Shown here piece after piece: positions 1-64,000 of a stretch of DNA of 64,000 nt. The stretch is from assembly GCA_053919585.1 (NCBI GenBank), contig CM132802.1, one strand, 5' to 3'. The translations under genes were made by a program, and so were the position numbers. This stretch comes from Euprymna scolopes (lineage: Eukaryota). The first letter of the stretch is position 1, and every line of letters begins with the position of its first letter. The notes beneath the pieces are model-generated. The model was not told the origin of the DNA, did not search any database, and saw nothing but the letters and a program-made list of their open reading frames with translations.

Positions 1-129
1 AGCTTTTATAGAAAAAAGCTTCAATCCAGTGCCTATTTCACCCTTTTAATGTTGCTATTCTGCCCTCCTAAGGGTTTGGGTTACATGTGTTTCTCTTCTG
101 TAAGATGTGTTTAAACTGGGCAGGTTAGC

Positions 130-1190
130 AATGGAGTGATCATATTGTTGAAGAAAAGCGGCATGATGGGGAGGACTATGACGATTGTAGGCCCATAACT
201 CTGCTAAATACAGAGTTGAAAATTTTGTCCTGCGTTCTTGCAAACTGACTGCAGGTTGTTATCACCGCCTTGATGGAACAAGATCAGAACTACGCTGTAA
301 AGGGGAGAACGATTAAAATAAAATTTCACTTGGTGCACACGATCTTTGATTGGTTACAAGATTACACAGACGCCGCGCTGATTAATTTGGATGAGTCTAA
401 AGCTTTCGATAGGGTCGACCATTATTTCTTGGAGTGTTATAGAGACCGCTGGTGTTGGTCTTGACTTTCAAAAATGGGTCTCTGTTTTGCATCTCAGACC
501 GATGGTAATGGTTCAGATAAATGGTAGGGTCTCGGTGTCGTTTGGGGTCTCTCGGTCGGCTTTCCTGACTCGAACGTTATTCGACGATACTCCATGAGTC
601 CCTGCGCTCGAGCACTCCTTTCCTTGACTCATACCCGACCACTCTATGGAAGGTAGTCGAAGATCGGATGGGGATGCGCTTTTTTCGCCGAATATCGGGC
701 CGCCCTGAAGGCATTGCCGAAGTCCAGAGCCCTTGTCCGATCTAGGAAGAGACTATATCGGAATTAGTGCTGAATATCGCAAAAGATCTGCTGGTCGTCT
801 TTCATTTTGTTCGTGCTGCACCGATAATTTAGACGAACAAGAGACCATGCTTTTTTTTTCCTGTGCAGTCGATGTTAGTATCATTGGGAGCATTTTGGAA
901 AGGTAACGGCTCGCATCGATCCTGGGCAACTAGTGCCCCTTCATTTGGTGTACGTTGTTGACAACAGGGATCCGTCATTTACAAGGGAGAAACGAATGGT
1001 GTTTCTAGCGACCCTAGCAGTAGATATATTAGTGACGTTGACTACACGTTTTGACGTAGTCCCTGGGGTTGGGATATGTTTCCGATCGGGATCTGGTTGC
1101 TTATTTTAAACAGTAACTTTAACAAAAATCAGATGCCATTAGAAAATATTGCACCGCATCGAGTTCGATAGGTGATGAGTGCACACCACT
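130..1190 (+). mobile_element. Degenerate Tx1/L1-clade non-LTR retrotransposon, RT fragment
   Basis: Translation gives DYRPITLLNTELKIL...DQNYAVKGRTI...AALINLDESKAFDRVDHYFL, typical L1/Tx1 RT motifs, broken by stops, frameshifts and an internal deletion. Confidence 0.75.
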
Positions 1191-1862
1191 AGCTTGTGCA
1201 TCAGACGAAGCGCTTTGATCAAGTTTGTGTTCCCGCCCTTGCCATGGCGCAGGCGATACCATGTTCTACAGAACCCAGTCTTGAGCAAAGAACTTAGAGT
1301 ACGTTCTACTGTAAGCGCTACCAGTGGAACACTTTATAAGGCTTTAGACGAAAGTGAGTATGGAAGTTTTTCCTGTTTTATTTATTATATGTACTAGGTG
1401 AGCTCTCAAAGATACCCATTTCAACCTTTGTTTTGTCTTCGCTGTCCTTATGCGTTCATTAATCTTGGAAGACGCTCTCTATTCTCTATTGCCATCCCTA
1501 CCTAATTTGTTTTTTGAAATATTGCTCATACCCCCCCATTACTCACGAGTTCACGGCCTGCTTGTTTTTGACTTGTGTTGGAAAACAGTGAGCGTTCTAC
1601 ACTTAGAAGTAGGTAGGGAGGGCCCTAACTAACCCGCCGCCATGAGAATTGTGTTTAGTGTTTTTTTCTTTTTTCTTTCTTTTTAGTGTATCTTAGCTTT
1701 TGCCCTCCTGCCATCTACCCATCTTTTTGTTTTTTGTTTGTAAAAAAAAAAAAAAACAAGAGAATACTAAGTTTGTACATAATTTTTGCTTTTGTATTTG
1801 CATAAATGTTTTTATATTTTGCAGAAATTGTAAATAAAGTTCGATTGATAAGCTGGGTATCT

Positions 1863-2260
1863 TTTTAGTATATAAACTATTTTTTCAGTTTACGAAAAAA
1901 ATAACACTACGTGCGGAGTTGGAAAAAAAACACGATATCAACTAACTCACAGTAGGATTTTTACGTTGTTCTATCATTGTTGCTAAGCAACGCCATCGAA
2001 AATGGCTTTATTGATGATAGATAAATTAAAATAACGATTTTGAGTATCGATTATTGGTAATTATTGGGGGTATACCGAGACAAAACTTAATTAAGATCAC
2101 TCCCAGACGTATACACTACAGTTCTGTAAATTTTACAGAAAATCTGTTCAGTCGTTTCGGACTCTGTAAGGAACGAACTCACACAAACACAGACACTGTT
2201 GCATATATATAATTGTAGAAATACTACTAAAGAGACCCGGTCTTTCCTGGGATTGGCATA
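1863..2260. mobile_element. Probable non-autonomous Helitron-like repeat
   Basis: TTGCTAAGCAA palindrome, internal CA-rich tract and a terminus resembling other Helitron-like ends in the window; no coding capacity. Confidence 0.3.
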
Positions 2261-2630
2261 AAGTAAAACGCATGTTTCAGCCTCCCACACTTTCATTCTC
2301 ATCAAAATCGTTGAAATCCTTTGTATTTCAATCAAATCGACTGACTGCTTGCTGGAATTAAGGACGTTGCGTCGCTTACCGAAATTCCTTATCATACATT
2401 GTAGTCTACATCGCACTGTAGGGAATCTTCAGTTTATTTTATAAAACTATCTGTATATATTAGCTTCATGAACGATTAAAATGCAAAAGTCAAGTACTAT
2501 GACTCCATTGTGCTCTGAACGTTCATTTATTACGCATCCCTGTTTTATCAAAGAATTAACTGTTGATTTTTATGAACTTATTTTTACTTAATCACTTAAA
2601 TTAAATCTACAGTTGGACGGCATGTTTAGG

Positions 2631-4605
2631 TTTTTTTTTCTTTTTTTTTTACAAATGCATCACCACATTATCAAGGCCCAGAGGCCACTCAAGGATAAGG
2701 GTTAAAGAGTGTACAGTAGAAATTGGTCAATATAGTAATCATTAGTAATGAAAATTTGGTAAATTTAATAACTTATATGGAACGGCTCATCAAGAACTTA
2801 TTTACTTTAGACTTGAACACAACTATATTGTAGTCAGCCGGAAAGCAGGAAAACGGAAGACAATTCCACAGGCGTGCAGTTCTAAGAAAGAAGCTTTGTT
2901 CATGGAATCTACGTTTAGGTTTAGGCACAGATAAAGAGTGGGGGAAATTATTGATAGTGTTTACAGCTAGACGAGTGTTTCTTGTGAAAGTTTGGCGAGG
3001 GGGGACCATAGATTGAAGCTCAGTTGAACACTTTCCATGAAAATAACGATACATCAGAGACAAACTCGCAACATCTCTTCTGTGAGATAGAGGTTGCAAG
3101 GAGGAGAAAAGGACATCTCCTACGAGGCTACGAAGTCTATTTTGAACTCTATCAAGGCAGGACAAGTCCTTTCTAGCAGCTCCTGCCCAGATGTGGCAAC
3201 AGTATTCCATCCTTGGACGTACCTGGCTCTTATATAGGTAGAGAATAGCATCAGCAGTGAGATATCTACTGGATCGATAGAAAGATCCCACCATTTTTCC
3301 AGCGGCCTTGGCAACAGATTTGATATACGTGTTCCATTTAAGATCAGGAGTAATGGTCAAGCCCAGAAGCTTGTCAAAACTTGAGGCCTCCTGAAGACGA
3401 GAGCCATTCATTTCAATTGATGACAAATGTGAATTAGAATGTTGATGATGTAAAGAGAGAAGCTTGATTTTAGATGCATTAAAAGTAACCAGCCACTCCT
3501 TTCCCCATTGTACTACGTGCTCAAGATCAGAGGAGAGAGAATTGGAGAGAACTTGGTCGTTTACTGTCTTAGATGTGCTACCATAGATGGTAGTGTCGTC
3601 AGCATAAATGTCTACAAATGATGTAAGGATATGATTTGGAAGATCATTAATGTAGATCAGGAAAAGAGTTGGGCCCAGGATGGATCCCTGAGGGACACCG
3701 GAATTAATACTATGAGCTTCTGATTTTTGCCCCTCAACTACTACTCTTATGAACCTATCAGAAAGAAATGATTTAATAATTGAGAAGACTTTTCCAGCTA
3801 TACCATAGCTAGCGATCTTATGAAGTAAACCTTTATGCCATACCCTATCAAAGGCTTTAGATATGTCAAGAGCAATTGCCCTAGAAAGATTGCCACCGTC
3901 GAGAGATTTGCTAATCCTATACGATATAACTGTAAGGACATCTGCTGTAGATCTAGCAGAACGGAAACCATATTGAGTGTCACTAAGAAGGTTATTTTTG
4001 TTGAGATGTTTGATTACTTCTGTATTTAACACAGATTCTAGCAACTTACTCAGGACGCACAGGAGACTTATTGGCCTGTACTGAGAGGGGGATGAGCGAT
4101 CACCTGAATTCTTAAATACAGGGCATACTGATGAGATTTTCCAGGGAGATGGGAAACTATTCTCCTTAAGACAACGTTTAAACAGTTTTGTAAGTATGGG
4201 CGCTAATTCAAGTTGAAGTTTTTTGAGTACTATAATTGGAATACCATCAGGGCCAGTTGCTTTACTCGAATCAAGGTTTTTGATTAGCTTCGCAACATCA
4301 CGTACAGATATACGTATATCACATAGCGTGTTTTCTGATACAGGAGGAAATATTGGAGGTTGGCGGTCTTGGTCGCAAAGGGTAGAATTAGCTGCAAAGT
4401 TCTTGACAAAGAGTTTGGATTTGTCTGATGCTGACGAGATTACCTCAGGTCCATTGATAATAGTTGGGATGGAGCACACGCTTCTATTCAGGATTCTGTT
4501 TGCTATTTGCCAAAACTGGTGGGAACCAAGCCTCTGCTCAGCTACTTTGGACTTAACAGATTGAGCATACAACACTCTTGCGTTCCTTATTACTTCAGCA
4601 CAGTT
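2631..4605 (-). mobile_element. 5'-truncated CR1/L2-group LINE, copy 1, with 3'UTR and poly(A) tail
   Basis: RT ORF, about 120-bp 3'UTR shared with three other copies, T-tract at 2631-2650. Confidence 0.92.
2773..4575 (-). CDS. Non-LTR retrotransposon reverse transcriptase (ORF2 lacking the N-terminal endonuclease)
   Basis: 600 uninterrupted codons with [47 protein letters not shown] and LYKSQVRPRMEYC motifs; the start is GTG, so the frame is a truncation rather than a true start. Confidence 0.92.
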   Translation of the reverse strand: MLYAQSVKSKVAEQRLGSHQFWQIANRILNRSVCSIPTIINGPEVISSASDKSKLFVKNFAANSTLCDQDRQPPIFPPVSENTLCDIRISVRDVAKLIKNLDSSKATGPDGIPIIVLKKLQLELAPILTKLFKRCLKENSFPSPWKISSVCPVFKNSGDRSSPSQYRPISLLCVLSKLLESVLNTEVIKHLNKNNLLSDTQYGFRSARSTADVLTVISYRISKSLDGGNLSRAIALDISKAFDRVWHKGLLHKIASYGIAGKVFSIIKSFLSDRFIRVVVEGQKSEAHSINSGVPQGSILGPTLFLIYINDLPNHILTSFVDIYADDTTIYGSTSKTVNDQVLSNSLSSDLEHVVQWGKEWLVTFNASKIKLLSLHHQHSNSHLSSIEMNGSRLQEASSFDKLLGLTITPDLKWNTYIKSVAKAAGKMVGSFYRSSRYLTADAILYLYKSQVRPRMEYCCHIWAGAARKDLSCLDRVQNRLRSLVGDVLFSSLQPLSHRRDVASLSLMYRYFHGKCSTELQSMVPPRQTFTRNTRLAVNTINNFPHSLSVPKPKRRFHEQSFFLRTARLWNCLPFSCFPADYNIVVFKSKVNKFLMSRSI

Positions 4606-4841
4606 TCAGATGGTTAGGTGTTCTACACAAGTCCTGGAGGTAACTATTTCTCAGTAAACAGAACAAAAGATTCTTCGTGTGTTGCCACGAAGAAAACATG
4701 TTAGTTGCGACAGAAAGGGTTTAATATTTATGGAGCAATTCTGGTTTTTGATTGTTTGGTAGTAAAACGTGAATTAATTCGATTCGTCAGTTCCTAGCAG
4801 AATCGTTTATAAATAGGATCTCCCGAATGTGTGGGATCATA

Positions 4842-5562
4842 CCCCATTATACTCATGTATGATGGGATGTGTCTTCTACCGTCTTCGGCTGCAGGGAGGC
4901 AGGGTAGTACACGTCAAGGATCAGTTCTTGACACTCAGTCCGATAGGTGAGGGACCGGGAACCGGCCCAGCACCTGTCGAACTGAGGTACACCGCTTGGC
5001 TACTATATAGGAGGTCCACGCTCCCAGGCCTTTCTAGCGGGCTCTCCATTGGGGCAAGTTTATTGTTTGTTGCCTGAGGCGCCCCTACCGAGGAATGCCG
5101 ACGGGGTGGCCAGGCAATTTTTGTTGAGGCAAGAGTACCCCTCCTTTAGGGGAGCTTGCTTGTTCTCCACTTTCCGACCTTGTGCCACATTTTGCTGTGG
5201 TGGACAGCATATAAATATCAACCCCATTATAATCTTTATGATGGGATGTGTTTCCTCGCGGCTTCGGCTGCAGGGAGACATGTTACTAGTACACGTCAAG
5301 GATTCGTTCTTGACACTTAGCTCGACAGGTGAGGGGCCGGGAACTGGTCTAGCACCTGTCGAACTGAGCTACACCGCCTGGGTAATACCCAGGACGTCCA
5401 CCATCCCAGGTCTTGCCATCCGGCTTTTGGGTGAGGTAAGTTTATTGCTTGTCGCCTTAGGCGCCCCAACTGGGGAATGCCGACAGGGTTACTCCCACAA
5501 TTTTTGCAATTGGAAGAGTGCCCCCCTTGTACTTTCTCGGCCTTGTGCCAAATATTGCTGAT
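4842..5562. repeat. Tandem pair of diverged ~350-bp GC-rich units (about 4842-5198 and 5221-5562)
   Basis: Colinear blocks in both units: ATGATGGGATGTGT, CTTCGGCTGCAGGGAG, TAGTACACGTCAAGGAT, AGCACCTGTCGAACTGAG, GGAATGCCGAC, CCTTGTGCCA. Confidence 0.85.
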
Positions 5563-6258
5563 GTAGGTAGCAATATTAATATAAATATAAATAACTACCC
5601 CATTATTCTTTAAAAAATATTGCAACATTAAAACTAAACATACATTACTTAATTTCATTGTTTATTTGTGCTCTAATATGACACATTCGTTTGGAAAGCG
5701 TTCATACCTTTTAAATTAGTTAATATAGGTTTGGACTCTGTGCGCGTCTGGTGTTAAAGCTTTTCAATTACACTTGTGATGTTTGGGTGCATAAAAGTGT
5801 TAACTTTGGTCAAAATCGAATTTTCTTTCTTAAATTGGTTATCAAACATTGTGATACTTTTCGAACCTATTTCGATAAAAAAAAACATGTATGGGCACTC
5901 CCATTTACTCCAAGTATCAATGTGTGCTGCCCGGCCGTTTCTGAGTCTGGAGAGAACGAACTTACACACAGTCTTTCTTGATACGCCTACACGTAGATAT
6001 TGTATTGTTTAAACTTTACTATTATTAGTTTTTGTTTACTCCACCATGTGATTTCCTTATTTGTGGTTTCAGTTTTAAGCTGACAATTAAAAAATTAGGG
6101 TTCAGTAGTCGGTAGTATTGTATTTTTACATCGTGACCGGTAAATCTAAGCTACTTTATTTATTCGACCCTCGTAGCTTTGGTCTAATGAATTGCTAATA
6201 TATGAATCTGATAGTCTTTCCAGCTACACGCAGGAAAGAGTAGCGCTGAAAGGAATGC

Positions 6259-7482
6259 TTTTTTTTACATAGGCGTCATTACTTATCAAGACTGAGAGGC
6301 CACTCACGGATAAGGGTTAAAGAGTGTACAGTAGCCAATTGGACAATATAGTAATCGATAGTAATGGAAGTTCGGTAAATTTGTTAACGTAAGTGTAACG
6401 GCTCATCACGTTCACGTTGGACTTGAAGACAACCGTATTATAGACATGGAAAGCAGGAAAACGGAAGACAATTCCACAGGGGTGCAGTTCTAAGAAAAAC
6501 AGCATTGATCATGGAATCTACGTTTAGGTTTAGGCACAGATAAATAGTGGAGGAATTATTGATAGTGTTTTCAGCTAGATGAGTGTTTCTTGTAAAAGTT
6601 TGGGGAAGGGGGGACGATAGACTGAAGCTCACTCGAACACTTTCCATGAAAATAACGATAAAGCAGAGGCAAACTCGCAACATCTCTTTTGTGAAAAAGA
6701 GGTTGCAGCGAAGACAAAAGGACATCTCCCATGAGGCTACGAAGCCTATTTTGAACCCTATCAAGGCAGGACAAGTCCTTTCTAGCAGCGCCTTCCCAGA
6801 TGTGGCAGCAGTATTCCATCCTTGGACTATCTGATTCTTATATAGTTAGAGAATTGCATCAGCAGTAAGATATCTACTAGATCGATAGAATGATCCGACC
6901 ATTTTTCCAGCGGTCTTGGCAACAGATTTGATGTACGTATTCCACTTAAGATCAGGAAAATGGCAAGCCCAGAAGCTTGTCAAAACTTGAGGCCTCCTGA
7001 AGACGAGAGCCATTCATTTCAATGGATGCCAGATGGGGATCAGAACGTTGATGATGTAAAGATAGAAGCCTGGTTTTAGATGCATAAAAAGTTACCAGCC
7101 ACTCATTTTCCGATTGTACTACGTGATCAAGACCAGAGAAGAGAGAATCGGAGAGAACTTGGTCGTTTACTGTTTAGATGTGCTACCATAGATGGTAGTG
7201 TCATCAGCAAAAATGTCTACAGATGATGTAAGGATGTGATTTGGAAGATCATTAATGTAGATCAGGAAAAGAGTTGGGCCCAAGATGGACCCCTGAGGGA
7301 CTCCAGCATTAATACTGTGAGCTTCTGATTTTTGCCCATCAACTACTACTCTTATAACCTATCAGAGAGAAAAGGTTCAATAATTGAGAAGACATTGCCA
7401 GTTATACTATAGCTGGAGATCTTGGAAATAAACATTTATGCCATACGCTATTAAAGGCATTGGATATGTCAAGAGCAATTGT
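6259..7482 (-). mobile_element. CR1/L2-group LINE, copy 2 (5'-truncated, frameshifted)
   Basis: Colinear with 2651-3880; MEYCCHIWEGAARKDLSCLDRVQNRLRSL; same 3'UTR plus T-tract. Confidence 0.92.
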
Positions 7483-7994
7483 CTTTATGTATTCGCGATA
7501 ATTCACCCATATTGCTGAAGCGGAAAGAGTGGCAGAAGCACGTTAGTCTTGTAGAGTGACATTTTCATATGATTCCGGTTGTCTTTTTCTTTAAAAAGAT
7601 ATGGTTTGAAAGGAACGTTTTATTGTCGGTAACGGATTTCATTGTTGATGTTTACTTCCATCTAATACACCTAGTTCAAGTTTTTAATATCTATTTCAAT
7701 GCTAAACTTTTAATGCTTGACGTTCTCTTGTCTTCAATTGTGAGATAAGGAACTAAAACATGGGCTCTATGTCTAGGCATTTGCTACAAAATGATGTGTT
7801 GAAAGTGCAAAATGTTATAACATCTATTAGAGTTTAATAATTATCACAGAAAATTACCAGGTTTAATGTTCTGAATTATTCTAGCGAGGGCTTTTATCTA
7901 GAAGTAACATTCCATCGTCTAACTTAACGAACACATCGGATTCATTTTTATTATTTCTTTTACAAACACATAGACACACGCACACACACATATA

Positions 7995-8027
<33 letters not shown>

Positions 8028-8288
8028 TAATATATATAGAGAGAGGGGGAGAGAAAGGGGAATACAGAGAGAGGGGAGAAATAAAGAGAGAGGAAAAGAA
8101 AGAGAGAGTATGAGAAGAGAAACATGGATTGAAGAATTCATCATTCCGCCAGACGTTCTCTGGAATTTTGGAAAATGACCAAAATAATCGAATAGGGAAA
8201 ATCAATGTTTGGTTGATCGAGAATTTCATCTTCGACACTATTGTTTGCTTTATGGATTTATCCTTTATCACTAGTTGTCATGGTGACA

Positions 8289-8355
<67 letters not shown>

Positions 8356-8811
8356 GTGTGTGTATATATATATGGCTTTCTGACAAAGTAAAAAACGGAA
8401 ACAACAAATGATATTCCACATACGAAAAAAACACAAAAGATAAATTAGAAATATGTTGTAATAACGATTCAAAGAAAATGACGCCAATAAATCCGTCGAC
8501 AGCTGGTTATTTTTGTTGTTGTTGTTGTTGTTGTCGTTATGTAAGACTCCACACGCACACGCGCGCTTGTACGCATACGCAAAGTCATGAACACAGAGAG
8601 ACACGCACACACTCACACAGATACACACACGTATATGTGTGCATATTTATAGTATGTATTTATCAAGATTTTTACTGTTATTACTAGAGAAAGCATTCAT
8701 TTAGTGACGTGAATCTCTATTAAAAAACAGGACTCAACAGAAAAGATGGATATTATATGATTTTTTTCTTTTTAATTGACAAGTATATTATACAATATTA
8801 GAAGCTAGCTA

Positions 8812-10111
8812 CGAGGGGCGTGCAATAATTAATTCTCCTGACTAACTTCCAGTTGTCTGATCTAGCTTAAATTTTGCATGTCCAATGATTTATATCTCTA
8901 CGGGTTATGTGGCAAATTGCAACTCTGAACTAATTGTGGTTTCTGTTTTACAGAGGTTTGAACTGAGTCAGGTGTGAAATGGGACCTTTTCAATGTCGAG
9001 CAGTGATCTGTTTTTTTTTTTTTTGTATTTGAAAGGACGCTCACCACAGGAGACTTTTGATGAATTGAAAAAAACTTATGGTGATAATGCCCATCATATG
9101 ATCTTGTAAAACGCTGGCATCGTGAATTCAAACATGGCAGAAAGTCTGTAGAAACAGCTCCCAGACCGGGTCGCCCCCCTTCTGCTATTGATGAAGCATC
9201 TGACCGTAAAGTTGAGGATGCCATTTTGGAAGATCGGCGCATTACTATTCGCAAAATAGCCCAAGATGTCAAAATTAGTACAGGGTCTGTGGTAACTATC
9301 ATTCATTACCATTTGCATATGTATAAGGTATCTGTCAGATGGATTTCCAGGTTGCTCACACCATTCCGGAATCGAGAACGAGTCGAGTGCTCAATGATGA
9401 ATTTGGAGATGTACCAGGAAGATGAGTCAAAGTTTTTCAAAAGACTGATTACACAGGATGAAACCTGGGTCCATCCCTATGATCCAGAGACCAAAGTCCA
9501 GTCAATGCAGTGGAAGCACTTGGATTCACCACCTCCAAAGAAGGCAAGGGTGCAGCCCTCCGCTGGCAAGGACATGCTCACAGTCTTCTGGGACCAGGAC
9601 GAAGTAGTGATGACAGATTTCCTAGCAAAGTGTACCACAATTAAAGGAGTTTATTATGCTTCACTTTCGAGGAAATTAAGGGAAACTATCAAAATCAAGA
9701 GGCGGGGCAAGATCAGCAAAAGTACCCTCCTCCTGCAGTACAACGTTCCAGTCCACAACTCGCATGTCGCCAGATCAGAAGCACAGGCGTGTGGTTATGA
9801 AATCCTTCCCCATCCTTCCTACTTTCGTGACCTTGCACCCTCTGACTTTTACCTCTTCTCAGCCATGAAGTTGTTTTTTTAAGGAAAGTGTTTCCCAGAT
9901 GATGCAGCCTGGATTTGTAAAGTCGCGTCCTGGTTGGAGGAACAACGTGGGGTGTTCTACAAAAACGGTTTCCAGAGCTGCATCAAACGATGGGAGAAAT
10001 GCCTAACTCTTGGTGGTTCCTATGTATAGAAAGACTAATAACTGTGCCAAGTTTCGTTGCTCTACTCCTATTGGAAGATGGTAAGGGGCATTACTTGTTG
10101 CACGCGCCTCG
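8812..10111 (+). mobile_element. Full-length (1300 bp) mariner DNA transposon with a disrupted transposase
   Basis: TIRs CGAGGGGCGTGCAATAATTAAT / ATTACTTGTTGCACGCGCCTCG; TA TSD at 8810-8811 and 10112-10113. Confidence 0.93.
8979..10020 (+). pseudogene. Mariner transposase pseudogene (longest open part 9226-9882)
   Basis: WISRLL (WVPREL-like), ITQDETWV and HPSYFRDLAPSDFYLF (YSPDLAP-like) motifs; second catalytic D mutated (QYNVP); frameshifts. Confidence 0.88.
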
Positions 10112-10143
10112 TAAATATATAAAACCTCGGACAAATAGTGTGT

Positions 10144-10205
<62 letters not shown>

Positions 10206-10639
10206 GTGTGCGTGTGTGTGTTATTACATTCAAGCCCAGAGAAAATGGATGTCTAAATCGAGGGTATAGAATTAAAAGTTACCGTGCAATGAAATACATT
10301 AACAAAACAGCGTCGACAAGTTAGTTCACACAATTCATTTCGTAAAATTATTTAAATATTTTGTGAAAAAGTTCATATAATAATTTGTTTTCCATACGGG
10401 AAGAATTATTTTAAGTGCCATTTGACTGAGCAGCTAATGCTGTATTTAAATAAGAAGGCATTTTCTTTATTTAGCTCTTGTTTGGTTTTTATACTTACTT
10501 GAAGATATGTATTGGAAGTATGAATGGTTTTGAACCTACGATTATAAAATATTATTAATTAGTGATAACGCGTTTTTTTTAATTTTTCAAAATGGAAAAT
10601 TGTTATTTAGATGTAACTTTAGAACATTACTGCAACAAA

Positions 10640-12177
10640 TACAACAGTCACACTATAGGCTAGTTAATATTTAGTAGCATAGACCTTCTGCAAATAGCCA
10701 GCCTGTAATATTTTGGACAATTCTTGAATTAGTTTGTGGTAATACTCCGATGAAAGGGCATCCTAAGTTTTTTTTTGTTTTTTGTCAAAACTTCTTCTAG
10801 ATTTAGGAATCCATCATTGCATTGCTTGATGTAATGCCATATCTTTTCGAAAGGATGGAGATTGTACAGGCTTATCTAAACACGGAATATTCAAAGAACC
10901 TCTTGACATTGACAGCTTTATAAATGGGAGCATTATCCTGCATGAAGATGGGATTATCATCTAAATTCTGGCTAAATAGGGTAGAGAATGCTCCGTCACC
11001 ATATTGTTGTACTTGCAAGCGAACTATAGGATCTCGACCATTGGCCTAATAAAACTCAACACCAAAACTGAATCTCCACGACATTGCAGCGTTAAAAATG
11101 TGCACCTTTGATTAATTTCTGCGTTCTTTTTTTGACGCCTACCATATCTGCCTAGCTTATTGAACTTGTTTTTTTCGCTAAAAATCACTTTCGCTCAATA
11201 TGAACAGTCATTATATTCATTAAATCTGACGAGGTCCTGGATATGACCTTAAACTATATCCAATAGTGAGACCCCTGCTTGCGGGCTTTGGGGAGTGTAG
11301 AGCCACCATATAATTGCCATTGTTCCCAGGTCCACTCTGATCCGGAGTGTAGTAGTACCTGTTAGGGTTCCAACTATGGGTTAAATAGAAACCAACTTGA
11401 AAAAAAATATATTCTTCTAAAAAAGATTCTTTAAAATCACTGGATTCGGCATTAAATAACCTTAAAAGGGTTGATATGCGGTAAAACTAAAACAACCAAC
11501 TAACATCTGAGGAAATCTAGACGGTGCTTTCTATTCTTTACAGTAATAATTGGCTTGCGTCTTGCAACACATCCTCGCAAATTAAATGTCTTGTAATCTT
11601 TACTTAACTGTAGAAATAGAGCACTTTTAACAGGATTACATTGTTGTTAGATTTGGTGAGCCGTTTCAAATCTATTTCTTAACCTGCGAATCTTGATAAA
11701 ATTGTCTTCCCTGTAAGAAATTACTCTGGACAACCAGCTTTAGGGGCATCATGAACACTGCCGTTTTTATGCTTTTGCACAGTCATTCTTACCGTTTTCT
11801 CATCACATTTCAATCCGCGGCCGATGTCTCAGTTGGGTTAATGAACTCCTAACGATCGAGGAATACGGACTAAATGTGATATTGTATAACCTGGAACAAC
11901 AACAATTATAATTAGTCATGCTTTGTGGCCGAAAACGTGGACATTTTAATCTGGTTTTTGAGCTCATTTGTTGCTGCGGAATTTCTTTCTGCCTTCTCGA
12001 TTTGAAGTTATTTTTTTAATTGACGTGAACACTAGGATGCTTGAATCAAAAGTCATACAGGAGTTGGAGAATTATAGAGGAATACAAAGGGAATCATGAG
12101 ATATAGGTTGTCTAACCATTCAATTTTGCTTATATTTGCATTTTTTGAAAAAATGGCAATTCATTTTCTTTTTGTCG

Positions 12178-12182
<5 letters not shown>
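10640..12182 (-). mobile_element. Degenerate Tc1-like transposon interrupted by a SINE-like insertion
   Basis: Minus-strand remnants PIFMQDNAPI (about 10925-10955) and KVIFSEKNKFN (about 11160-11192); TIR-like end ...TTTTGTCGCACTA next to (TA)n. Confidence 0.65.
11230..11503 (+). mobile_element. SINE-like interspersed repeat nested in the Tc1 relic
   Basis: More GC-rich block (CCCAGGTCCACTCTGATCCGGAGTG...GGCATTAAATAACC...GGGTTGATATGC) ending in an (AACC/AAC) tail; it interrupts Tc1 homology. Confidence 0.55.
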
Positions 12183-12232
<50 letters not shown>

Positions 12233-12453
12233 ATTCTTCAAACGGGGTAATATATATTTTTATAAAGAAGCAATTTTATTGTTTGAAACAAAAAAAATAA
12301 CAACAACGAACACAACAACGAAACTATATACTTTTGCTTTGAAAATCGACTATAACAATTGGGATATCGAAGCATCCTTCAACTAGGCAAATTGATATAT
12401 ATTTTGGATATTATTTAAAAGCTTTTTTACTGTCTAAAACAGCAGAAAGGATA

Positions 12454-12506
<53 letters not shown>

Positions 12507-12539
12507 AGAGAGAGTTACAACTCATGTTCTCTACCAATC

Positions 12540-13067
12540 GAAGTTATGACAAAAGCACCATTGCCAGGATCTTCAGAATGTATGCCTGGATGGCCACGAA
12601 TAACAGGGACGTGCCCTGAGTGATGAAAAGTTTCTGGCCAAGGTCATGGTTTTGGTGTGGCTTCAAGTGAGGGCCACATCATAGCATCTCACATCTTCAC
12701 AGTCGGTTTGAAAATCAACACTAAAGTGTACCTGGAGATTCTGAAGAGTGTGGGGGGCTGGCAGGCCTTGAGTGGCAGCAGGACTTGACGCCGACCCACA
12801 AATCCAAAGACACCCGGGTTGGCTTCAGAAGGCGTGCTATGACTTTGTACTCTTCACTCACTCTTTCCCAATCCTCCCCCGAACTGAACCTACTGGACTA
12901 CTTCGTTTGGTTATACGTTAAGAACATCACAAACATGCTCCCCACAACACTTAAAGCCAGTCTGATCGCAAACATCCATAGTGTACTCGTAAAGCCTCGA
13001 CCGGTTCCTGTAAAAAGGTATGCTCTTAGTTCCGGACCGTATAGAAGCGGTGATTGAAGGTGAATAA
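12540..13067 (+). mobile_element. Tc1/mariner-superfamily (maT/DD37D-like) transposase C-terminal relic
   Basis: SSPELNLLDYFVW (SPDLNPLDY-like) motif; runs into an N gap. Confidence 0.6.
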
Positions 13068-14936
13068 NNNNNNNNNNNNNNNNNNNNNNNNNNNNNNNNN
13101 NNNNNNNNNNNNNNNNNNNNNNNNNNNNNNNNNNNNNNNNNNNNNNNNNNNNNNNNNNNNNNNNNNNNNNNNNNNNNNNNNNNNNNNNNNNNNNNNNNNN
13201 NNNNNNNNNNNNNNNNNNNNNNNNNNNNNNNNNNNNNNNNNNNNNNNNNNNNNNNNNNNNNNNNNNNNNNNNNNNNNNNNNNNNNCCTCTGGACCAAAGT
13301 ATTGTAGGTTTTCAACAAGAGATGTCATATACAAATTCCATAAGTCTAGGCCACTATCTTATGTAGCTTTCGGTGACTTTTGCAGACACATTCAATTGTG
13401 TTATTAAATACTACATTGCATCATAGGAGCAACATTATCACAATCAACCTAGCTACAGAAGAATGGATACCTATTTTTCTCCTTATATAATATAGCCTAA
13501 CACCGCCTCCAGTCGACACCGGGAGGAGATCTACACGTTCCACATATATTACGTTTATACTGCCATGGACTGGCTCGTACATTCATATATATATATATAC
13601 ACCATTAACTTTACCCTAGTGAATTCATAAATAATAACGGCTCCCCTCGAAAAGTTCGTTCCCTCTAATTTCTTGTTTGACATTTCCCTTATTTCTGAAT
13701 AAGTTAATTTAAATGAACATTTACGAACATTAAATTATGGCGTCGCTATGAAAAATATCCATTCGCACGGCAGCATTTACAGTTACATAACATTTACTTT
13801 CCCTCCTATAAAAATAGCGAACGAATTTACTGTAAAGAGTAAAAATACAACAAACTTAATAGTAAATGTATATCCTTATTTATTTATTTATTTCTACATT
13901 CACACAGTAGCTATTACTTTTTCTTTTTTCTTTCTTTCTGTTTTATTTCTGTTTTTCGAGAAAAACATTCTACCGTAGCACTGCTTTTATTTCTTTCGTT
14001 TTTTTGGCAACTGTTTTTCTGTGTGTGTATGTGTGTTTTTTTTTGTTGTTATAAAAGTATACTTTCTTTGAGTTAGTGCACAAATATTGTTGCTGTTTAG
14101 TATTTCGATAGAACGTTAGTTGGGTATTTTTTTTACCCCGCGAAACGGTGCCGTTTAAGGCCTAAAAAATGGATACTCGACATTTTGTTTTCTGCCTAAA
14201 ACTTTTACACAGGTTTATCACTGCAAAACATACCCATTAACTAATTAATTAGGATAAAACTTTCTTTTTTTATATTTATACTTTCCAGCTTTCAACATTT
14301 ATTATATTTTGGGGGACTTATTCAGTTACTGAATCGAACTAAAATAATCAAGTGATTATTTAGCAACTCATTACAAACATGAGGAGGGGATAGTGTTCTA
14401 CAACTATTGGATACGTTCACCTGACAAATTTCTATAAAGCAAATGCAACTAATAACAAACGCTCAAAACAAGAAATTTTAACTGCTAGCAATCTTATCAT
14501 TATCCTACTATACTCTGATCGCAGAGTTAGACAAAATATCGGTTTTTAGTGTGCGGAAAATCAAACTCCACAATAAGGATACTCTGAATAGGAACAAAAA
14601 TAAAATTCGTAAAAAATATAAATAACTTTTAACACTCAATAATCGTACAAACATATAAAAATAATTTAATTTCTACACATGTGGCAATTCAACTTAAAAT
14701 ACATATACAGTCTCTTTGAAGTATTGATAATTGCTCATCATTATTACATTTACATATTGAACCCCTTACAATTTAGTTACTATGAGCTCTACCAAAAGCT
14801 TCCGGAATTATTGTCATTTAAACACGCATTGCTAACTCTTTCCTTCCGCACTGAACTATAATATAATCAAACACATATTGCTTCTTCCTTGCTCGAACGG
14901 AACTCTCTCAACATATAAATACAGCATTGGTTCGTA

Positions 14937-15112
14937 AACCTGCAAAGAGTGTTTATTTCAAAGCCGTTCTTAATATCGGGGAGCTGGGGGTGTTTATTCT
15001 AAAAGCCGTTCTTAACATGGAGAGGTTGGGGGTGTTTATTTTGAAAGACAATTTCTTATTTTCAACCTCTGCATGTTAAGACAGCTTTCGCAATAAGCAC
15101 CTTTTGCAGGTT
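14937..15112. repeat. MITE/foldback-like element built from ~41-bp subunits
   Basis: AACCTGCAAAGAGTGTTTATT at left, AATAAGCACCTTTTGCAGGTT at right; internal tandem GGGGGTGTTTATT..AAAGCCGTTCTTAA units, the last one inverted. Confidence 0.7.
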
Positions 15113-15954
15113 GAACGCCCAGTACACTTTGACCCAGTGGTTTATAAACGTGAATATGCACACTATACGGACAGACCCATCACCTCATCCTACCCCCTAA
15201 CCTAACATGAATATTTTTTCTTTTAAGGGTACCAATACCTTTTTTTTCGATTTTGTAGCGATTATCAAGACTATAAATGATGCTTTAATGATTCTGTATT
15301 TGTTTTTGTAGGGGGGGTTATATTCATGTCGACGGTAAAATTTAATTTTATATTCTTGACTGATTACCTAGGTTACAAGGCTGTTAATTATCAAGACGAC
15401 ATTTTCTTTTAAGAGCTGACTAAACGAGTTGATATCAGTTAAAAATAATATTATACAGATAGGTTTCATTGGCTATTGAAACACTTGTTTGTTATATATC
15501 TATTTTCTTACTACTTTCCCTTTCTGTGGTGTGTTTTATTATTTTGAAGATGTGTCAGATTATTTTAGAAAAAAAAAATGCCTGCAATATACCGAGAAGA
15601 AAAACACATGGCGACTTGAAAGATACTGTTATCGGTAGAAAGCAATTATCTACTTCTGTTTTCACGCAATCTGATAAGTAAATTAATGCTTTCTTTATAA
15701 TCACCAAGTAATATCGCCCCAAACAAACACTAATATTCAGTAACCAACTTTTCTGAAAATCACAGACAGTAGCTTCCACTAGCTGCCACTGGAAACTAAT
15801 GCGCAACAATAGATGCAAACGTATTTCACTTGGGCCACGGCCGCCAGTGTCCGCTAATTTCTATGGAAATAAGTTACCACCAACAACAATGGTAGTTTAA
15901 TTTGTTTGCGAGCAGGGGGTCCTTAAACGTTTCTGTTCGGGATTTTTCATGCTT

Positions 15955-15989
15955 CTAGCGGAAAACGCCGGTTAACGGGTCCTGCTAGT
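15955..15989 (+). mobile_element. Helitron-like 3' terminus
   Basis: AACGCCGGTTAACGGGTCCTGCTAG|T; resembles the reverse complement of the ends at 33039 and 61583. Confidence 0.5.
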
Positions 15990-18052
15990 ATATTAATATT
16001 ATCGACTAGCATTTGGTTCGCTCATAAGGACGAATATATTTCAAAAAGAGCTAGTTATTTTATTTCACTGGAAGAAGTCTTTTCCTTAACATAACAATGC
16101 ACTTGTACATATATTACATTAAAACGTGGTATAGATTTTTAACAGGTAAATGTTTGGGCCTCTTCCGAAAATTTTGGAGGACCTGTTTATTATGTTGTAA
16201 GACACAAAGAAGCAATGTGCTGACATGTTCAGTTAACTAGCAAACCGAGTGATCTGTCTAAACAGTATCTGGCGGCACTGTTGGGAAAATAGGGCAGGCC
16301 GATTTTCAACTTTTTTCAGAAAGTCAACATGGCACTGGTGATGATAGTTGGGAGTTGATGTGATAAGAAGATATACCAAAAATTAGATTCCTGTCTTGAA
16401 CAGAAAATTGAGAATTTAATTTTAAAAATCGTGTAGAAAAATCCTTCATTTTCATAGCATTTTTCACAACACTAACGTTGAAATTTCACTATTTTTATAA
16501 AATATTCAATTAAAATTGATATATTTATATGAAATACATTGAAAGAAAAGTATATACATGAATTATAATTTTAATTATGAATCACACCTAGCAAAATATC
16601 TCAACTTTTACTGCATTGATTAAACAAAAATTGTAAAAATAAGCTAATTAGCAACTAAGTCTTTTAAATTTCACAATTCAAAGATATGTGGAGATGTATT
16701 ACACAATATAACAACTTGATACAAGTTACAGAACCATATATTTTAATTTTTATTGAATGCAATAATATAAACTGTTATAATAGAACTACATTTTTCTGTA
16801 TACTTTCCTACAAGGAAAATGAAGGTCTAATTTGCTGGCATGATGACTTTGTAATAATGTGTCTATGTCTTGCTTTCTACCCATATAGAACGTTTTGAGA
16901 AAAATCAATCAAATTCAATTCATCTGAGTTTATCGTCAATATTATATTTTCCGGAAGTAGTGCAAAATCACTATATTTTGAACTGTTTAAAACAGTAATT
17001 TGAATTTCAGTTAACTGTTTTGTTCTCTGAATCATATTAAAATATACTGTTGTTGGTTTAAAAAAATATTGTCGGTTTTGATCTCAAACCAACTAACTGC
17101 ATACACTTGGATGATAAATATGACCAAAATGTTTAATTTATCATAGTGTTTAAGGATAGACAGCTCTAGTCCATAAACCCATAACTATTGTGGCTTATGT
17201 TAGCCATCTTCCTTGATTCAAGGGCCCTGTTGCCGTTTCATCTAAATGGCAAGGTGGACCAGCAAATTTTGTGAACCACAGGTTAAAACTGAACGTTGTG
17301 CTTTTACTGACATTCTAATGTGAAAATTGAAATAAATAAATGGATTAAAACTGAATGAAACTGTATTAGGCTATATTCGAGTTTCATACGTAAAAAAATA
17401 AGTGCTAGTTATAAGAAATAATGAAAAACTTTGTAGAGTTGAAATAGATGTATTGAAGAGATGTATTAGTTTAGACATTTTTAGCAGAGTTTCTGTAGCT
17501 GTGCCATTTTAAACAAGTGTTTCGTGTTTAGAGTTTGAAAAACCAGTGCTTGTGCATCTATGTTACTATGCTATTTTTAATAGTATTTTCAAGTTAAATT
17601 TAATTTTTATGAAATTTTTGTTTAATTAAATTTTTAGGTGAAAGTGCAGAATAGTTACAATACCACCTCCTTCCTATATTAAGAATGGCTTTCTAAATAA
17701 AGCTATTTTAGCACAATAACATAGATGAACACATAACGAAAAACATTTAAAGGAGTTTCCTTATTTACTTGTATTAATCTTTGTGGGTTATCTGATTTTA
17801 AAACTATAATTTTAGAGGAAAAACACTGCTTAAAAGCAATTACCCCAAAAATAAAAGAAATTAAAATTTGACACTAATTTTCTGCAAAGTATTTTTATTA
17901 AGTAGAAAAACTTGAACATTTACGTGGTTATCTTTCGTAAAGAATGTGTAGAATAAAATTGTATGGACTATATTTTTGTTGTTGTTTTAATATAAAACTG
18001 GAGAATTACCATATTTTAATTAAAAATTTCAAATGGAATTTGATGTGAAATA

Positions 18053-18128
18053 TTAGGTTGGTGCAAAAATAATGCTTTTGACGTTCATTTGAACGTGAAA
18101 AAATGACATTGTTTTTGCGTCAACCTAA
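18053..18128. mobile_element. 76-bp MADE1-like mariner MITE
   Basis: TA-TTAGGTTGGTGCAAAAATAATG...CATTGTTTTTGCGTCAACCTAA-TA; almost entirely two TIRs; TA TSD. Confidence 0.8.
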
Positions 18129-18797
18129 TAACAAAACAAATTAAAAAAGATAAAACAAATATGTTTAAATTCATGCAGACACTTGAAATATGATAATATA
18201 TATTTTAAACAAGTCTTTTTTTGTTTTTCCTTTCGAAATAATTCAGCCTCAATCGTAATGTTTTCAAATTAAATAATAAACAAACATTAATTTTCAATAT
18301 CAATAACGAGCGTGTTTTGCGACGGTGAAATCTAAAATGTTTCTACCCCCAAAAAGTTCCTTAAATGAAAAAGTGAACTTTGGTCATTATTATTAAAAAA
18401 AAATAATTCATCATTTACACTTAAGATTTATTTTATTAATTCATTATCCTCACTCATTTTATTTGAAAATGCAGTTTAAAATATATTCTAAATAATGATT
18501 CCATTTTCTTAACAGTACGGATTGTTTTAATGACGGGACGTTCTTGACAATTCACCAAAAACTTTTAATCGCTTCAATTTTTCAAATTTTAAAGTCATTT
18601 CCTCGAGCAAAGATACCGATTTTGAGAAAAATATTTCGTGTAGGTCTTTTCTATGTCAAACCCGAACTATCATCACCATTGCTTCACTGGGGTTCCAAAA
18701 TCGACCTGCCCTATTGTGACAATACTACTCACTGAGTTTGGTTGGCGACCGACAGCATACATTGGCATACATATTTTATTCTGCATAATGCATTTTA

Positions 18798-18872
<75 letters not shown>

Positions 18873-18961
18873 CTCTTTTAGGTTTTTCCTTTTTATTCAC
18901 ATAACGTCTAAAGCATCATTTATATCTTGATTTATTTTATTCATATATATATATGTGTGTG

Positions 18962-18998
<37 letters not shown>

Positions 18999-19506
18999 GA
19001 TATGCGATTTTAATAAGAATATAATTACAATTATCAGCGTGTATTTCTGTGTCTGACAAAAGCAACAGAGAAAGACTAAACAATTACCTAGAAACTTAGT
19101 ATTTTCTGTACCACCATTTTGTTCTAAATGGATAATATTTAAGATTTAGAAAAATTAACTAACACCGATTTAGTAAAAGATGGAGGGTAAGATTTCAGCT
19201 AGATTATGTAGTATATAAAGAGCAGTATATCTATTTTATAATCAAGGAATTACTACTCTAATGTCGACTCATTCCTTGGGAAATATCGAAAAATGAGTTA
19301 CATGCTTGTATGCCCAGAGAAAGAGAGGAATATGTTAGGCAGATAAAAAATAAAATGGGAGAACGAGAAGGAGAAACTGAATGAAGAAAACACTTTGAAA
19401 TATTCTTTTATTTCTCTCGTGCAAATGAAGCCCAAGATTTTGTAAATTATAATTTGATAAACAGTTATATTCTTAGATACTTACACTAGGGACTAAAACA
19501 ATTGTA

Positions 19507-19543
<37 letters not shown>

Positions 19544-20619
19544 TGACATCACTATGACGTCAGCTTGGCTATGGATAAGATGATTACGCGAGAGAGCCGT
19601 ATAGTGAGTTGGTTTACTTCTATCAGCAAAATAGAAAATGCATGTCGAATTATTTTGAAGGCTTTGAGAAAGAAGACATGTTATTATAAAAATAACATAT
19701 TATGTGGTCAGATTTTATCTCCGCGAGATCAAGCTCCCGAATTATAAAAGCTGAGCTTTGTTAAAACTAATAGCCAGAAAATTTGACACAATAATCTACT
19801 AGATAAAATATTTTGAAGTCAGTGTGAATAAGTTATTCTTTCACCAAGGACATATGTAAAGACACATAATTAAATATCACGAAACTTAACCAAAAAAAAT
19901 ACAGATTGAAAATGTAATGTCACAAAGAGATACAACTGTAAAAACAGATGACTGCATTATGAAGGAACACTGCGACATAAAACACGTATATAAATTAGAT
20001 GTTTTCCAGGAGGTAGAAAATCAGCAGATGAATATATATCGGAATTTCCGTAGCTTGGAATAACGTTTTTATAATCATAAACATTATTTTTAAAAAAAAA
20101 ACTATTTTCGAATCTGAAAGCTTTAAACATTAAAGCTTTCCTCTTTTTTATTTTTATTTATTCATTTTTTTTTTTTTTTGCGAGACAAAAAACATCGCTA
20201 TGGGAATAAAGTGAGCGTAATTTTAAAGCAAAGGTTGCGCAATCTCAAACAACACATCTTCGGAACTGACACTGCTTGAGACTAGTAATAAGGGGAAGTC
20301 CAGGAAAACTGGGATTAATGCAAGATAAATAGACACCACATGTAATCTCCAAATTATCAGTCATTTTCTACTGACCAGTCTCAACCTCGCTTAACTACGA
20401 CAATCTGACATGAACCGGCGAGTCAACATGATTATTATACAGCATAGACACACATTATGTCTAATACTAGAAGAATAACCGTTTCAGTGCGGATAAAATT
20501 TATTCTACAACTGTTTTGTGCCAATTTAATCCCCTTTCCGAATATTAAAATTTGAATATAGGAATATTAAACTTTGTTTTTATAATCATTGTTCCAATAT
20601 CGTTCAAAATGGATAATAA

Positions 20620-23311
20620 CACTGTGCAACAAATTTGAATTGAAAAAAAGTACAAGACATATAAGACCTGTTTCGGTGTAAGAAAAGTATGCTGATTCCA
20701 AATCTGACATTTATTTCTCTGGATTAAGTACCATTTTCATGTACTTTATTATTAATTATTTTGGAAAAAAAAAACACCGAATTCACCAATTCAAACAACA
20801 ATGTCCTCTTAACTCTCTTGTGTAGAGTGTCATCATCCTTTTTTAAATTCCAGCAGTAGTCTGCCAACATACCAGTGTTCCATTTTCCTTTAAAACGTTT
20901 TTCTATTAATGAAATATCTTGATGGAACCTTTCGCCATGTTCATCACTCACATGGCCAAGATTCTCAGCAAAAAAATCCAAATGAGAGTGGAGCACATGA
21001 ACTTTTAGAGACATGTTACATCCCATATCATGAAAATGATGCAATAGATCATTCATAACTTGCACATAGTCTTCTGAACGATGTTTTCCCAGGAAGTTAT
21101 CACAAACTTTCTTGAATGACTCAAAGGCACATTTTTCTTTTCTCGTGAAATGTGTGTTAAAAGTTTCAAGAACAATTTTTTCGAATTTGTGGACCTATGA
21201 AGATACCTTCTTTTATTTTAGCTCGACTTAATGAAGGAAACTTTTCTGCAAGATATGCAAATGCCAAGGAATCCTTGTCTAGTGCTTTCACAAACTGCTT
21301 GAACAACCCGAGTTGTAATATGCAAAGGTGGTAAATGGATTCTATCACTTTGCAGAAGTAGTTTGTGTTTTCCTTGCTCAATTTCATCTCTAGCAGGCCA
21401 GTGCTTGCGTACATAGTGTTCAGCTCTTGCTCTAGAGTCCCATAAGCACAAGAAGCAACAAAATTTAGTATAGCCTGGCTGAAGGCCAGTGAGCATGGCT
21501 ATAACCTTGAAATCTGCACAAACATGCCATTTATGGACTTCATAATGTATGCTTGCTAAAATTGTTTTTAAATTTTCATATGATTCTTTCATGGTTGTGC
21601 TGTAAGCTATAGGAACATATGGCAGGGTGTTCCCATTGCGATGCAAAACAGCTGTTATGCTTTCCTTGGATGAATCTAAGAAAAGTCACCAGTTGGTGTT
21701 ATCATATTGTATTTCCAGCTGTTCAAAAAGTCCAACAATGTCATTGCAGAAGCATAAATCATCTGTCAAAGTGAACAAAACATGCAAGTTTTGTGCACGT
21801 TTTCTGTACAATGTCATTTTCAAACCTTTTCTAAGAAGATTTCGTTCTTTAAGCCTTGATGCAAGAAGTTCACTTTTGTCTTTGGTTAAATAAAGATCTC
21901 TGCATGAGTCATTTAGAGCATCTTGAGAAAATAGTATTGGTTTATTATTGCTTTCTGAATTAGAAAATTCTACTGTTTCATCACTGTAATGTTCATCCCC
22001 ACTGCTTGAACTCCACATTTCCTGATAAGGGGGTTTTGGTACAGGTAATTCTTTTGAGTGCTCAACTAGGCGCATTGCTGATTGCAAATTTGGGTAAACA
22101 ATGTGTTTCTTTTTTTTTTGCTGTTGTACAGCCCGTATAGTCTTGCTGATAAAAATAGAAATCATTAGAATGATCTTTCTGCTCTCGCCAAATCATTGGC
22201 ACACCAAAGTTCATGTGAACGTTCTTTTTTGCATACCATGCGCTCAATGTTTTCACACATGTAAGGCAACAGGCATGAGGAGCCCATGACTTGTCTTGGT
22301 CTCCTATATCAAAATGAAAGTACGCCTTGTACAATTTCTTGATATGGCTGGTAATGCTGCGCCTTTCTTTAGCAAATGTTAATTCGCCACATATGTAGCA
22401 GAATTTGCTTGGATCATTTTTGCACTGTCTTTAAGTCATCGTCAAAGCCTATACTGCATCTAAAGAATAAAGACAAAAAAAAAAGTAAATTGTTTTATAA
22501 AGAAAAATAAGGATTCCATAATGTGAACATGTTAAGCCATTATAAACGCCCACTAGCAAGTTATTAGATTCTTTCGTACATAAAGTAAGGGGTTGATAAA
22601 ATTTCATTTCTATTTTTTGCATTTAATTTAGTAAATTTTCAGAAAAGAATGTATAAAATGCCCCTTTATGTTAAAAACATTAAAATACACAATAATCCGG
22701 TCTTTATTGTAGTTTTTAGTTAAAAAATACTTTATTAAATGGATATCTATTTTTAACCCTCAGATTTTTCTCGTGCCCTACAAATAAGGTTCTGAGGCAG
22801 GTTTTAGCTTCTTTTCCTTGATTTTTTTAGCCTACATTAAAAAATGCCTTTCTTGACGAATATCATAGCTTTTTGGAAGGTGGTGAACACCAAACCATGT
22901 GCTACAGCATTATGTTTTTACTTTTGAAAAAATTAGCCCTTGGTCTAGAAAATATTATAGTAACCAAGCTAGGTCTGTCATCTAGCTCTCTTAAATCTGG
23001 AAAAAAAAGCTAATTTCGGCTGACTTTATCAAATAAATGATTCAAATAAATGATTTAACAAATAATGTACATAATATGTGTATATTAAACTGTGTTTTTC
23101 TCTTAAGATTTATAATTTAATACACATAATATGTGACTGCAAAGTCGTCAGTAACCCATTTTTGACGTTTTTACTGAAATTTACGACTGTGGCAATTTTG
23201 CACAAATTATACCTAATTCAACAAAAAGAAAGCCAGAAATAAAATTTCCACGTTACTAGGTATACAAAAATTGCTGCAGATACCCTGTACTTTTTTTAGT
23301 GTTGCACAGTG
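20620..23311 (-). mobile_element. Complete Chapaev3-type (CMC superfamily) DNA transposon, 2692 bp
   Basis: 12-bp TIRs CACTGTGCAACA / TGTTGCACAGTG; TAA flanks on both sides (20617-19, 23312-14); transposase motifs inside. Confidence 0.88.
20724..22439 (-). pseudogene. Chapaev3-type transposase, frameshifted
   Basis: CKNDPSKFCYICGE, GDQDKSWAPHACCLTC, GLQPGYTKFCCFLCLWDSRA and MSLKVHVLHSHLDFFAENLGHVSDEHGERFHQDI spread over 5 ORF pieces. Confidence 0.88.
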
Positions 23312-23446
23312 TAATTTTTATCCTAATATTATGCCTAGCATTTGAGGCTTAAGCTTAAGGTTTTTTTAACAATGAAATTGGAATCAAAGGAGTTTTGTTT
23401 AAGTTGCGGCTATCGATAAAAGACAATGCACATTCTTTCTCTCTCT

Positions 23447-23507
<61 letters not shown>

Positions 23508-25504
23508 TGGGGGTGTATTTAATTTGTGTGTATTCGGCAAAACAAAACATAAGTGAAATGGCTGCAGAGTGGTCTTAGAATTATTGAATCTATTGTGGAA
23601 CGCTCCACAGCTTGATCAGCTATTTTTATCCATACTGTATTAAGTCTAGCTCTCACTGTCCGTCTCACAAGAGATTTATCTACTTTTTACTGGACCGATA
23701 GAAAGAGTTGAATAAACATTTGTTGAGATAAGGGAAGTAATTATTCGACACTGTATCTTCTGAGGATGCTTTGTTGTTTGTCACTTTTTAAAAATAGAGT
23801 CGTCGGAAACACATCCTATGAATTACTTTCCGGGCACACGGCAATTGATGAAATAGATTAGTCGAGACATCGATTTTCGATCTCTCACAATTCCGACGCT
23901 CGTTGAATCCTTGTCTTTTTGGCGCACTTTTTACCACCCTTTGAAGTCTATTAATGTGTGACGAGATTACATGTCACCTGCTCGACAACATCGCTGACCC
24001 CATGTGTCGTGGATTTTTTCTTTTCCGTCTTCTCTTGTTCTAGTTCTGAACGTGTCGTCATATTACGCATTGGCAGTTGCTAAGAAGGTGCGCAAGGGTT
24101 CACAAGTAAAATTACAAAACCTAATTTCAATGGAAAACAAACATTCTGATACTTAACTTTTATAATGGTTGGGATCTGAGCGCGGGCGTGAGACAATCTA
24201 GAAAAGTAAGTCCTTAGAGCTAAAGGTCCTCATGTACCGTATCCGTGAATTTAGTCAGCCCATTTCGATTGTTTAAAGTCTTTCAATCTGGTCCAAGCAC
24301 TATCCGCCGTAAACTCATTTTTGCCAATCGTAATATATTTCTATTGTTTAGTGGTTTGCCATTTTAATAATTGCCTCACCTTATCATTTAAATAACTATT
24401 TCACATCAGGTTTCTTTTGTGCTTAAATTCCTACTAATTATCGGTTAATGAATTGTTCTAATCGTAGGTTTTTTTGTTTTACTTTCTTAGAATTGGGGGC
24501 ATAGTTTGACGTTAATATTATAACAAATGTACCGTCTGAAAGTTTGTCCAAGTCGGATATGATAGGTATTTTAGAAATATCTTACCAAAACGTATGATTA
24601 AATTCCGGTTGATAATGTTTTACGAAAAATTCTGCCACTTTATATTTTTGCTTGCACGAAAAAGGTGTATTATCTAAAAACATCCATGATGCAGATAGCG
24701 TTGACCTACAGTGAACAGTTATCTCTGAGTTTATTACAGATTCTGGCAGTCTGCTCTATAATGAAACGCTCAGTCTTACATTGACTTCAATATTTGTTCA
24801 ACCCATTTAAAGTTTGTTTTTTAAAGCGAACTTAGACATGTGATATCAGTTCTACATTGAAACAGATTTCTATTTTACATTAATGCTATTTATATATACT
24901 CAGTCTCGTAGGATTTAACTCTAATTTATATATCCATAAATCGCATCGAGGAAAAAGACATTGCTTTCTCTAATTATATATTCAATTTCTTGACTAAAAT
25001 TCAGGAAATCCATATGTAGATGTTTATCTGTCTGGTTTAAATCGTTGAAGTGAATAATGCTTCCTTATTGTATATAACTTATGAAATCTTTGCTTGAAAT
25101 GTGTTTTTTAAAATATCCAGTATTTATTTGGTTCGAGTTGAATGTTGTTCAGTATCGGGAAAGTAATCAAAAATGTAATTGAACTTAATAAAGCAATTTT
25201 TAATTTTGATTTCGGTAACAATTCAAATGAAAAAAGTTGTGGTGGATTTTAATGAATATATTCTACAACGACGCTTTAAAATGAGGTGGTAAGTGTGGCA
25301 GGAAGACTTAAATACAATTGATAAATCAATAAAGAGTTCGAAAAATCTTCTAAAATGTATATATATATATATAACTACTTCATTTATTCGCATAAATTTA
25401 ATATACGAAAGTATAGATTTATGCGTAAACTTTAAGTATTTACTTCAAAAGTGCTCAATACGTAGGTAGAGCTAGTTAGTAATTTATAAAATATATATGG
25501 CGAT

Positions 25505-25558
25505 TAAGCTACACTGAATATTCTGCGTTTCATCCAACTATAGGATTCGTCAGGCTTA
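25505..25558 (-). ncRNA. Type I hammerhead ribozyme (PLE pLTR), intact core
   Basis: Reverse complement reads UAAGC-CUGACGA-AUCC(UAUAGUU)GGAU-GAAA-CGC(A GAAUAUUC A)GU-GUA^GCUUA. Confidence 0.9.
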
Positions 25559-25564
25559 TGCGCA

Positions 25565-25618
25565 TAAGCCTGACGAATCCTATAGTTGGATGAAACGCAG
25601 AATATTCAGTGTAGCTTA
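25565..25618 (+). ncRNA. Type I hammerhead ribozyme (PLE pLTR), intact core
   Basis: TAAGC CTGACGA ATCC tatagtt GGAT GAAA CGC agaatattca GT GTA^GCTTA: stem I TAAGC/GCTTA, stem II ATCC/GGAT, stem III ACGC/GTGT, GUA cleavage triplet. Confidence 0.9.
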
Positions 25619-25641
25619 ATCGCCATATATATTTTATGAAT

Positions 25642-25690
<49 letters not shown>

Positions 25691-26060
25691 ATAATGTATA
25701 CAGAGAAAATGTATATATATAGAAAATATATATGTATCTTTTAACATATATAAACAGAAAAAAATCTTCTAANNNNNNNNNNNNNNNNNNNNNNNNNNNN
25801 NNNNNNNNNNNNNNNNNNNNNNNNNNNNNNNNNNNNNNNNNNNNNNNNNNNNNNNNNNNNNNNNNNNNNNNNNNNNNNNNNNNNNNNNNNNNNNNNNNNN
25901 NTCTAGATACACAATAACAATCTACTTATTAATATAGGCTCATGTGTGGGCACCGGGGCGTCGTTCGTAATATATTAATCTTTGCACATCGAGGATTTTC
26001 ATATTTGTCAACATTAAACATCCGTCGTCAAGTACGTTTAGTCAAAGCTGATGCAAAGAA

Positions 26061-26125
<65 letters not shown>

Positions 26126-28014
26126 ATGTGCTCGGAAATTACTAGTACTTGAGAGATTCCAGTATATTTACAAAGTTTAAATTCGCTCATGCATGGTTAA
26201 ATATTGTTGTCATATTTGTGCTGTTGTTTTTACCACCTGTTTCACTCGCTTAAACAGGGTAAAAAAAGGAGTCGAAAACCTAATAAGTCCCGCACTATAA
26301 GAAAAGATCCAACGCGTGTCTGATCATCGTAATGTTGCATATTTGTGCCTATTTTACAAGTACATTAATGGCATGTGGTCTAATGAACCCAATGCGATCG
26401 ACATAGGTACATCTGAAAAACCTATTTAGCAGCAACGGAAGACTTTCTACATTTTTTCCTGCGGATTGATACATTTTGGAATGCAATCCTTGTCTATTGC
26501 TTCTCTTTATTGTACAAACCCAAAGACATTTTAACTGCAATAATAACAACTCATCTCCAGCGTTCGACATTATCCCAGATATTAGTGCATAACATCAAAG
26601 TTGCAATACGCCTTGTTTAAATTGACAAAACGTTTTTAAAAAGTCAACTAAATTAAACGTAATCGATCTCTGATTCAGCTTTCATTTGTTAAACACGAAC
26701 AGTAATACAGTATAGTACAACACATGGCAAAGCATGGTTTAATAATTAGTTATATATCACCAACATCATCATCATCATCATCATCATCATACAGATTCAA
26801 TAATACTCTTTTTAGATTAACTGTTCCCCGATTTCATCATCGAAGCCTCGCTACGTAAGACAGAGTTGTCTGCGAAAATCGTCTCTCCATAATGGTTTTA
26901 AGATTGCTCTTTGTCTATCTTATTGCTTCGAGTTTAATTCTGTCATTCCAGATGCTCATATGTCGTTATAGCCCGAAATCTGACCTGCTCATATATCAAG
27001 ACATGGTGATGTCGTTAAATCAATTATGTTGTTCGATCCAGCTATTTTGTTTTCTTTTACGTATACTGAAGCAGAAAACTTATGTTACGTTTTATTTCAA
27101 TTTCTATTGCTGCATTATTAAGTACCCATGTTCCACCACCATATGCCATAACGGATATGATGTATTCGGTGGGAACTGCCTGACCAATATCCATAATTGA
27201 CATTCTGCTCAGCATGATGNNNNNNNNNNNNNNNNNNNNNNNNNNNNNNNNNNNNNNNNNNNNNNNNNNNNNNNNNNNNNNNNNNNNNNNNNNNNNNNNN
27301 NNNNNNNNNNNNNNNNNNNNNNNNNNNNNNNNNNNNNNNNNNNNNNNNNNNNNNNNNGTGTTTATTTAAGAAAAAAATAATGTGTTAAACAAGGCATTGA
27401 TATGGTGCGACATTTACTAAGGGCACATACAAGTCTCAGCTAACTAACTGGCTATAGTCACAATGCCGCCCTTTTAATTAAAACAATATAAAATATTTCA
27501 CGGCAAACGGAAATTACAAACATTAAAATCAGTTTCGGCAATCTGGTTTTGGTCATCATCATATGAAACACAGTTTAAAGCGGTTTTATAAAATTGGTGT
27601 AAATCCTTACGTACTACATTGTAAAAAAGTTTATATTTTTGGTTTTAATTATACATTTATTTTTATTTCATCGTCAAATCCCGTTGAGCTGTTAATTCCG
27701 TTAGACATATACATGCGGGGATATTTTTTAAAATATACTTGGAGCTAAATTTACTGTCATATTCAACTAATTATATTACACTTGTNNNNNNNNNNNNNNN
27801 NNNNNNNNNNNNNNNNNNNNNNNNNNNNNNNNNNNNNNNNNNNNNNNNNNNNNNNNNNNNNNNNNNNNNNNNNNNNNNNNNNNNNNNNNNNNNNNNNNNN
27901 NNNNNNNNNNNNNNNNNNNNNNNNNNNNNNNNNNNNNNNNNNNNNNNNNTGATTTGAATTCTTTCTGCAGAGCCCTGAATCCGCGTCACTACCCATCAAG
28001 CAACCTGCACTCAC

Positions 28015-28067
<53 letters not shown>

Positions 28068-28711
28068 CAAAACAAAGGCCTAGGTACTCCCAGGAGGGAT
28101 ATTTCCTTTGCACACGGCAGTCAATAATCTTTGTCAGTAAACGTCACGGCTAGAACATGTCCGGTCGTTCGACTGTCTAACTTGGAAAAGGTCACAGCGA
28201 TGAGGATGGTCTTGATAATGCTTAAAACTCTATCGACATTCAGATTTGCCCGGCGGAATGCATCTTCGGATTATGCGAATTCCAGTTTTGGCACGTGGCA
28301 GCCGGCCTTCCCTCTGCGATTGGCAACCGAACAAATCTTGAAAAAGAATTAAATAGCATGCAAAGCGAATACTAATCCTTGCCAGTTAAACATGAGGGTT
28401 AACAGCGTCGGACAGGCTAGTTTCCTTCACATGATCGACAATTGTAATTGATAAACAACACGTTTATATCGCGTTCACGTCTTTGTTGATTCGTCGTTAT
28501 TTTCTTATGTTTCTTCTTTTGTTTCATTTACCATTTCATATTTTTTTAACTCTTTATTTCATATCTTCATTCTCTACTCATTTGTTCTTCTTCATCATTA
28601 TCTTTTACTGCACTTTCTTATTGAACTTCATTTTCATATTATTTTTAATTTACTTTTTGGTTTCCATTTTCTTTTACTTCTTTTTCTTATTCTTTCTTCT
28701 TATTCTTTCTT

Positions 28712-28742
<31 letters not shown>

Positions 28743-29289
28743 TTCTGCTTATTATTATTGGCTCACAAGGAGCTTTCACACAGGATCTCCCCTTGAAAAT
28801 AGACTGTGGTGTGTCCTGAAAGCTGAGATACAACAAGTGCCTCAGTTTTCTAGTGCTCTCCGCCTCTTCTGATTACATTTGCAAATGAATTTGCATTATC
28901 GCAACAGACACCCACAATCGATCTCTCACTAACAGCAGTCATTTTTTCCACTAAAATGTGAGTGGCAATAAGACTCCACAAGGTCCTAGTTCTCTTCGCA
29001 CTTGCCCAGCGGAGGTCTTGTCAGTGCTCTTTCCTCGGTCTTTCTATCATCCCTAACCCTTCTAGGCTATTTGGCATCATTCTTTTGTAGGGGCGGTAAT
29101 ATGGGGAAGGGATAGATAACTTATAGATATTTATATTTTATGTTCCTGATTCCCTGTGACGCTTCTTTGTCCGTTGTCTCTGCAGCAGTTCGTTTGGTCC
29201 GCAAGTGTGGCTGATGTGTATTAGTCCCTGCATTCAGGGTGTTTTCCTAATATTTCAGCTGTTTTATTTATTGTTAGTCATTGTATCTT

Positions 29290-29500
29290 TCTAGTTATTC
29301 CTCTGATTCCAATTTCTCCCATTCTTTTTTCAAAGTTTTTCAGGATTCTTCCAAGTGTTCCTACTATTATAGGTACTACCTTGATTTTTTTATCATCTAT
29401 ACCTTTCAGCTCTCTGACTAGCTCTGTGTATTCGTGCCGTTTCTACTTTTCTTTGATATTTGTCCTGTGGTCAGTTAGAACAGCAAAGTCTACTATTTGG
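29290..29500 (-). mobile_element. R4/R2/NeSL-like retrotransposon, restriction-like endonuclease C-terminal fragment
   Basis: Translation QIVDFAVLTDHRTNIKEK*KRHEYTELVRELK...KVVPIIVGTLG. Confidence 0.65.
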
Positions 29501-29915
29501 NNNNNNNNNNNNNNNNNNNNNNNNNNNNNNNNNNNNNNNNNNNNNNNNNNNNNNNNNNNNNNNNNNNNNNNNNNNNNNNNNNNNNNNNNNNNNNNNNNNN
29601 NNNNNNNNNNNNNNNNNNNNNNNNNNNNNNNNNNNNNNNNNNNNNNNNNNNNNNNNNNNNNNNNNNNNNNNNNNNNNNNNNNNNNNNNNNNNNTTATNNN
29701 NNNNNNNNNNNNNNNNNNNNNNNNNNNNNNNNNNNNNNNNNNNNNNNNNNNNNNNNNNNNNNNNNNNNNNNNNNNNNNNNNNNNNNNNNNNNNNNNNNNN
29801 NNNNNNNNNNNNNNNNNNNNNNNNNNNNNNNNNNNNNNNNNNNNNNNNNNNNNNNNNNNNNNNNNNNNNNNNNNNNNNNNNNNNNNNNNNNNNNNNNNNN
29901 NNNNNNNNNNNNNNT

Positions 29916-30700
29916 ATTTATCCTTTTCATTCTTATCCTCTTCTTGTTGTTTTCTTTCTTTTACCGCTATCGCCATTTTATATTCATTTCCTTGTTATTT
30001 TTTTAGTTTTTATTTGTTTATTTATATTCTTTCCCTTTGTTCTCTTATTTTGCTGTTTCTTTTTACTTTTTATTGCTCTTATTATTTCTACTTCATTTTC
30101 TCTAACATTGTCTTGCTTTTCCTTTTTCTTGTCGCCCTCAATCGCATCTGCATATTATTGTTCTTCTTGAGATTTTTTACTCTTATTATTTTTGCGACGA
30201 CTTTTTCTATTTAATTTTTCTTTTTCTTATTGATATGTTTTTTCTCTTTTGTTTTTTGTTGTTCTTATTCTTTTTTTTCTATTTTTAATGTATTATTTTA
30301 TTGCCCTCCCCCATTATTTCATTTTTGCCTTCATGTTCTTACTGCTGTTCGTCTTCTCCTTTCTCTCCTTGTTCAATTGCATTTTTATATTATTGCTCTT
30401 TTGGATTCTGTTAGTCTTTTTTGTATTTTTGCAAAGACATTTTCTTCTTAGTTTTTTTCGTCTTATTGATATTTTTGTTTTATTGTTTTATTTTTTCTAC
30501 ATTTGCTATGTTTTTCCTTTTATTCCTATTCTTGTTCTACGTCTATTCTTCTTCATTTTTTATATGTTTTTCTTTTATCCCCCCAATTTACTCTAATTTT
30601 TTTCTTCGTTTGCTTATTGCAGTTCTTAGTCTTCTCTCCGTGTTCCGTAATTCTCATCTTGTATATTTGAATATCATTCTTGATTTTCATCACGATCTTC
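29916..30700. repeat. T/C-rich low-complexity tract (decayed TTC/TTA repeats)
   Basis: Extreme pyrimidine skew; spurious F/L/I-rich ORFs in all three plus frames. Confidence 0.8.
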
Positions 30701-30779
30701 GTCTTGATCAGAATAACCTTATATACATTTTATTATTCCAGCAGCCACTAAAACTTTAAGGCATCCCCCAGTTTTCTTT

Positions 30780-32600
30780 TTGTATTTTATACAACTCTCA
30801 TTGTTTGCTTAGTTTAATACCTCACATTTTCCCTGCGCCATTTTTATAACTAGTCTCCACTATAACCAACACCATGACCTATGTTTCACAACCTTTTCTA
30901 TGTTCCACAATCTCTATTTTTCAACTTCCCACTGCTTTCATCGCTTCCTCCCCAAACACGAATTGTTTCCTTTCAACCTCCTACATCAATCGAGGATTTA
31001 TTTATTTCTCTTTACGCTAATCTAACTGTTTTCACTTCTTTTCATCTTCTTAACATAGTAAAAAATTAATATATTTCCGTAAACCTACATTTCTTTTTAT
31101 GGATATTTATTGTTAAGTATTTTGAACAATCTTTCTGGACTTTGCCATGCAAATATGCCTCTAATAAATCAATTTTGAGAAAGTTTTTCCCCCATTCCAC
31201 TTCTAAAAAATTTTCCCGGGTGTAGGGAGCGAATTATTATGATCTTTTAAGTAATCATTTAGTCCAATTAAGAAACCCGCACTTACCATGATCTTGTTAC
31301 TGTTCTTTTGTACATATTTTGTGGGTGATGCCCACTCAATATGGTCTACTTTTTAATTACTCCATTTTCTTCGAGCCTCTTTAGTTTTTCATCTATTCTA
31401 TCCAGTGAAGATAATGGAGTCTTCCTTTTTGGTTTTAATACCGGTTAAGATTTGTCCTTCAGTCACAATTTCACCCAACATAAGTGCAAAAACCCAGTCC
31501 CTAAGAACACATATTTTTAAAATCCTTTTTTTAAATGTTTAATGAATTTTCTTGAAATTTGGAATTTTTTATCTCGACCACATATACTTTTCTCACATAA
31601 ATGAAATAGTATCATCGTACACCAAATAAATTAGAATTATTTCGGTGTATGCCATAAATTTTGCTTTTTACGGTATTTTCATTCAGTATAAAATTTTTTA
31701 TCAAATTCACCATTTTAGTCTATTTCCAGAAAGTACTCTGACAATTTTTTCCGTATTTTGTAACTTTGGGTATCCAATTTTCTTCCAAGAGTCTTCATCA
31801 ATTAAGGATATATCACTCCTATTTCATAGAAGTCAGTTTACTTTTCAGCCATTAATTTGGGCATCAATGTATTTTCTTTTCATGGACTCTTTTTTAGATC
31901 CGATTGAATTTATTCTTTCGGGCTTTTCTTTTTACATAAGTTGATTTGTGATCTTTATGTTCTCACTTACAGCATATTTTATTTTTTATAAAATAACACT
32001 CTTTTATAGAGTGTCTTTTCTCCACATGTTCCACGGTATATTTTTCATAGTGGACACGTTGTTTAACCATCTGTATGTTGGCAATAGATTTTTTCAATAC
32101 TTACATTATCCTGTTTTAAATTCAACAGCTTTTGACATTCTTCCGTAACATTTTGTAAAGTTATCTCAGTGTCTAGATTAATGATTGATAATATTATTGA
32201 ATGAATCTCTTTATCTTTAGCGACTGTTAAACCCTGAACAAATATTAAACATTTAAACGTATCTTCTCTAATGTTGTATCCTTAATAATTCACATTAACC
32301 ATTTTTATTTTCCAGCATAAGCGATAAAATCCTCCTCATCTTGTTTCACAATATTTAAACATTTATGACGCGTATAAAATAAACTGCCTCGCTCCACGAC
32401 AATTCTCGATAATATATCTATCGTTTCTTTCAAAGAAATATCTTCAGGTTTGTTTTGGAGAAGGAAATTTGTATACCTGGTATTTTCCTGAGTACCACAT
32501 TTTTGTAACAACATTATATTTATTCGTCGTCAATTTGTCAATGTAAAGTTCGCCACCGCTAAAAAATACCTATTATAACTATCGTTATATCATCTTATCC
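30780..32600 (-). mobile_element. Highly decayed Ty3/gypsy gag-pol relic
   Basis: RHKCLNIVKQDEEDFIAYAG (gag), VDHIEWASPT and LKIDLLEAYLH (RT motifs); many stops. Confidence 0.7.
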
Positions 32601-32883
32601 AGTTTTAATATAGACATAAACTTAATGGATGTTGAAGATTTGGAAGTCTTGAAATAAATCTGTAGACAACATCAATAAAGTCAATGCAGGATGTATACGT
32701 CATTGTGTATTTATTGTGCCAAAGCTGTCCACATACTGTTCAATGTTTTCTATCAATCTAAAAAGTGTATTTTAAACGCGTTTATCCTATTTGAATGACA
32801 AGTGTACTGCCCCCTTTCTAGTTTATTATATGTTTTTACTAGCGATTATCTCATTATGAGATGCTGCTCGGATTATCTCAGAA

Positions 32884-32915
<32 letters not shown>

Positions 32916-33037
32916 TGTTATACAAAAATATATTTCTTATTACATCACAGCCAAATATTTTTGGGAAAAATAATTATGACATTATCGTGAAGTAAGCAAG
33001 AAGAATAAGTTTGGCAGTAAATACGAAATATCAAATA

Positions 33038-33890
33038 TTAGCAGAACCCGTGTACCGGCGTTGCCACGTGGAAATATGACACAAAGCCAGAATAGATTCA
33101 GTAAATAGGTCCCTTGAAAACAAATTAACGTACAATTGTTAGTAGAAGCCATTGCAGACCCTGGAAAAGAGTAGGCACTAACAATCATTTGGCTTCTATT
33201 TTTAATCATTACAGACACTGACAAAGAGCCTGTGCCTCCCATTGTCAACACTGCTGGTTACTGCCGATTAATGCTGGTGAAGGGTGATTACTTGCGAGTA
33301 CTGGCGAATACTTGCTTTATTGTTAGGTACTGACTACATTAGCAACTGACAGACACTCATATCGGTGATCAGTGTCGGCCTGCTGAACTGAATGTGTCTG
33401 TAAAGCATTATTGAGCACTGGCATCCACTGGCTGTCACTGGATGCCTGTATTCAGTACTGATGGTTACTGGCAGTTACTGCTTTTTAAGGTCGTTAATTA
33501 CGTTTACTGGTAAACACTGGTGCTTTTCTAACCGTTACTGTCGGCTCTCGGTGTTCATTGTCGGACATAACTTGTATCAGCCTCTATTGGACTGTTCCAA
33601 AATGAAATTGTCAGTCTTCAATGGTAAGCACTGGTTGTTATTGGCGTTTAATTACATTTAGAGGCGTTTAGTGGCGTATAGAGGCGGTTACTTGCGTTTA
33701 CTGACTCGATTACTTGCATAAAACTGAAAACTGACTCTCTTTACTACTATCAAGTTACAAGCACCGTTATCCATAATGGTTATTGCTCTTTTAAAATCGT
33801 TACTGTCATTTATTCGAACTGGCGTGGCATTGGTGAGACACTGGGAGCTGCGGCGAGCACCCGTTGTTATTGCTGTATTGAAGCGGTTTA
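33038..33890 (-). mobile_element. Helitron-like element with a degenerate ACTG/ACTGG-rich tandem interior
   Basis: End TAGCAGAACCCGTGTACCGGCGTTGCC...AAAGCCAGA shared with 61583; followed by irregular ACTG repeats. Confidence 0.5.
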
Positions 33891-33899
33891 ATATAGAAT

Positions 33900-34100
33900 A
33901 TGGATCATGTCATTTTTAGCGACTATTTTCGAGATCTTCGTGAGATCGTTTGTAGGAACATTTTTGTCCAGTTTCGGGTGTAAAATCCCAGGATATCGAA
34001 GCCGCAGTTTTAAAGCGACCAAAACGAGATCTTCGAGTGATTTTTCTATCCCCCCTCTTAGTTGTTATACGGGCCAGCCCGGTTTTTTCTTTTCTGTCAA
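33900..34100 (-). mobile_element. Tc1-like transposase N-terminal relic
   Basis: KTGLARITTKRGDRKITR...RFKTAASI resembles the GRPRKTT..DR.I.R segment of Tc1 transposases. Confidence 0.45.
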
Positions 34101-34328
34101 TGGTAAACTTTATTTCTATTTTCAATAAGTTGTTATTAAAATTGCTAAAGTCTGTATTAATTTTCAGCGTTTCTTAACTTTTGGACGCGTATAATTATTT
34201 AATGTTATTTATATGTAAAAAACTAATATGTATTCAAAATCAAAAAGCAAAAACATTGTTTTTTTTTATTTAACTATCATTATTAAACATCGGAAAATTC
34301 ACTAAAAATTGTTTTTCACTTTTACAGA

Positions 34329-34402
34329 CTGTAAAAGTCTGAGGAAGCTACCAGACGGCCAAAAAACGGTCGTTTAGCTGAAACAATAATGTAACTAAAC
34401 AG
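34329..34402 (+). ncRNA. Type I hammerhead ribozyme, second family
   Basis: CTGT-aaa-AGT CTGAGGA AGCTA..GACGGCC(aaaaaac)GGTCGTT TAGCT GAAA CA(ataa)T GTA^ACT-aa-ACAG; all core nucleotides present. Confidence 0.75.
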
Positions 34403-34811
34403 AAAAATACGGTAATAAAAAATAAAACGCATATTTGCTCTACAACAGTATTGAGCACTTTATTCAGGTTTTTATTAATTACCATCACTACTATATATAC
34501 ATATATATATATTTATATATATATATATATATAATGGGTGTTACTTATTGTTTGAAAATGTGGATCTAAGAACGGAAAGCGACATTTGAGAAAAGTAAAG
34601 TAAATAAGGTTGAGTGTCTAAATTGTAACTGTAAGTTTTCTTTGGACAAATTACTCCAGCTTTATTCTTTTATTTTGTAAATTCAAATGTAATCAAACCT
34701 GAATCTAACATTTACCTTAGGCTAATTTTATGCTATGTACATTATGTTGTACTTTTTATATATCTTTAGTTAAACATTATACATCTAAATCATTCATTGT
34801 AATGTAAAAGA

Positions 34812-35150
34812 AGGCGTTCTCATTTCGTTCTTCCTCGTGTTTAGACCCCATCGAAGTGCCAAACAAATAAAATAAATATTTTGAACTCACTTTTTTTTGA
34901 GTGACAATTTTCTTTTCTGTCTATGCGTCCCATTATACATAACAAATTTTCACAGCGCTGCCACCGGCTAAATCATTGTCATCTGCTCTCTTTCTCCTGC
35001 TATTCATGATGTCATGTCTTTCTTACTCCATTCTCCCTGTTTTATTGCTGTTGTTATTCCTGCATGACGTCACTAGTCTTGCGCCTTCCTCTATTTCACT
35101 ATTTTACAACTCCTATCTACGCGACCTCGCCGCACATTATGGTACATTAC
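34812..35150. repeat. Interspersed repeat, direct copy of 38404-38742
   Basis: Shared TTTCGTTCTTC, CCCATTATACATAA, CACCGGCTA, TGACGTCAC and TCTACGCGAC..CGCCGCACATTATGGTACAT. Confidence 0.8.
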
Positions 35151-37923
35151 ATCCATACCTAAAGAAATTTTTTACAAAAATTAAAAAACAATTTTGCTTT
35201 GAATAAGAATATGCCAATCCCAAATGTCCAAACCAAGAACAAAAGAAAAAAAACCCACGTGAAAGATTTTCCTGACAATTTTCTTTTTCCAGTTATAAAA
35301 TACTAAAATCCAATACAAAAAAAAGTCTATTTTTTATGAACAACTTTGTATGTTAAGAGGGATTAAGAATACCAAAATAATAATGGTTTTCGTGACAGGT
35401 TTTTTTTTTTTTTTTTTTTTTTGCACCGGGCAACTTTTTTCTAGTAATTAAATCTAATAAGAATACAAAAATGTCGTAAACAGTCTTATTTTTCAATGAG
35501 CAACATTGTATGCTAAGATTTTAAGTAGTTTATAGTTTTAGAACGGTCAAAATGTCAAGTGCTTAGAGTTTTTAGGAAGGGTTATTCAAGTGTAAAAGGT
35601 CCCTAATTTAATCACAAATCTAGGAATCTTAAAAGTCCCTTTAACCGGTATTTATCTAAAGGCTCATGCACTTTTAAGAGAAAAAAAGGCATTTAAGTTA
35701 TTTTTCTGTGTTTTGCTCGGTTAACATCCCGAGATAATCCGTCTCTTGCTTACTCAAACCATATGTTGAGATAACCTCGAGGCCCTATTTTCGTTGATAT
35801 CTGACCCCACAAGGTAGAGGCCTTATTCGCGCCATTTCGGCTATCAATCTATTATTATTTTTTTTACCTTTTAAGTCATATCGTTCGTAACGCTACACTA
35901 AGGACCTATTTTATTCCATTACCTCCTCATCTCTCATAGCGAACAGGTGCTCCATCACTAGGTGTATCAGAATTTGGGGGAAATTTTTGACACTCCTAAC
36001 ACAAAACTGCGAATAAAACATTTAAAAAAATCGTAATTTCTCTTTTTAAAGGTTGTTGTTTATTTTCTTTATGGAATATACTTCCAAAAAAAACTATTAA
36101 AGTTATTTAAAAAATAATAGAAATATTATTTGTTAATTTTTAAAATACAGTGTTTACACAGTGCCGGCACGCGTTTATGCAGCCATTTTTTTACGTACTG
36201 AAATCATTTGAATTTTACGTGTTAAATCTTTTTTTTAATTTTTAAACTTCAAGAATCTATAAAATTTTTTTCATTGGCTAAATTCTTACGATATTTTAAG
36301 GGTCAATGTGAAATTTTATGCACTTTTCGATAAACCAAATATAATATTTTAGACAAACGTTTTTTTAAATTCACGCCCCCAATTTTTAAATGTATATTAA
36401 AATATAAATAATTAATTTACGTACCAAAGTTTTATATATCGCAAATTGAAGATCAAAGATCAATAAATAAAATATTCTAATCTAAAACAAAAAAAATAAG
36501 TGTTTTTTTGAAATTTACCTGTAAAGTTCAAAATGTAAAACCTGTTTTAAAAATCACGTTGATTTTTTCTTATTTTTAAGCAGAAGCTTATGCTATGCTT
36601 AGATTATCAAGTAAATATTGGACGCTGACGACAATTGTTTCTATTTAATTCAATGCTTTCTTTTTTTAGATAGTTAAAACATATCTCGGTAAAGCGGCTA
36701 AAATCCATGAATAAAAAGTTATTATTTTGCAAATATGGTAGCACATACTGACCACTTTGTAGTTGAAAAAATATATCAAAAATACAAAAGGAAGATAAGG
36801 CTTCATGGCATAAACAATTATCTTTGTCACTTTGATGCTTCTGTATATAAAAAATCATAAATCGACGTGCATTCAGTTTTGCTAATGGCGGATAAACAAC
36901 TGTCGAAAAGACGTTTTTTCCGCGACTCTTGATTTAAAAGTCCTATTATTTAAAAATACATGGAATATAATATATAATATGGACATATTCTTATACATGG
37001 AGAATAGAAACACCCATAGCGTAGTAATTTTGAACAGGTAAGTGATTTTTTTGGCAGTCATATATATTTATTAGATTTCGATGAAGTTAAAGTTGTTGAT
37101 TTCCGTGAAATCTTTTTTAAAGAAGACCGATGAAAAAAATATTGTATATTTGTCGATTAAACCTTTTATGATTTTTAAATGTGGTCTCTGCTTATTTTAT
37201 TGAAATAAAAATTAGGGTTTAAAATTACATTTTCATATTGTTATCAGCTTGTAGACATGGAGAGTCTATTTAATCAAATCTTTTCAATGGCCCAAGAACT
37301 TGCCCATCTTTTCAATGGCCCAATACTTGCCCAAGAATTCTGATAGACCTACCTCATCACTGGGATTTCCGATCCGTTGTCTGAATTCTCACGATAGCAT
37401 TCATATCGTCTAAGGACATGCTCATCGATCTATCTCATCGATTTCTGTATCTGATCTGTCTGAATGTAAAGGGGCCGCCAATGTCGCCTTCCATACTTTG
37501 AATTTATCCAATAGAATATTCTATTTGTTTACATCAGCCCCTACCGAGTCCTTTGTAGTCAACAGGGCCGACATGTACTTTCCTTGCTCCGAGTACCCTG
37601 CGATAAAAAAGAACCTTCCGAGTTCTCAATCCACATCTCGCACCTATGCCCGTCATTATCGCCTATGGCTCGCATGTTGTTTAGATGTAAGCCTGCTTGC
37701 ATAGACACTGCTACATGTGGAACTATCCTTGTAAACTCGCCAGCGTAACCCGTCATCACTTCCGTTAAGAACGGTTGCGGGTTAATTTTAGCATCAAAAT
37801 TTAAATAGAAACAAGTAAAGAGAAGAAAAAAAGAATGTAGAATTATTCAACTCTCGGACAGGAAATGAACTAAAGTAAGGTCAGACAAGATGAGTAAAAC
37901 AAGGAGCTTCTCTGCATTTCAAA

Positions 37924-37996
<73 letters not shown>

Positions 37997-38403
37997 TGGG
38001 AGGTACTGTTTTTTTTTTCTTGAATAAAACTCGACGTCGGAACAGGAAAAACTAACATTAGAAACAAACGTTCACCTTTACAGACGAATTCCCTCTTCAA
38101 CACAATACGTATGCATTTTTTACATACGTTGGCGATATTATTAAATAAAACGTTTCTCTTGCGTTTACTGTCTCATTTTTTGTACACTGTTTTCAATATA
38201 TCGGCGAAATTGTTGAAGAAAACATTTCTAAAATACATGCTCAGACAATAATTTGAAGAAAAGGGGTCTGACCTTCTTTTTGTATTTCCCGGTGTAATTT
38301 TTTTTTCCATATTTCGAACCCCTTTCTTTTAGCCAAAAAAAAAAAAAAGAAAAGAAAAGACCTGCTCAGTGCCACTAAAAATTATATGTGTAATGTTATA
38401 AAA

Positions 38404-38742
38404 AGCGCTCTAATTTCGTTCTTCATCTCGTTGCCCAACAAATAAAAGACATACTGTTGAACACACATTTTTGTGAAACACTATTATCTCCTGACTGCCC
38501 TTCCCATTATACATAAAAAAAATTGACAGAGCTGTCACCGGCTAGCGAAGAACCATTGTCATATGCTCTCTTTCTGCTACTCTTCATGCCGTCACGTATT
38601 TCCCACTTCACTATCCCTATCTTACTGCTGCTGCTATCTCTGCGTGACGTCACCAATCCTGCTACCTACAACTGTTCGTTTGTCTCTTCACTGCAGCGAT
38701 TGCTGTCTACGCGACGTCGCCGCACATTATGGTACATAATTA
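38404..38742. repeat. Interspersed repeat, direct copy of 34812-35150
   Basis: Same colinear blocks. Confidence 0.8.
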
Positions 38743-39055
38743 CTGAAGCATAGCTTTGATTCAAAGTGCAAAAAAGTATACATAACTTAAAAGAAATCGA
38801 ATATATTTTATGATCACGTGTAAATTAAATCATTATAACTTACTTTGTAAAATTTATAAATCATCACTTTGAAAATCGATAAATTTAAATTATATTTGTG
38901 CTTTAAATTGTAAGGTCAAAAAAACACTTTTGATGCAATATTTTCACGAATTTTTTAATTTTATAGATAAACATATATATGGCGCGAGTTTGTGCTTTTG
39001 TGTATTATTTCGGTTGATGAGTGGTAGAAAATATTCATACATCATATATTATATA

Positions 39056-39088
<33 letters not shown>

Positions 39089-40106
39089 TATATATATGTG
39101 TGTATATATATATATATAATGCTTTCAATCTTTCTATTTAGGTATAATTCCGGTGGAATTCGCGTCTCGTGGTTATTTAAAGACTCCGTTTTCATTCATG
39201 CGTCAATCATTTTTCGTATACTTTACACATGGCGATGCATAATTAATGGACTTTAAATGGAACTGCTCTATTGATTTAATGTGATATGACAGCAGAAAAA
39301 CTCAAACACACACACACACCCACACACACCCACACACGTATCCACGCACACACACACACACACATATATATATAGTGTAGCTATCAACTATTGTAGGTCT
39401 CTCAGACTTATTATTTTTTAATATTTTTATATATATTATCTTTATATAATTAAATATTTTTAAAAAATATTAAAAACAGGATAAAAGTCTGCAAAACCTA
39501 CGAATGGCTACACTCGTTTAAATATATACTTTTAAATATACCCTTTTTTCTCTTGTTAGAACCATACAGCCATCACTTTATATACACACAAACACACGCA
39601 TATATATATATATATACTCCTTATTTATTTTTACATAAGCAGTAATATATTGCTACACTATAATGAGCGTGTTTCGTGTCAGTTAGTAATCAGTAACTAG
39701 ATACCTCTTCATGCAATATACATATGTATATTGCATGATCACGTTTGACACAATAGTACTTTCCGCTTATCTCCCTATAATGGGTATCCTCNNNNNNNNN
39801 NNNNNNNNNNNNNNNNNNNNNNNNNNNNNNNNNNNNNNNNNNNNNNNNNNNNNNNNNNNNNNNNNNNNNNNNNNNNNNNNNNNNNNNNNNNNNNNNNNNN
39901 NNNNNNNNNNNNNNNNNNNNNNNNNNNNNNNNNNNNNNNNNNNNNNNNNNNNNNNNNNNNNNNNNNNNNNNNNNNNNNNNNNNNNNNNNNNNNNNNNNNN
40001 NNNNNNNNNNNNNNNNNNNNNNNNNNNNNNNNNNNNNNNNNNNNNNNNNNNNNNNNNNNNNNNNNNNNNNNNNNNNNNNNNNNNNNNNNNNNNNNNNNNN
40101 NNNNNN

Positions 40107-40175
40107 CCTGTTACTAGGAATCGAGCCCCAGACCTTATATATTACAGTCCGGCGTCGAATCCATGACATTATGAA
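40107..40175 (-). repeat. Degenerate tRNA-like SINE head
   Basis: Reverse complement CCGGACTGTAAT...GGGGCTCGATTCCTAG (anticodon-arm-like plus B-box-like); cut by an N gap. Confidence 0.35.
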
Positions 40176-40487
40176 GCCATAAACAGGCGTACTCTTAGCT
40201 TTTATCGCTTATATATTTTAGTAAATTTGTTGTTGATTTTCTGTAAGCGATAATAAGAGGTTAACTTAGCATCTCCACTTAGGAGATCTTGTTTCTAAAA
40301 ATCGCCCTTATTTTTATTTGGACGTAACCAAATAATGTTTTATGTATTTAATATTTTTTTTTAAACAGTAATCTAGGGCATGCTTGTATTATTATTGTTT
40401 AAAAAATCAACAACAAATCTACGTAAGTTATATAAGCGAACAAACAGCAAGATTGTCCATGGCTTCATCGCGAAATCGATTAGACGC

Positions 40488-40544
<57 letters not shown>

Positions 40545-40567
40545 ATTTATAAAATATATATGGCGAT

Positions 40568-40620
40568 TAAGCTACACTGAATATTCGGCGTTTCATCCAC
40601 TATAGGATTCTTCAGGCTTA
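40568..40620 (-). ncRNA. Type I hammerhead ribozyme in the 3' pLTR, intact core
   Basis: Reverse complement TAAGC CTGAAGA ATCC tatagt GGAT GAAA CGC cgaatattca GT GTA^GCTTA. Confidence 0.9.
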
Positions 40621-40988
40621 TTGCACGAATTCTGTGGTTGTTTTTCGTTTTTATATATGTTGAGGATTTTAGTTAGCCAATCAGCTTTCTAGTATCCACC
40701 GCGCCCCTTCCTATCAGCTAATGGGCATGCATTTTATCGAACAAAGGATATGTTTTAGAACTAGGTTAGTGGTTTAAGGCAGACGATTTTCCTCATTTCT
40801 GCTCTTTTTTTATATAAATATACATATGTGTACACACATACATGCACACATATATACATATATATATACACATATATATATATACATACATATGTGTGGT
40901 CGTTTATGTATATTCATGTTCATCAAATTTATTTATTTATTTGTTTGTTTTCTATTGTTTTTGTTAGTTTTACAGCTATTTTGTATCA

Positions 40989-41477
40989 CTATCCTAGAGT
41001 AATTTTTATTTTGTGAACACAGTTGTTTGCTATTTCTCGTCTACAGTTTAATAGATTTTGGGGTTCTTTAAAGTACAGGATAGCAAATTTTTCATGGAGG
41101 CATAGTTTACATCGGTCATCTAAATGTCTCCACGTGGTAGCTTGTCATATTATTTTCCATTGGACTACCGGCGAATGTCCGCTTTCTTTGAGTTCCCAGT
41201 ATTTATTCGCTAGTGTTGTTTTCATACGGTGTTTTTTATTGTTGAATGTAATTTTGTGGTCATAGTATCGGGTTTTGAAATCTAAGGAAGTCATGCCTAT
41301 GTAATATTTCTTGTTATTTGGGTTTTCTTTCGCAAATATTGTTGCTTGATAAACTACGCTTTTGGTTAGACATTTATTTTGAACTGGGCAAAGTGTGCGG
41401 TGTCTACAATTGCATTTATCTTGTTCGTTATTATTATTATTTTTATTTATGGTATGGTTGTTCTTGTCCGGGGTTGG

Positions 41478-41528
<51 letters not shown>

Positions 41529-43085
41529 TCTGCTAGTGTTGGTTTATTTTTGTCATGGTGTCTACTTTTTTATTGCTTATTTTGTTTTCGTTTACATTGT
41601 TTTTATTTAGTATTTTATTATTATGTGCTTTAGTTATCATCTCTAAATTTTCGCAACAACTGTAAGATAACTTCAAGGTATTTTTATTGAAGATTTTGTG
41701 TAAGGGGTTAGTTGCGGGAAAGTGTTTTTCAATAAGGTCTAGAAATTTCTTACCAAGTTTTGTTTTTAACATTTGATTGTATGGGGCCGTATACCAAATT
41801 ATAGTTCTCTTTCTTCTATTTTTTATTTTATTATAGTTGTTGGTGTTTTGTTGCTTATATTTGATATCGATATTTTTGAATCCACTATTTTTTAGGGCTG
41901 TTTCGTTGACCTGTTAAATGCATTTTCATCGCTTGAGTTATTACTGAGTCTACTTACGATCGAGTTGGGAATGTGTTTTATAATTGATGGTGGGTGGTTG
42001 GACTTAGGGTTTACGTTAATTGGAGTAGCGTTATCTCTTAAGTATGGTTTATATGTGTTTTTATCTAAGTTTAACGTGACGTCCAGGAAGTTTGTTATTT
42101 TTATGTTAGCTGATACGTCTGCTTTTTTCATTTCTTTGTGTATGATTTTCTTAAAGTTTTCTCCCTTGACTTTGTTGGAGTTTTTTTATTATAGCTAGGC
42201 CGTCATCTCTATATAGGTCGATATCTGTAGTATCGAATATGCTTGTGAGGGTATATAGAATGAATAATCCCACAAGATCTTATGCGTCTGCAGAATCCCT
42301 GGCACTCATCGCCAAATCAAACGAATTTTTCATTTTAGTTTTTATCCATTGGTTATTGTTATTTATTAGAACTGATTTTCTACATTTTTTAATGATGTTG
42401 ATTTCTTCCGAGGATATATCAGTGTATGCCTCGGCAAATTCTAGGGCAATGTTAAAAAGTTCTTCGGATATCGAGGGATGAAAGTCTATGATGTCAAACT
42501 ATATGAACGTACATTTATGTTTGTTTTCTATATTTTTAAACCAGGTGATTGCTTCGGTAGTATTTGCCCACTGGTTTAGTTCTAGGTCCTGTTTGATTTG
42601 TTTGTTTACTCTAGAAAGTATAGTTTTGCTAATTCTACCTATTTCTGGTATAGTTGGGTTTATTAGGCGGGTGCTGGGATTATTATTAAAGTCCCATTTG
42701 TGGTCTTTGAGCAGAATGTATTCCTCTCTAGGTTTCAATTTGCCAAATTTATCGCTGATTTTTAGTTTATCGGTAATTTGTTTACTTTCAGTATTTATTA
42801 TATGTATGTAGTCGCATTCGTTTGTGTCTATTTTTTTGTTGTTTTTTGTAATGTTTTCTGTGATTAGTTTGTTATATTCTTGCTTATCTATTTTATAAAA
42901 GTTTCTGGTTTTATCTGTTTTTACAAAGATTTTATTAGAGTTGTTTATGTGTCTAACGATTTCGTGTAGTTTCCGTTGGAAATTATTAGGTTGATTGTGG
43001 AATTCTAGGTTTTTAATTACGTTTAAAAAGTAATTTTCAAAGTTTATCAAAAGGTCTACTTTTTTCGCATTTTTAAGGGTTTTAT
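40989..43085 (-). pseudogene. PLE reverse transcriptase / GIY-YIG endonuclease ORF, 5'-truncated and disrupted
   Basis: VKTDKTRNFY, RLINPT, LYRDDGL, NFLDVTLNL, SNHPPSI, CNCRHRTLCP linker, VVYQAT..YYIGMT..FKTRY, CKLCLHEK...CVH. Confidence 0.9.
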
Positions 43086-43168
43086 CCCCGCCCCCCCCAA
43101 AAAAAAGGACAGAAATGAGGAAAATCATCTCCGTTAAACCACTAACCTAGTTCTAAAACAGATTCTTT

Positions 43169-43262
43169 GTTCGATAAAATGCGTGCCCATTGGCTGATAG
43201 GAAGGGGCGCGGTGGATACTAGAAAGCTTATTGGCTAACTAAAATCCTCAACATATATAAAA
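43169..43262 (+). promoter_or_regulatory. Candidate Pol II promoter inside the pLTR
   Basis: Two inverted CCAAT boxes (ATTGGC), GGGGCGCGG GC box, and TATATAAAA about 30 nt upstream of the HHR; conserved at 40650-40730 (-) and 53060-53150. Confidence 0.55.
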
Positions 43263-43288
43263 ACGAAAAAATACACAGAATTCGCGCA

Positions 43289-43334
43289 TAAGCCTGACGA
43301 ATCCTATAGTGGATGAAACGCCGAATATTCAGTG
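43289..43334 (+). ncRNA. Hammerhead ribozyme copy, disabled by deletion
   Basis: CTGACGA/GAAA core present, but an about 29-nt deletion after AGTG removes the GUA^GCTTA cleavage site and the 3' strand of stem I. Confidence 0.8.
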
Positions 43335-43442
43335 TTACTAACTAGCTCTACCTACGTATTGAGCACCTTTGAAGTAAATACTTAGAGTTTACGCATAAAT
43401 CCATACTTTTGTATATTAATTTTATGTGAGTAAATGAAGTAG

Positions 43443-43494
<52 letters not shown>

Positions 43495-43559
43495 TAGTAG
43501 TGTCATCTAAAAATATTTGCAATTTTATTAATATAGTCAGTACGGTTCAGGTCGACTAC

Positions 43560-45030
43560 GCCGGCATCTTTATCAGGTCTGGAAAGAGAACTATCTTTAT
43601 TTTATTTTAAACTAAATACAGTAGAAAAATGGGATTTTTTCCTGACAAAATCCATCGAGTCAATCGACGAATTGCTATAAGAATATGCAATACTAGACAC
43701 ATTAGCCTTCATAGCTGAAAAAGTATCCGAGGAAAGAGGGGTATGATTTTTTAACTGGGAAATCAAAAGTTCAAATTCAGTTAAAACCACAATATCACTG
43801 ATGCATTTTGGAGGAACACAAAAATTTTAAACTTTAGAGGGAACAAGTTTCTCAGAATCAGACAAGACCACGCTAAAGAAAATTTTAAAATATGTTTATC
43901 AAGGTTGGTTTTCTCCGAGCTAAATCTATTTTTAATTATTAACGATGAATGTTGTTTGATTTTCCGGGTAGATGATTTTGTATTAACCTCGGCATGATTA
44001 GCGAACGGGCGAGAAAAACGAAAGAAATCAAAGAGGAACACAAAAAAACTGTAGGCAAAGTGCCATAATCGATAGTGACAAAACAAAAGGTATTCAAGTT
44101 GACGTGAAATCTTTGTATGTCATCAGTAAGGAAAGCACGTTCAATAAGAAATCTTGGTGACAATTTGGCGAGAACGTTACGTTTAGAAATATACCGGGGG
44201 TAACATTATTTTTTCTAAACAGGATTTAAGCAAAGGAATGAAACGTTAAACCGTGACATCTCCTTTTTTAAACTAGAAAGCCTGTTGAGGATATTAATCT
44301 GGGATCGAGTGTACCGTTTTCGAAAACAGTAGAAAAATTTATTTGGGGTACAAAATTTATATATGACGGATAAGAGAGTTCTTTTAAACCCGAGACGCCT
44401 TTCGCCATCCTCATAAGTTGTAAAACAATGGCATTTTGCTTTTGAACAAAAGAAAATAGGAGGAAGAAATTAAAGGTAAGGTAAAAATTTACAAATATAC
44501 ATATCAAGCTACGGTATCTCTCGACAAATCACTAAAAAGGTCTAACGTATTAACGAACCTCTTCTGTCTGCAGAGAGACGGCTTGAGTTGCGCAATGGAG
44601 ACAGATTCGAGAGTTTCCGATGACTACTCAATCGTCCTCGAAATAAAATTCAAAAGAAGTCGTACTTATATACCAGCCCACATTTTAGATTATCCAGTAA
44701 TGGCTGTCCAATTGCAGAATTTACATTATTGTGAGAAAAGTTAAGGATACTTTTATTTTTTTTTACGAAAACTTGAAGATACATGTTGTCCAGTGTTTGT
44801 TTTAAAGTGAACACTCGTTGCCCGATGAAGACAGCATCACACTGACGTTGGAATTTATATATAATTTTACTAAGTTTAGTGACAGGCAAACCGTTTTTAT
44901 TTTCGACAAAAATAAAAATGCAGGTTTCGTATTGCAAATCACATGAAAGACAATTGTTGATAGCCTGTTTAAGTTGGCTAATGAGAATGACACATTGTTC
45001 TCCACCCCATGGCAACTTAATACAGGACAC
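43560..45030 (-). mobile_element. Second PLE family (Penelope/Poseidon-like) relic in partial-tandem arrangement
   Basis: GIY-YIG end (KIIYKFQRQCDAVFIGQ, SAIGQPLLDN, LCRQKRFVNTLDLF*) at about 45030-44535, followed downstream by an ORF N-terminus-like segment (LKSCLEK..VTP) from about 44250. Confidence 0.65.
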
Positions 45031-45079
<49 letters not shown>

Positions 45080-47967
45080 ACATGTATGTACGTGTGTATG
45101 TATACACACGCACGCGCGATTGTGTAAAAATATACTTTAGTTATCTCTATTGCAATTAAAAATTATTGTTTCCATCATGTCAACACATTTGTACCAATTA
45201 TTTTGTCAATATAAGATGGTATCTTATACTATGCGTTACTTTTAGCTAGAAATGTTGAATTGCTGTTCGTTTATTCATTACGGGTACTTAATTACGATGT
45301 ATTGTTTCAGAATCTGTTCTTGAACCCGCTCGCCGTAGATCCTATATATGTTCTTTTGTTTATTTTTACAGGACGTCGCATTTATATACGCCTCGGAAGT
45401 TTTTGAAATTTTGCACAAACATTAATCATGATATGAGTCACAAAGTAGCAGAACGGATTTTCCGGGAAAACTCTGGTTGCCCCTCGAGGGGTGCCTTTCG
45501 CGTTAAAATGGCTAAAATTGACACTTTCGTGTTTATAAAAAAAAAAAAACAATTGATACCTTTAATTTTTATAAAACTTTCTGAAAAGTTGTAACGAATT
45601 GATCTCCATATAATTTTCTTTGCCTATATTTCGCAATAAGTCTTGTTTGTCCAAGGGCCACTGTAATGGCTAATAAAAACACTCTATTTATTTTTTTAGA
45701 TGATTTTACCATATTTTTTCAAAATCTTCTGTGTATGTCTATTTAGCAGTTTTGCGTGATGCTGAACTGAAATTGAAATAGACTTTTGTGGCTAAATGGT
45801 GGTCATTTAGTCATTCCTTTTTTTGCATGGTGCAGAACTCAAATTTACATATGTTAAGTCCTAAAATTGCATCGTTTGTTCAATTTCACCAGGATTTGAC
45901 GTCCCCTGGGGACTTTTTGGGCTAAATGGGGCGGGGGCAAATGCTGAACATGGTCATTTTTTATGCCTGTTCAATGTGCACACACGTGGAAACATAGATA
46001 TTTCACTTGTTTTTTTCTTGTAATGAGCATTCATTAGTTTCTAAAACCTTTAAACCTTTGAATATAGCTAAACTATTATTTATTTATAAATGATGTGTTC
46101 TTATATTTACTAACCATAAAGTTGTAAATAAAACCGAGTGTTATTCACAAAAAGTGAAATTAAATTGGAAACGCGCACACACAAACACACACTAACACAC
46201 ACATATGCATATGTAATTTTTTTTTAAATTCTAATCACAGCCGTCCATCAATCAAACATCGTATTAATTTTTTATGCATAATTCTTCTATGAAAGCAGAC
46301 GTAAAAAAATAAAAAACAACGGCATGCAGTATTATTGATGATGCAATATTAGCAGTAATGAACTTCGCTTTCATGACAAAAATACTGGATTTAAAACTGT
46401 AATCAGATATCGAAAATGAATGGAAATCAATAACAGAACACTCTTACAAAGAAAAAAGAAAAAAAGTCAAAACATGTTTGCACTCAAAACGAAGGATTAT
46501 GTTTAGCGTTCTAACATGGCACCAAAACTGCACTAGCATGACTGTCGATATGTGGAGCAACCGATGGAAACAAAAAAGCATAAAATTCATTGTTTTACTT
46601 CTATATAAATCAACATCAACCTGCTCAATATTTTCTCTTCTCCCTTTCCTTTTTTATTTCTCATATATTTTCGTCTCGATTCTCTGATTCTCACGTGCTG
46701 CATGTGCTCCTCTCACCCTTCTCTATGTATCTTTATCTTTTCTGTCTCTCGCTTCCTCTCGCTCACTCTCTCTCTCTCTCTATCTATCTATCTCTACATA
46801 CATATATATATATAAATATGACGTTATAAAAGNNNNNNNNNNNNNNNNNNNNNNNNNNNNNNNNNNNNNNNNNNNNNNNNNNNNNNNNNNNNNNNNNNNN
46901 NNNNNNNNNNNNNNNNNNNNNNNNNNNNNNNNNNNNNNNNNNNNNNNNNNNNNNNNNNNNNNNNNNNNNNNNNNNNNNNNNNNNNNNNNNNTTGCTGTGA
47001 CTCAGTTTGTTAAAATAGAATACATTCCTCAAGAAAAATTTATATACTTTTAATATTTTCTGCAATTTTTATTCCTCAAAAAAAGATTCCTTTTTTACCA
47101 TAAATTGTAAGGGGAAAGGTTAGGTTTTTTTCAGGAAAACTTGCAGATTTTTAAAAAAGAATTGACAGTAAACGTTTCTTTTTGCAAACGAAATGTTTAT
47201 TATAAACAGAAAAGATTAATGCTTTATATAAACACTGTAAATAGTTATGTGAAAGTAGAGAAAATTCTTTTTCAAGAGAATGTACAAATTATTTTTGTCA
47301 ACATATGTTAAGAAAATAAACAGAAATATACTCCCATCATGAACTAATTAATTAATTAATTATGGAAAAAAAAATTTTTTTAATGTTGATTTAGTGTTCC
47401 AATATTTAAACAACGCTCGGTTGAATTCGGTGGAATGAAATGGAATCAGGGGGGGAGTATCAAATTCTGCATGAGTACTATCCTTTTTAATTTTGTCTTA
47501 TGTTCAATTTGTTAATTGGGCTATCAGCGATTGCAAACTAACAAATGCTAAAAATTCAACAATAAAATAATTTTAATAGGTGCTTAGCTTCTAATAAAAA
47601 TCCTAGTAAACCAGTCCTCCTTATTTGTTCGGTTGTAGTAAAAATGGAAGGGAAACTTAAATTTCGCCCCGTTTTATTTTATTTTTTTAATTGTGCCCCC
47701 CAACAAATATAATCCAAAGAATAACGGTGGATCTACACTTTATTACCGAAATTGGAGACGCCATTTTATTTAACGCACCTTCTGTGCAAATCCGTGTTAG
47801 ACTATGGCCGAAGCATGAAATAAATAATGCAAAATTTAAAATGTTGAAAGATTGCCGATAAAAAACAATAAATAAATAAATAAATAAACAACCCACTTCG
47901 CCGTTAAAAAAGGAAAAACAATTATTTAAATTAATTAGTTGTTGACCTTTCAAAGTTGCTTTAATTC

Positions 47968-49389
47968 AAAATTCAGTACAGGCCAATAAGTCTCCTGTGT
48001 ATCATGAGTAAGTTACTGGAATCCATATTAAATAAAGTAGTCAACCACCTCAACAGAAACAACATCTTTAGTGACATGCAATATGGTTTCCGCTCTGCGA
48101 GATCTACAGCAGATATGCTGACGGTTATATCTCATAGGATTAGTTAATCTCTTGACAAAGGTTTCCTTTCCGGGGCAACTGCTCTTGACATGTCGAAGGC
48201 CTTCCATAAGGTATGGAAAAAAGGCCTACTTCACAAGATTTCCAGCTACGGTATCACTGAAAATGTTTATTCCATCATTAAATCATTTCTCTTTGATAGG
48301 TTCATAAGAGTAGTGGTTGATGCGCAGAAATCAGGGGCCCACAGATTTAATGCTGGAGTCCCTCAGGGGTCCATCCTGAGCCCAACTCTCTTCCTGATCT
48401 ACATCAATGATCTTTCAAAACACACACTTAAATCATTCGTTGACATCTATGGCAACACATCACAGGCCGTAAATGATGGTTCTCTCTGATTCTCTCTCCT
48501 CTGATCTTGAGTGCGCGGTACAGTGGGGGAAGAGCTGGTCACTTTTAATGCATCCAAAACCAAGCTTCTATCTTTACATCATCAACGCTCTCATGCCCAT
48601 CTGGCATCAATTGAAATGTATGGCTATCGTCTTGGGGAGGCTCCATGTTTTGACAAGCTTATGGGGTTGACCTTTACTCCTGATCTGAAATGGAACAAGT
48701 ACATCAGGTCTGTTGCCAAGGACGCTGGGAAAATGGTGGGATCCTTCTACCGACCCAGAAGATATCTCACTACTGATGCACATCTTTATCTGTATAAAAG
48801 CCAAGTACGTCCAAGGACGGAGTACTGCTGTCACATCTGGGCAGGAACTGCTAAAAACAGCCTATCCTTTCTTTGACAGAGTACAAAATAGACTTCGTAG
48901 TTTAGTGGGTGATGCCCTTTTCTCTTCCCTGCAGCCTCCCTCCTACAGAAGAGATGTTGCGAGCCTGGCTTTGTTTTATCGTTATTTTCATGGCAAGTGC
49001 TCCTCCGAGCTCCAATCTCTCGTCCCCCTCGCCAATCTTTCACGAGAAACACCCGTCTGCCTGAAACCACTGTCAATAATTTCCCCCACTCTTTATCTGT
49101 GCCTAAATCCAAACGTAGATTCCATGAGCAGAGCTTCTTTCCAAGAAGTGCACGACTGTGGAACTCTCTTCAGTTTGCCTGTTGCTCACCTGACTACAAA
49201 TTGGATGTCTTCAAATCCAACATAAACAAATTCCTGACAAACCGCCCCCTTAAGTAAGACACTCTATCAAAACCCCCAATACTAATGATTACTACAATAC
49301 TATCTCATTGATTACTGTACATGCAATAACCCTTATCTGTGATTGGCCTCTTGGCCTTGATAAGTGGTGACCTCCGTGTACAAAAAAAA
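47968..49389 (+). mobile_element. CR1/L2-group LINE, copy 3 (5'-truncated, frameshifted)
   Basis: [34 protein letters not shown]; YADD deleted; same 3'UTR plus A tail. Confidence 0.92.
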
Positions 49390-49424
49390 TAAAAATGATT
49401 TATTTGTTCCAAAAAAAAAGAAAG

Positions 49425-50330
49425 AAAACTCCTGTCACACTAAGTAATTTAGGTGACTGAAATAGGAGTTAAAAGATTAAGGACAAAACTGAATTTCCCC
49501 AAAGGAAAAAAACTGTTTGTACACGTGAAAAAAAAAGAAAGTTATGGCCGAAGCCTGAAATAAATAACAAAAAATATTAAGTGTAGAACAATTGCAGTTA
49601 AAATAAAAAATAAATACATAAAAATCAACCACTTCTTCGTTATAAAAAAAGAAGCAATCATTATATTTTATTTGTTGTTGACATTTCAAAGTTAACAATT
49701 AAAAAAAAATAATTCCAAAAAAAAACGTTTTCAAATATGTATTTGTACGAAAAAAAAGAAAAAAAAATTTTATAAAAATCCGATGTTTCTTTCATTACGA
49801 AATTGTTGTATTAAAAGTAAAATTATTTTACGCAAATTTTTCACTAAATGTTTGTCCAATTATGTTTTGATAAATTTGTATACAGTGAATGTATTGGTTT
49901 TGTTACGGTTTTCAAATGGCGCTCGCCCAGTTGAAACTCTGATGAATATTTCATGTGATTGTCTGTTTTTAACAACAAAAAATGTTCCATGGAAAACTGT
50001 CCCGTTCTCATTAATTAAATCAAAACATTTCCAATTAAACGGAATAGACACCCCAAACCTCCCAATGTTAAGAAAGGCTTTCGGAATAGGCAACCTGTAA
50101 CCGTGTGAGCATACACGGAAACCTATGGAAGTTGACATGTGGAACGTGAATGATGATTTTGCCGTAATGTTATAATGTACCGGCATATCATTTTATGCAG
50201 AAATTCCTAAACTCGTTTCACACTAATTAATTTAGGTGACTGAAATATGAATTTGAAGAATAAGGGAAAAACTTAATTTCACCTAGAGAAGAAAATGTTT
50301 TTACACGTGAGAAAAAAAAAGTTATGAGAA
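49425..50330. repeat. Local direct repeats (49425-49545 similar to 50209-50326; 49541-49695 similar to 47801-47957)
   Basis: Shared CACACTAA.TAATTTAGGTGACTGAAATA...TACACGTGA and TATGGCCGAAGC.TGAAATAAATAA...GTTGTTGAC.TTTCAAAGTT. Confidence 0.75.
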
Positions 50331-50347
50331 TTTTTTTTGCACGGCGA

Positions 50348-50736
50348 GCTTACCAATGTAACAGAAATGTGTAAGGAAAAATTCAAGATGGCGCCCGACC
50401 CTCTCTTCAACACTAAGTTTGGGAAAAGATGTTATAAATGTTGCAGCAATTCAATAATCTTTTTACACCGGTTCTGCACGGATTCCAACAACAGTAAAAT
50501 ATCCTCACACGGCACAAGAAGCAACAGCCACACGATTCCCCAGCCAACTCAATCGTCCCTCCCCGACGTCTTTCCCCTCACCCGCTTTTATCGTCGTTCT
50601 AGGCCGGCTAAATTTGCATATTCCGAGAATTCGTGTGACTTTGCGAGACATCATAATTTACAAAAGACGGCGGCCGCCATCTTGGTCTTTCTTTTCTATT
50701 TTTGGTCGGTAACGCTTAGCTGGTCTCGAGGTAAGT
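50348..50736. promoter_or_regulatory. Probable bidirectional promoter with two divergent non-coding first exons
   Basis: CpG-rich; YY1-type motifs (AAGATGGCG, CGCCATCTT), ATTTGCAT octamer, pyrimidine tract; plus-strand donor GAG|GTAAGT at 50731 and minus-strand donor TTG|GTAAGC at 50353. Confidence 0.55.
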
Positions 50737-51841
50737 CTTTTTCCCCTCATCCGTCTCTCCCACGTACCCACACAACATGCAAACACGCGGGCGCTTATCT
50801 CATGGATGCACGCTACAACCAATTCAGTTAATTTTTTTAAGTAAAATAAATCCAATGTAAAAATCAATTTCGAGATAAATATTAGTTTTCTTGGTATAAT
50901 TGCAAGATAATTAGTAAAGTAAACTCCTAAGATATTGAGTTAAATATTAAAAAAAGAAAACGCCTTGTTTGTGCTAAGGAAAACGTCAGTAGTGAAATTC
51001 ATTCTGGTTTGAGTTATATCGTAACGATTTTTACAATTGCAATGAAATCTGAAAAATGGGAACATGAAAGAAACGAAACGAAAGCATGCGAAACGCAGTA
51101 AACCGGAACTGAGGTTTTTAGAGATGCATATAGAAAGGCATTGTTTACATTTTGAAATGTAGTGTTTCTCTATCCGAGTCGGTGACTATTTTAAAGCACA
51201 CACAAAACTAATCGAGATTGATATCTGCGTCATCGTTTTAAGTGAAAATTTGACATCTTACATTTTGTAATGCGCTAATCGTAAAAGTAATCTGTAACTC
51301 TGTAATAGGTAAAACGTAAACAGAAAAAGAAAACCTCGAACGAACGGAACTAAAGGAAAAGGAAATGATATATTATATGTTAATGAATAAAAAAAGAAAA
51401 GAAAATTAATCACTAAGAAAAGCAGAGAATTGTTTTTTCCTAGTGTAATAATGATTCGAAGTAAATTCTAAACAAGCAATGTATAATAAGGCGTTGTGCG
51501 TTTCCCGCAATAGAAAGCATTTCAATTTTTATATGCAACTAAAAAACCCGTAATCGGTGTGCGTTTGTATTTGTCCCTTGTGAACGATGATGCGGTGGTG
51601 TAAATGGGAAGCAGGGAAAGGAGAAATTAAATAGAGAGAAAAGATTTTACAACTTCCATTGGTTCTTATAGGTTTTGGCCGTGGATTCTAACCAGAAAAA
51701 AATATAGGAATGTACGATTATCGAGCAAGAGTAGAGGTAGTAGGCCTATATGCTGCAGTTTGTGCATAATACATTTGCATGAAATGTCTCGAGTTTTAAT
51801 CCTAATAAAGTCAAACTCAGGGAGGAAAAATGAGTTCACTT

Positions 51842-51921
<80 letters not shown>

Positions 51922-51993
51922 TGTATATAGATGACGTTACATAAGTGTATCAACAACCCTGGGTATGGAATCACAAGCATAAAAAATGAAAGA

Positions 51994-52050
<57 letters not shown>

Positions 52051-52879
52051 AATAGAAATATATATACATGCACATATATAAACGGTTATGTGTCTGTCTG
52101 TCTGTCTCCCTATTTTCAATTTTTATCTCCTCCGAAAGTAAAATCTACAGAGCAGCGCTAGGGGCCTCAAATGATTAAATCTTTTATGGGCCGGTCTTTT
52201 ATGTGTCTTTAACCGGTTAAAATTATTTTTAAAGAGTCTGAAATAGGTTAAAATTAAAAAATCCTTATGCATTTAGTACATATATCTTAGTTTATTTTTT
52301 ATTTTTTATCTTTTCATCGGTTTACATGCGTGTCACGTTGACACAGTAGTAACGTTACCAGCTTTGAATCCTACAGAGTCTGGTTCGAACCTAGCTTATG
52401 ACATTAAGTACTTCTGAAATCACGACTCTATAATAATGAATACGAAATCTGGACGAATTAAAATATCATGCTTGAGCGTATTTTACGGCAGGGAAAAACT
52501 CGGNNNNNNNNNNNNNNNNNNNNNNNNNNNNNNNNNNNNNNNNNNNNNNNNNNNNNNNNNNNNNNNNNNNNNNNNNNNNNNNNNNNNNNNNNNNNNNNNN
52601 NNNNNNNNNNNNNNNNNNNNNNNNNNNNNNNNNNNNNNNNNNNNNNNNNNNNNNNNNNNNGTGTGTGTGTCTGGTCACGAATAAGCTCCTGTATGGTTGA
52701 CTATTTTAAAAAAAAATTGATTACATATAATGATAGAAGATGTATCGAGACACAGTAATGGGTATGTTTGATCCTGCAGAACGGTGGGTCATTAAAATTG
52801 TGGGGTCTGCGTTCGCGCCTGGCGCCCAAAAGCTGGAAACAAAAAATTTATAAATGAAAAAAAGCGTTTACAAGGGGTT

Positions 52880-53252
52880 TTGATATAAACATGAATATCC
52901 ATAAAAGATCACACATATGTATGTATATATATATGTATATGCATATATATATATATTCATATATGTATGTACACATATGTATATTTATATAAAAAAAGGA
53001 AAATGGCTGCCTTAAACCACTAACCTAGTTCTAAAACAGATCCTTTGTTCGATAAAATGCATGACCATTGGCTGATAGGAAGGGGCGCGGTGGATACTTG
53101 AAGGCTGATTGGCTAACTAAAATCCTCAAAAGAAGAGGACCATATAAAAACGATAAACAACCACAGAATACGCGTATAAGCCTGACAAATCCTAGAGTGG
53201 ATGAAACGCCGAATATTCAGTGTAGCTTAATCGCCATATATATCTTATAAAT

Positions 53253-53257
<5 letters not shown>
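52880..53257 (+). mobile_element. Solo PLE 3'UTR/pLTR fragment
   Basis: Reverse-complement match to 40540-40925; ends ATTACTA followed by (TA)n. Confidence 0.9.
53177..53229 (+). ncRNA. Hammerhead ribozyme copy with a core mutation (CUGACAA; G8 to A)
   Basis: All stems intact, but the catalytic G8 is substituted. Confidence 0.8.
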
Positions 53258-53308
<51 letters not shown>

Positions 53309-55061
53309 CTCGCCAAACATGTAGCGAATGTTCCAGTACAATACGAAAGTCGATATTTTTTTTATTTTATGATTTTCACATTTAATTCCTAAGATAAAAA
53401 ATAATTTCAAAATAAAATGAGATTTGTTCGGAGGGGGGGGGGGAAACGCAAATTCTCGATCAATTTACAAACACTATAATTTCATTTAATTTACCGTGAA
53501 ATTTTTACGTTTTATATAGATTAGGTCTTAGAAAAAGTCAGTAAAATGGTAAAGTTAGTGTTATTAATGTACAATGTGTAGATTTTGTCAATAAAAGAGT
53601 TTCGTATATAGTTATTCTGTTTTACAAAATATCAAGTCCTCAACCAAATTATTTTTTCTTCGAAATCCTTGAAGGGCATTAACATGTATCCATGCAAATG
53701 AGGAAACAATCACTAAACGGATCACAGTTTGATAGTAGTATTAAAACAATTACTAAACCATTAACTTTGTGCTCAAAATGAGATTATTAGTCCTAATAAT
53801 GTAAAAACTCTAACTAATACTTATTTCACATTGTTTCAAAAACAGACATTAGAAGTGTGTTTTTCCTTTTTTAATTACTATTGATTTTTTTATTTTTTAT
53901 TTTATTGAACATCTTTCTAGACATAAGGTAAGCCTGCGATGAAGAGAGGTATTTGAAGAGTAAGAAAGACGAAGAGAGAAAGCTTACGTGTATGTACAGT
54001 CAGACAAAGGAAGGAATACATGAGAAAATAGGGGAAATATGTGGTACACATTTTAATTATTGCTTTTAGTAATAACTATTTTATGAGAACGCCGCCTATC
54101 GTTGATAGCAATGCATACATGGGCAATATCCACAACGAAGACCAGAGAACATATCGCCGGAAAGATAGCAGCAATTAAATTAGTCCTGATCGAAAGAAGG
54201 TAAATTATGGAACATATCTTTGCCGTCAACCATCACACAAAAAAATAAATCAGAAATATTTCGTATAGTGTCTGTGCACATCAATTGCACTAAAATCTTC
54301 CTATACTCGCACATACGTTTATCTGCAGGACACCTGCTAAACTAATCACCACCAAGTTATTGGGCTAGCCTGACAATCTGAACTGTTATCGTTGCTTTGA
54401 AACTCACTAAGTTTATGGATATGCAATCGTTAGATTGTTTCAGTAATACATGATACTATTTCAGAAATCTAACTCGAGACAATATTCATCTTCTGATATT
54501 AGGTTTGGCACGAAACCATACAACTGCGACCGAAATAAATTTAATAACATTTATGAATAAAAGTCTATGTAATTTCATATTCTCTAATATGCTATCTTTC
54601 CGTTTGGATGATATATTATATTGCAATAGATTGATATTGCAACTAATACAGAGGAAACAAATTTCGAAATAAAAGTAGTCAGTGTCGATTCATACCAGCA
54701 TTTCCGGACACTTGAGAGGTTTAAATTTTGCATGATATAACCAATGGCCGGTATGAACAAGTGTGGTTTTATATTCTGCAATTCCATTTCATTTTATCTT
54801 TAACAGTATAGAAGCAATCGTTCAATAGTGTAAATTACCTCTTCTTGTCAATACAGAGGGGTCTACCTACAATACTTTAGTATTTTAGGGCGCGCGTATA
54901 TAGCTTTAGTTACTTTAATAAAGCTGTTTTTGTTGTCAGCTAATATACAAGCTATCTCAAAATGTATATAGACGTCCTAAGATTCTAAATCGTGTAACAT
55001 TATTGTCTCATTCTGTTCAACCCATTCGACCTAAGTGCAAAAGTTGATATAATTATGCCAA

Positions 55062-55117
<56 letters not shown>

Positions 55118-55491
55118 AGGCTGGTTAAATACGACAGAATTTTCTTTTTTCTTTATTTTTCAGTAGATTTCCTCGATGGTTCGAACAATTCTTACCTACA
55201 GTTGGTTATGTCGATAACGACTTGTTAGCAGAATATAGGTATACCTAACATCTAAAGAGGTAAAAGAAAATATCACTCACAAAATTAGTAAAATATTATT
55301 TTAAATGTATTTAAACTCCATGCGGGACTCCTAAGATTAGACAGACCAGTCAGGTCTAAAAGTTTGTGTTGGAGTTTATTTCTTTCTTTTACATTTATGT
55401 ATACCTCGGTCTGCATTGAGCGCTCATACATGAGATTTCCTACAGCAATTACGTCATGATTTTAACCATACATTTCGCACAAACACACTAC

Positions 55492-55554
<63 letters not shown>

Positions 55555-55883
55555 TAAAGTTAGCAAAAGAAAAGGGCGAAAAACCTAGATCAAATGAACA
55601 GAAGTCTTACCGCGTGTGTGTCGGGCGAAGGTTGGGCGAAAGAGAGAGAAATCAAGATGGCGGCCATATGTTTAAAAGGTGTGCGATGGCGGAAGTCACG
55701 GAAAATCACGTGAAATCACGCGGGAAGAATGTATAAATGGAGTTGACAGGTTAGATCAGGGAGAGAGGCAGACGTTGTCTGGTGCCAGTAGTGATATCAA
55801 ACTTGGCGGTTGTTTGGATTGAAAAGACGTTTTTTTTTGTATTTTGCTGTACTAAACTAGAAACACTTCAAGCTATTTCGGCG

Positions 55884-56611
55884 ATGGCTACCGGCTTGAA
55901 CAACATGATAAAGCCGTTCAATGGCGAAGGCGATGTGATGGCTTAGTTAAAGAAAGTCGACCCAGTGGCAAAGCTCCAAAACATTGGCGACGTTGCCATA
56001 GTGATACCGTTGTTCCTGGAGGGTCACGCGCTGGCCCTATATTTGGAGCTAAGTTCCCGTGAACAGTGGTACGCTGAGACGATCATAGCCAGATTGATCC
56101 AGGCGTTTGCGGAAGGTCATTTGAGGCGTACAAAAAATTAAAAGAGAAGAGGTGGACAGGAGAATCCGTCGATGTTTATGCAAATGAAGTCAAACGATTG
56201 GTGGAACTTGCAGGAATTCGGAGACAGGTTGCGAATCATGTAGCAAAGATTGCATTCGTTACCGGGTTCCCGGAGCAGATTTCGAAGGGGCTGCAGCAGG
56301 TCCCAGGTATCGAGACGTTGGAAGTGAGTGATCTGCTTCCAACTGCAAGAATATCAGTAAACACCCAACCCTCTGGAGCCGTAGGAACGGTGGCAACAGC
56401 ACGGAAGGATAGGAGCAAAAGCTACCCGAGACCGCGAGGTGCATGTTTTGAATGTGGGGGCCCACACCCGCGGAAAGACTGCAGGAAGTTCTTGGAGAGG
56501 ACTGTGTGCTACAGGTGTAATCAGAGTGGTCACATGGCAGTTAACTGCAAGAGTCTGAGAAACTGTCAAGGGGGAGTCAAAGCGCCAGCAGCTGCCCCGA
56601 CTTGGGAATAA
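55884..56611 (+). pseudogene. gag with two CCHC zinc knuckles
   Basis: MATGLNNMIKPFNGEGDV...; CFECGGPHPRKDC and CYRCNQSGHMAVNC; one stop and a frameshift. Confidence 0.85.
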
Positions 56612-56619
56612 TGGCGAAC

Positions 56620-59200
56620 TCGCAGCAGATATCCAAGCGTTAAATTGTGGTGGAAGAACAAGAAGCTGTTGCCTTGATCGATACTGGCTGTACCACTACC
56701 ATGGTGCATACTAGCCTTGTCAGAGGATGAAAAGGGAAGGGCGAATAGTGGCATTCGATGGGTCACGAGTGAAATGTCGATGGAGGAGGACTGTCACAAT
56801 TGAAATCGAGGATCACCGGATGAGAGTCCATGCGGTTGTCACTGATCGCCTTGTGCCTGGCGTCCAAGCGATTGTCGGAATGGATGTAATATGCCGACTT
56901 AGAGGTGTCACAGTTGGCAGGAATGGCGTGAGGTTCGGACCATCCGGATGCGCAGTAACAGAGCAGGTCAATGAAGGAATCAAACAGGTTCGAGAAAAGA
57001 AATGGATATCAATCAGTGATCCGGATTGTAAAGCGGAATTCGATGGGAATCAGTGGACAGTGTAGGAGCATGGAAGAATGAACCGCCTACGTTAACAAAC
57101 AGGGTGGCGTGTTACGATAACTCGGTCAAAGGAGGAGCAAGAAAAGATTTTGAACGAGAAGTGGACAGATGGATCGAGGAGGGAATACTGTTGCCGTGGA
57201 CGAATGACGTCGAATCGGACATCTTGCCATTAATGGCCGTTCTGCAACCAACAAAAGGAAAGGTCATACCAGTACTTGATTTCCGAGAATTGAACAGGCA
57301 CGTCGAGTGCCATACTGGGGGTTATGCTGTAGATATTTGCAATGAGACCATCAGAGAATGGAGGGAAATGAATGGCGCCTCCAAGTTGGTCGATCTAAAA
57401 TCTGCCTATTTGCAACTCCGTGTTGCCAAGAAACTCTGGAAATACCAGTTGGTCAGATATAAAGGCAGAAACTACTGCCTTACTAGCGTGGGATTCGGGC
57501 TGAACTCGGCACCCAAGATCATGTCGACTATTCTAAGGAAGATTCTAGAAAAAATGGGGAAGGAAGATGGCGCTATGAACTCATATATCGACGACATCCT
57601 CGTGAATGAAACTCTTGTGACTGTAGGGGAGGTCTGGTTCACTTAAAGAAGTTCGGGTTGGTTGCCAAGGCACCAGAAGAATTGGATAAGGGAGCGGATT
57701 TGGGACTAAAGTTGAAACGAAACGCGTCGGGAGGCCTGGAATTTCGAAGGGGAAACAAGATCCCAGAAATGAAAGAAGAGCTCAAAAGAGGGAACTTTTT
57801 TCGATGTGCGGAAAGCTGATTGGGCATTACCCCATTGCCGGCTGGCTTAGGCCAGCATGCAGCTACATCAAGAGGCATACCTAAAGGTAAAAGATGGGAT
57901 GATAGAGTGGAAGGAAGAACGACCGCCTTGATTGAAGAAGTCCTAAAAGATGTGGAAAAGCAAGACCCAGTTCGTGGAACATGGAACGTGTCACGAACAC
58001 TGGATGTGGTCGTGTGGTGTGATACAAGCAGTATTGCAACAGGGGTTGTCTTGGAAGTGGGTGGAGTGGTTGTAGAAGATACGGCCTGGCTACGGAAGAA
58101 GGAGGATGCTAACCACATTAATGTAGCAGAATTGGATGCAGTTACCAAAGGAGTTAATCTGGCGTTAAAATGGGGACTACGCAACATTTGTGTGAAAACA
58201 AACACTGCCACTGTGGTTGCTTGGATGAAATCGATGATTTCACATGACAAAAGGATAAGAACGAAAGAGGCAGCAGAGATGCTAGTGAAGCGCAGGCTCG
58301 GGATGCTGGCTGAGCTGATGCAGGAGTTTTCTTTGAAGCTGATCGTAATCATGGTTGCACCCGAGAATAATAAAATGCATGCTCTCACAACAGTGAGAAA
58401 CAGCTGGCTTGTGCCAACAAAAGAGCATATTGCTGCAGTGACTCATCTGGATAGCTCTGGGGTGCGAGAGTTACACAATCTGCACCATATGGGGATAGAG
58501 AGGACATTGTACCTGATGAGGAAAGTTGATCCGAGTGTCCCAAAGGAACAAGTGGAACAAGTGGTCACGACTTGTGACAAGTGTCAGTCAATTGACCCTG
58601 CTCCAAGGGCGCATGAAGCTGGAGAATTAGGCGTAACTGGGACCTGGGAAAGACTCGCAGTTGATATCACCCATTAAAGACGTGGAGTTTATATGACGAT
58701 GGTCGACTGTGGCCGCGGGCGTTTGGCCCTATGGAAAAGGCTGCGAGGTGAAACAGGCAGTGAAATAGCAGTAGTCCTTGACCTGGTGTTTCTGGTGCGC
58801 GGTCCAGTGGAAAAGCTTCTAACCGACAACGGTACTGCTTTTAGACCGGCAGCAGTTGCGGATATGCTAAAAATGGAATATCCATCAATTCTTTAGAGCT
58901 GCCTATAGACCCAGTGGCAACGGGATTGTAGAAAGAAACCACCGGACAATAAAGGCAGTGGCAGAGAGGGGGAACACCTCGCCTGAGCAAGCGGTCTATT
59001 GGTACCACATGTCACCTAGATCGGGGAAACAGTAAAGGGACAGTTGCACACCTGTCAATATTCAAATACTCCTGGAGGCATACTAGGGGTAAGCCGGCAA
59101 GCAGTGAGACGGAGACAACAGAGACCGTCAAACTCGGTGACGAAGTATGGGTGAAACCTCAAGGATGACGATGTACCACACAGTGGAGCAGAGGACGTGT
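56620..59200 (+). pseudogene. pol (protease, RT, RNase H, integrase), frameshifted
   Basis: ALIDTGC, VLDFRELN, VDLKSAYLQ, FGLNSAP, YIDD, WCDTS/INVAELDA, HH..CDKC, AVDITH, LTDNG. Confidence 0.88.
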
Positions 59201-61139
59201 TTGTCGGGCGAAGGTTGGGCGAACGAGAGAGAAATCAAGATGGCGCCCACAGGTTTAAAAGGTGTGCGATGGCGGAAGTCACGGAAAATCACGTGAAATC
59301 ACGCAGGAAGAATGTATATATGGAGTTGATAGGTTAGATCATTGAGAGAGACAGACGAAGTCTGGTGCCAGTAGTGATATAAAACTCGGCGGTTGTTTGG
59401 ATTGAAAAGACGATTTTTTTTTTGTATTTTANNNNNNNNNNNNNNNNNNNNNNNNNNNNNNNNNNNNNNNNNNNNNNNNNNNNNNNNNNNNNNNNNNNNN
59501 NNNNNNNNNNNNNNNNNNNNNNNNNNNNNNNNNNNNNNNNNNNNNNNNNNNNNNNNNNNNNNNNNNNNNNNNNNNTATGTGCATTAAAATATACTGAATG
59601 AAACCTTAGGCGCTTTTTCATGCTCACATNNNNNNNNNNNNNNNNNNNNNNNNNNNNNNNNNNNNNNNNNNNNNNNNNNNNNNNNNNNNNNNNNNNNNNN
59701 NNNNNNNNNNNNNNNNNNNNNNNNNNNNNNNNNNNNNNNNNNNNNNNNNNNNNNNNNNNNNNNNNNNNNNNNNNNNNNNNTTCCTACAGACACTAGTATT
59801 TTATGTTTTCACAATCAGCAGTGCAGAAATTGACGATCGCTACTAGTTATTCGAACCGTGCTACGACGCCACATTTGAAGCTATTTGCAGAGAACGTTTC
59901 ATCACGTCCAGCAACAACTGCAACGAGAATAAAGGGAAATGAAATAACTATAAACGTTAATGCATCAATATTGATGAACAATCAGAAATTATTATCTGAT
60001 GCAATACTAGTTCACTGCCTTTAATCCACAGACAATGCTCAACTTTAAGATTTTTTTATTACATTAGCTAAATAATTATAGATAATTAATTTTATACCTA
60101 GTAATACCAGTGAGTCAATAATCCTTTCTTAAAATATACTAGAAAAAAAAATTTAAAAAAAGCTGAGGCCAAGGAAAATACAAAAACACGAACACTTACA
60201 TAACTAATAATACAAGGAATAAAAATAAGCTCCAAAGAGGAAAATCGTGTTCTTCCTTATTATTATACGATCTCTTTCATAGGAACATAGCCACGAAAAA
60301 TGTATTTCTTAAATGCAACGTTGAAAACTAGCGCCAAGTTAATAAATAGGATAATAAGAAAATTATAAAAGTATTTAATTAAATAAATATATACCGGAAT
60401 TAAAAGATTAAAGACATTAAACAGATCAAAGTAAAAAAAAAAATCTACGTAAAATCAAGCCAAGTTTTTAATGCTAAAATATAATTAATGATTTAGCAAA
60501 GAAGGTACGCTTGACTTTCTTCAGTATGAAAAGCTGTCGATAAACTAATAAAATGCATAACTCTAGAAATGCATAATTTAAAAGATGGGATTGTTATAAA
60601 AGAAGGAAAAGGATAAATTGATACACCTACTTGATAGAACTCACTATGTCTGCCTGTTTGCCTCTATTTTTAAAAGTGAACCCCCTCCGAAATGCTAAGT
60701 CATAGAGCCGTACTAGACGGCTCAATTAATATCATTTTTGTGGACCGTTCTTTTCTACATTTTTAGCCGGTAGATAAAGGCTGATAACAGTGTAACATTT
60801 CAAAGAGAAAACTTGGCAGGCGAAAATCGACAAAACATGTTATTTGTGTGCATGCGCGAATATATACATTTATCAGTTAAAGTGGGTTCATTTTAAACTA
60901 TATCTAATACATCTGATGATGGCTTAAACCGTAACAACTGAGGCTAGAGGGCCATATAATTTTAGTAGATAACAGCAAAGACAACTTTTTTAACTATAGA
61001 GATCAATACTGTATTGAAAAATATAATAAATAATAATCGATAGAAAATTGACTTTATAAAACAAAATAAAGAATCTGCATAAATGAAAATATCATATTAA
61101 GAGTAATCTATGACTGGGCAGCACCGGGCGATCAATTAA

Positions 61140-61170
61140 TCTATAATATAAATCTAACCTGTCTGTTTTA

Positions 61171-61203
<33 letters not shown>

Positions 61204-61353
61204 TGTACGAATTTTTACGTTTTTATTGGCTTCTTTTTTTTCACGTTCTTTTCCTCCTTCGCGGTACAGGTTCGAGCCTGTCCGCCTACTAACATTTTTT
61301 TTTGCTCAACGCACACCTCAAAACACCCGGGCAACGTCGGGAACCCAGGCTAG
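61140..61353 (+). mobile_element. 214-bp non-autonomous Helitron
   Basis: A|TC start, internal (TATG)n, subterminal hairpin CCCGGGCAACGTCGGG, CTAG|T end. Confidence 0.75.
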
Positions 61354-61533
61354 TATTTTATAAATACAGAAAGGTATGAAACGTACCACCTATAGTATAA
61401 AGATTTACATTTAATTGTAAATTAAAATGTCATAAAAAATCACTGTTTGATGTGTTCTGTCGAGATATCTCATCATAGTGCATTAGTCTGAAAAATATGA
61501 CTATTAGTAGTAAATGCACACACACACACAAGG

Positions 61534-61582
<49 letters not shown>

Positions 61583-61583
<1 letters not shown>

Positions 61584-62060
61584 TAGCAGAACCCATGTAT
61601 GAGCGTTGCCCTATAAAAATCTGACCTAAAGCCAGACCCCATTCCTTTAATAAAAAATAATACATATGATTGTTTAGAGTTTTATCGTATGTTAGTTACG
61701 TAAATTACTGACTGTGGATAAACACTTTAAAAATGAGAGATGGCGGCGGTTGATTATGGTAGCCACTGAAAAAAACTGTTGTGCACTTGCAGCAGTTTTC
61801 AAAATAAAACATCTGGATTCTACTGTTGTGCATTGCCTAGCAGTGGCCGCTAGTGGAATCCACTAGCGGTAATTTTTGGCACTGGTTATTGGCGAGTAGT
61901 GTTGTTTGAAAGCGGCTGTTTGCATTTACAACACCTACTGTCGGTACATGGCACTATTAGTTATTGCTATATTGATGTGGTTATTTGTGGAGACGAGATG
62001 TCTTTACTCTTTGTCACTGTCATCAAGAGTCAGAGAATGGTAGCCATGGTGTAAATGTTA
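61583..62060 (-). mobile_element. Helitron-like end plus degenerate interior, same family as 33038
   Basis: A|CTAGCAGAACCCATGTATGAGCGTTGCC...AAAGCCAGA. Confidence 0.5.
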
Positions 62061-62384
62061 CATCGCAACAGATATTTTGTACGTATGCATAATACGAGCC
62101 CTGCTATATTTTATATACAATGTTCAAGTAAATTCTAAGAGTATACAGTTAGGATTGTTTTTAGAATTGCTAGGTGCCTCCTCTGGTAGCAGTGTGTCAA
62201 TAAATAACAACGTTATTTTTAATAATGGTCCGTAATATGCATAAGTACGCATATATTAAAAGGTTTTTATGACATATACTTTCGCAGATTAAGTGGAAAT
62301 AGACATATCTTCAAGAATAGAATCAGTTTTAGTGCAGGATTAAATAATACCCCCCCATATATTTGTTACGCCGAAATAGCGAGC

Positions 62385-63030
62385 TGTCGCCAAATATAAA
62401 GTTGAAATAACGTCGACAATTAAAAGCATCTTGAAATGAAAAATAAAGAAAAAACAGATAAACTGTATTAGAACATGCTTCAAGATGCGGAAAAGAATTT
62501 TATTTATTTATTTTTTTCTAATTATTTTTGCTTTAAAATACCTAATTCTTTATTTTTGTCGTTTACCTCGAGTGTAAGAGTAAACATTTACCGTCATGTT
62601 GTGTTATCCAGGTCGCAGTAGCTAGTATTGCGCATAGAACTTTTTATTTATTTTTTTTTAAGTATAAAAATTAGTAGAATTTTCTTTTTGTTTCTAATTC
62701 ATTTTGAATATAAAAATACCTAATCAGAGAAAGAGTTATTAGTGATGTTGATCTTTTTTTTTCTCGGAAGTAAAAGTAAAGAGTCCATCCTCATTATGTG
62801 TATCGAGGTCCCGCTAGCTTGTATTGCACGTACAATTATTTGGTTTTATTTTTTATAATTATTAACCCTGAAAAGCGCACGATTACCAAATATGAAGTTG
62901 AAAAAGTGTCGACAAGTAAAATCCTCTTTAAATTGAAAAATATAGAATAAATATATAAAATACTTTAGAACACACTTCTAAATGCGACAAAATAACTTTC
63001 CTTTCTTTTTTTTCTAATTAATTTCGAATT
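62385..63030. repeat. Diverged internal direct repeats
   Basis: 62390-62530 similar to 62887-63030; 62515-62650 similar to 62692-62850. Confidence 0.6.
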
Positions 63031-63609
63031 TAAACATCTCCCACCATAGACATATTTTTAAATCTGAAATGAACTAGAAAAAAATTGTTCCCGTCCCTCG
63101 AAGCGTGTTTGAAAATAGTATATCTGTTTATTCTATATTTTTTCATTTCAAAATGCGTTTACAACTTCATATATATGTGACAGTGCGAAATGAATGCAGA
63201 ATGACGTCATCAGTAAGAGAAAAAACTGTAATAAGGAGAAAGAGGACTTTCACAGGCGAGACGTCAAGCACGGAACAAAATAACGATCGACCTCACCTAA
63301 GATGGTTAATGACGTTCCAGATCACGTTAGAGAACATGATAATCTTTGTGACTCCACGGCCGTAACAATGAGAAAATAAATGACGTTGTTACAAAGGAAA
63401 AGCGTGTTGAATTTTTTTTCTATTCTTGTCGAATTTGTGACTGACGCATACAATATGTGTTAGTTCCCGGACAACATTACACGCACGCACACACACCACA
63501 CACAACTACACACACATATGTATGCATTTATATAGAAGTATTTGCTTTAGTTTCTCAATATTTTAATTAAGTAAAAATTACAATACAAAATTATTTAAAG
63601 CAGTTGATA

Positions 63610-64000
63610 TTTTTTTACTTGGGGGTCACCACTTATCAAGGCCAGTATTCCACTCGAGGATAAGGGGAAATGAATGTAAAGTTTTACTGAAATAATCGTT
63701 AATGGTTTAAATTGTGTAGAATTAGATTATTTTTATATGACAACTTTACAACATTAAATTTGAAGGCTACCATGTTGTATTTAGCCGGGAAGCATACAAA
63801 CAGAACAGTGTTCCGAGAGCAGACAGTTTCAAAAAAGAAGGTTTGCTCATGGAGTCTGCGTTTGCATTAAGGCACAGATAGAGAGTGGGGAAAATCATAT
63901 ATCATCGTTTCAGTCGAGTTTTTTTTGTGAAAGTTTGGCAAGGGAGGACCAAAGATTGGAGTTTAGACGAGCACTTTGCATGAAAATAGCGATAGAGCAG
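63610..64000 (-). mobile_element. CR1/L2-group LINE, copy 4 (3' end, more diverged; continues beyond the window)
   Basis: ACTTATCAAGGCC...CCACTCGAGGATAAGGG 3'UTR and RT C-terminus homology (GGCACAGATA.AGAGTGGGG). Confidence 0.85.

What the first reader, a model, noticed from the sequence alone, without database searches (positions are those of the whole stretch)
25477..25646. 170-bp palindrome encoding back-to-back hammerhead ribozymes on both strands
Seen: 85-bp arms with one mismatch and no spacer, centred on TATGC|GCATA (25561/25562). Each arm holds a complete type I HHR pointing outward. Both arms share variants absent from the other three copies (stem II loop TATAGTT; CGCAGAAT rather than CGCCGAAT), so one arm was copied from the other. 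The unit has no ORF and sits inside a (TA)n array. Inference: it arose by fold-back or template switching at the short palindrome just 5' of the ribozyme during PLE insertion. A transcript from either direction would contain one sense HHR plus its full antisense, so it could either self-cleave or fold into an 85-bp hairpin (ribozyme off, possible siRNA source). It could be a minimal non-autonomous ribozyme-bearing element or a silencing trigger for the family.
Basis: partly seen in the sequence, partly recalled or inferred. Interest (0 to 1): 0.85.

Follow-up and report, generated by a model that had tools for sequence, protein, structure and literature searches.

The report
Penelope retroelement mirror-image insertion scar
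The 170-bp palindrome is real, but it is one of about 4,400 near-identical insertion scars left in this mollusc genome by a hammerhead-bearing Penelope-like retrotransposon that copies the first 84 to 188 bases of its own RNA into both strands of a (TA)n target; this is a known habit of these elements, seen here in a very clean and abundant form.

Summary
Observation confirmed. Window 25477-25646 is a spacerless palindrome with 85-bp arms and one mismatch. Each arm carries a full hammerhead core pointing outward, although no Rfam model scores it.

The real unit is about 274 bp: inverted arm, arm, tail, with (TA)n on both sides.

The 30-nt centre junction occurs 4,429 times in this 5.9-Gb genome. 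That rules out an assembly chimera or a one-off event.

[quoted passage not shown] The tail is the next 104 nt of that element's leader.

The two arms of a copy share lineage markers and private variants; no partner shuffle in 2,000 matches this. So each palindrome was made anew from one template and was not inherited as a palindrome.

Arm 5' ends pile up at position 1, which lies 31 nt after a TATAAAA box. 48 of 51 units have exactly one tail.

Best reading (0.72): both target strands prime reverse transcription of one pLTR-initiated RNA from two internal start sites. Both cDNAs run off its 5' end and join at GCGC. The PLE literature already describes this architecture, and the scan noted similar palindromes elsewhere in this genome.

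The silencing-trigger idea was not tested.

The parts
25358..25372 (.). Left (TA)n microsatellite flank (target)
   Evidence: Nearly all 51 sampled units are flanked by (TA)n on both sides.
25373..25476 (-). One-sided 104-nt tail. It is the first 104 nt of the PLE leader that follows the pLTR in full-length copies. Its distal end is RT start site B (position 188).
   Evidence: It is 94-100% identical to the tails of other units. 48 of 51 units have exactly one tail and none has two. In full-length copies the order is U3, arm, tail, leader, ORF.
25477..25561 (-). Left arm: the last 85 nt of the pLTR (positions 1-85, T-insertion subfamily), carrying the hammerhead in sense on the minus strand
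   Evidence: The hammerhead core is at 25527-25553 on the minus strand.
25560..25563 (.). Centre GCGC: the head-to-head junction. The join could be blunt, or a 2-nt or 4-nt self-complementary overlap.
   Evidence: The parent sequence is ...TTCGC|GCATAAGCC (window 43281-43294). The 30-nt junction occurs 4,429 times in the genome, with 0 hits for the reversed-pattern control.
25562..25646 (+). Right arm: the same 85 nt in sense on the plus strand, ending ATTACTA at RT start site A (position 84/85) and followed directly by (TA)n
   Evidence: The core is at 25570-25596 and the predicted cleavage lies between 25613 and 25614. There is one difference from the left arm, at 25638.
25647..25688 (.). 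Right (TA)n microsatellite flank
40540..40811 (-). Related linear pLTR copy (U3 + arm, no tail) ending ATTACTA + (TA)n; 3' end of a degenerate PLE
43100..43443 (+). Inverted pLTR + tail abutting the 5'-truncated PLE body. It shows the unrearranged parent of the junction, with TATAAAA at 43256 and arm position 1 at 43286. It has a 29-nt deletion after the hammerhead.
   Evidence: L110
52990..53256 (+). Solo linear pLTR copy with a mutated hammerhead core (CTGACAA)

Best explanation
The palindrome is an insertion scar of a canonical endonuclease-positive Penelope-like element (PLE), not a gene or an element in its own right.

Shown here. The arm is the 3'-terminal 84-85 nt of the element's pseudo-LTR, which contains its type I hammerhead. 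The tail is the next 104 nt of the element's leader. Every unit consists of one arm ending at position 84 and, in opposite orientation, one arm plus tail ending at position 188, lying between microsatellite flanks. Both arms of a unit derive from the same template. Arm 5' ends cluster at position 1.

Inferred. The element's protein nicks both strands of a (TA)n target. Each 3' OH primes reverse transcription of one pLTR-initiated RNA, one from internal start site A (84) and one from start site B (188). Both cDNAs run to the RNA's 5' end, which is probably the transcription start about 30 nt downstream of the pLTR TATA box. The two identical-sense cDNA ends are then joined by end-to-end template jumping or by annealing of the self-complementary GCGC.

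Consequences. Only the first 84-188 nt of the RNA are copied, so the product has no promoter and no ORF and is dead on arrival. Any transcript through it would form an 83-bp perfect hairpin, in which the hammerhead cannot fold.
For: Multi-copy and real:
- The junction occurs 4,429 times, against 0 for the control.
- The inverted arm also appears as a loose end at the same place in contigs of a DNA run (table 7, X1 at 1510).

Fixed asymmetric anatomy:
- 48 of 51 units have exactly one tail and none has two.
- In an unbiased sample, 42 arms lack a tail and 38 have one.

Made anew each time:
- There are 50 symmetric variant cells, including private ones.
- The arms of one copy differ at 1.40 sites on average, against 3.15 between copies.
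- 0 of 2,000 partner shuffles reach this; the T-insertion marker is concordant in 47 of 47 copies.

A continuum of head-to-head twins:
- Junction points vary: (-158,-80), (23,-100), (27,1), (1,57), or a tail-only partner.
- Symmetric junctions sit on self-complementary motifs: GCGC 4,429, GC 673, TTAA-type 212, CGCG 50, and TATATA.

Defined 5' end:
- 23 of 80 arms end within -2..+2 of position 1, against 23 spread over positions 3-45.
- Position 1 (window 43286) is 31 nt after the first T of TATAAAA at 43256, with CCAAT and GC boxes upstream.

Parent element:
- Full-length copies read U3, arm, tail, leader, ORF, U3, arm, tail.
- Atlas neighbours and 1,527 homologues carry HTH_animal, RVT_1 and GIY-YIG.

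Literature:
- An inverted 5'-truncated copy plus a one-sided tail, and a microsatellite bias (PMC8557442).
- Palindromes at head-to-head junctions (PMC3846280).
- A purified PLE protein cleaves and extends both strands and starts RT at two internal sites that bound the tail (PMC11167929).
Against: The transcription start at position 1 was not observed. Poly(A) RNA-seq raw reads show no pile-up of starts there and no step in depth beyond what DNA copy number predicts. A short, non-polyadenylated RNA would be missed by such libraries.

The data cannot distinguish two cDNAs made on one RNA from a second arm copied off the first cDNA. Nor can they strictly exclude arm homogenisation after insertion. 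A few units (L009, L057, L036, L047) carry different lineage alleles in their two arms.

Pfam does not detect an RT domain in the ORF, so RT identity rests on motifs read by eye and on homologues' annotations. Target-site duplications cannot be read inside microsatellites.
Confidence: 0.72

Rival explanations
1. A self-propagating non-autonomous palindromic element (SINE-, MITE- or retrozyme-like). Master palindromes are transcribed and the whole arm-arm-tail unit is copied to new sites by PLE machinery.
For: There are 4,429 copies with an identical junction and fixed boundaries. RNA-seq contigs and reads contain family sequence. Non-autonomous PLE derivatives are known (PMC8557442; bioRxiv 10.64898/2026.07.22.740005).
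Against: A mutation in one arm of a master would be inherited in that arm only. Instead, lineage and private variants are symmetric. The unit lacks the U3 promoter region. The same subfamily markers occur in linear and full-length copies (L016, L118). Junction variants (a single GC, TTAA, asymmetric joins, fillers) form a continuum expected from repeated de novo joining.
Confidence: 0.07
2. DNA-level origin after insertion. A single arm + tail insertion was converted to a palindrome by fold-back replication or hairpin-capped break repair at GCGC, or the arms are kept identical by gene conversion.
For: Short palindromic motifs at the centres are also what DNA fold-back mechanisms use. The arm identity seen would also follow from this.
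Against: DNA fold-back would duplicate whatever flanks the break. It would not stop precisely at position 84, next to a fresh (TA)n, in 48 of 51 cases. Tail-less and tailed ends occur about 1:1 across all junction types, including tail-only partners. The 5'-end hotspot coincides with a promoter-defined position. Purified PLE protein extends both strands (PMC11167929).
Confidence: 0.08
3. Host-exploited or self-limiting hairpin RNA loci. The thousands of perfect 83-bp hairpins are transcribed and diced into small RNAs that silence the PLE family. This would be a function added on top of the insertion-scar origin.
For: The predicted hairpin has -154.7 kcal/mol and z = -24.7. The only Rfam matches are generic miRNA-precursor-like hairpin hits, below gathering threshold. 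Family sequence is present in RNA libraries on both strands. In a bdelloid rotifer, small RNAs map to PLE families, and their profiles switch polarity between the inverted halves of rearranged copies (PMC3846280).
Against: No small-RNA data were examined. RNA coverage simply tracks DNA copy number. The listed rows show no RNA reads across the palindromic junction, though 13 joints and 457 loose ends were left unlisted. There is no promoter within the unit.
Confidence: 0.1
4. Assembly or amplification chimera.
For: Palindromes and microsatellites are hard to assemble, and an N gap lies 128 bp downstream (25774-25902).
Against: There are 4,429 copies across dozens of chromosome-scale contigs. 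They show consistent asymmetric anatomy and independent point differences. The junction is also seen in contigs of a separate DNA run.
Confidence: 0.01

Closest known systems
Inverted pseudo-LTR plus one-sided tail architecture of endonuclease-positive Penelope-like elements (Evgen'ev & Arkhipova 2005 as cited in PMC8557442; PMC3846280; PMC11167929)
   Same: Head-to-head inverted 5'-truncated copy. A palindrome at the inverted junction. An extension (tail) at only one end. A hammerhead in the pLTR. An AT-rich or microsatellite target. A TATA-containing pLTR. Two internal RT start sites that bound the tail. Both target strands extended.
   Different: Here both copies are reduced to the bare leader (84 and 188 nt). 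The result is a promoter-less, ORF-less unit of about 274 bp present in thousands of copies with one dominant junction. The tail is 104 nt rather than 30-40 nt. The symmetry of variants gives direct genomic evidence that both arms come from one template.
L1 twin priming inversions (Ostertag & Kazazian 2001; recalled from my own knowledge, not read here)
   Same: Both strands of the target prime cDNA synthesis on the element RNA. The two cDNAs are joined with microhomology, giving an inverted 5' segment.
   Different: In L1 the second primer anneals at variable internal sites and yields an inversion with little or no duplicated sequence. Here the two start sites are fixed (84 and 188) and both cDNAs copy the same region, giving a true palindrome.
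Metazoan non-LTR retrozymes: tandem type I hammerhead repeats giving circRNAs (Cervera & de la Pena 2020 as cited in PMC8557442; bioRxiv 10.64898/2026.07.22.740005)
   Same: A short non-coding pLTR-derived sequence with a type I hammerhead, mobilised by PLE machinery and abundant in invertebrate genomes.
   Different: Retrozymes are direct tandems, so two same-sense ribozymes excise a monomer. Here the copies are inverted, so a transcript holds one sense ribozyme masked by its own antisense, and no monomer can be excised.
Foldback or MITE DNA transposons inserting at TA
   Same: A short, non-coding palindrome flanked by TA sequence.
   Different: The ends are asymmetric, with one tail. The arms are identical to a retroelement's pLTR. 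The internal junction varies. No transposase partner is known. The flanks are long microsatellites rather than a TA duplication.

Membership tests
Type I hammerhead ribozyme | Invariant core: C3 U4 G5 A6 N7 G8 A9, G12 A13 A14, A15.1-U16.1, and H17 at the cleavage site | tested here: met
   Read directly from CTGACGA / GAAA / ...GTA in both arms. Among 165 family arms, the only core position with a common polymorphism is N7.
Type I hammerhead ribozyme | Three helices around the core, with helix I open and helices II and III closed by loops | tested here: met
   The minimum-free-energy fold of a single arm gives helix I of 5+2 bp, helix II of 4 bp and helix III of 4+2 bp. Pairs are kept in 93-100% of 165 arms, but no double compensatory changes were seen. 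The energy is no better than shuffles (z = 0.27).
Type I hammerhead ribozyme | G10.1-C11.1 closing pair, typical of canonical and PLE hammerheads (PMC4209133) | tested here: not met
   The pair is A10.1-U11.1 in 152 of 165 arms and G-U in 11.
Type I hammerhead ribozyme | Match to curated covariance models (Rfam hammerhead families) | tested here: not met
   No hit at gathering threshold in the window. No hammerhead hit at E<=10 on one arm.
Type I hammerhead ribozyme | Self-cleavage | not testable with these tools
   RNA reads show no pile-up of ends at the predicted site (table 6), but these were poly(A) libraries. PLE hammerheads are reported to be weak or protein-assisted in vitro (PMC4209133, PMC11167929).
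Endonuclease-positive Penelope-like element (insertion product) | Derived from an element encoding an RT with a GIY-YIG endonuclease in one ORF | tested here: met
   The ORF in L118 and in the window shows RT motifs read by eye (K.HK, FDIIDFYPSI, YRDDGL, FLDV, SNHP), followed by a Cx2C linker and GIY-YIG/CCHH. Pfam GIY-YIG scores E=3.3e-4 at 21.3 bits, against a cut-off of 22.6. Homologues and Atlas neighbours carry RVT_1, HTH_animal and GIY-YIG. Pfam finds no RVT_1 in the ORF itself.
Endonuclease-positive Penelope-like element (insertion product) | Pseudo-LTRs (partial tandem) carrying the hammerhead | tested here: met
   L118 has U3 + arm at 69-321 and again at 2951-3203, flanking the ORF.
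Endonuclease-positive Penelope-like element (insertion product) | Inverted 5'-truncated copy adjacent head-to-head, with an extension (tail) at one end only | tested here: met
   48 of 51 units have exactly one tail. The sampled head-to-head pairs pair a tail-less end with a tailed end, including tail-only partners (L016, L080, L097); a few loci such as L022 are less clear.
Endonuclease-positive Penelope-like element (insertion product) | AT-rich or microsatellite target preference | tested here: met
   Nearly all sampled copies have (TA)n flanks, and some have (TC)n or (TATC)n.
Naiad/Chlamys PLE clade (the label given to the neighbouring element in sibling note s1-288517) | N-terminal GIY-YIG endonuclease and no canonical hammerhead (PMC8557442) | tested here: not met
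   The GIY-YIG is C-terminal to the RT, and a hammerhead is present in the pLTR.
Metazoan retrozyme | Direct tandem repeats with same-sense hammerheads that allow monomer excision and circularisation | tested here: not met
   The arms are inverted, and the unit holds one sense ribozyme per strand.

The most novel reading that the evidence does not exclude
The element's own insertion mechanism mass-produces its silencers. The roughly 4,400 perfect (and many more imperfect) head-to-head leader palindromes are read through by host transcription. They fold into 83-bp dsRNA hairpins that mask the hammerhead, and are processed into small RNAs aimed at the 5' leader and hammerhead of every active PLE transcript. 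This would be a built-in negative feedback on PLE expansion in a 5.9-Gb mollusc genome.
Probability: 0.12. Interest if true: 0.7.

Novelty: new member of a known kind. Interest (0 to 1): 0.38.

Why it matters
The finding shows that the striking 'double ribozyme palindrome' is ordinary. It is the standard PLE insertion signature in its minimal form.

Its value is as data. Thousands of clean, young, complete twin insertions form a natural record of the otherwise poorly understood PLE integration cycle. Four features stand out:
- a strict rule of one tail per unit;
- two fixed start sites;
- a dominant run-off point 31 nt after a TATA box;
- arms that share even private variants.

Together these support, in vivo, the in vitro picture of two-strand priming from two internal sites (PMC11167929). 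They also suggest that both cDNAs are templated by one RNA.

There are practical points too. These units will confuse repeat annotation, ribozyme censuses and miRNA or hairpin predictors in mollusc genomes. About 98,600 arms are present in this genome.

Tried and rejected
- Whole-genome BLAST-type search with one arm returned nothing, not even the arm itself, because very common words are skipped. IUPAC pattern counts replaced it.
- Rfam gave no hammerhead hits. On the full palindrome it gave only sub-threshold generic miRNA-precursor matches, which reflect the hairpin and not homology.
- Pfam on the window's degenerate ORFs and on the 602-666-aa ORF of L118 found no RT domain. phmmer against PDB gave only spurious weak hits.
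- Laying poly(A) RNA reads on a linear pLTR + tail (L027:1344-1699) was meant to reveal a transcription start at arm position 1 and ends at the ribozyme cleavage site. It showed neither: coverage on both strands is proportional to DNA copy number. This neither supports nor refutes a short non-polyadenylated leader RNA.
- I considered and rejected that the junction hotspot is explained by palindromic microhomology alone. The equally G+C-rich CGCG motif at position 34 gives only 50 symmetric junctions, against 4,429 at GCGC, although CGCG exists only in one subfamily.
- I considered hammerhead cleavage as the source of the defined 5' end and rejected it. Cleavage would leave position 52 as the 5' end, not position 1.
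- I considered a splice acceptor at the 5' end of helix I, as in D. virilis Penelope (PMC4209133). There is no AG at the junction.
- No complex prediction, structure prediction or covariance model was needed.

Full report
**1. What is in the window**

Window 25477-25646 is a spacerless palindrome centred between 25561 and 25562. Its arms are 85 bp long. They differ at a single pair, 25485 against 25638.

Each arm reads outward as GCATAAGC-CTGACGA-ATCC(TATAGTT)GGAT-GAAA-CGCAGAATATTCAGTG-TA|GCTTAATCGCC... This supplies every invariant hammerhead position. A single arm folds into the expected three-way junction with helix I open.

That fold is weak: -9.8 kcal/mol, no better than shuffled sequence. 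The 10.1-11.1 pair is A-U. No Rfam hammerhead model scores it. So 'complete type I hammerhead' holds at the level of motif and fold but is not confirmed by curated models or by activity.

Family variation gives support. Among 165 arms, the only polymorphisms at 8% or more inside the ribozyme fall on three kinds of position: N7, loop II and an unpaired residue of helix III. These are exactly the positions a hammerhead tolerates. Parts of that sample were selected on sequence, so this is suggestive only.

**2. The unit is larger and asymmetric**

On the minus strand, the left arm continues into a conserved 104-nt tail (25373-25476) before the left (TA)n. The right arm stops at ATTACTA and runs straight into (TA)n.

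**3. It is a very abundant family**

- The 30-nt centre junction occurs 4,429 times in the 5.9-Gb genome at up to 2 mismatches; the reversed control gives 0.
- Of 51 units examined, 48 have exactly one tail, on either side (25 left, 22 right among the 47 clean ones). None has two.
- The arm's 3' half occurs 98,586 times.
- 24,801 arms continue upstream into the rest of the pLTR.

**4. What the pieces are**

Full-length copies (L107, L113, L115-L118) read in this order: U3, arm, tail, about 80 nt more leader, ORF, U3, arm, tail. The arm is therefore the end of the pseudo-LTR, and the tail is simply the next 104 nt of the element.

The ORF shows RT motifs, including YRDDGL. [quoted passage not shown] Its 1,527 homologues and its Atlas neighbours carry HTH_animal, RVT_1, DUF8422 and GIY-YIG. 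This is a canonical C-terminal-endonuclease PLE. It is not a Naiad, which would have an N-terminal endonuclease and no hammerhead (PMC8557442). Pfam itself finds no RVT_1 in the ORF.

**5. Each palindrome was made anew**

Across 47 clean units, subfamily markers are the same in both arms of a unit. These markers are the extra T in loop II, the A/C/G site in helix III, the T/C/G site in loop II and the A/G site after helix I. Several private substitutions are also symmetric.

- There are 50 symmetric variant cells against 61 one-arm cells.
- Arms of one unit differ at 1.40 sites, against 3.15 between units.
- None of 2,000 partner shuffles reaches the observed concordance.

A palindromic master would transmit arm-specific mutations, and none are seen. 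So both arms of each unit come from one single-arm template at the time of insertion.

**6. The palindrome is the extreme of a continuum**

I took an unbiased sample: every perfect match to the arm's 3' anchor in 8 Mb of contig 1, giving 50 loci and 80 arms.

- Arms without a tail and arms with one occur 42:38.
- Most are arranged head-to-head with a partner of the other kind.
- Junction points vary, and some partners consist of the tail only.
- 23 of 80 arms end within -2..+2 of position 1. Another 23 are spread over positions 3-45, with a small cluster at 6-7. 34 continue upstream.
- Symmetric junctions lie on self-complementary motifs. Genome-wide counts are GCGC 4,429, single GC 673, TTAA-type 212 and CGCG at position 34 only 50.

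Microhomology therefore shapes the join, but position 1 is favoured in its own right.

**7. Why position 1**

In unrearranged copies, position 1 (window 43286) lies 31 nt downstream of the first T of TATAAAA (43256). CCAAT-like and GC-rich boxes sit upstream. That is where a pol II start would be expected. pLTR promoters with a TATA box have been proposed for other PLEs (PMC3846280, PMC11167929).

I infer that position 1 is the 5' end of pLTR-initiated RNA and that the arms are run-off cDNAs. This step is not shown. Poly(A) RNA reads cover U3, arm and tail on both strands in proportion to DNA copy number, with no pile-up of starts or ends.

**8. Mechanism**

The anatomy matches what is published for PLEs:
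- an inverted 5'-truncated copy and a tail at one end, with a microsatellite bias (PMC8557442);
- palindromes at head-to-head junctions, attributed to self-priming (PMC3846280);
- in vitro, a purified PLE protein that cleaves and extends both target strands and starts reverse transcription at two internal RNA sites that bound the tail (PMC11167929).

My model has four steps:
- Both strands of a (TA)n target are nicked.
- One 3' end primes at site A (84) and the other at site B (188) of one leader RNA.
- Both cDNAs run off at the cap-proximal end.
- The two identical-sense ends are joined by template jumping or by GCGC annealing.

The strict rule of one tail per unit suggests that the two start sites are each used once per event, as a dimeric particle on one RNA would do. 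That last point is inference.

**9. Consequences**

The unit has no promoter and no ORF, so it cannot propagate. In either transcription direction the antisense arm is made before the sense ribozyme. The 83-bp hairpin (-154.7 kcal/mol) will therefore outcompete the hammerhead fold (-9.8).

Whether such hairpins feed small-RNA pathways was not tested. It remains the most novel possibility.

**10. Verdict**

The feature is real and not an artefact. It is a new and unusually clean instance of a known PLE insertion architecture. Other first-stage notes and one follow-up in this scan describe similar hammerhead palindromes elsewhere in this genome. Those were leads only; the tests above are my own.

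Noticed in passing
window 40540-43445: A degenerate PLE copy is bounded by inverted pLTRs. Its ORF order is RT, then a Cx2C linker, then a C-terminal GIY-YIG/CCHH, and its pLTR has a hammerhead. It is therefore a canonical C-terminal-endonuclease PLE, not the Naiad type stated in sibling note s1-288517.
   Followed up: yes
window 43335 (between ...ATTCAGTGT and TACTAACTAGC): The inverted pLTR copy lacks 29 nt (AGCTTAATCGCC...ATAAAT). The deletion starts within 1-2 nt of the predicted hammerhead cleavage site and ends just before the arm/tail boundary. It could be coincidence, or a template that had been cleaved and rejoined.
   Followed up: no
window 53170-53215: The solo pLTR copy has CTGACAA instead of CTGANGA, so G8 is changed to A. 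This is expected to kill the ribozyme.
   Followed up: no
L081:480-712, L022:1225-1457, L071:1020-1250: In some copies the arm's ATTACTA end is followed by (TC)n and then (TA)n, or by (TATC)n. The element abuts several kinds of microsatellite. This raises the question of whether the repeats are only targets or are partly generated or extended at insertion.
   Followed up: no
L027:1561 and 1582 (arm positions 50 and 71): A strand-switch joint is seen in raw poly(A) RNA reads of two runs: 40 and 26 reads, with 22 and 18 distinct starts. It is not seen in the DNA contigs. One side lies 1-2 nt from the predicted hammerhead cleavage site. It is unexplained; it could come from an expressed tail-to-tail locus, a library snap-back artefact, or something related to cleavage.
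   Followed up: no
window 25774-25902: An assembly gap (N run) lies 128 bp downstream of the palindrome, just beyond TA-rich sequence.
   Followed up: no
L118:505-2950 (G000 contig 2, 1371204-1373649): A near-intact full-length family member: 666 open codons through the RT, one stop before and one inside the GIY-YIG region, with direct pLTRs of the same T-insertion subfamily as the window palindrome. Only about 700 of roughly 98,600 arms in the genome are associated with the 5' part of the ORF.
   Followed up: partly
one search run table: Run labels such as 'mollusc metagenome' and 'invertebrate metagenome' hold 30-40% of the words of the stretch. A second species label (organism B) also holds 43%, so the family is probably shared with related molluscs.
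   Followed up: no

What the first reader, a model, noticed from the sequence alone, without database searches (positions are those of the whole stretch)
40540..43445. Naiad-type Penelope element with hammerhead-bearing pLTRs in inverted orientation; five HHR copies in the window
Seen: an RT/GIY-YIG frame on the minus strand with a CxCx5C linker (CNCRHRTLC), a sense pLTR with an intact HHR downstream, and an inverted pLTR at the truncated 5' end. The same HHR occurs at 25505, 25565, 40568, 43289 and 53177: three intact, one deleted at the cleavage site, one G8A. Known: PLE pLTRs carry HHRs, 5' inversions are typical of PLEs, and the CxCx5C linker is described for the Naiad clade. This links the orphan ribozyme copies to their autonomous partner within one window.
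Basis: partly seen in the sequence, partly recalled or inferred. Interest (0 to 1): 0.75.

Follow-up and report, generated by a model that had tools for sequence, protein, structure and literature searches.

The report
Broken Hydra-clade Penelope retroelement copy

Summary
Between two (TA)n tracts (40492-40541, 43444-43491) lies a 5'-truncated minus-strand copy of a reverse transcriptase/GIY-YIG element (40542-43086). It is joined head-to-head to an inverted 3' fragment (43099-43443). Five hammerhead copies sit at the stated places: three intact, one with 29 nt deleted across the cleavage site, one G8A.

The "Naiad" label is wrong. The nuclease is C-terminal. The copy has DKT, the CxCX5C linker (CNCRHRTLC), no cysteines in the GIY-YIG core, a canonical hammerhead and a (TA)n target; full units are about 2.9 kb. 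This is the published diagnosis of the Hydra clade (PMC8557442). The same paper gives Naiads an N-terminal nuclease, DKA and no canonical hammerhead.

Fold searches place the protein nearest telomerase RT and the I-TevI nuclease. The window copy is not autonomous: it has three in-frame stops, three frameshifts and a lost 5' end. The family is huge, with 7,517 exact copies of a 35-nt ribozyme segment in this 5.9-Gb genome.

No phylogeny with named references was possible. The scan has already met this family and its head-to-head scars elsewhere in this genome, and at 25477-25646 of this window.

The parts
40492..40541 (.). (TA)n tract abutting the 3' end of the minus-strand copy (target microsatellite, left half)
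40542..43086 (-). 5'-truncated copy of the roughly 2.9-kb element. It matches a fuller genomic copy (L010 1501-4122, which runs on into the flanking TA tract) at 92% identity.
40568..40620 (-). Intact type I hammerhead. Helix I is UAAGC/GCUUA, the core is CUGAAGA (40609-40615), helix II is AUCC/GGAU, and GAAA lies at 40591-40594. Helix III is A-U, C-G, G-U, C-G around a 10-nt loop that contains the palindrome GAAUAUUC. The predicted cut is GUA|G between 40573 and 40572.
40640..40803 (-). Upstream part of the pLTR. On the element's sense strand it reads like a promoter: ATTGG (CCAAT) boxes, a GGGGCGCGG box and TATATAAAAA about 30 nt before the hammerhead's 5' edge. The promoter reading is an inference.
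   Evidence: a pLTR promoter is proposed for PLEs in PMC11167929
40992..41414 (-). Linker and GIY-YIG endonuclease remnant. CNCRHRTLC (CxCX5C) lies at 41388-41414, VVY at 41343-41357 and YIG at 41289-41306. R and H lie in FKTRYYDH (41256-41279). CxxC plus E lie at 41088-41114, and N plus CxH at 41013-41054. An in-frame TGA sits at 41145-41147.
41536..43086 (-). Reverse-transcriptase remnant. FVKTDKTRNFY (DKT) lies at 42895-42927, motif A FDIIDFHPSI at 42469-42498 and YRDDG at 42199-42213. SNHPPSI of the thumb lies at 41982-42002. In-frame stops are TAG at 42499-42501 and TAA at 42280-42282. Frameshifts lie near 42190, 41905 and 41540.
43087..43098 (.). 12-nt C-rich filler (CCCCGCCCCCCC) between the two 5' ends; it matches neither arm.
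43099..43340 (+). Inverted arm: about the last 240 nt of a unit, i.e. the pLTR. The hammerhead core lies at 43289-43335. A 29-nt deletion after 43335 removes the cleavage site and the 3' strand of helix I.
43341..43443 (+). 'Tail': the first roughly 103 nt of the next tandem unit (ACTAGCTC...GTAGTTATA). It includes a GCTC-N12-GAGCAC(C) box at 43345-43367 and ends at the (TA)n tract.
43444..43491 (.). (TA)n tract abutting the 3' end of the plus-strand arm (target microsatellite, right half)
25374..25644 (.). Head-to-head pair of very short copies of the same family. The minus arm holds the tail plus a hammerhead (25505-25558). The plus arm holds a hammerhead (25565-25618) and runs to the short end. 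The arms join over the self-complementary GCGC, and (TA)n lies on both sides.
52885..53255 (+). Solo 5'-truncated 3' fragment of the same family. Its hammerhead (53177-53229) carries G8A (CUGACAA, A at 53187). The fragment ends in (TA)n at 53256-53305.

Best explanation
What it is. The locus is one old insertion of a Hydra-clade Penelope-like retroelement (PLE) into a (TA)n microsatellite. A full unit is about 2.9 kb. It runs: 5' UTR, one ORF of about 750 codons (N-terminal RWK/DKT region, telomerase-like RT, CxCX5C linker, C-terminal GIY-YIG nuclease without CCHH), then a 3' UTR. Repeated in partial tandem, that 3' UTR forms the pLTR, which carries a type I hammerhead 33 nt before the unit's end.

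How it most likely works (inferred from the anatomy and from published work on another PLE). The nuclease nicks both strands of the TA tract, and each 3'-OH primes reverse transcription. Copying starts inside the RNA at one of two fixed sites: ...AAAUUACUA, or about 105 nt further on at ...GUAGUUAUA. This yields two 5'-truncated cDNAs that meet head-to-head with their 3' ends facing outward. Here one arm is 2.5 kb long and ends at the short site. The other is 0.34 kb long and ends at the 'tail' site.

The hammerhead has a complete catalytic core but a weak helix III whose loop holds an 8-nt palindrome. It therefore probably cuts only when two copies pair, or with protein help, trimming multimeric or read-through transcripts at GUA|GCUUAAUCGCC.

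This particular copy is dead. The 25.5-kb and 53-kb hammerheads are shorter products of the same family.
For: Clade features, compared with PMC8557442 section 11:
- C-terminal EN after the RT.
- DKT at 42895-42927.
- CxCX5C at 41388-41414.
- No Cys between GIY and YIG. CxxC and CxH flank the invariant E and N across 29 homologues.
- RWK in the family consensus.
- Unit of about 2.9 kb.
- (TA)n at both ends.

Folds. The whole-protein model (pLDDT 80.8) matches telomerase TERT best, at E 1.3e-8, followed by other RTs. The EN model (pLDDT 93.3) matches I-TevI at Z 8.6, rmsd 2.5 A over 91 residues. It also matches T4 EndoII at Z 7.2 and UvrC GIY-YIG at Z 5.8.

Relatives. More than 538 proteins of about 700 aa, mostly on contigs of about 2.5 kb, are homologous; some come from a jellyfish.

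Hammerhead.
- The descriptor scan gives 3 hits against about 0.13 by chance.
- Co-folding two copies gives exactly the dimeric hammerhead, with an intermolecular helix III (-31.2 against 2 x -10.1 kcal/mol).
- Homologous elements from other organisms carry hammerheads at the same place. Their helices I, II and III differ completely, while CUGANGA, GAAA and UA are unchanged.
- A covariance model built from this family finds one of them at E 1e-4.

Insertion mode.
- The 35-nt ribozyme segment occurs 3,790 + 3,727 times, with 0 in the reversed control.
- Among the first 100 places, 13 close pairs are (-,+) and none are (+,-).
- Of about 60 hammerhead 3' contexts, about 28 end at the short site plus (TA)n. 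About 17 end at the identical tail site plus (TA)n.
- Both arms share a segment absent from the two other copies aligned with them.
- Extension of both strands and two internal RT start sites were shown in vitro for the anole PLE (PMC11167929).
Against: - No phylogeny with named Hydra, Naiad, Neptune, Nematis or Poseidon references could be made. The paper's supplements are not held.
- Pfam finds nothing in this family's own frames. Among 30 homologues it finds GIY-YIG in 3 and RVT_1 in 1.
- Sequence and profile searches of the PDB are blank.
- Rfam's hammerhead models do not score the motif even at E <= 10. They also miss the canonical-looking hammerhead of a related element.
- The monomer's lowest-energy fold replaces helix III (-10.1 against -7.6 kcal/mol for the hammerhead fold, z -1.1).
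- The dimer's energy gain is not beyond shuffles (29 of 200 reach it).
- Presence or absence of an IFD was not settled.
- The RWK region is missing from this truncated copy.
Confidence: 0.9

Rival explanations
1. It is a Naiad-type PLE that, unusually, carries canonical hammerheads.
For: The element is a PLE that prefers (TA)n, which is also reported for Naiads. A cysteine-rich linker precedes the GIY-YIG domain.
Against: - Naiads have the EN N-terminal to the RT, a CxC motif between EN and RT, DKA, the CCHH motif, units of 3.4-4.4 kb and no canonical HHR.
- Here the EN is C-terminal and the N-terminal region has no cysteine at all.
- The motif is DKT and CCHH is absent.
- The unit is about 2.9 kb and the HHR is canonical.
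- CxCX5C is described for Hydra, not for Naiad.
Confidence: 0.02
2. It belongs to another canonical C-terminal-EN clade (Nematis, Neptune or Penelope/Poseidon) rather than to Hydra.
For: It shares the domain order, HHR-bearing pLTRs, tail and inverted 5' copies with all of these. [quoted passage not shown]
Against: Those clades have DKG, the CCHH motif inside the GIY-YIG core and (Neptune, Nematis) a CX2-5CxxC linker. This family has DKT, no CCHH and CxCX5C, all invariant across 29-30 homologues.
Confidence: 0.05
3. The inverted pLTR is a second, independent insertion into the same TA tract, not the product of one event.
For: (TA)n tracts are hot targets for this family. The two arms are only about 93% identical. 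The 12-nt filler between them is untemplated.
Against: Both arms share a segment absent from the two other copies aligned with them. Genome-wide, close pairs are always (-,+), with 3' ends outward: 13 against 0. Independent hits would not produce that bias. The arms abut directly, with no TA tract between them.
Confidence: 0.08
4. The hammerhead motif is conserved but is not used for self-cleavage in this element's cycle. It could be an RT- or protein-binding fold, or a passenger.
For: - The monomer folds poorly into the active shape.
- Metazoan PLE hammerheads cut weakly in vitro (PMC4209133).
- In the anole PLE, catalytic mutants did not affect insertion in vitro.
- No RNA-seq reads ended at the anole cut site, and cleavage there needed the protein (PMC11167929).
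Against: The complete catalytic core and all three helices are kept across distant lineages with fully different helix sequences. That is hard to explain without selection for the ribozyme fold. The palindromic loop 3 fits the dimer mechanism.
Confidence: 0.3

Closest known systems
Hydra clade of Penelope-like elements (Craig et al. 2021, PMC8557442)
   Same: It shares C-terminal GIY-YIG, DKT, RWK, a CxCX5C linker and the lack of CCHH. It also has CxxC and CxH around the catalytic E and N, a divergent RT4(B), a canonical HHR, (TA)n targets, a unit under 3 kb and aquatic invertebrate hosts.
   Different: - Copy number is very high here (over 7,500 exact ribozyme segments).
- The 'tail' is about 105 nt, not the 30-40 nt given for PLEs in general.
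- Helix III of the HHR carries a 10-nt loop with an 8-nt palindrome, rather than a short palindromic stem.
- Placement by phylogeny was not done.
Naiad clade of PLEs (same paper)
   Same: It is a PLE with (TA)n preference, pLTRs, and inverted 5'-truncated partners.
   Different: Naiads have an N-terminal EN, a CxC (zf-CDGSH-like) motif, DKA, an IFD, CCHH, units of 3.4-4.4 kb and no canonical HHR. None of the features tested here is met; the IFD was not settled.
Poseidon PLE of Anolis carolinensis (PAc), studied in vitro (Frangieh et al. 2024, PMC11167929)
   Same: It shares the mechanistic picture: AT-rich target, extension of both strands, and two adjacent internal RT start sites whose interval is the genomic 'tail'. 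It also shares an HHR that needs help to cut.
   Different: The clade differs. In PAc the HHR overlaps the ORF start; here it lies 33 nt before the unit's end. Nothing was tested biochemically here.
Minimal and type I hammerheads of metazoan PLEs (Cervera and de la Pena 2014, PMC4209133)
   Same: It is a type I motif in the pLTR with a short helix I (5 bp), a palindromic helix III/loop 3 that implies dimeric action, and many solo copies, including close pairs on opposite strands.
   Different: Helix II is the canonical 4 bp with no bulged base, and helix III has 4 pairs plus a large loop. Rfam's models do not score it.
Non-LTR retrozymes / hammerhead-bearing non-autonomous elements
   Same: The short hammerhead-only copies (25.5 kb, 53 kb) look like such elements. 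A 2026 preprint derives vertebrate retrozymes from PLE pLTRs.
   Different: Here the short copies are simply truncated products of the coding family (same sequence, same ends). They are not tandem circular-RNA-type repeats.

Membership tests
Hydra clade PLE | GIY-YIG endonuclease C-terminal to the RT, in a single ORF | tested here: met
   The order on the minus strand is RT motifs, then CNCRHRTLC, then GIY-YIG. Open frames of 708-723 aa in other copies have the same order.
Hydra clade PLE | DKG motif modified to DKT | tested here: met
   FVKTDKTRNFY lies at 42895-42927. D and K of ADKT are invariant, and A and T are kept in at least 90% of 30 homologues.
Hydra clade PLE | N-terminal RWK motif | tested here: met
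   The family consensus reads IKRMRWKAxFF. L005 reads RMRWR. The region is lost from the truncated window copy.
Hydra clade PLE | [quoted passage not shown] | tested here: met
   CNCRHRTLC lies at 41388-41414. C7, C9, C15, P16 and C21 are invariant in 29 sequences.
Hydra clade PLE | CCHH motif inside the GIY-YIG core absent; CxxC and CxH beside the catalytic E and N | tested here: met
   There is no conserved Cys between Y28 and G46. C108, C111, E114, N129, C138 and H140 are invariant. The window copy keeps RCKLCLHEK and NCRREIANNCVH.
Hydra clade PLE | Canonical hammerhead in the pLTR | tested here: met
   it lies at the same position in related elements L046, L049, L050 and L051
Hydra clade PLE | Insertion into (TA)n; element shorter than 3 kb | tested here: met
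   (TA)n lies at both ends here and at about 45 of about 60 family 3' ends. The unit is about 2.9 kb.
Hydra clade PLE | No IFD between RT3(A) and RT4(B) | tested here: inconclusive
   63 residues separate the motif A Asp from the motif B Gly, with two helices and a hairpin in the model. No reference PLE was on hand for comparison.
Hydra clade PLE | RT groups with Hydra families in a phylogeny with named references | not testable with these tools
   No named PLE reference sequences were reachable, and the paper's supplements are not held.
Naiad clade PLE | N-terminal GIY-YIG linked to the RT by a CxC domain; DKA; CCHH present; no canonical HHR | tested here: not met
   The EN is C-terminal and the N-terminus has no cysteine. 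The motif is DKT, CCHH is absent and the HHR is present.
Penelope-like elements in general | Telomerase-like RT plus a GIY-YIG nuclease fold | tested here: met
   Foldseek's best matches are TERT (E 1.3e-8). The EN model matches I-TevI at Z 8.6, EndoII at 7.2 and UvrC at 5.8.
Penelope-like elements in general | Partial tandem (pLTR), inverted 5'-truncated partner, and a tail at one end only | tested here: met
   Upstream and downstream HHRs lie about 2.9 kb apart in L003, L009, L010 and L012. Close pairs are (-,+) 13 times and (+,-) never. The tail is on one arm only, both here and at 25.5 kb.
Hammerhead ribozyme, type I | Core C3-U-G-A-N-G8-A9, G12-A-A, an A15.1-U16.1 pair, H17, three helices and an open helix I | tested here: met
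Hammerhead ribozyme, type I | Helices kept by compensatory change between lineages | tested here: met
   Helix I: UAAGC/GCUUA, UCAUU/AGUGA, CUGU/ACAG, CGCUA/UAGCG. Helix II: AUCC/GGAU, GAGCA/UGUUC, GUGC/GCAC, a 10-bp stem. Cores are invariant. This is a hand table, not a formal covariation test.
Hammerhead ribozyme, type I | Scores above Rfam's gathering threshold for a hammerhead model | tested here: not met
   There is no hammerhead hit at the gathering score or at E <= 10. The control hammerhead of L046 is missed as well, so this test has little power for PLE-type motifs.
Hammerhead ribozyme, type I | Self-cleavage at the predicted site | not testable with these tools

The most novel reading that the evidence does not exclude
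The two alternative cDNA start sites of this family are each specified by a short module lying just 3' of them, CU(A/U)AGCUC-N11-12-GAGCACU. The module is conserved, as two GAGCACU boxes 54-61 nt and about 115-165 nt past the hammerhead cut, in Hydra-clade elements of unrelated animals. It would then be the clade's reverse-transcriptase recognition and initiation signal. The pLTR promoter would start transcription right at the hammerhead's 5' edge, which would explain the thousands of 84- and 188-nt mirror-image scars. The scan has already noted this signal elsewhere in this genome.
Probability: 0.4. Interest if true: 0.5.

Novelty: new member of a known kind. Interest (0 to 1): 0.22.

Why it matters
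The finding would have been striking had it been a Naiad with hammerheads, because Naiads are defined partly by lacking them. It is not one.

What remains is a clean and very abundant example of the little-studied Hydra clade in a large genome that earlier notes of this scan call molluscan. Its insertion scars are unusually legible: two fixed 3' ends, outward-facing pairs and a natural G8A variant. Those scars could help test the published model of internal initiation and two-strand priming in Penelope-like elements. They could also help test what the hammerhead does.

For annotation, the point is practical. Neither Pfam nor Rfam flags this family, so thousands of copies may go unlabelled.

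Tried and rejected
- Rfam at gathering score and at E <= 10 on three small stretches gave no hammerhead hit. The perfect palindrome at 25.5 kb gave only spurious sub-threshold miRNA-hairpin hits.
- Pfam on the seven ORF pieces and on two long frames gave nothing usable.
- PDB sequence and profile searches were blank.
- The supplements of PMC8557442 are not held, so there were no reference sequences and no RT tree.
- MAFFT misaligned the foreign hammerheads. I used a covariance model and a hand table instead; the count of structure pairs was not run.
- The bacterial-type promoter/terminator scan is irrelevant to an animal element.
- The closest foreign homologues (L043-L045) showed no hammerhead under my descriptor, and L048 showed one only weakly with the covariance model. 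Their contigs may not reach the pLTR, or the motif may vary.
Full report
**Observation**

The stretch 40492-43491 consists of a (TA)25 tract, 2.9 kb of repeat and a (TA)24 tract.

Coding remnants. On the minus strand the repeat reads as pieces of one protein, in this order:
- an N-terminal region with FVKTDKTRNFY (42895-42927);
- RT motifs FDIIDFHPSI (42469-42498) and YRDDG (42199-42213);
- SNHPPSI (41982-42002);
- a poly-Asn tract;
- CNCRHRTLC (41388-41414);
- a GIY-YIG domain: VVYQA at 41343-41357, YYIGMT at 41289-41306, and RCKLCLHEK and NCRREIANNCVH further on.

The frame is interrupted by TAG at 42499-42501, TAA at 42280-42282 and TGA at 41145-41147. Frameshifts lie near 42190, 41905 and 41540.

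Hammerheads.
- Downstream, on the same strand, sits a hammerhead at 40568-40620. It has helix I UAAGC/GCUUA, CUGAAGA, helix II AUCC/GGAU, GAAA, a 4-pair helix III and the site GUA|G.
- At the other end, on the plus strand, the last 240 nt or so of the element are repeated in inverted orientation (43099-43340). In this hammerhead 29 nt are missing after 43335, which removes A17 and the 3' strand of helix I.
- A descriptor scan of the whole window finds exactly three intact hammerheads, at 25505-25558(-), 25565-25618(+) and 40568-40620(-). Shuffles give about 0.13 per window.
- The fifth copy (53177-53229) reads CUGACAA, i.e. G8A.

**What the element is**

Copies in the genome.
- The window belongs to a 5.9-Gb assembly, and the coding part has thousands of relatives there at about 94% identity.
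- Fuller copies show a 5' hammerhead and a 3' hammerhead about 2.9 kb apart (L003, L009, L010 and L012). The ORF starts about 210 nt after the unit's start.
- Some copies have frames open over 708-723 codons.
- Mapped on such a copy, the window's minus-strand copy starts about 340 nt into the unit (an estimate from the map). It has therefore lost the 5' UTR and roughly the first 70 codons. The plus-strand arm is the last 240 nt or so plus about 103 nt of the next unit.

Sequence and fold evidence.
- Pfam does not recognise the protein. Word-based homology search finds more than 538 proteins of about 700 aa, mostly on contigs of about 2.5 kb. Some are from the jellyfish Sanderia.
- An alignment of 30 of them (A2) has these conserved blocks: RMRWK, ADKT, LKDHK...RLINP, FDIxDFYPSI, a divergent motif B, YRDDG, SNHPP, KVSYSC, CNCRxKxxCP, VYxA...YIGLT...FKxRYxxH, RCxLCLxEK and NKRSELxSKCRH.
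- The AlphaFold model built from this alignment (pLDDT 80.8) matches telomerase TERT best (3du5, E 1.3e-8). Next come DRT, retron, LINE-1, R2 and group II intron RTs.
- The C-terminal 147 residues modelled alone (pLDDT 93.3) match the I-TevI catalytic domain at Z 8.6 (rmsd 2.5 A, 91 of 92 residues). They also match T4 EndoII at Z 7.2 and the UvrC GIY-YIG domain at Z 5.8.

The protein is thus a telomerase-like RT with a C-terminal GIY-YIG nuclease, which defines an EN+ Penelope-like element.

**Which clade**

Craig et al. 2021 (PMC8557442) describe the two clades as follows.
- Naiads have an N-terminal EN joined to the RT by a CxC domain. They have DKA, an IFD, CCHH, units of 3.4-4.4 kb and no canonical hammerhead.
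- Hydra elements have a C-terminal EN and are shorter than 3 kb. They have RWK and DKT, a divergent RT4(B) and no CCHH. Their linker is "modified to a CxCX5C motif", with CxxC and CxH beside the conserved E and N. They have canonical hammerheads and insert into (TA)n.

The present family meets each Hydra feature that I could test and fails each Naiad feature that I could test (see the membership table). The IFD question stays open.

**The hammerhead**

- Rfam's models do not score it. They also miss the textbook-looking hammerhead of a related element, so this silence says little.
- The case rests first on the complete core and three helices. It rests second on comparison with homologous elements from other organisms.
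- Related elements L046, L049, L050 and L051 carry a hammerhead between successive ORFs. Their helices I and II differ entirely, helix III is palindromic (CAGAUCUG, CUCGAG, CAGUUCUG) or nearly so (CUCGGAG), and CUGANGA, GAAA and UA are unchanged.
- A covariance model built from ten variants of this family finds the L046 motif at E 1e-4. It finds the others weakly.
- The monomer alone prefers a fold without helix III: -10.1 against -7.6 kcal/mol for the hammerhead fold, z -1.1.
- Two copies co-fold into the classical dimeric hammerhead through the loop palindrome GAAUAUUC, at -31.2 kcal/mol. That gain is not beyond shuffles, since 29 of 200 reach it.
- This matches the published view of metazoan PLE hammerheads as dimer-dependent and weak in vitro (PMC4209133). 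In one case they were protein-assisted and dispensable for insertion in vitro (PMC11167929).
- Self-cleavage here is therefore inferred, not shown. The reads tools that could have tested it were not available.

**How the insertion arose**

- A 35-nt segment of the ribozyme occurs 7,517 times in the genome and never in the reversed control. Among the first 100 places, 13 close pairs are oriented (-,+), with 3' ends outward, and none (+,-).
- In about 60 hammerhead 3' contexts the element ends either at ...AAATTACTA (about 28) or about 105 nt further at ...GTAGTTATA (about 17). In both cases it runs directly into (TA)n. Otherwise it continues into a full unit.
- In the window, each head-to-head pair has one arm with the tail and one without.
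- The two arms of the 40.5-43.4 kb insertion share a segment absent from the two other copies aligned with them. They are separated by a 12-nt C-rich filler.
- This is the architecture drawn for PLEs by Craig et al.. It fits the in-vitro result that a PLE protein nicks and extends both strands and starts reverse transcription at two internal RNA sites whose interval is the 'tail'.
- I therefore read the locus as one event in a TA microsatellite, followed by decay. The arms are about 93% identical, and the body is 92-94% identical to other copies.

**Novelty and score**

The kind is known (2021), and molluscs are among the hosts listed for Hydra. The scan has already reported this family's scars and its tail signal elsewhere in this genome, and also the palindrome at 25477-25646 of this window.

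The family's abundance, its long tail and its large palindromic loop 3 are variations of degree. I rate it a new member of a known kind, of low interest.

The most novel reading left open is that the conserved GCUC-N12-GAGCACU modules next to the two start sites are the clade's RT initiation signal.

I built no consensus and repaired no frame. All queries were natural copies.

Noticed in passing
window 43341-43367 and 25440-25482(-); L010 1162-1300; L043, L045, L046, L048, L049, L051 5' UTRs: Each of the family's two alternative 3' ends is followed, in full copies, by CT(A/T)AGCTC-N11-12-GAGCACT. Six related elements from other organisms also carry two GAGCACT boxes between hammerhead and ATG. 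Box 1 lies 54-61 nt past the cut site in four lineages. This is a candidate RT initiation signal, already noted by the scan elsewhere in this genome.
   Followed up: partly
window 40640-40720(-), 43150-43290(+), 53030-53180(+): The pLTR reads like a Pol II promoter on the element's sense strand: two ATTGG (CCAAT) boxes, GGGGCGCGG and TATATAAAAA. About 30 nt later comes GCGCATAAGCC, the 5' edge of the hammerhead. That same GCGC is where the two arms of the 25.5-kb palindrome meet. This suggests that transcripts start there.
   Followed up: partly
window 34329-34470: Remnant of a second hammerhead family: CUGAGGA, a long helix II and GAAAC...GUA. Its own TATTGAGCACT box lies about 65 nt downstream. 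It is probably another Hydra-type lineage.
   Followed up: no
window 41440-41540: An (ATT/AAT)n microsatellite lies inside the ORF and encodes a poly-Asn run in the RT-EN linker. Its length varies between copies, from about 8 to over 20 Asn, and the AlphaFold model is disordered there (residues 522-579).
   Followed up: no
window 40806-40900: An internal (TA)/(CA)-type microsatellite lies in the 3' UTR, just upstream of the pLTR core. The inverted arm is truncated near this point.
   Followed up: no
own genome, listing: Close (-,+) hammerhead pairs fall into recurrent spacings (70-72 nt, 85 nt, about 381 nt). This implies preferred 5' end points of the arms. The 85-nt class equals the GCGC-joined palindrome seen at 25.5 kb.
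   Followed up: partly
window 25773 onward: A run of N (an assembly gap or masked stretch) begins about 85 nt past the (TA)n tract that flanks the palindromic insertion. I left it untouched.
   Followed up: no
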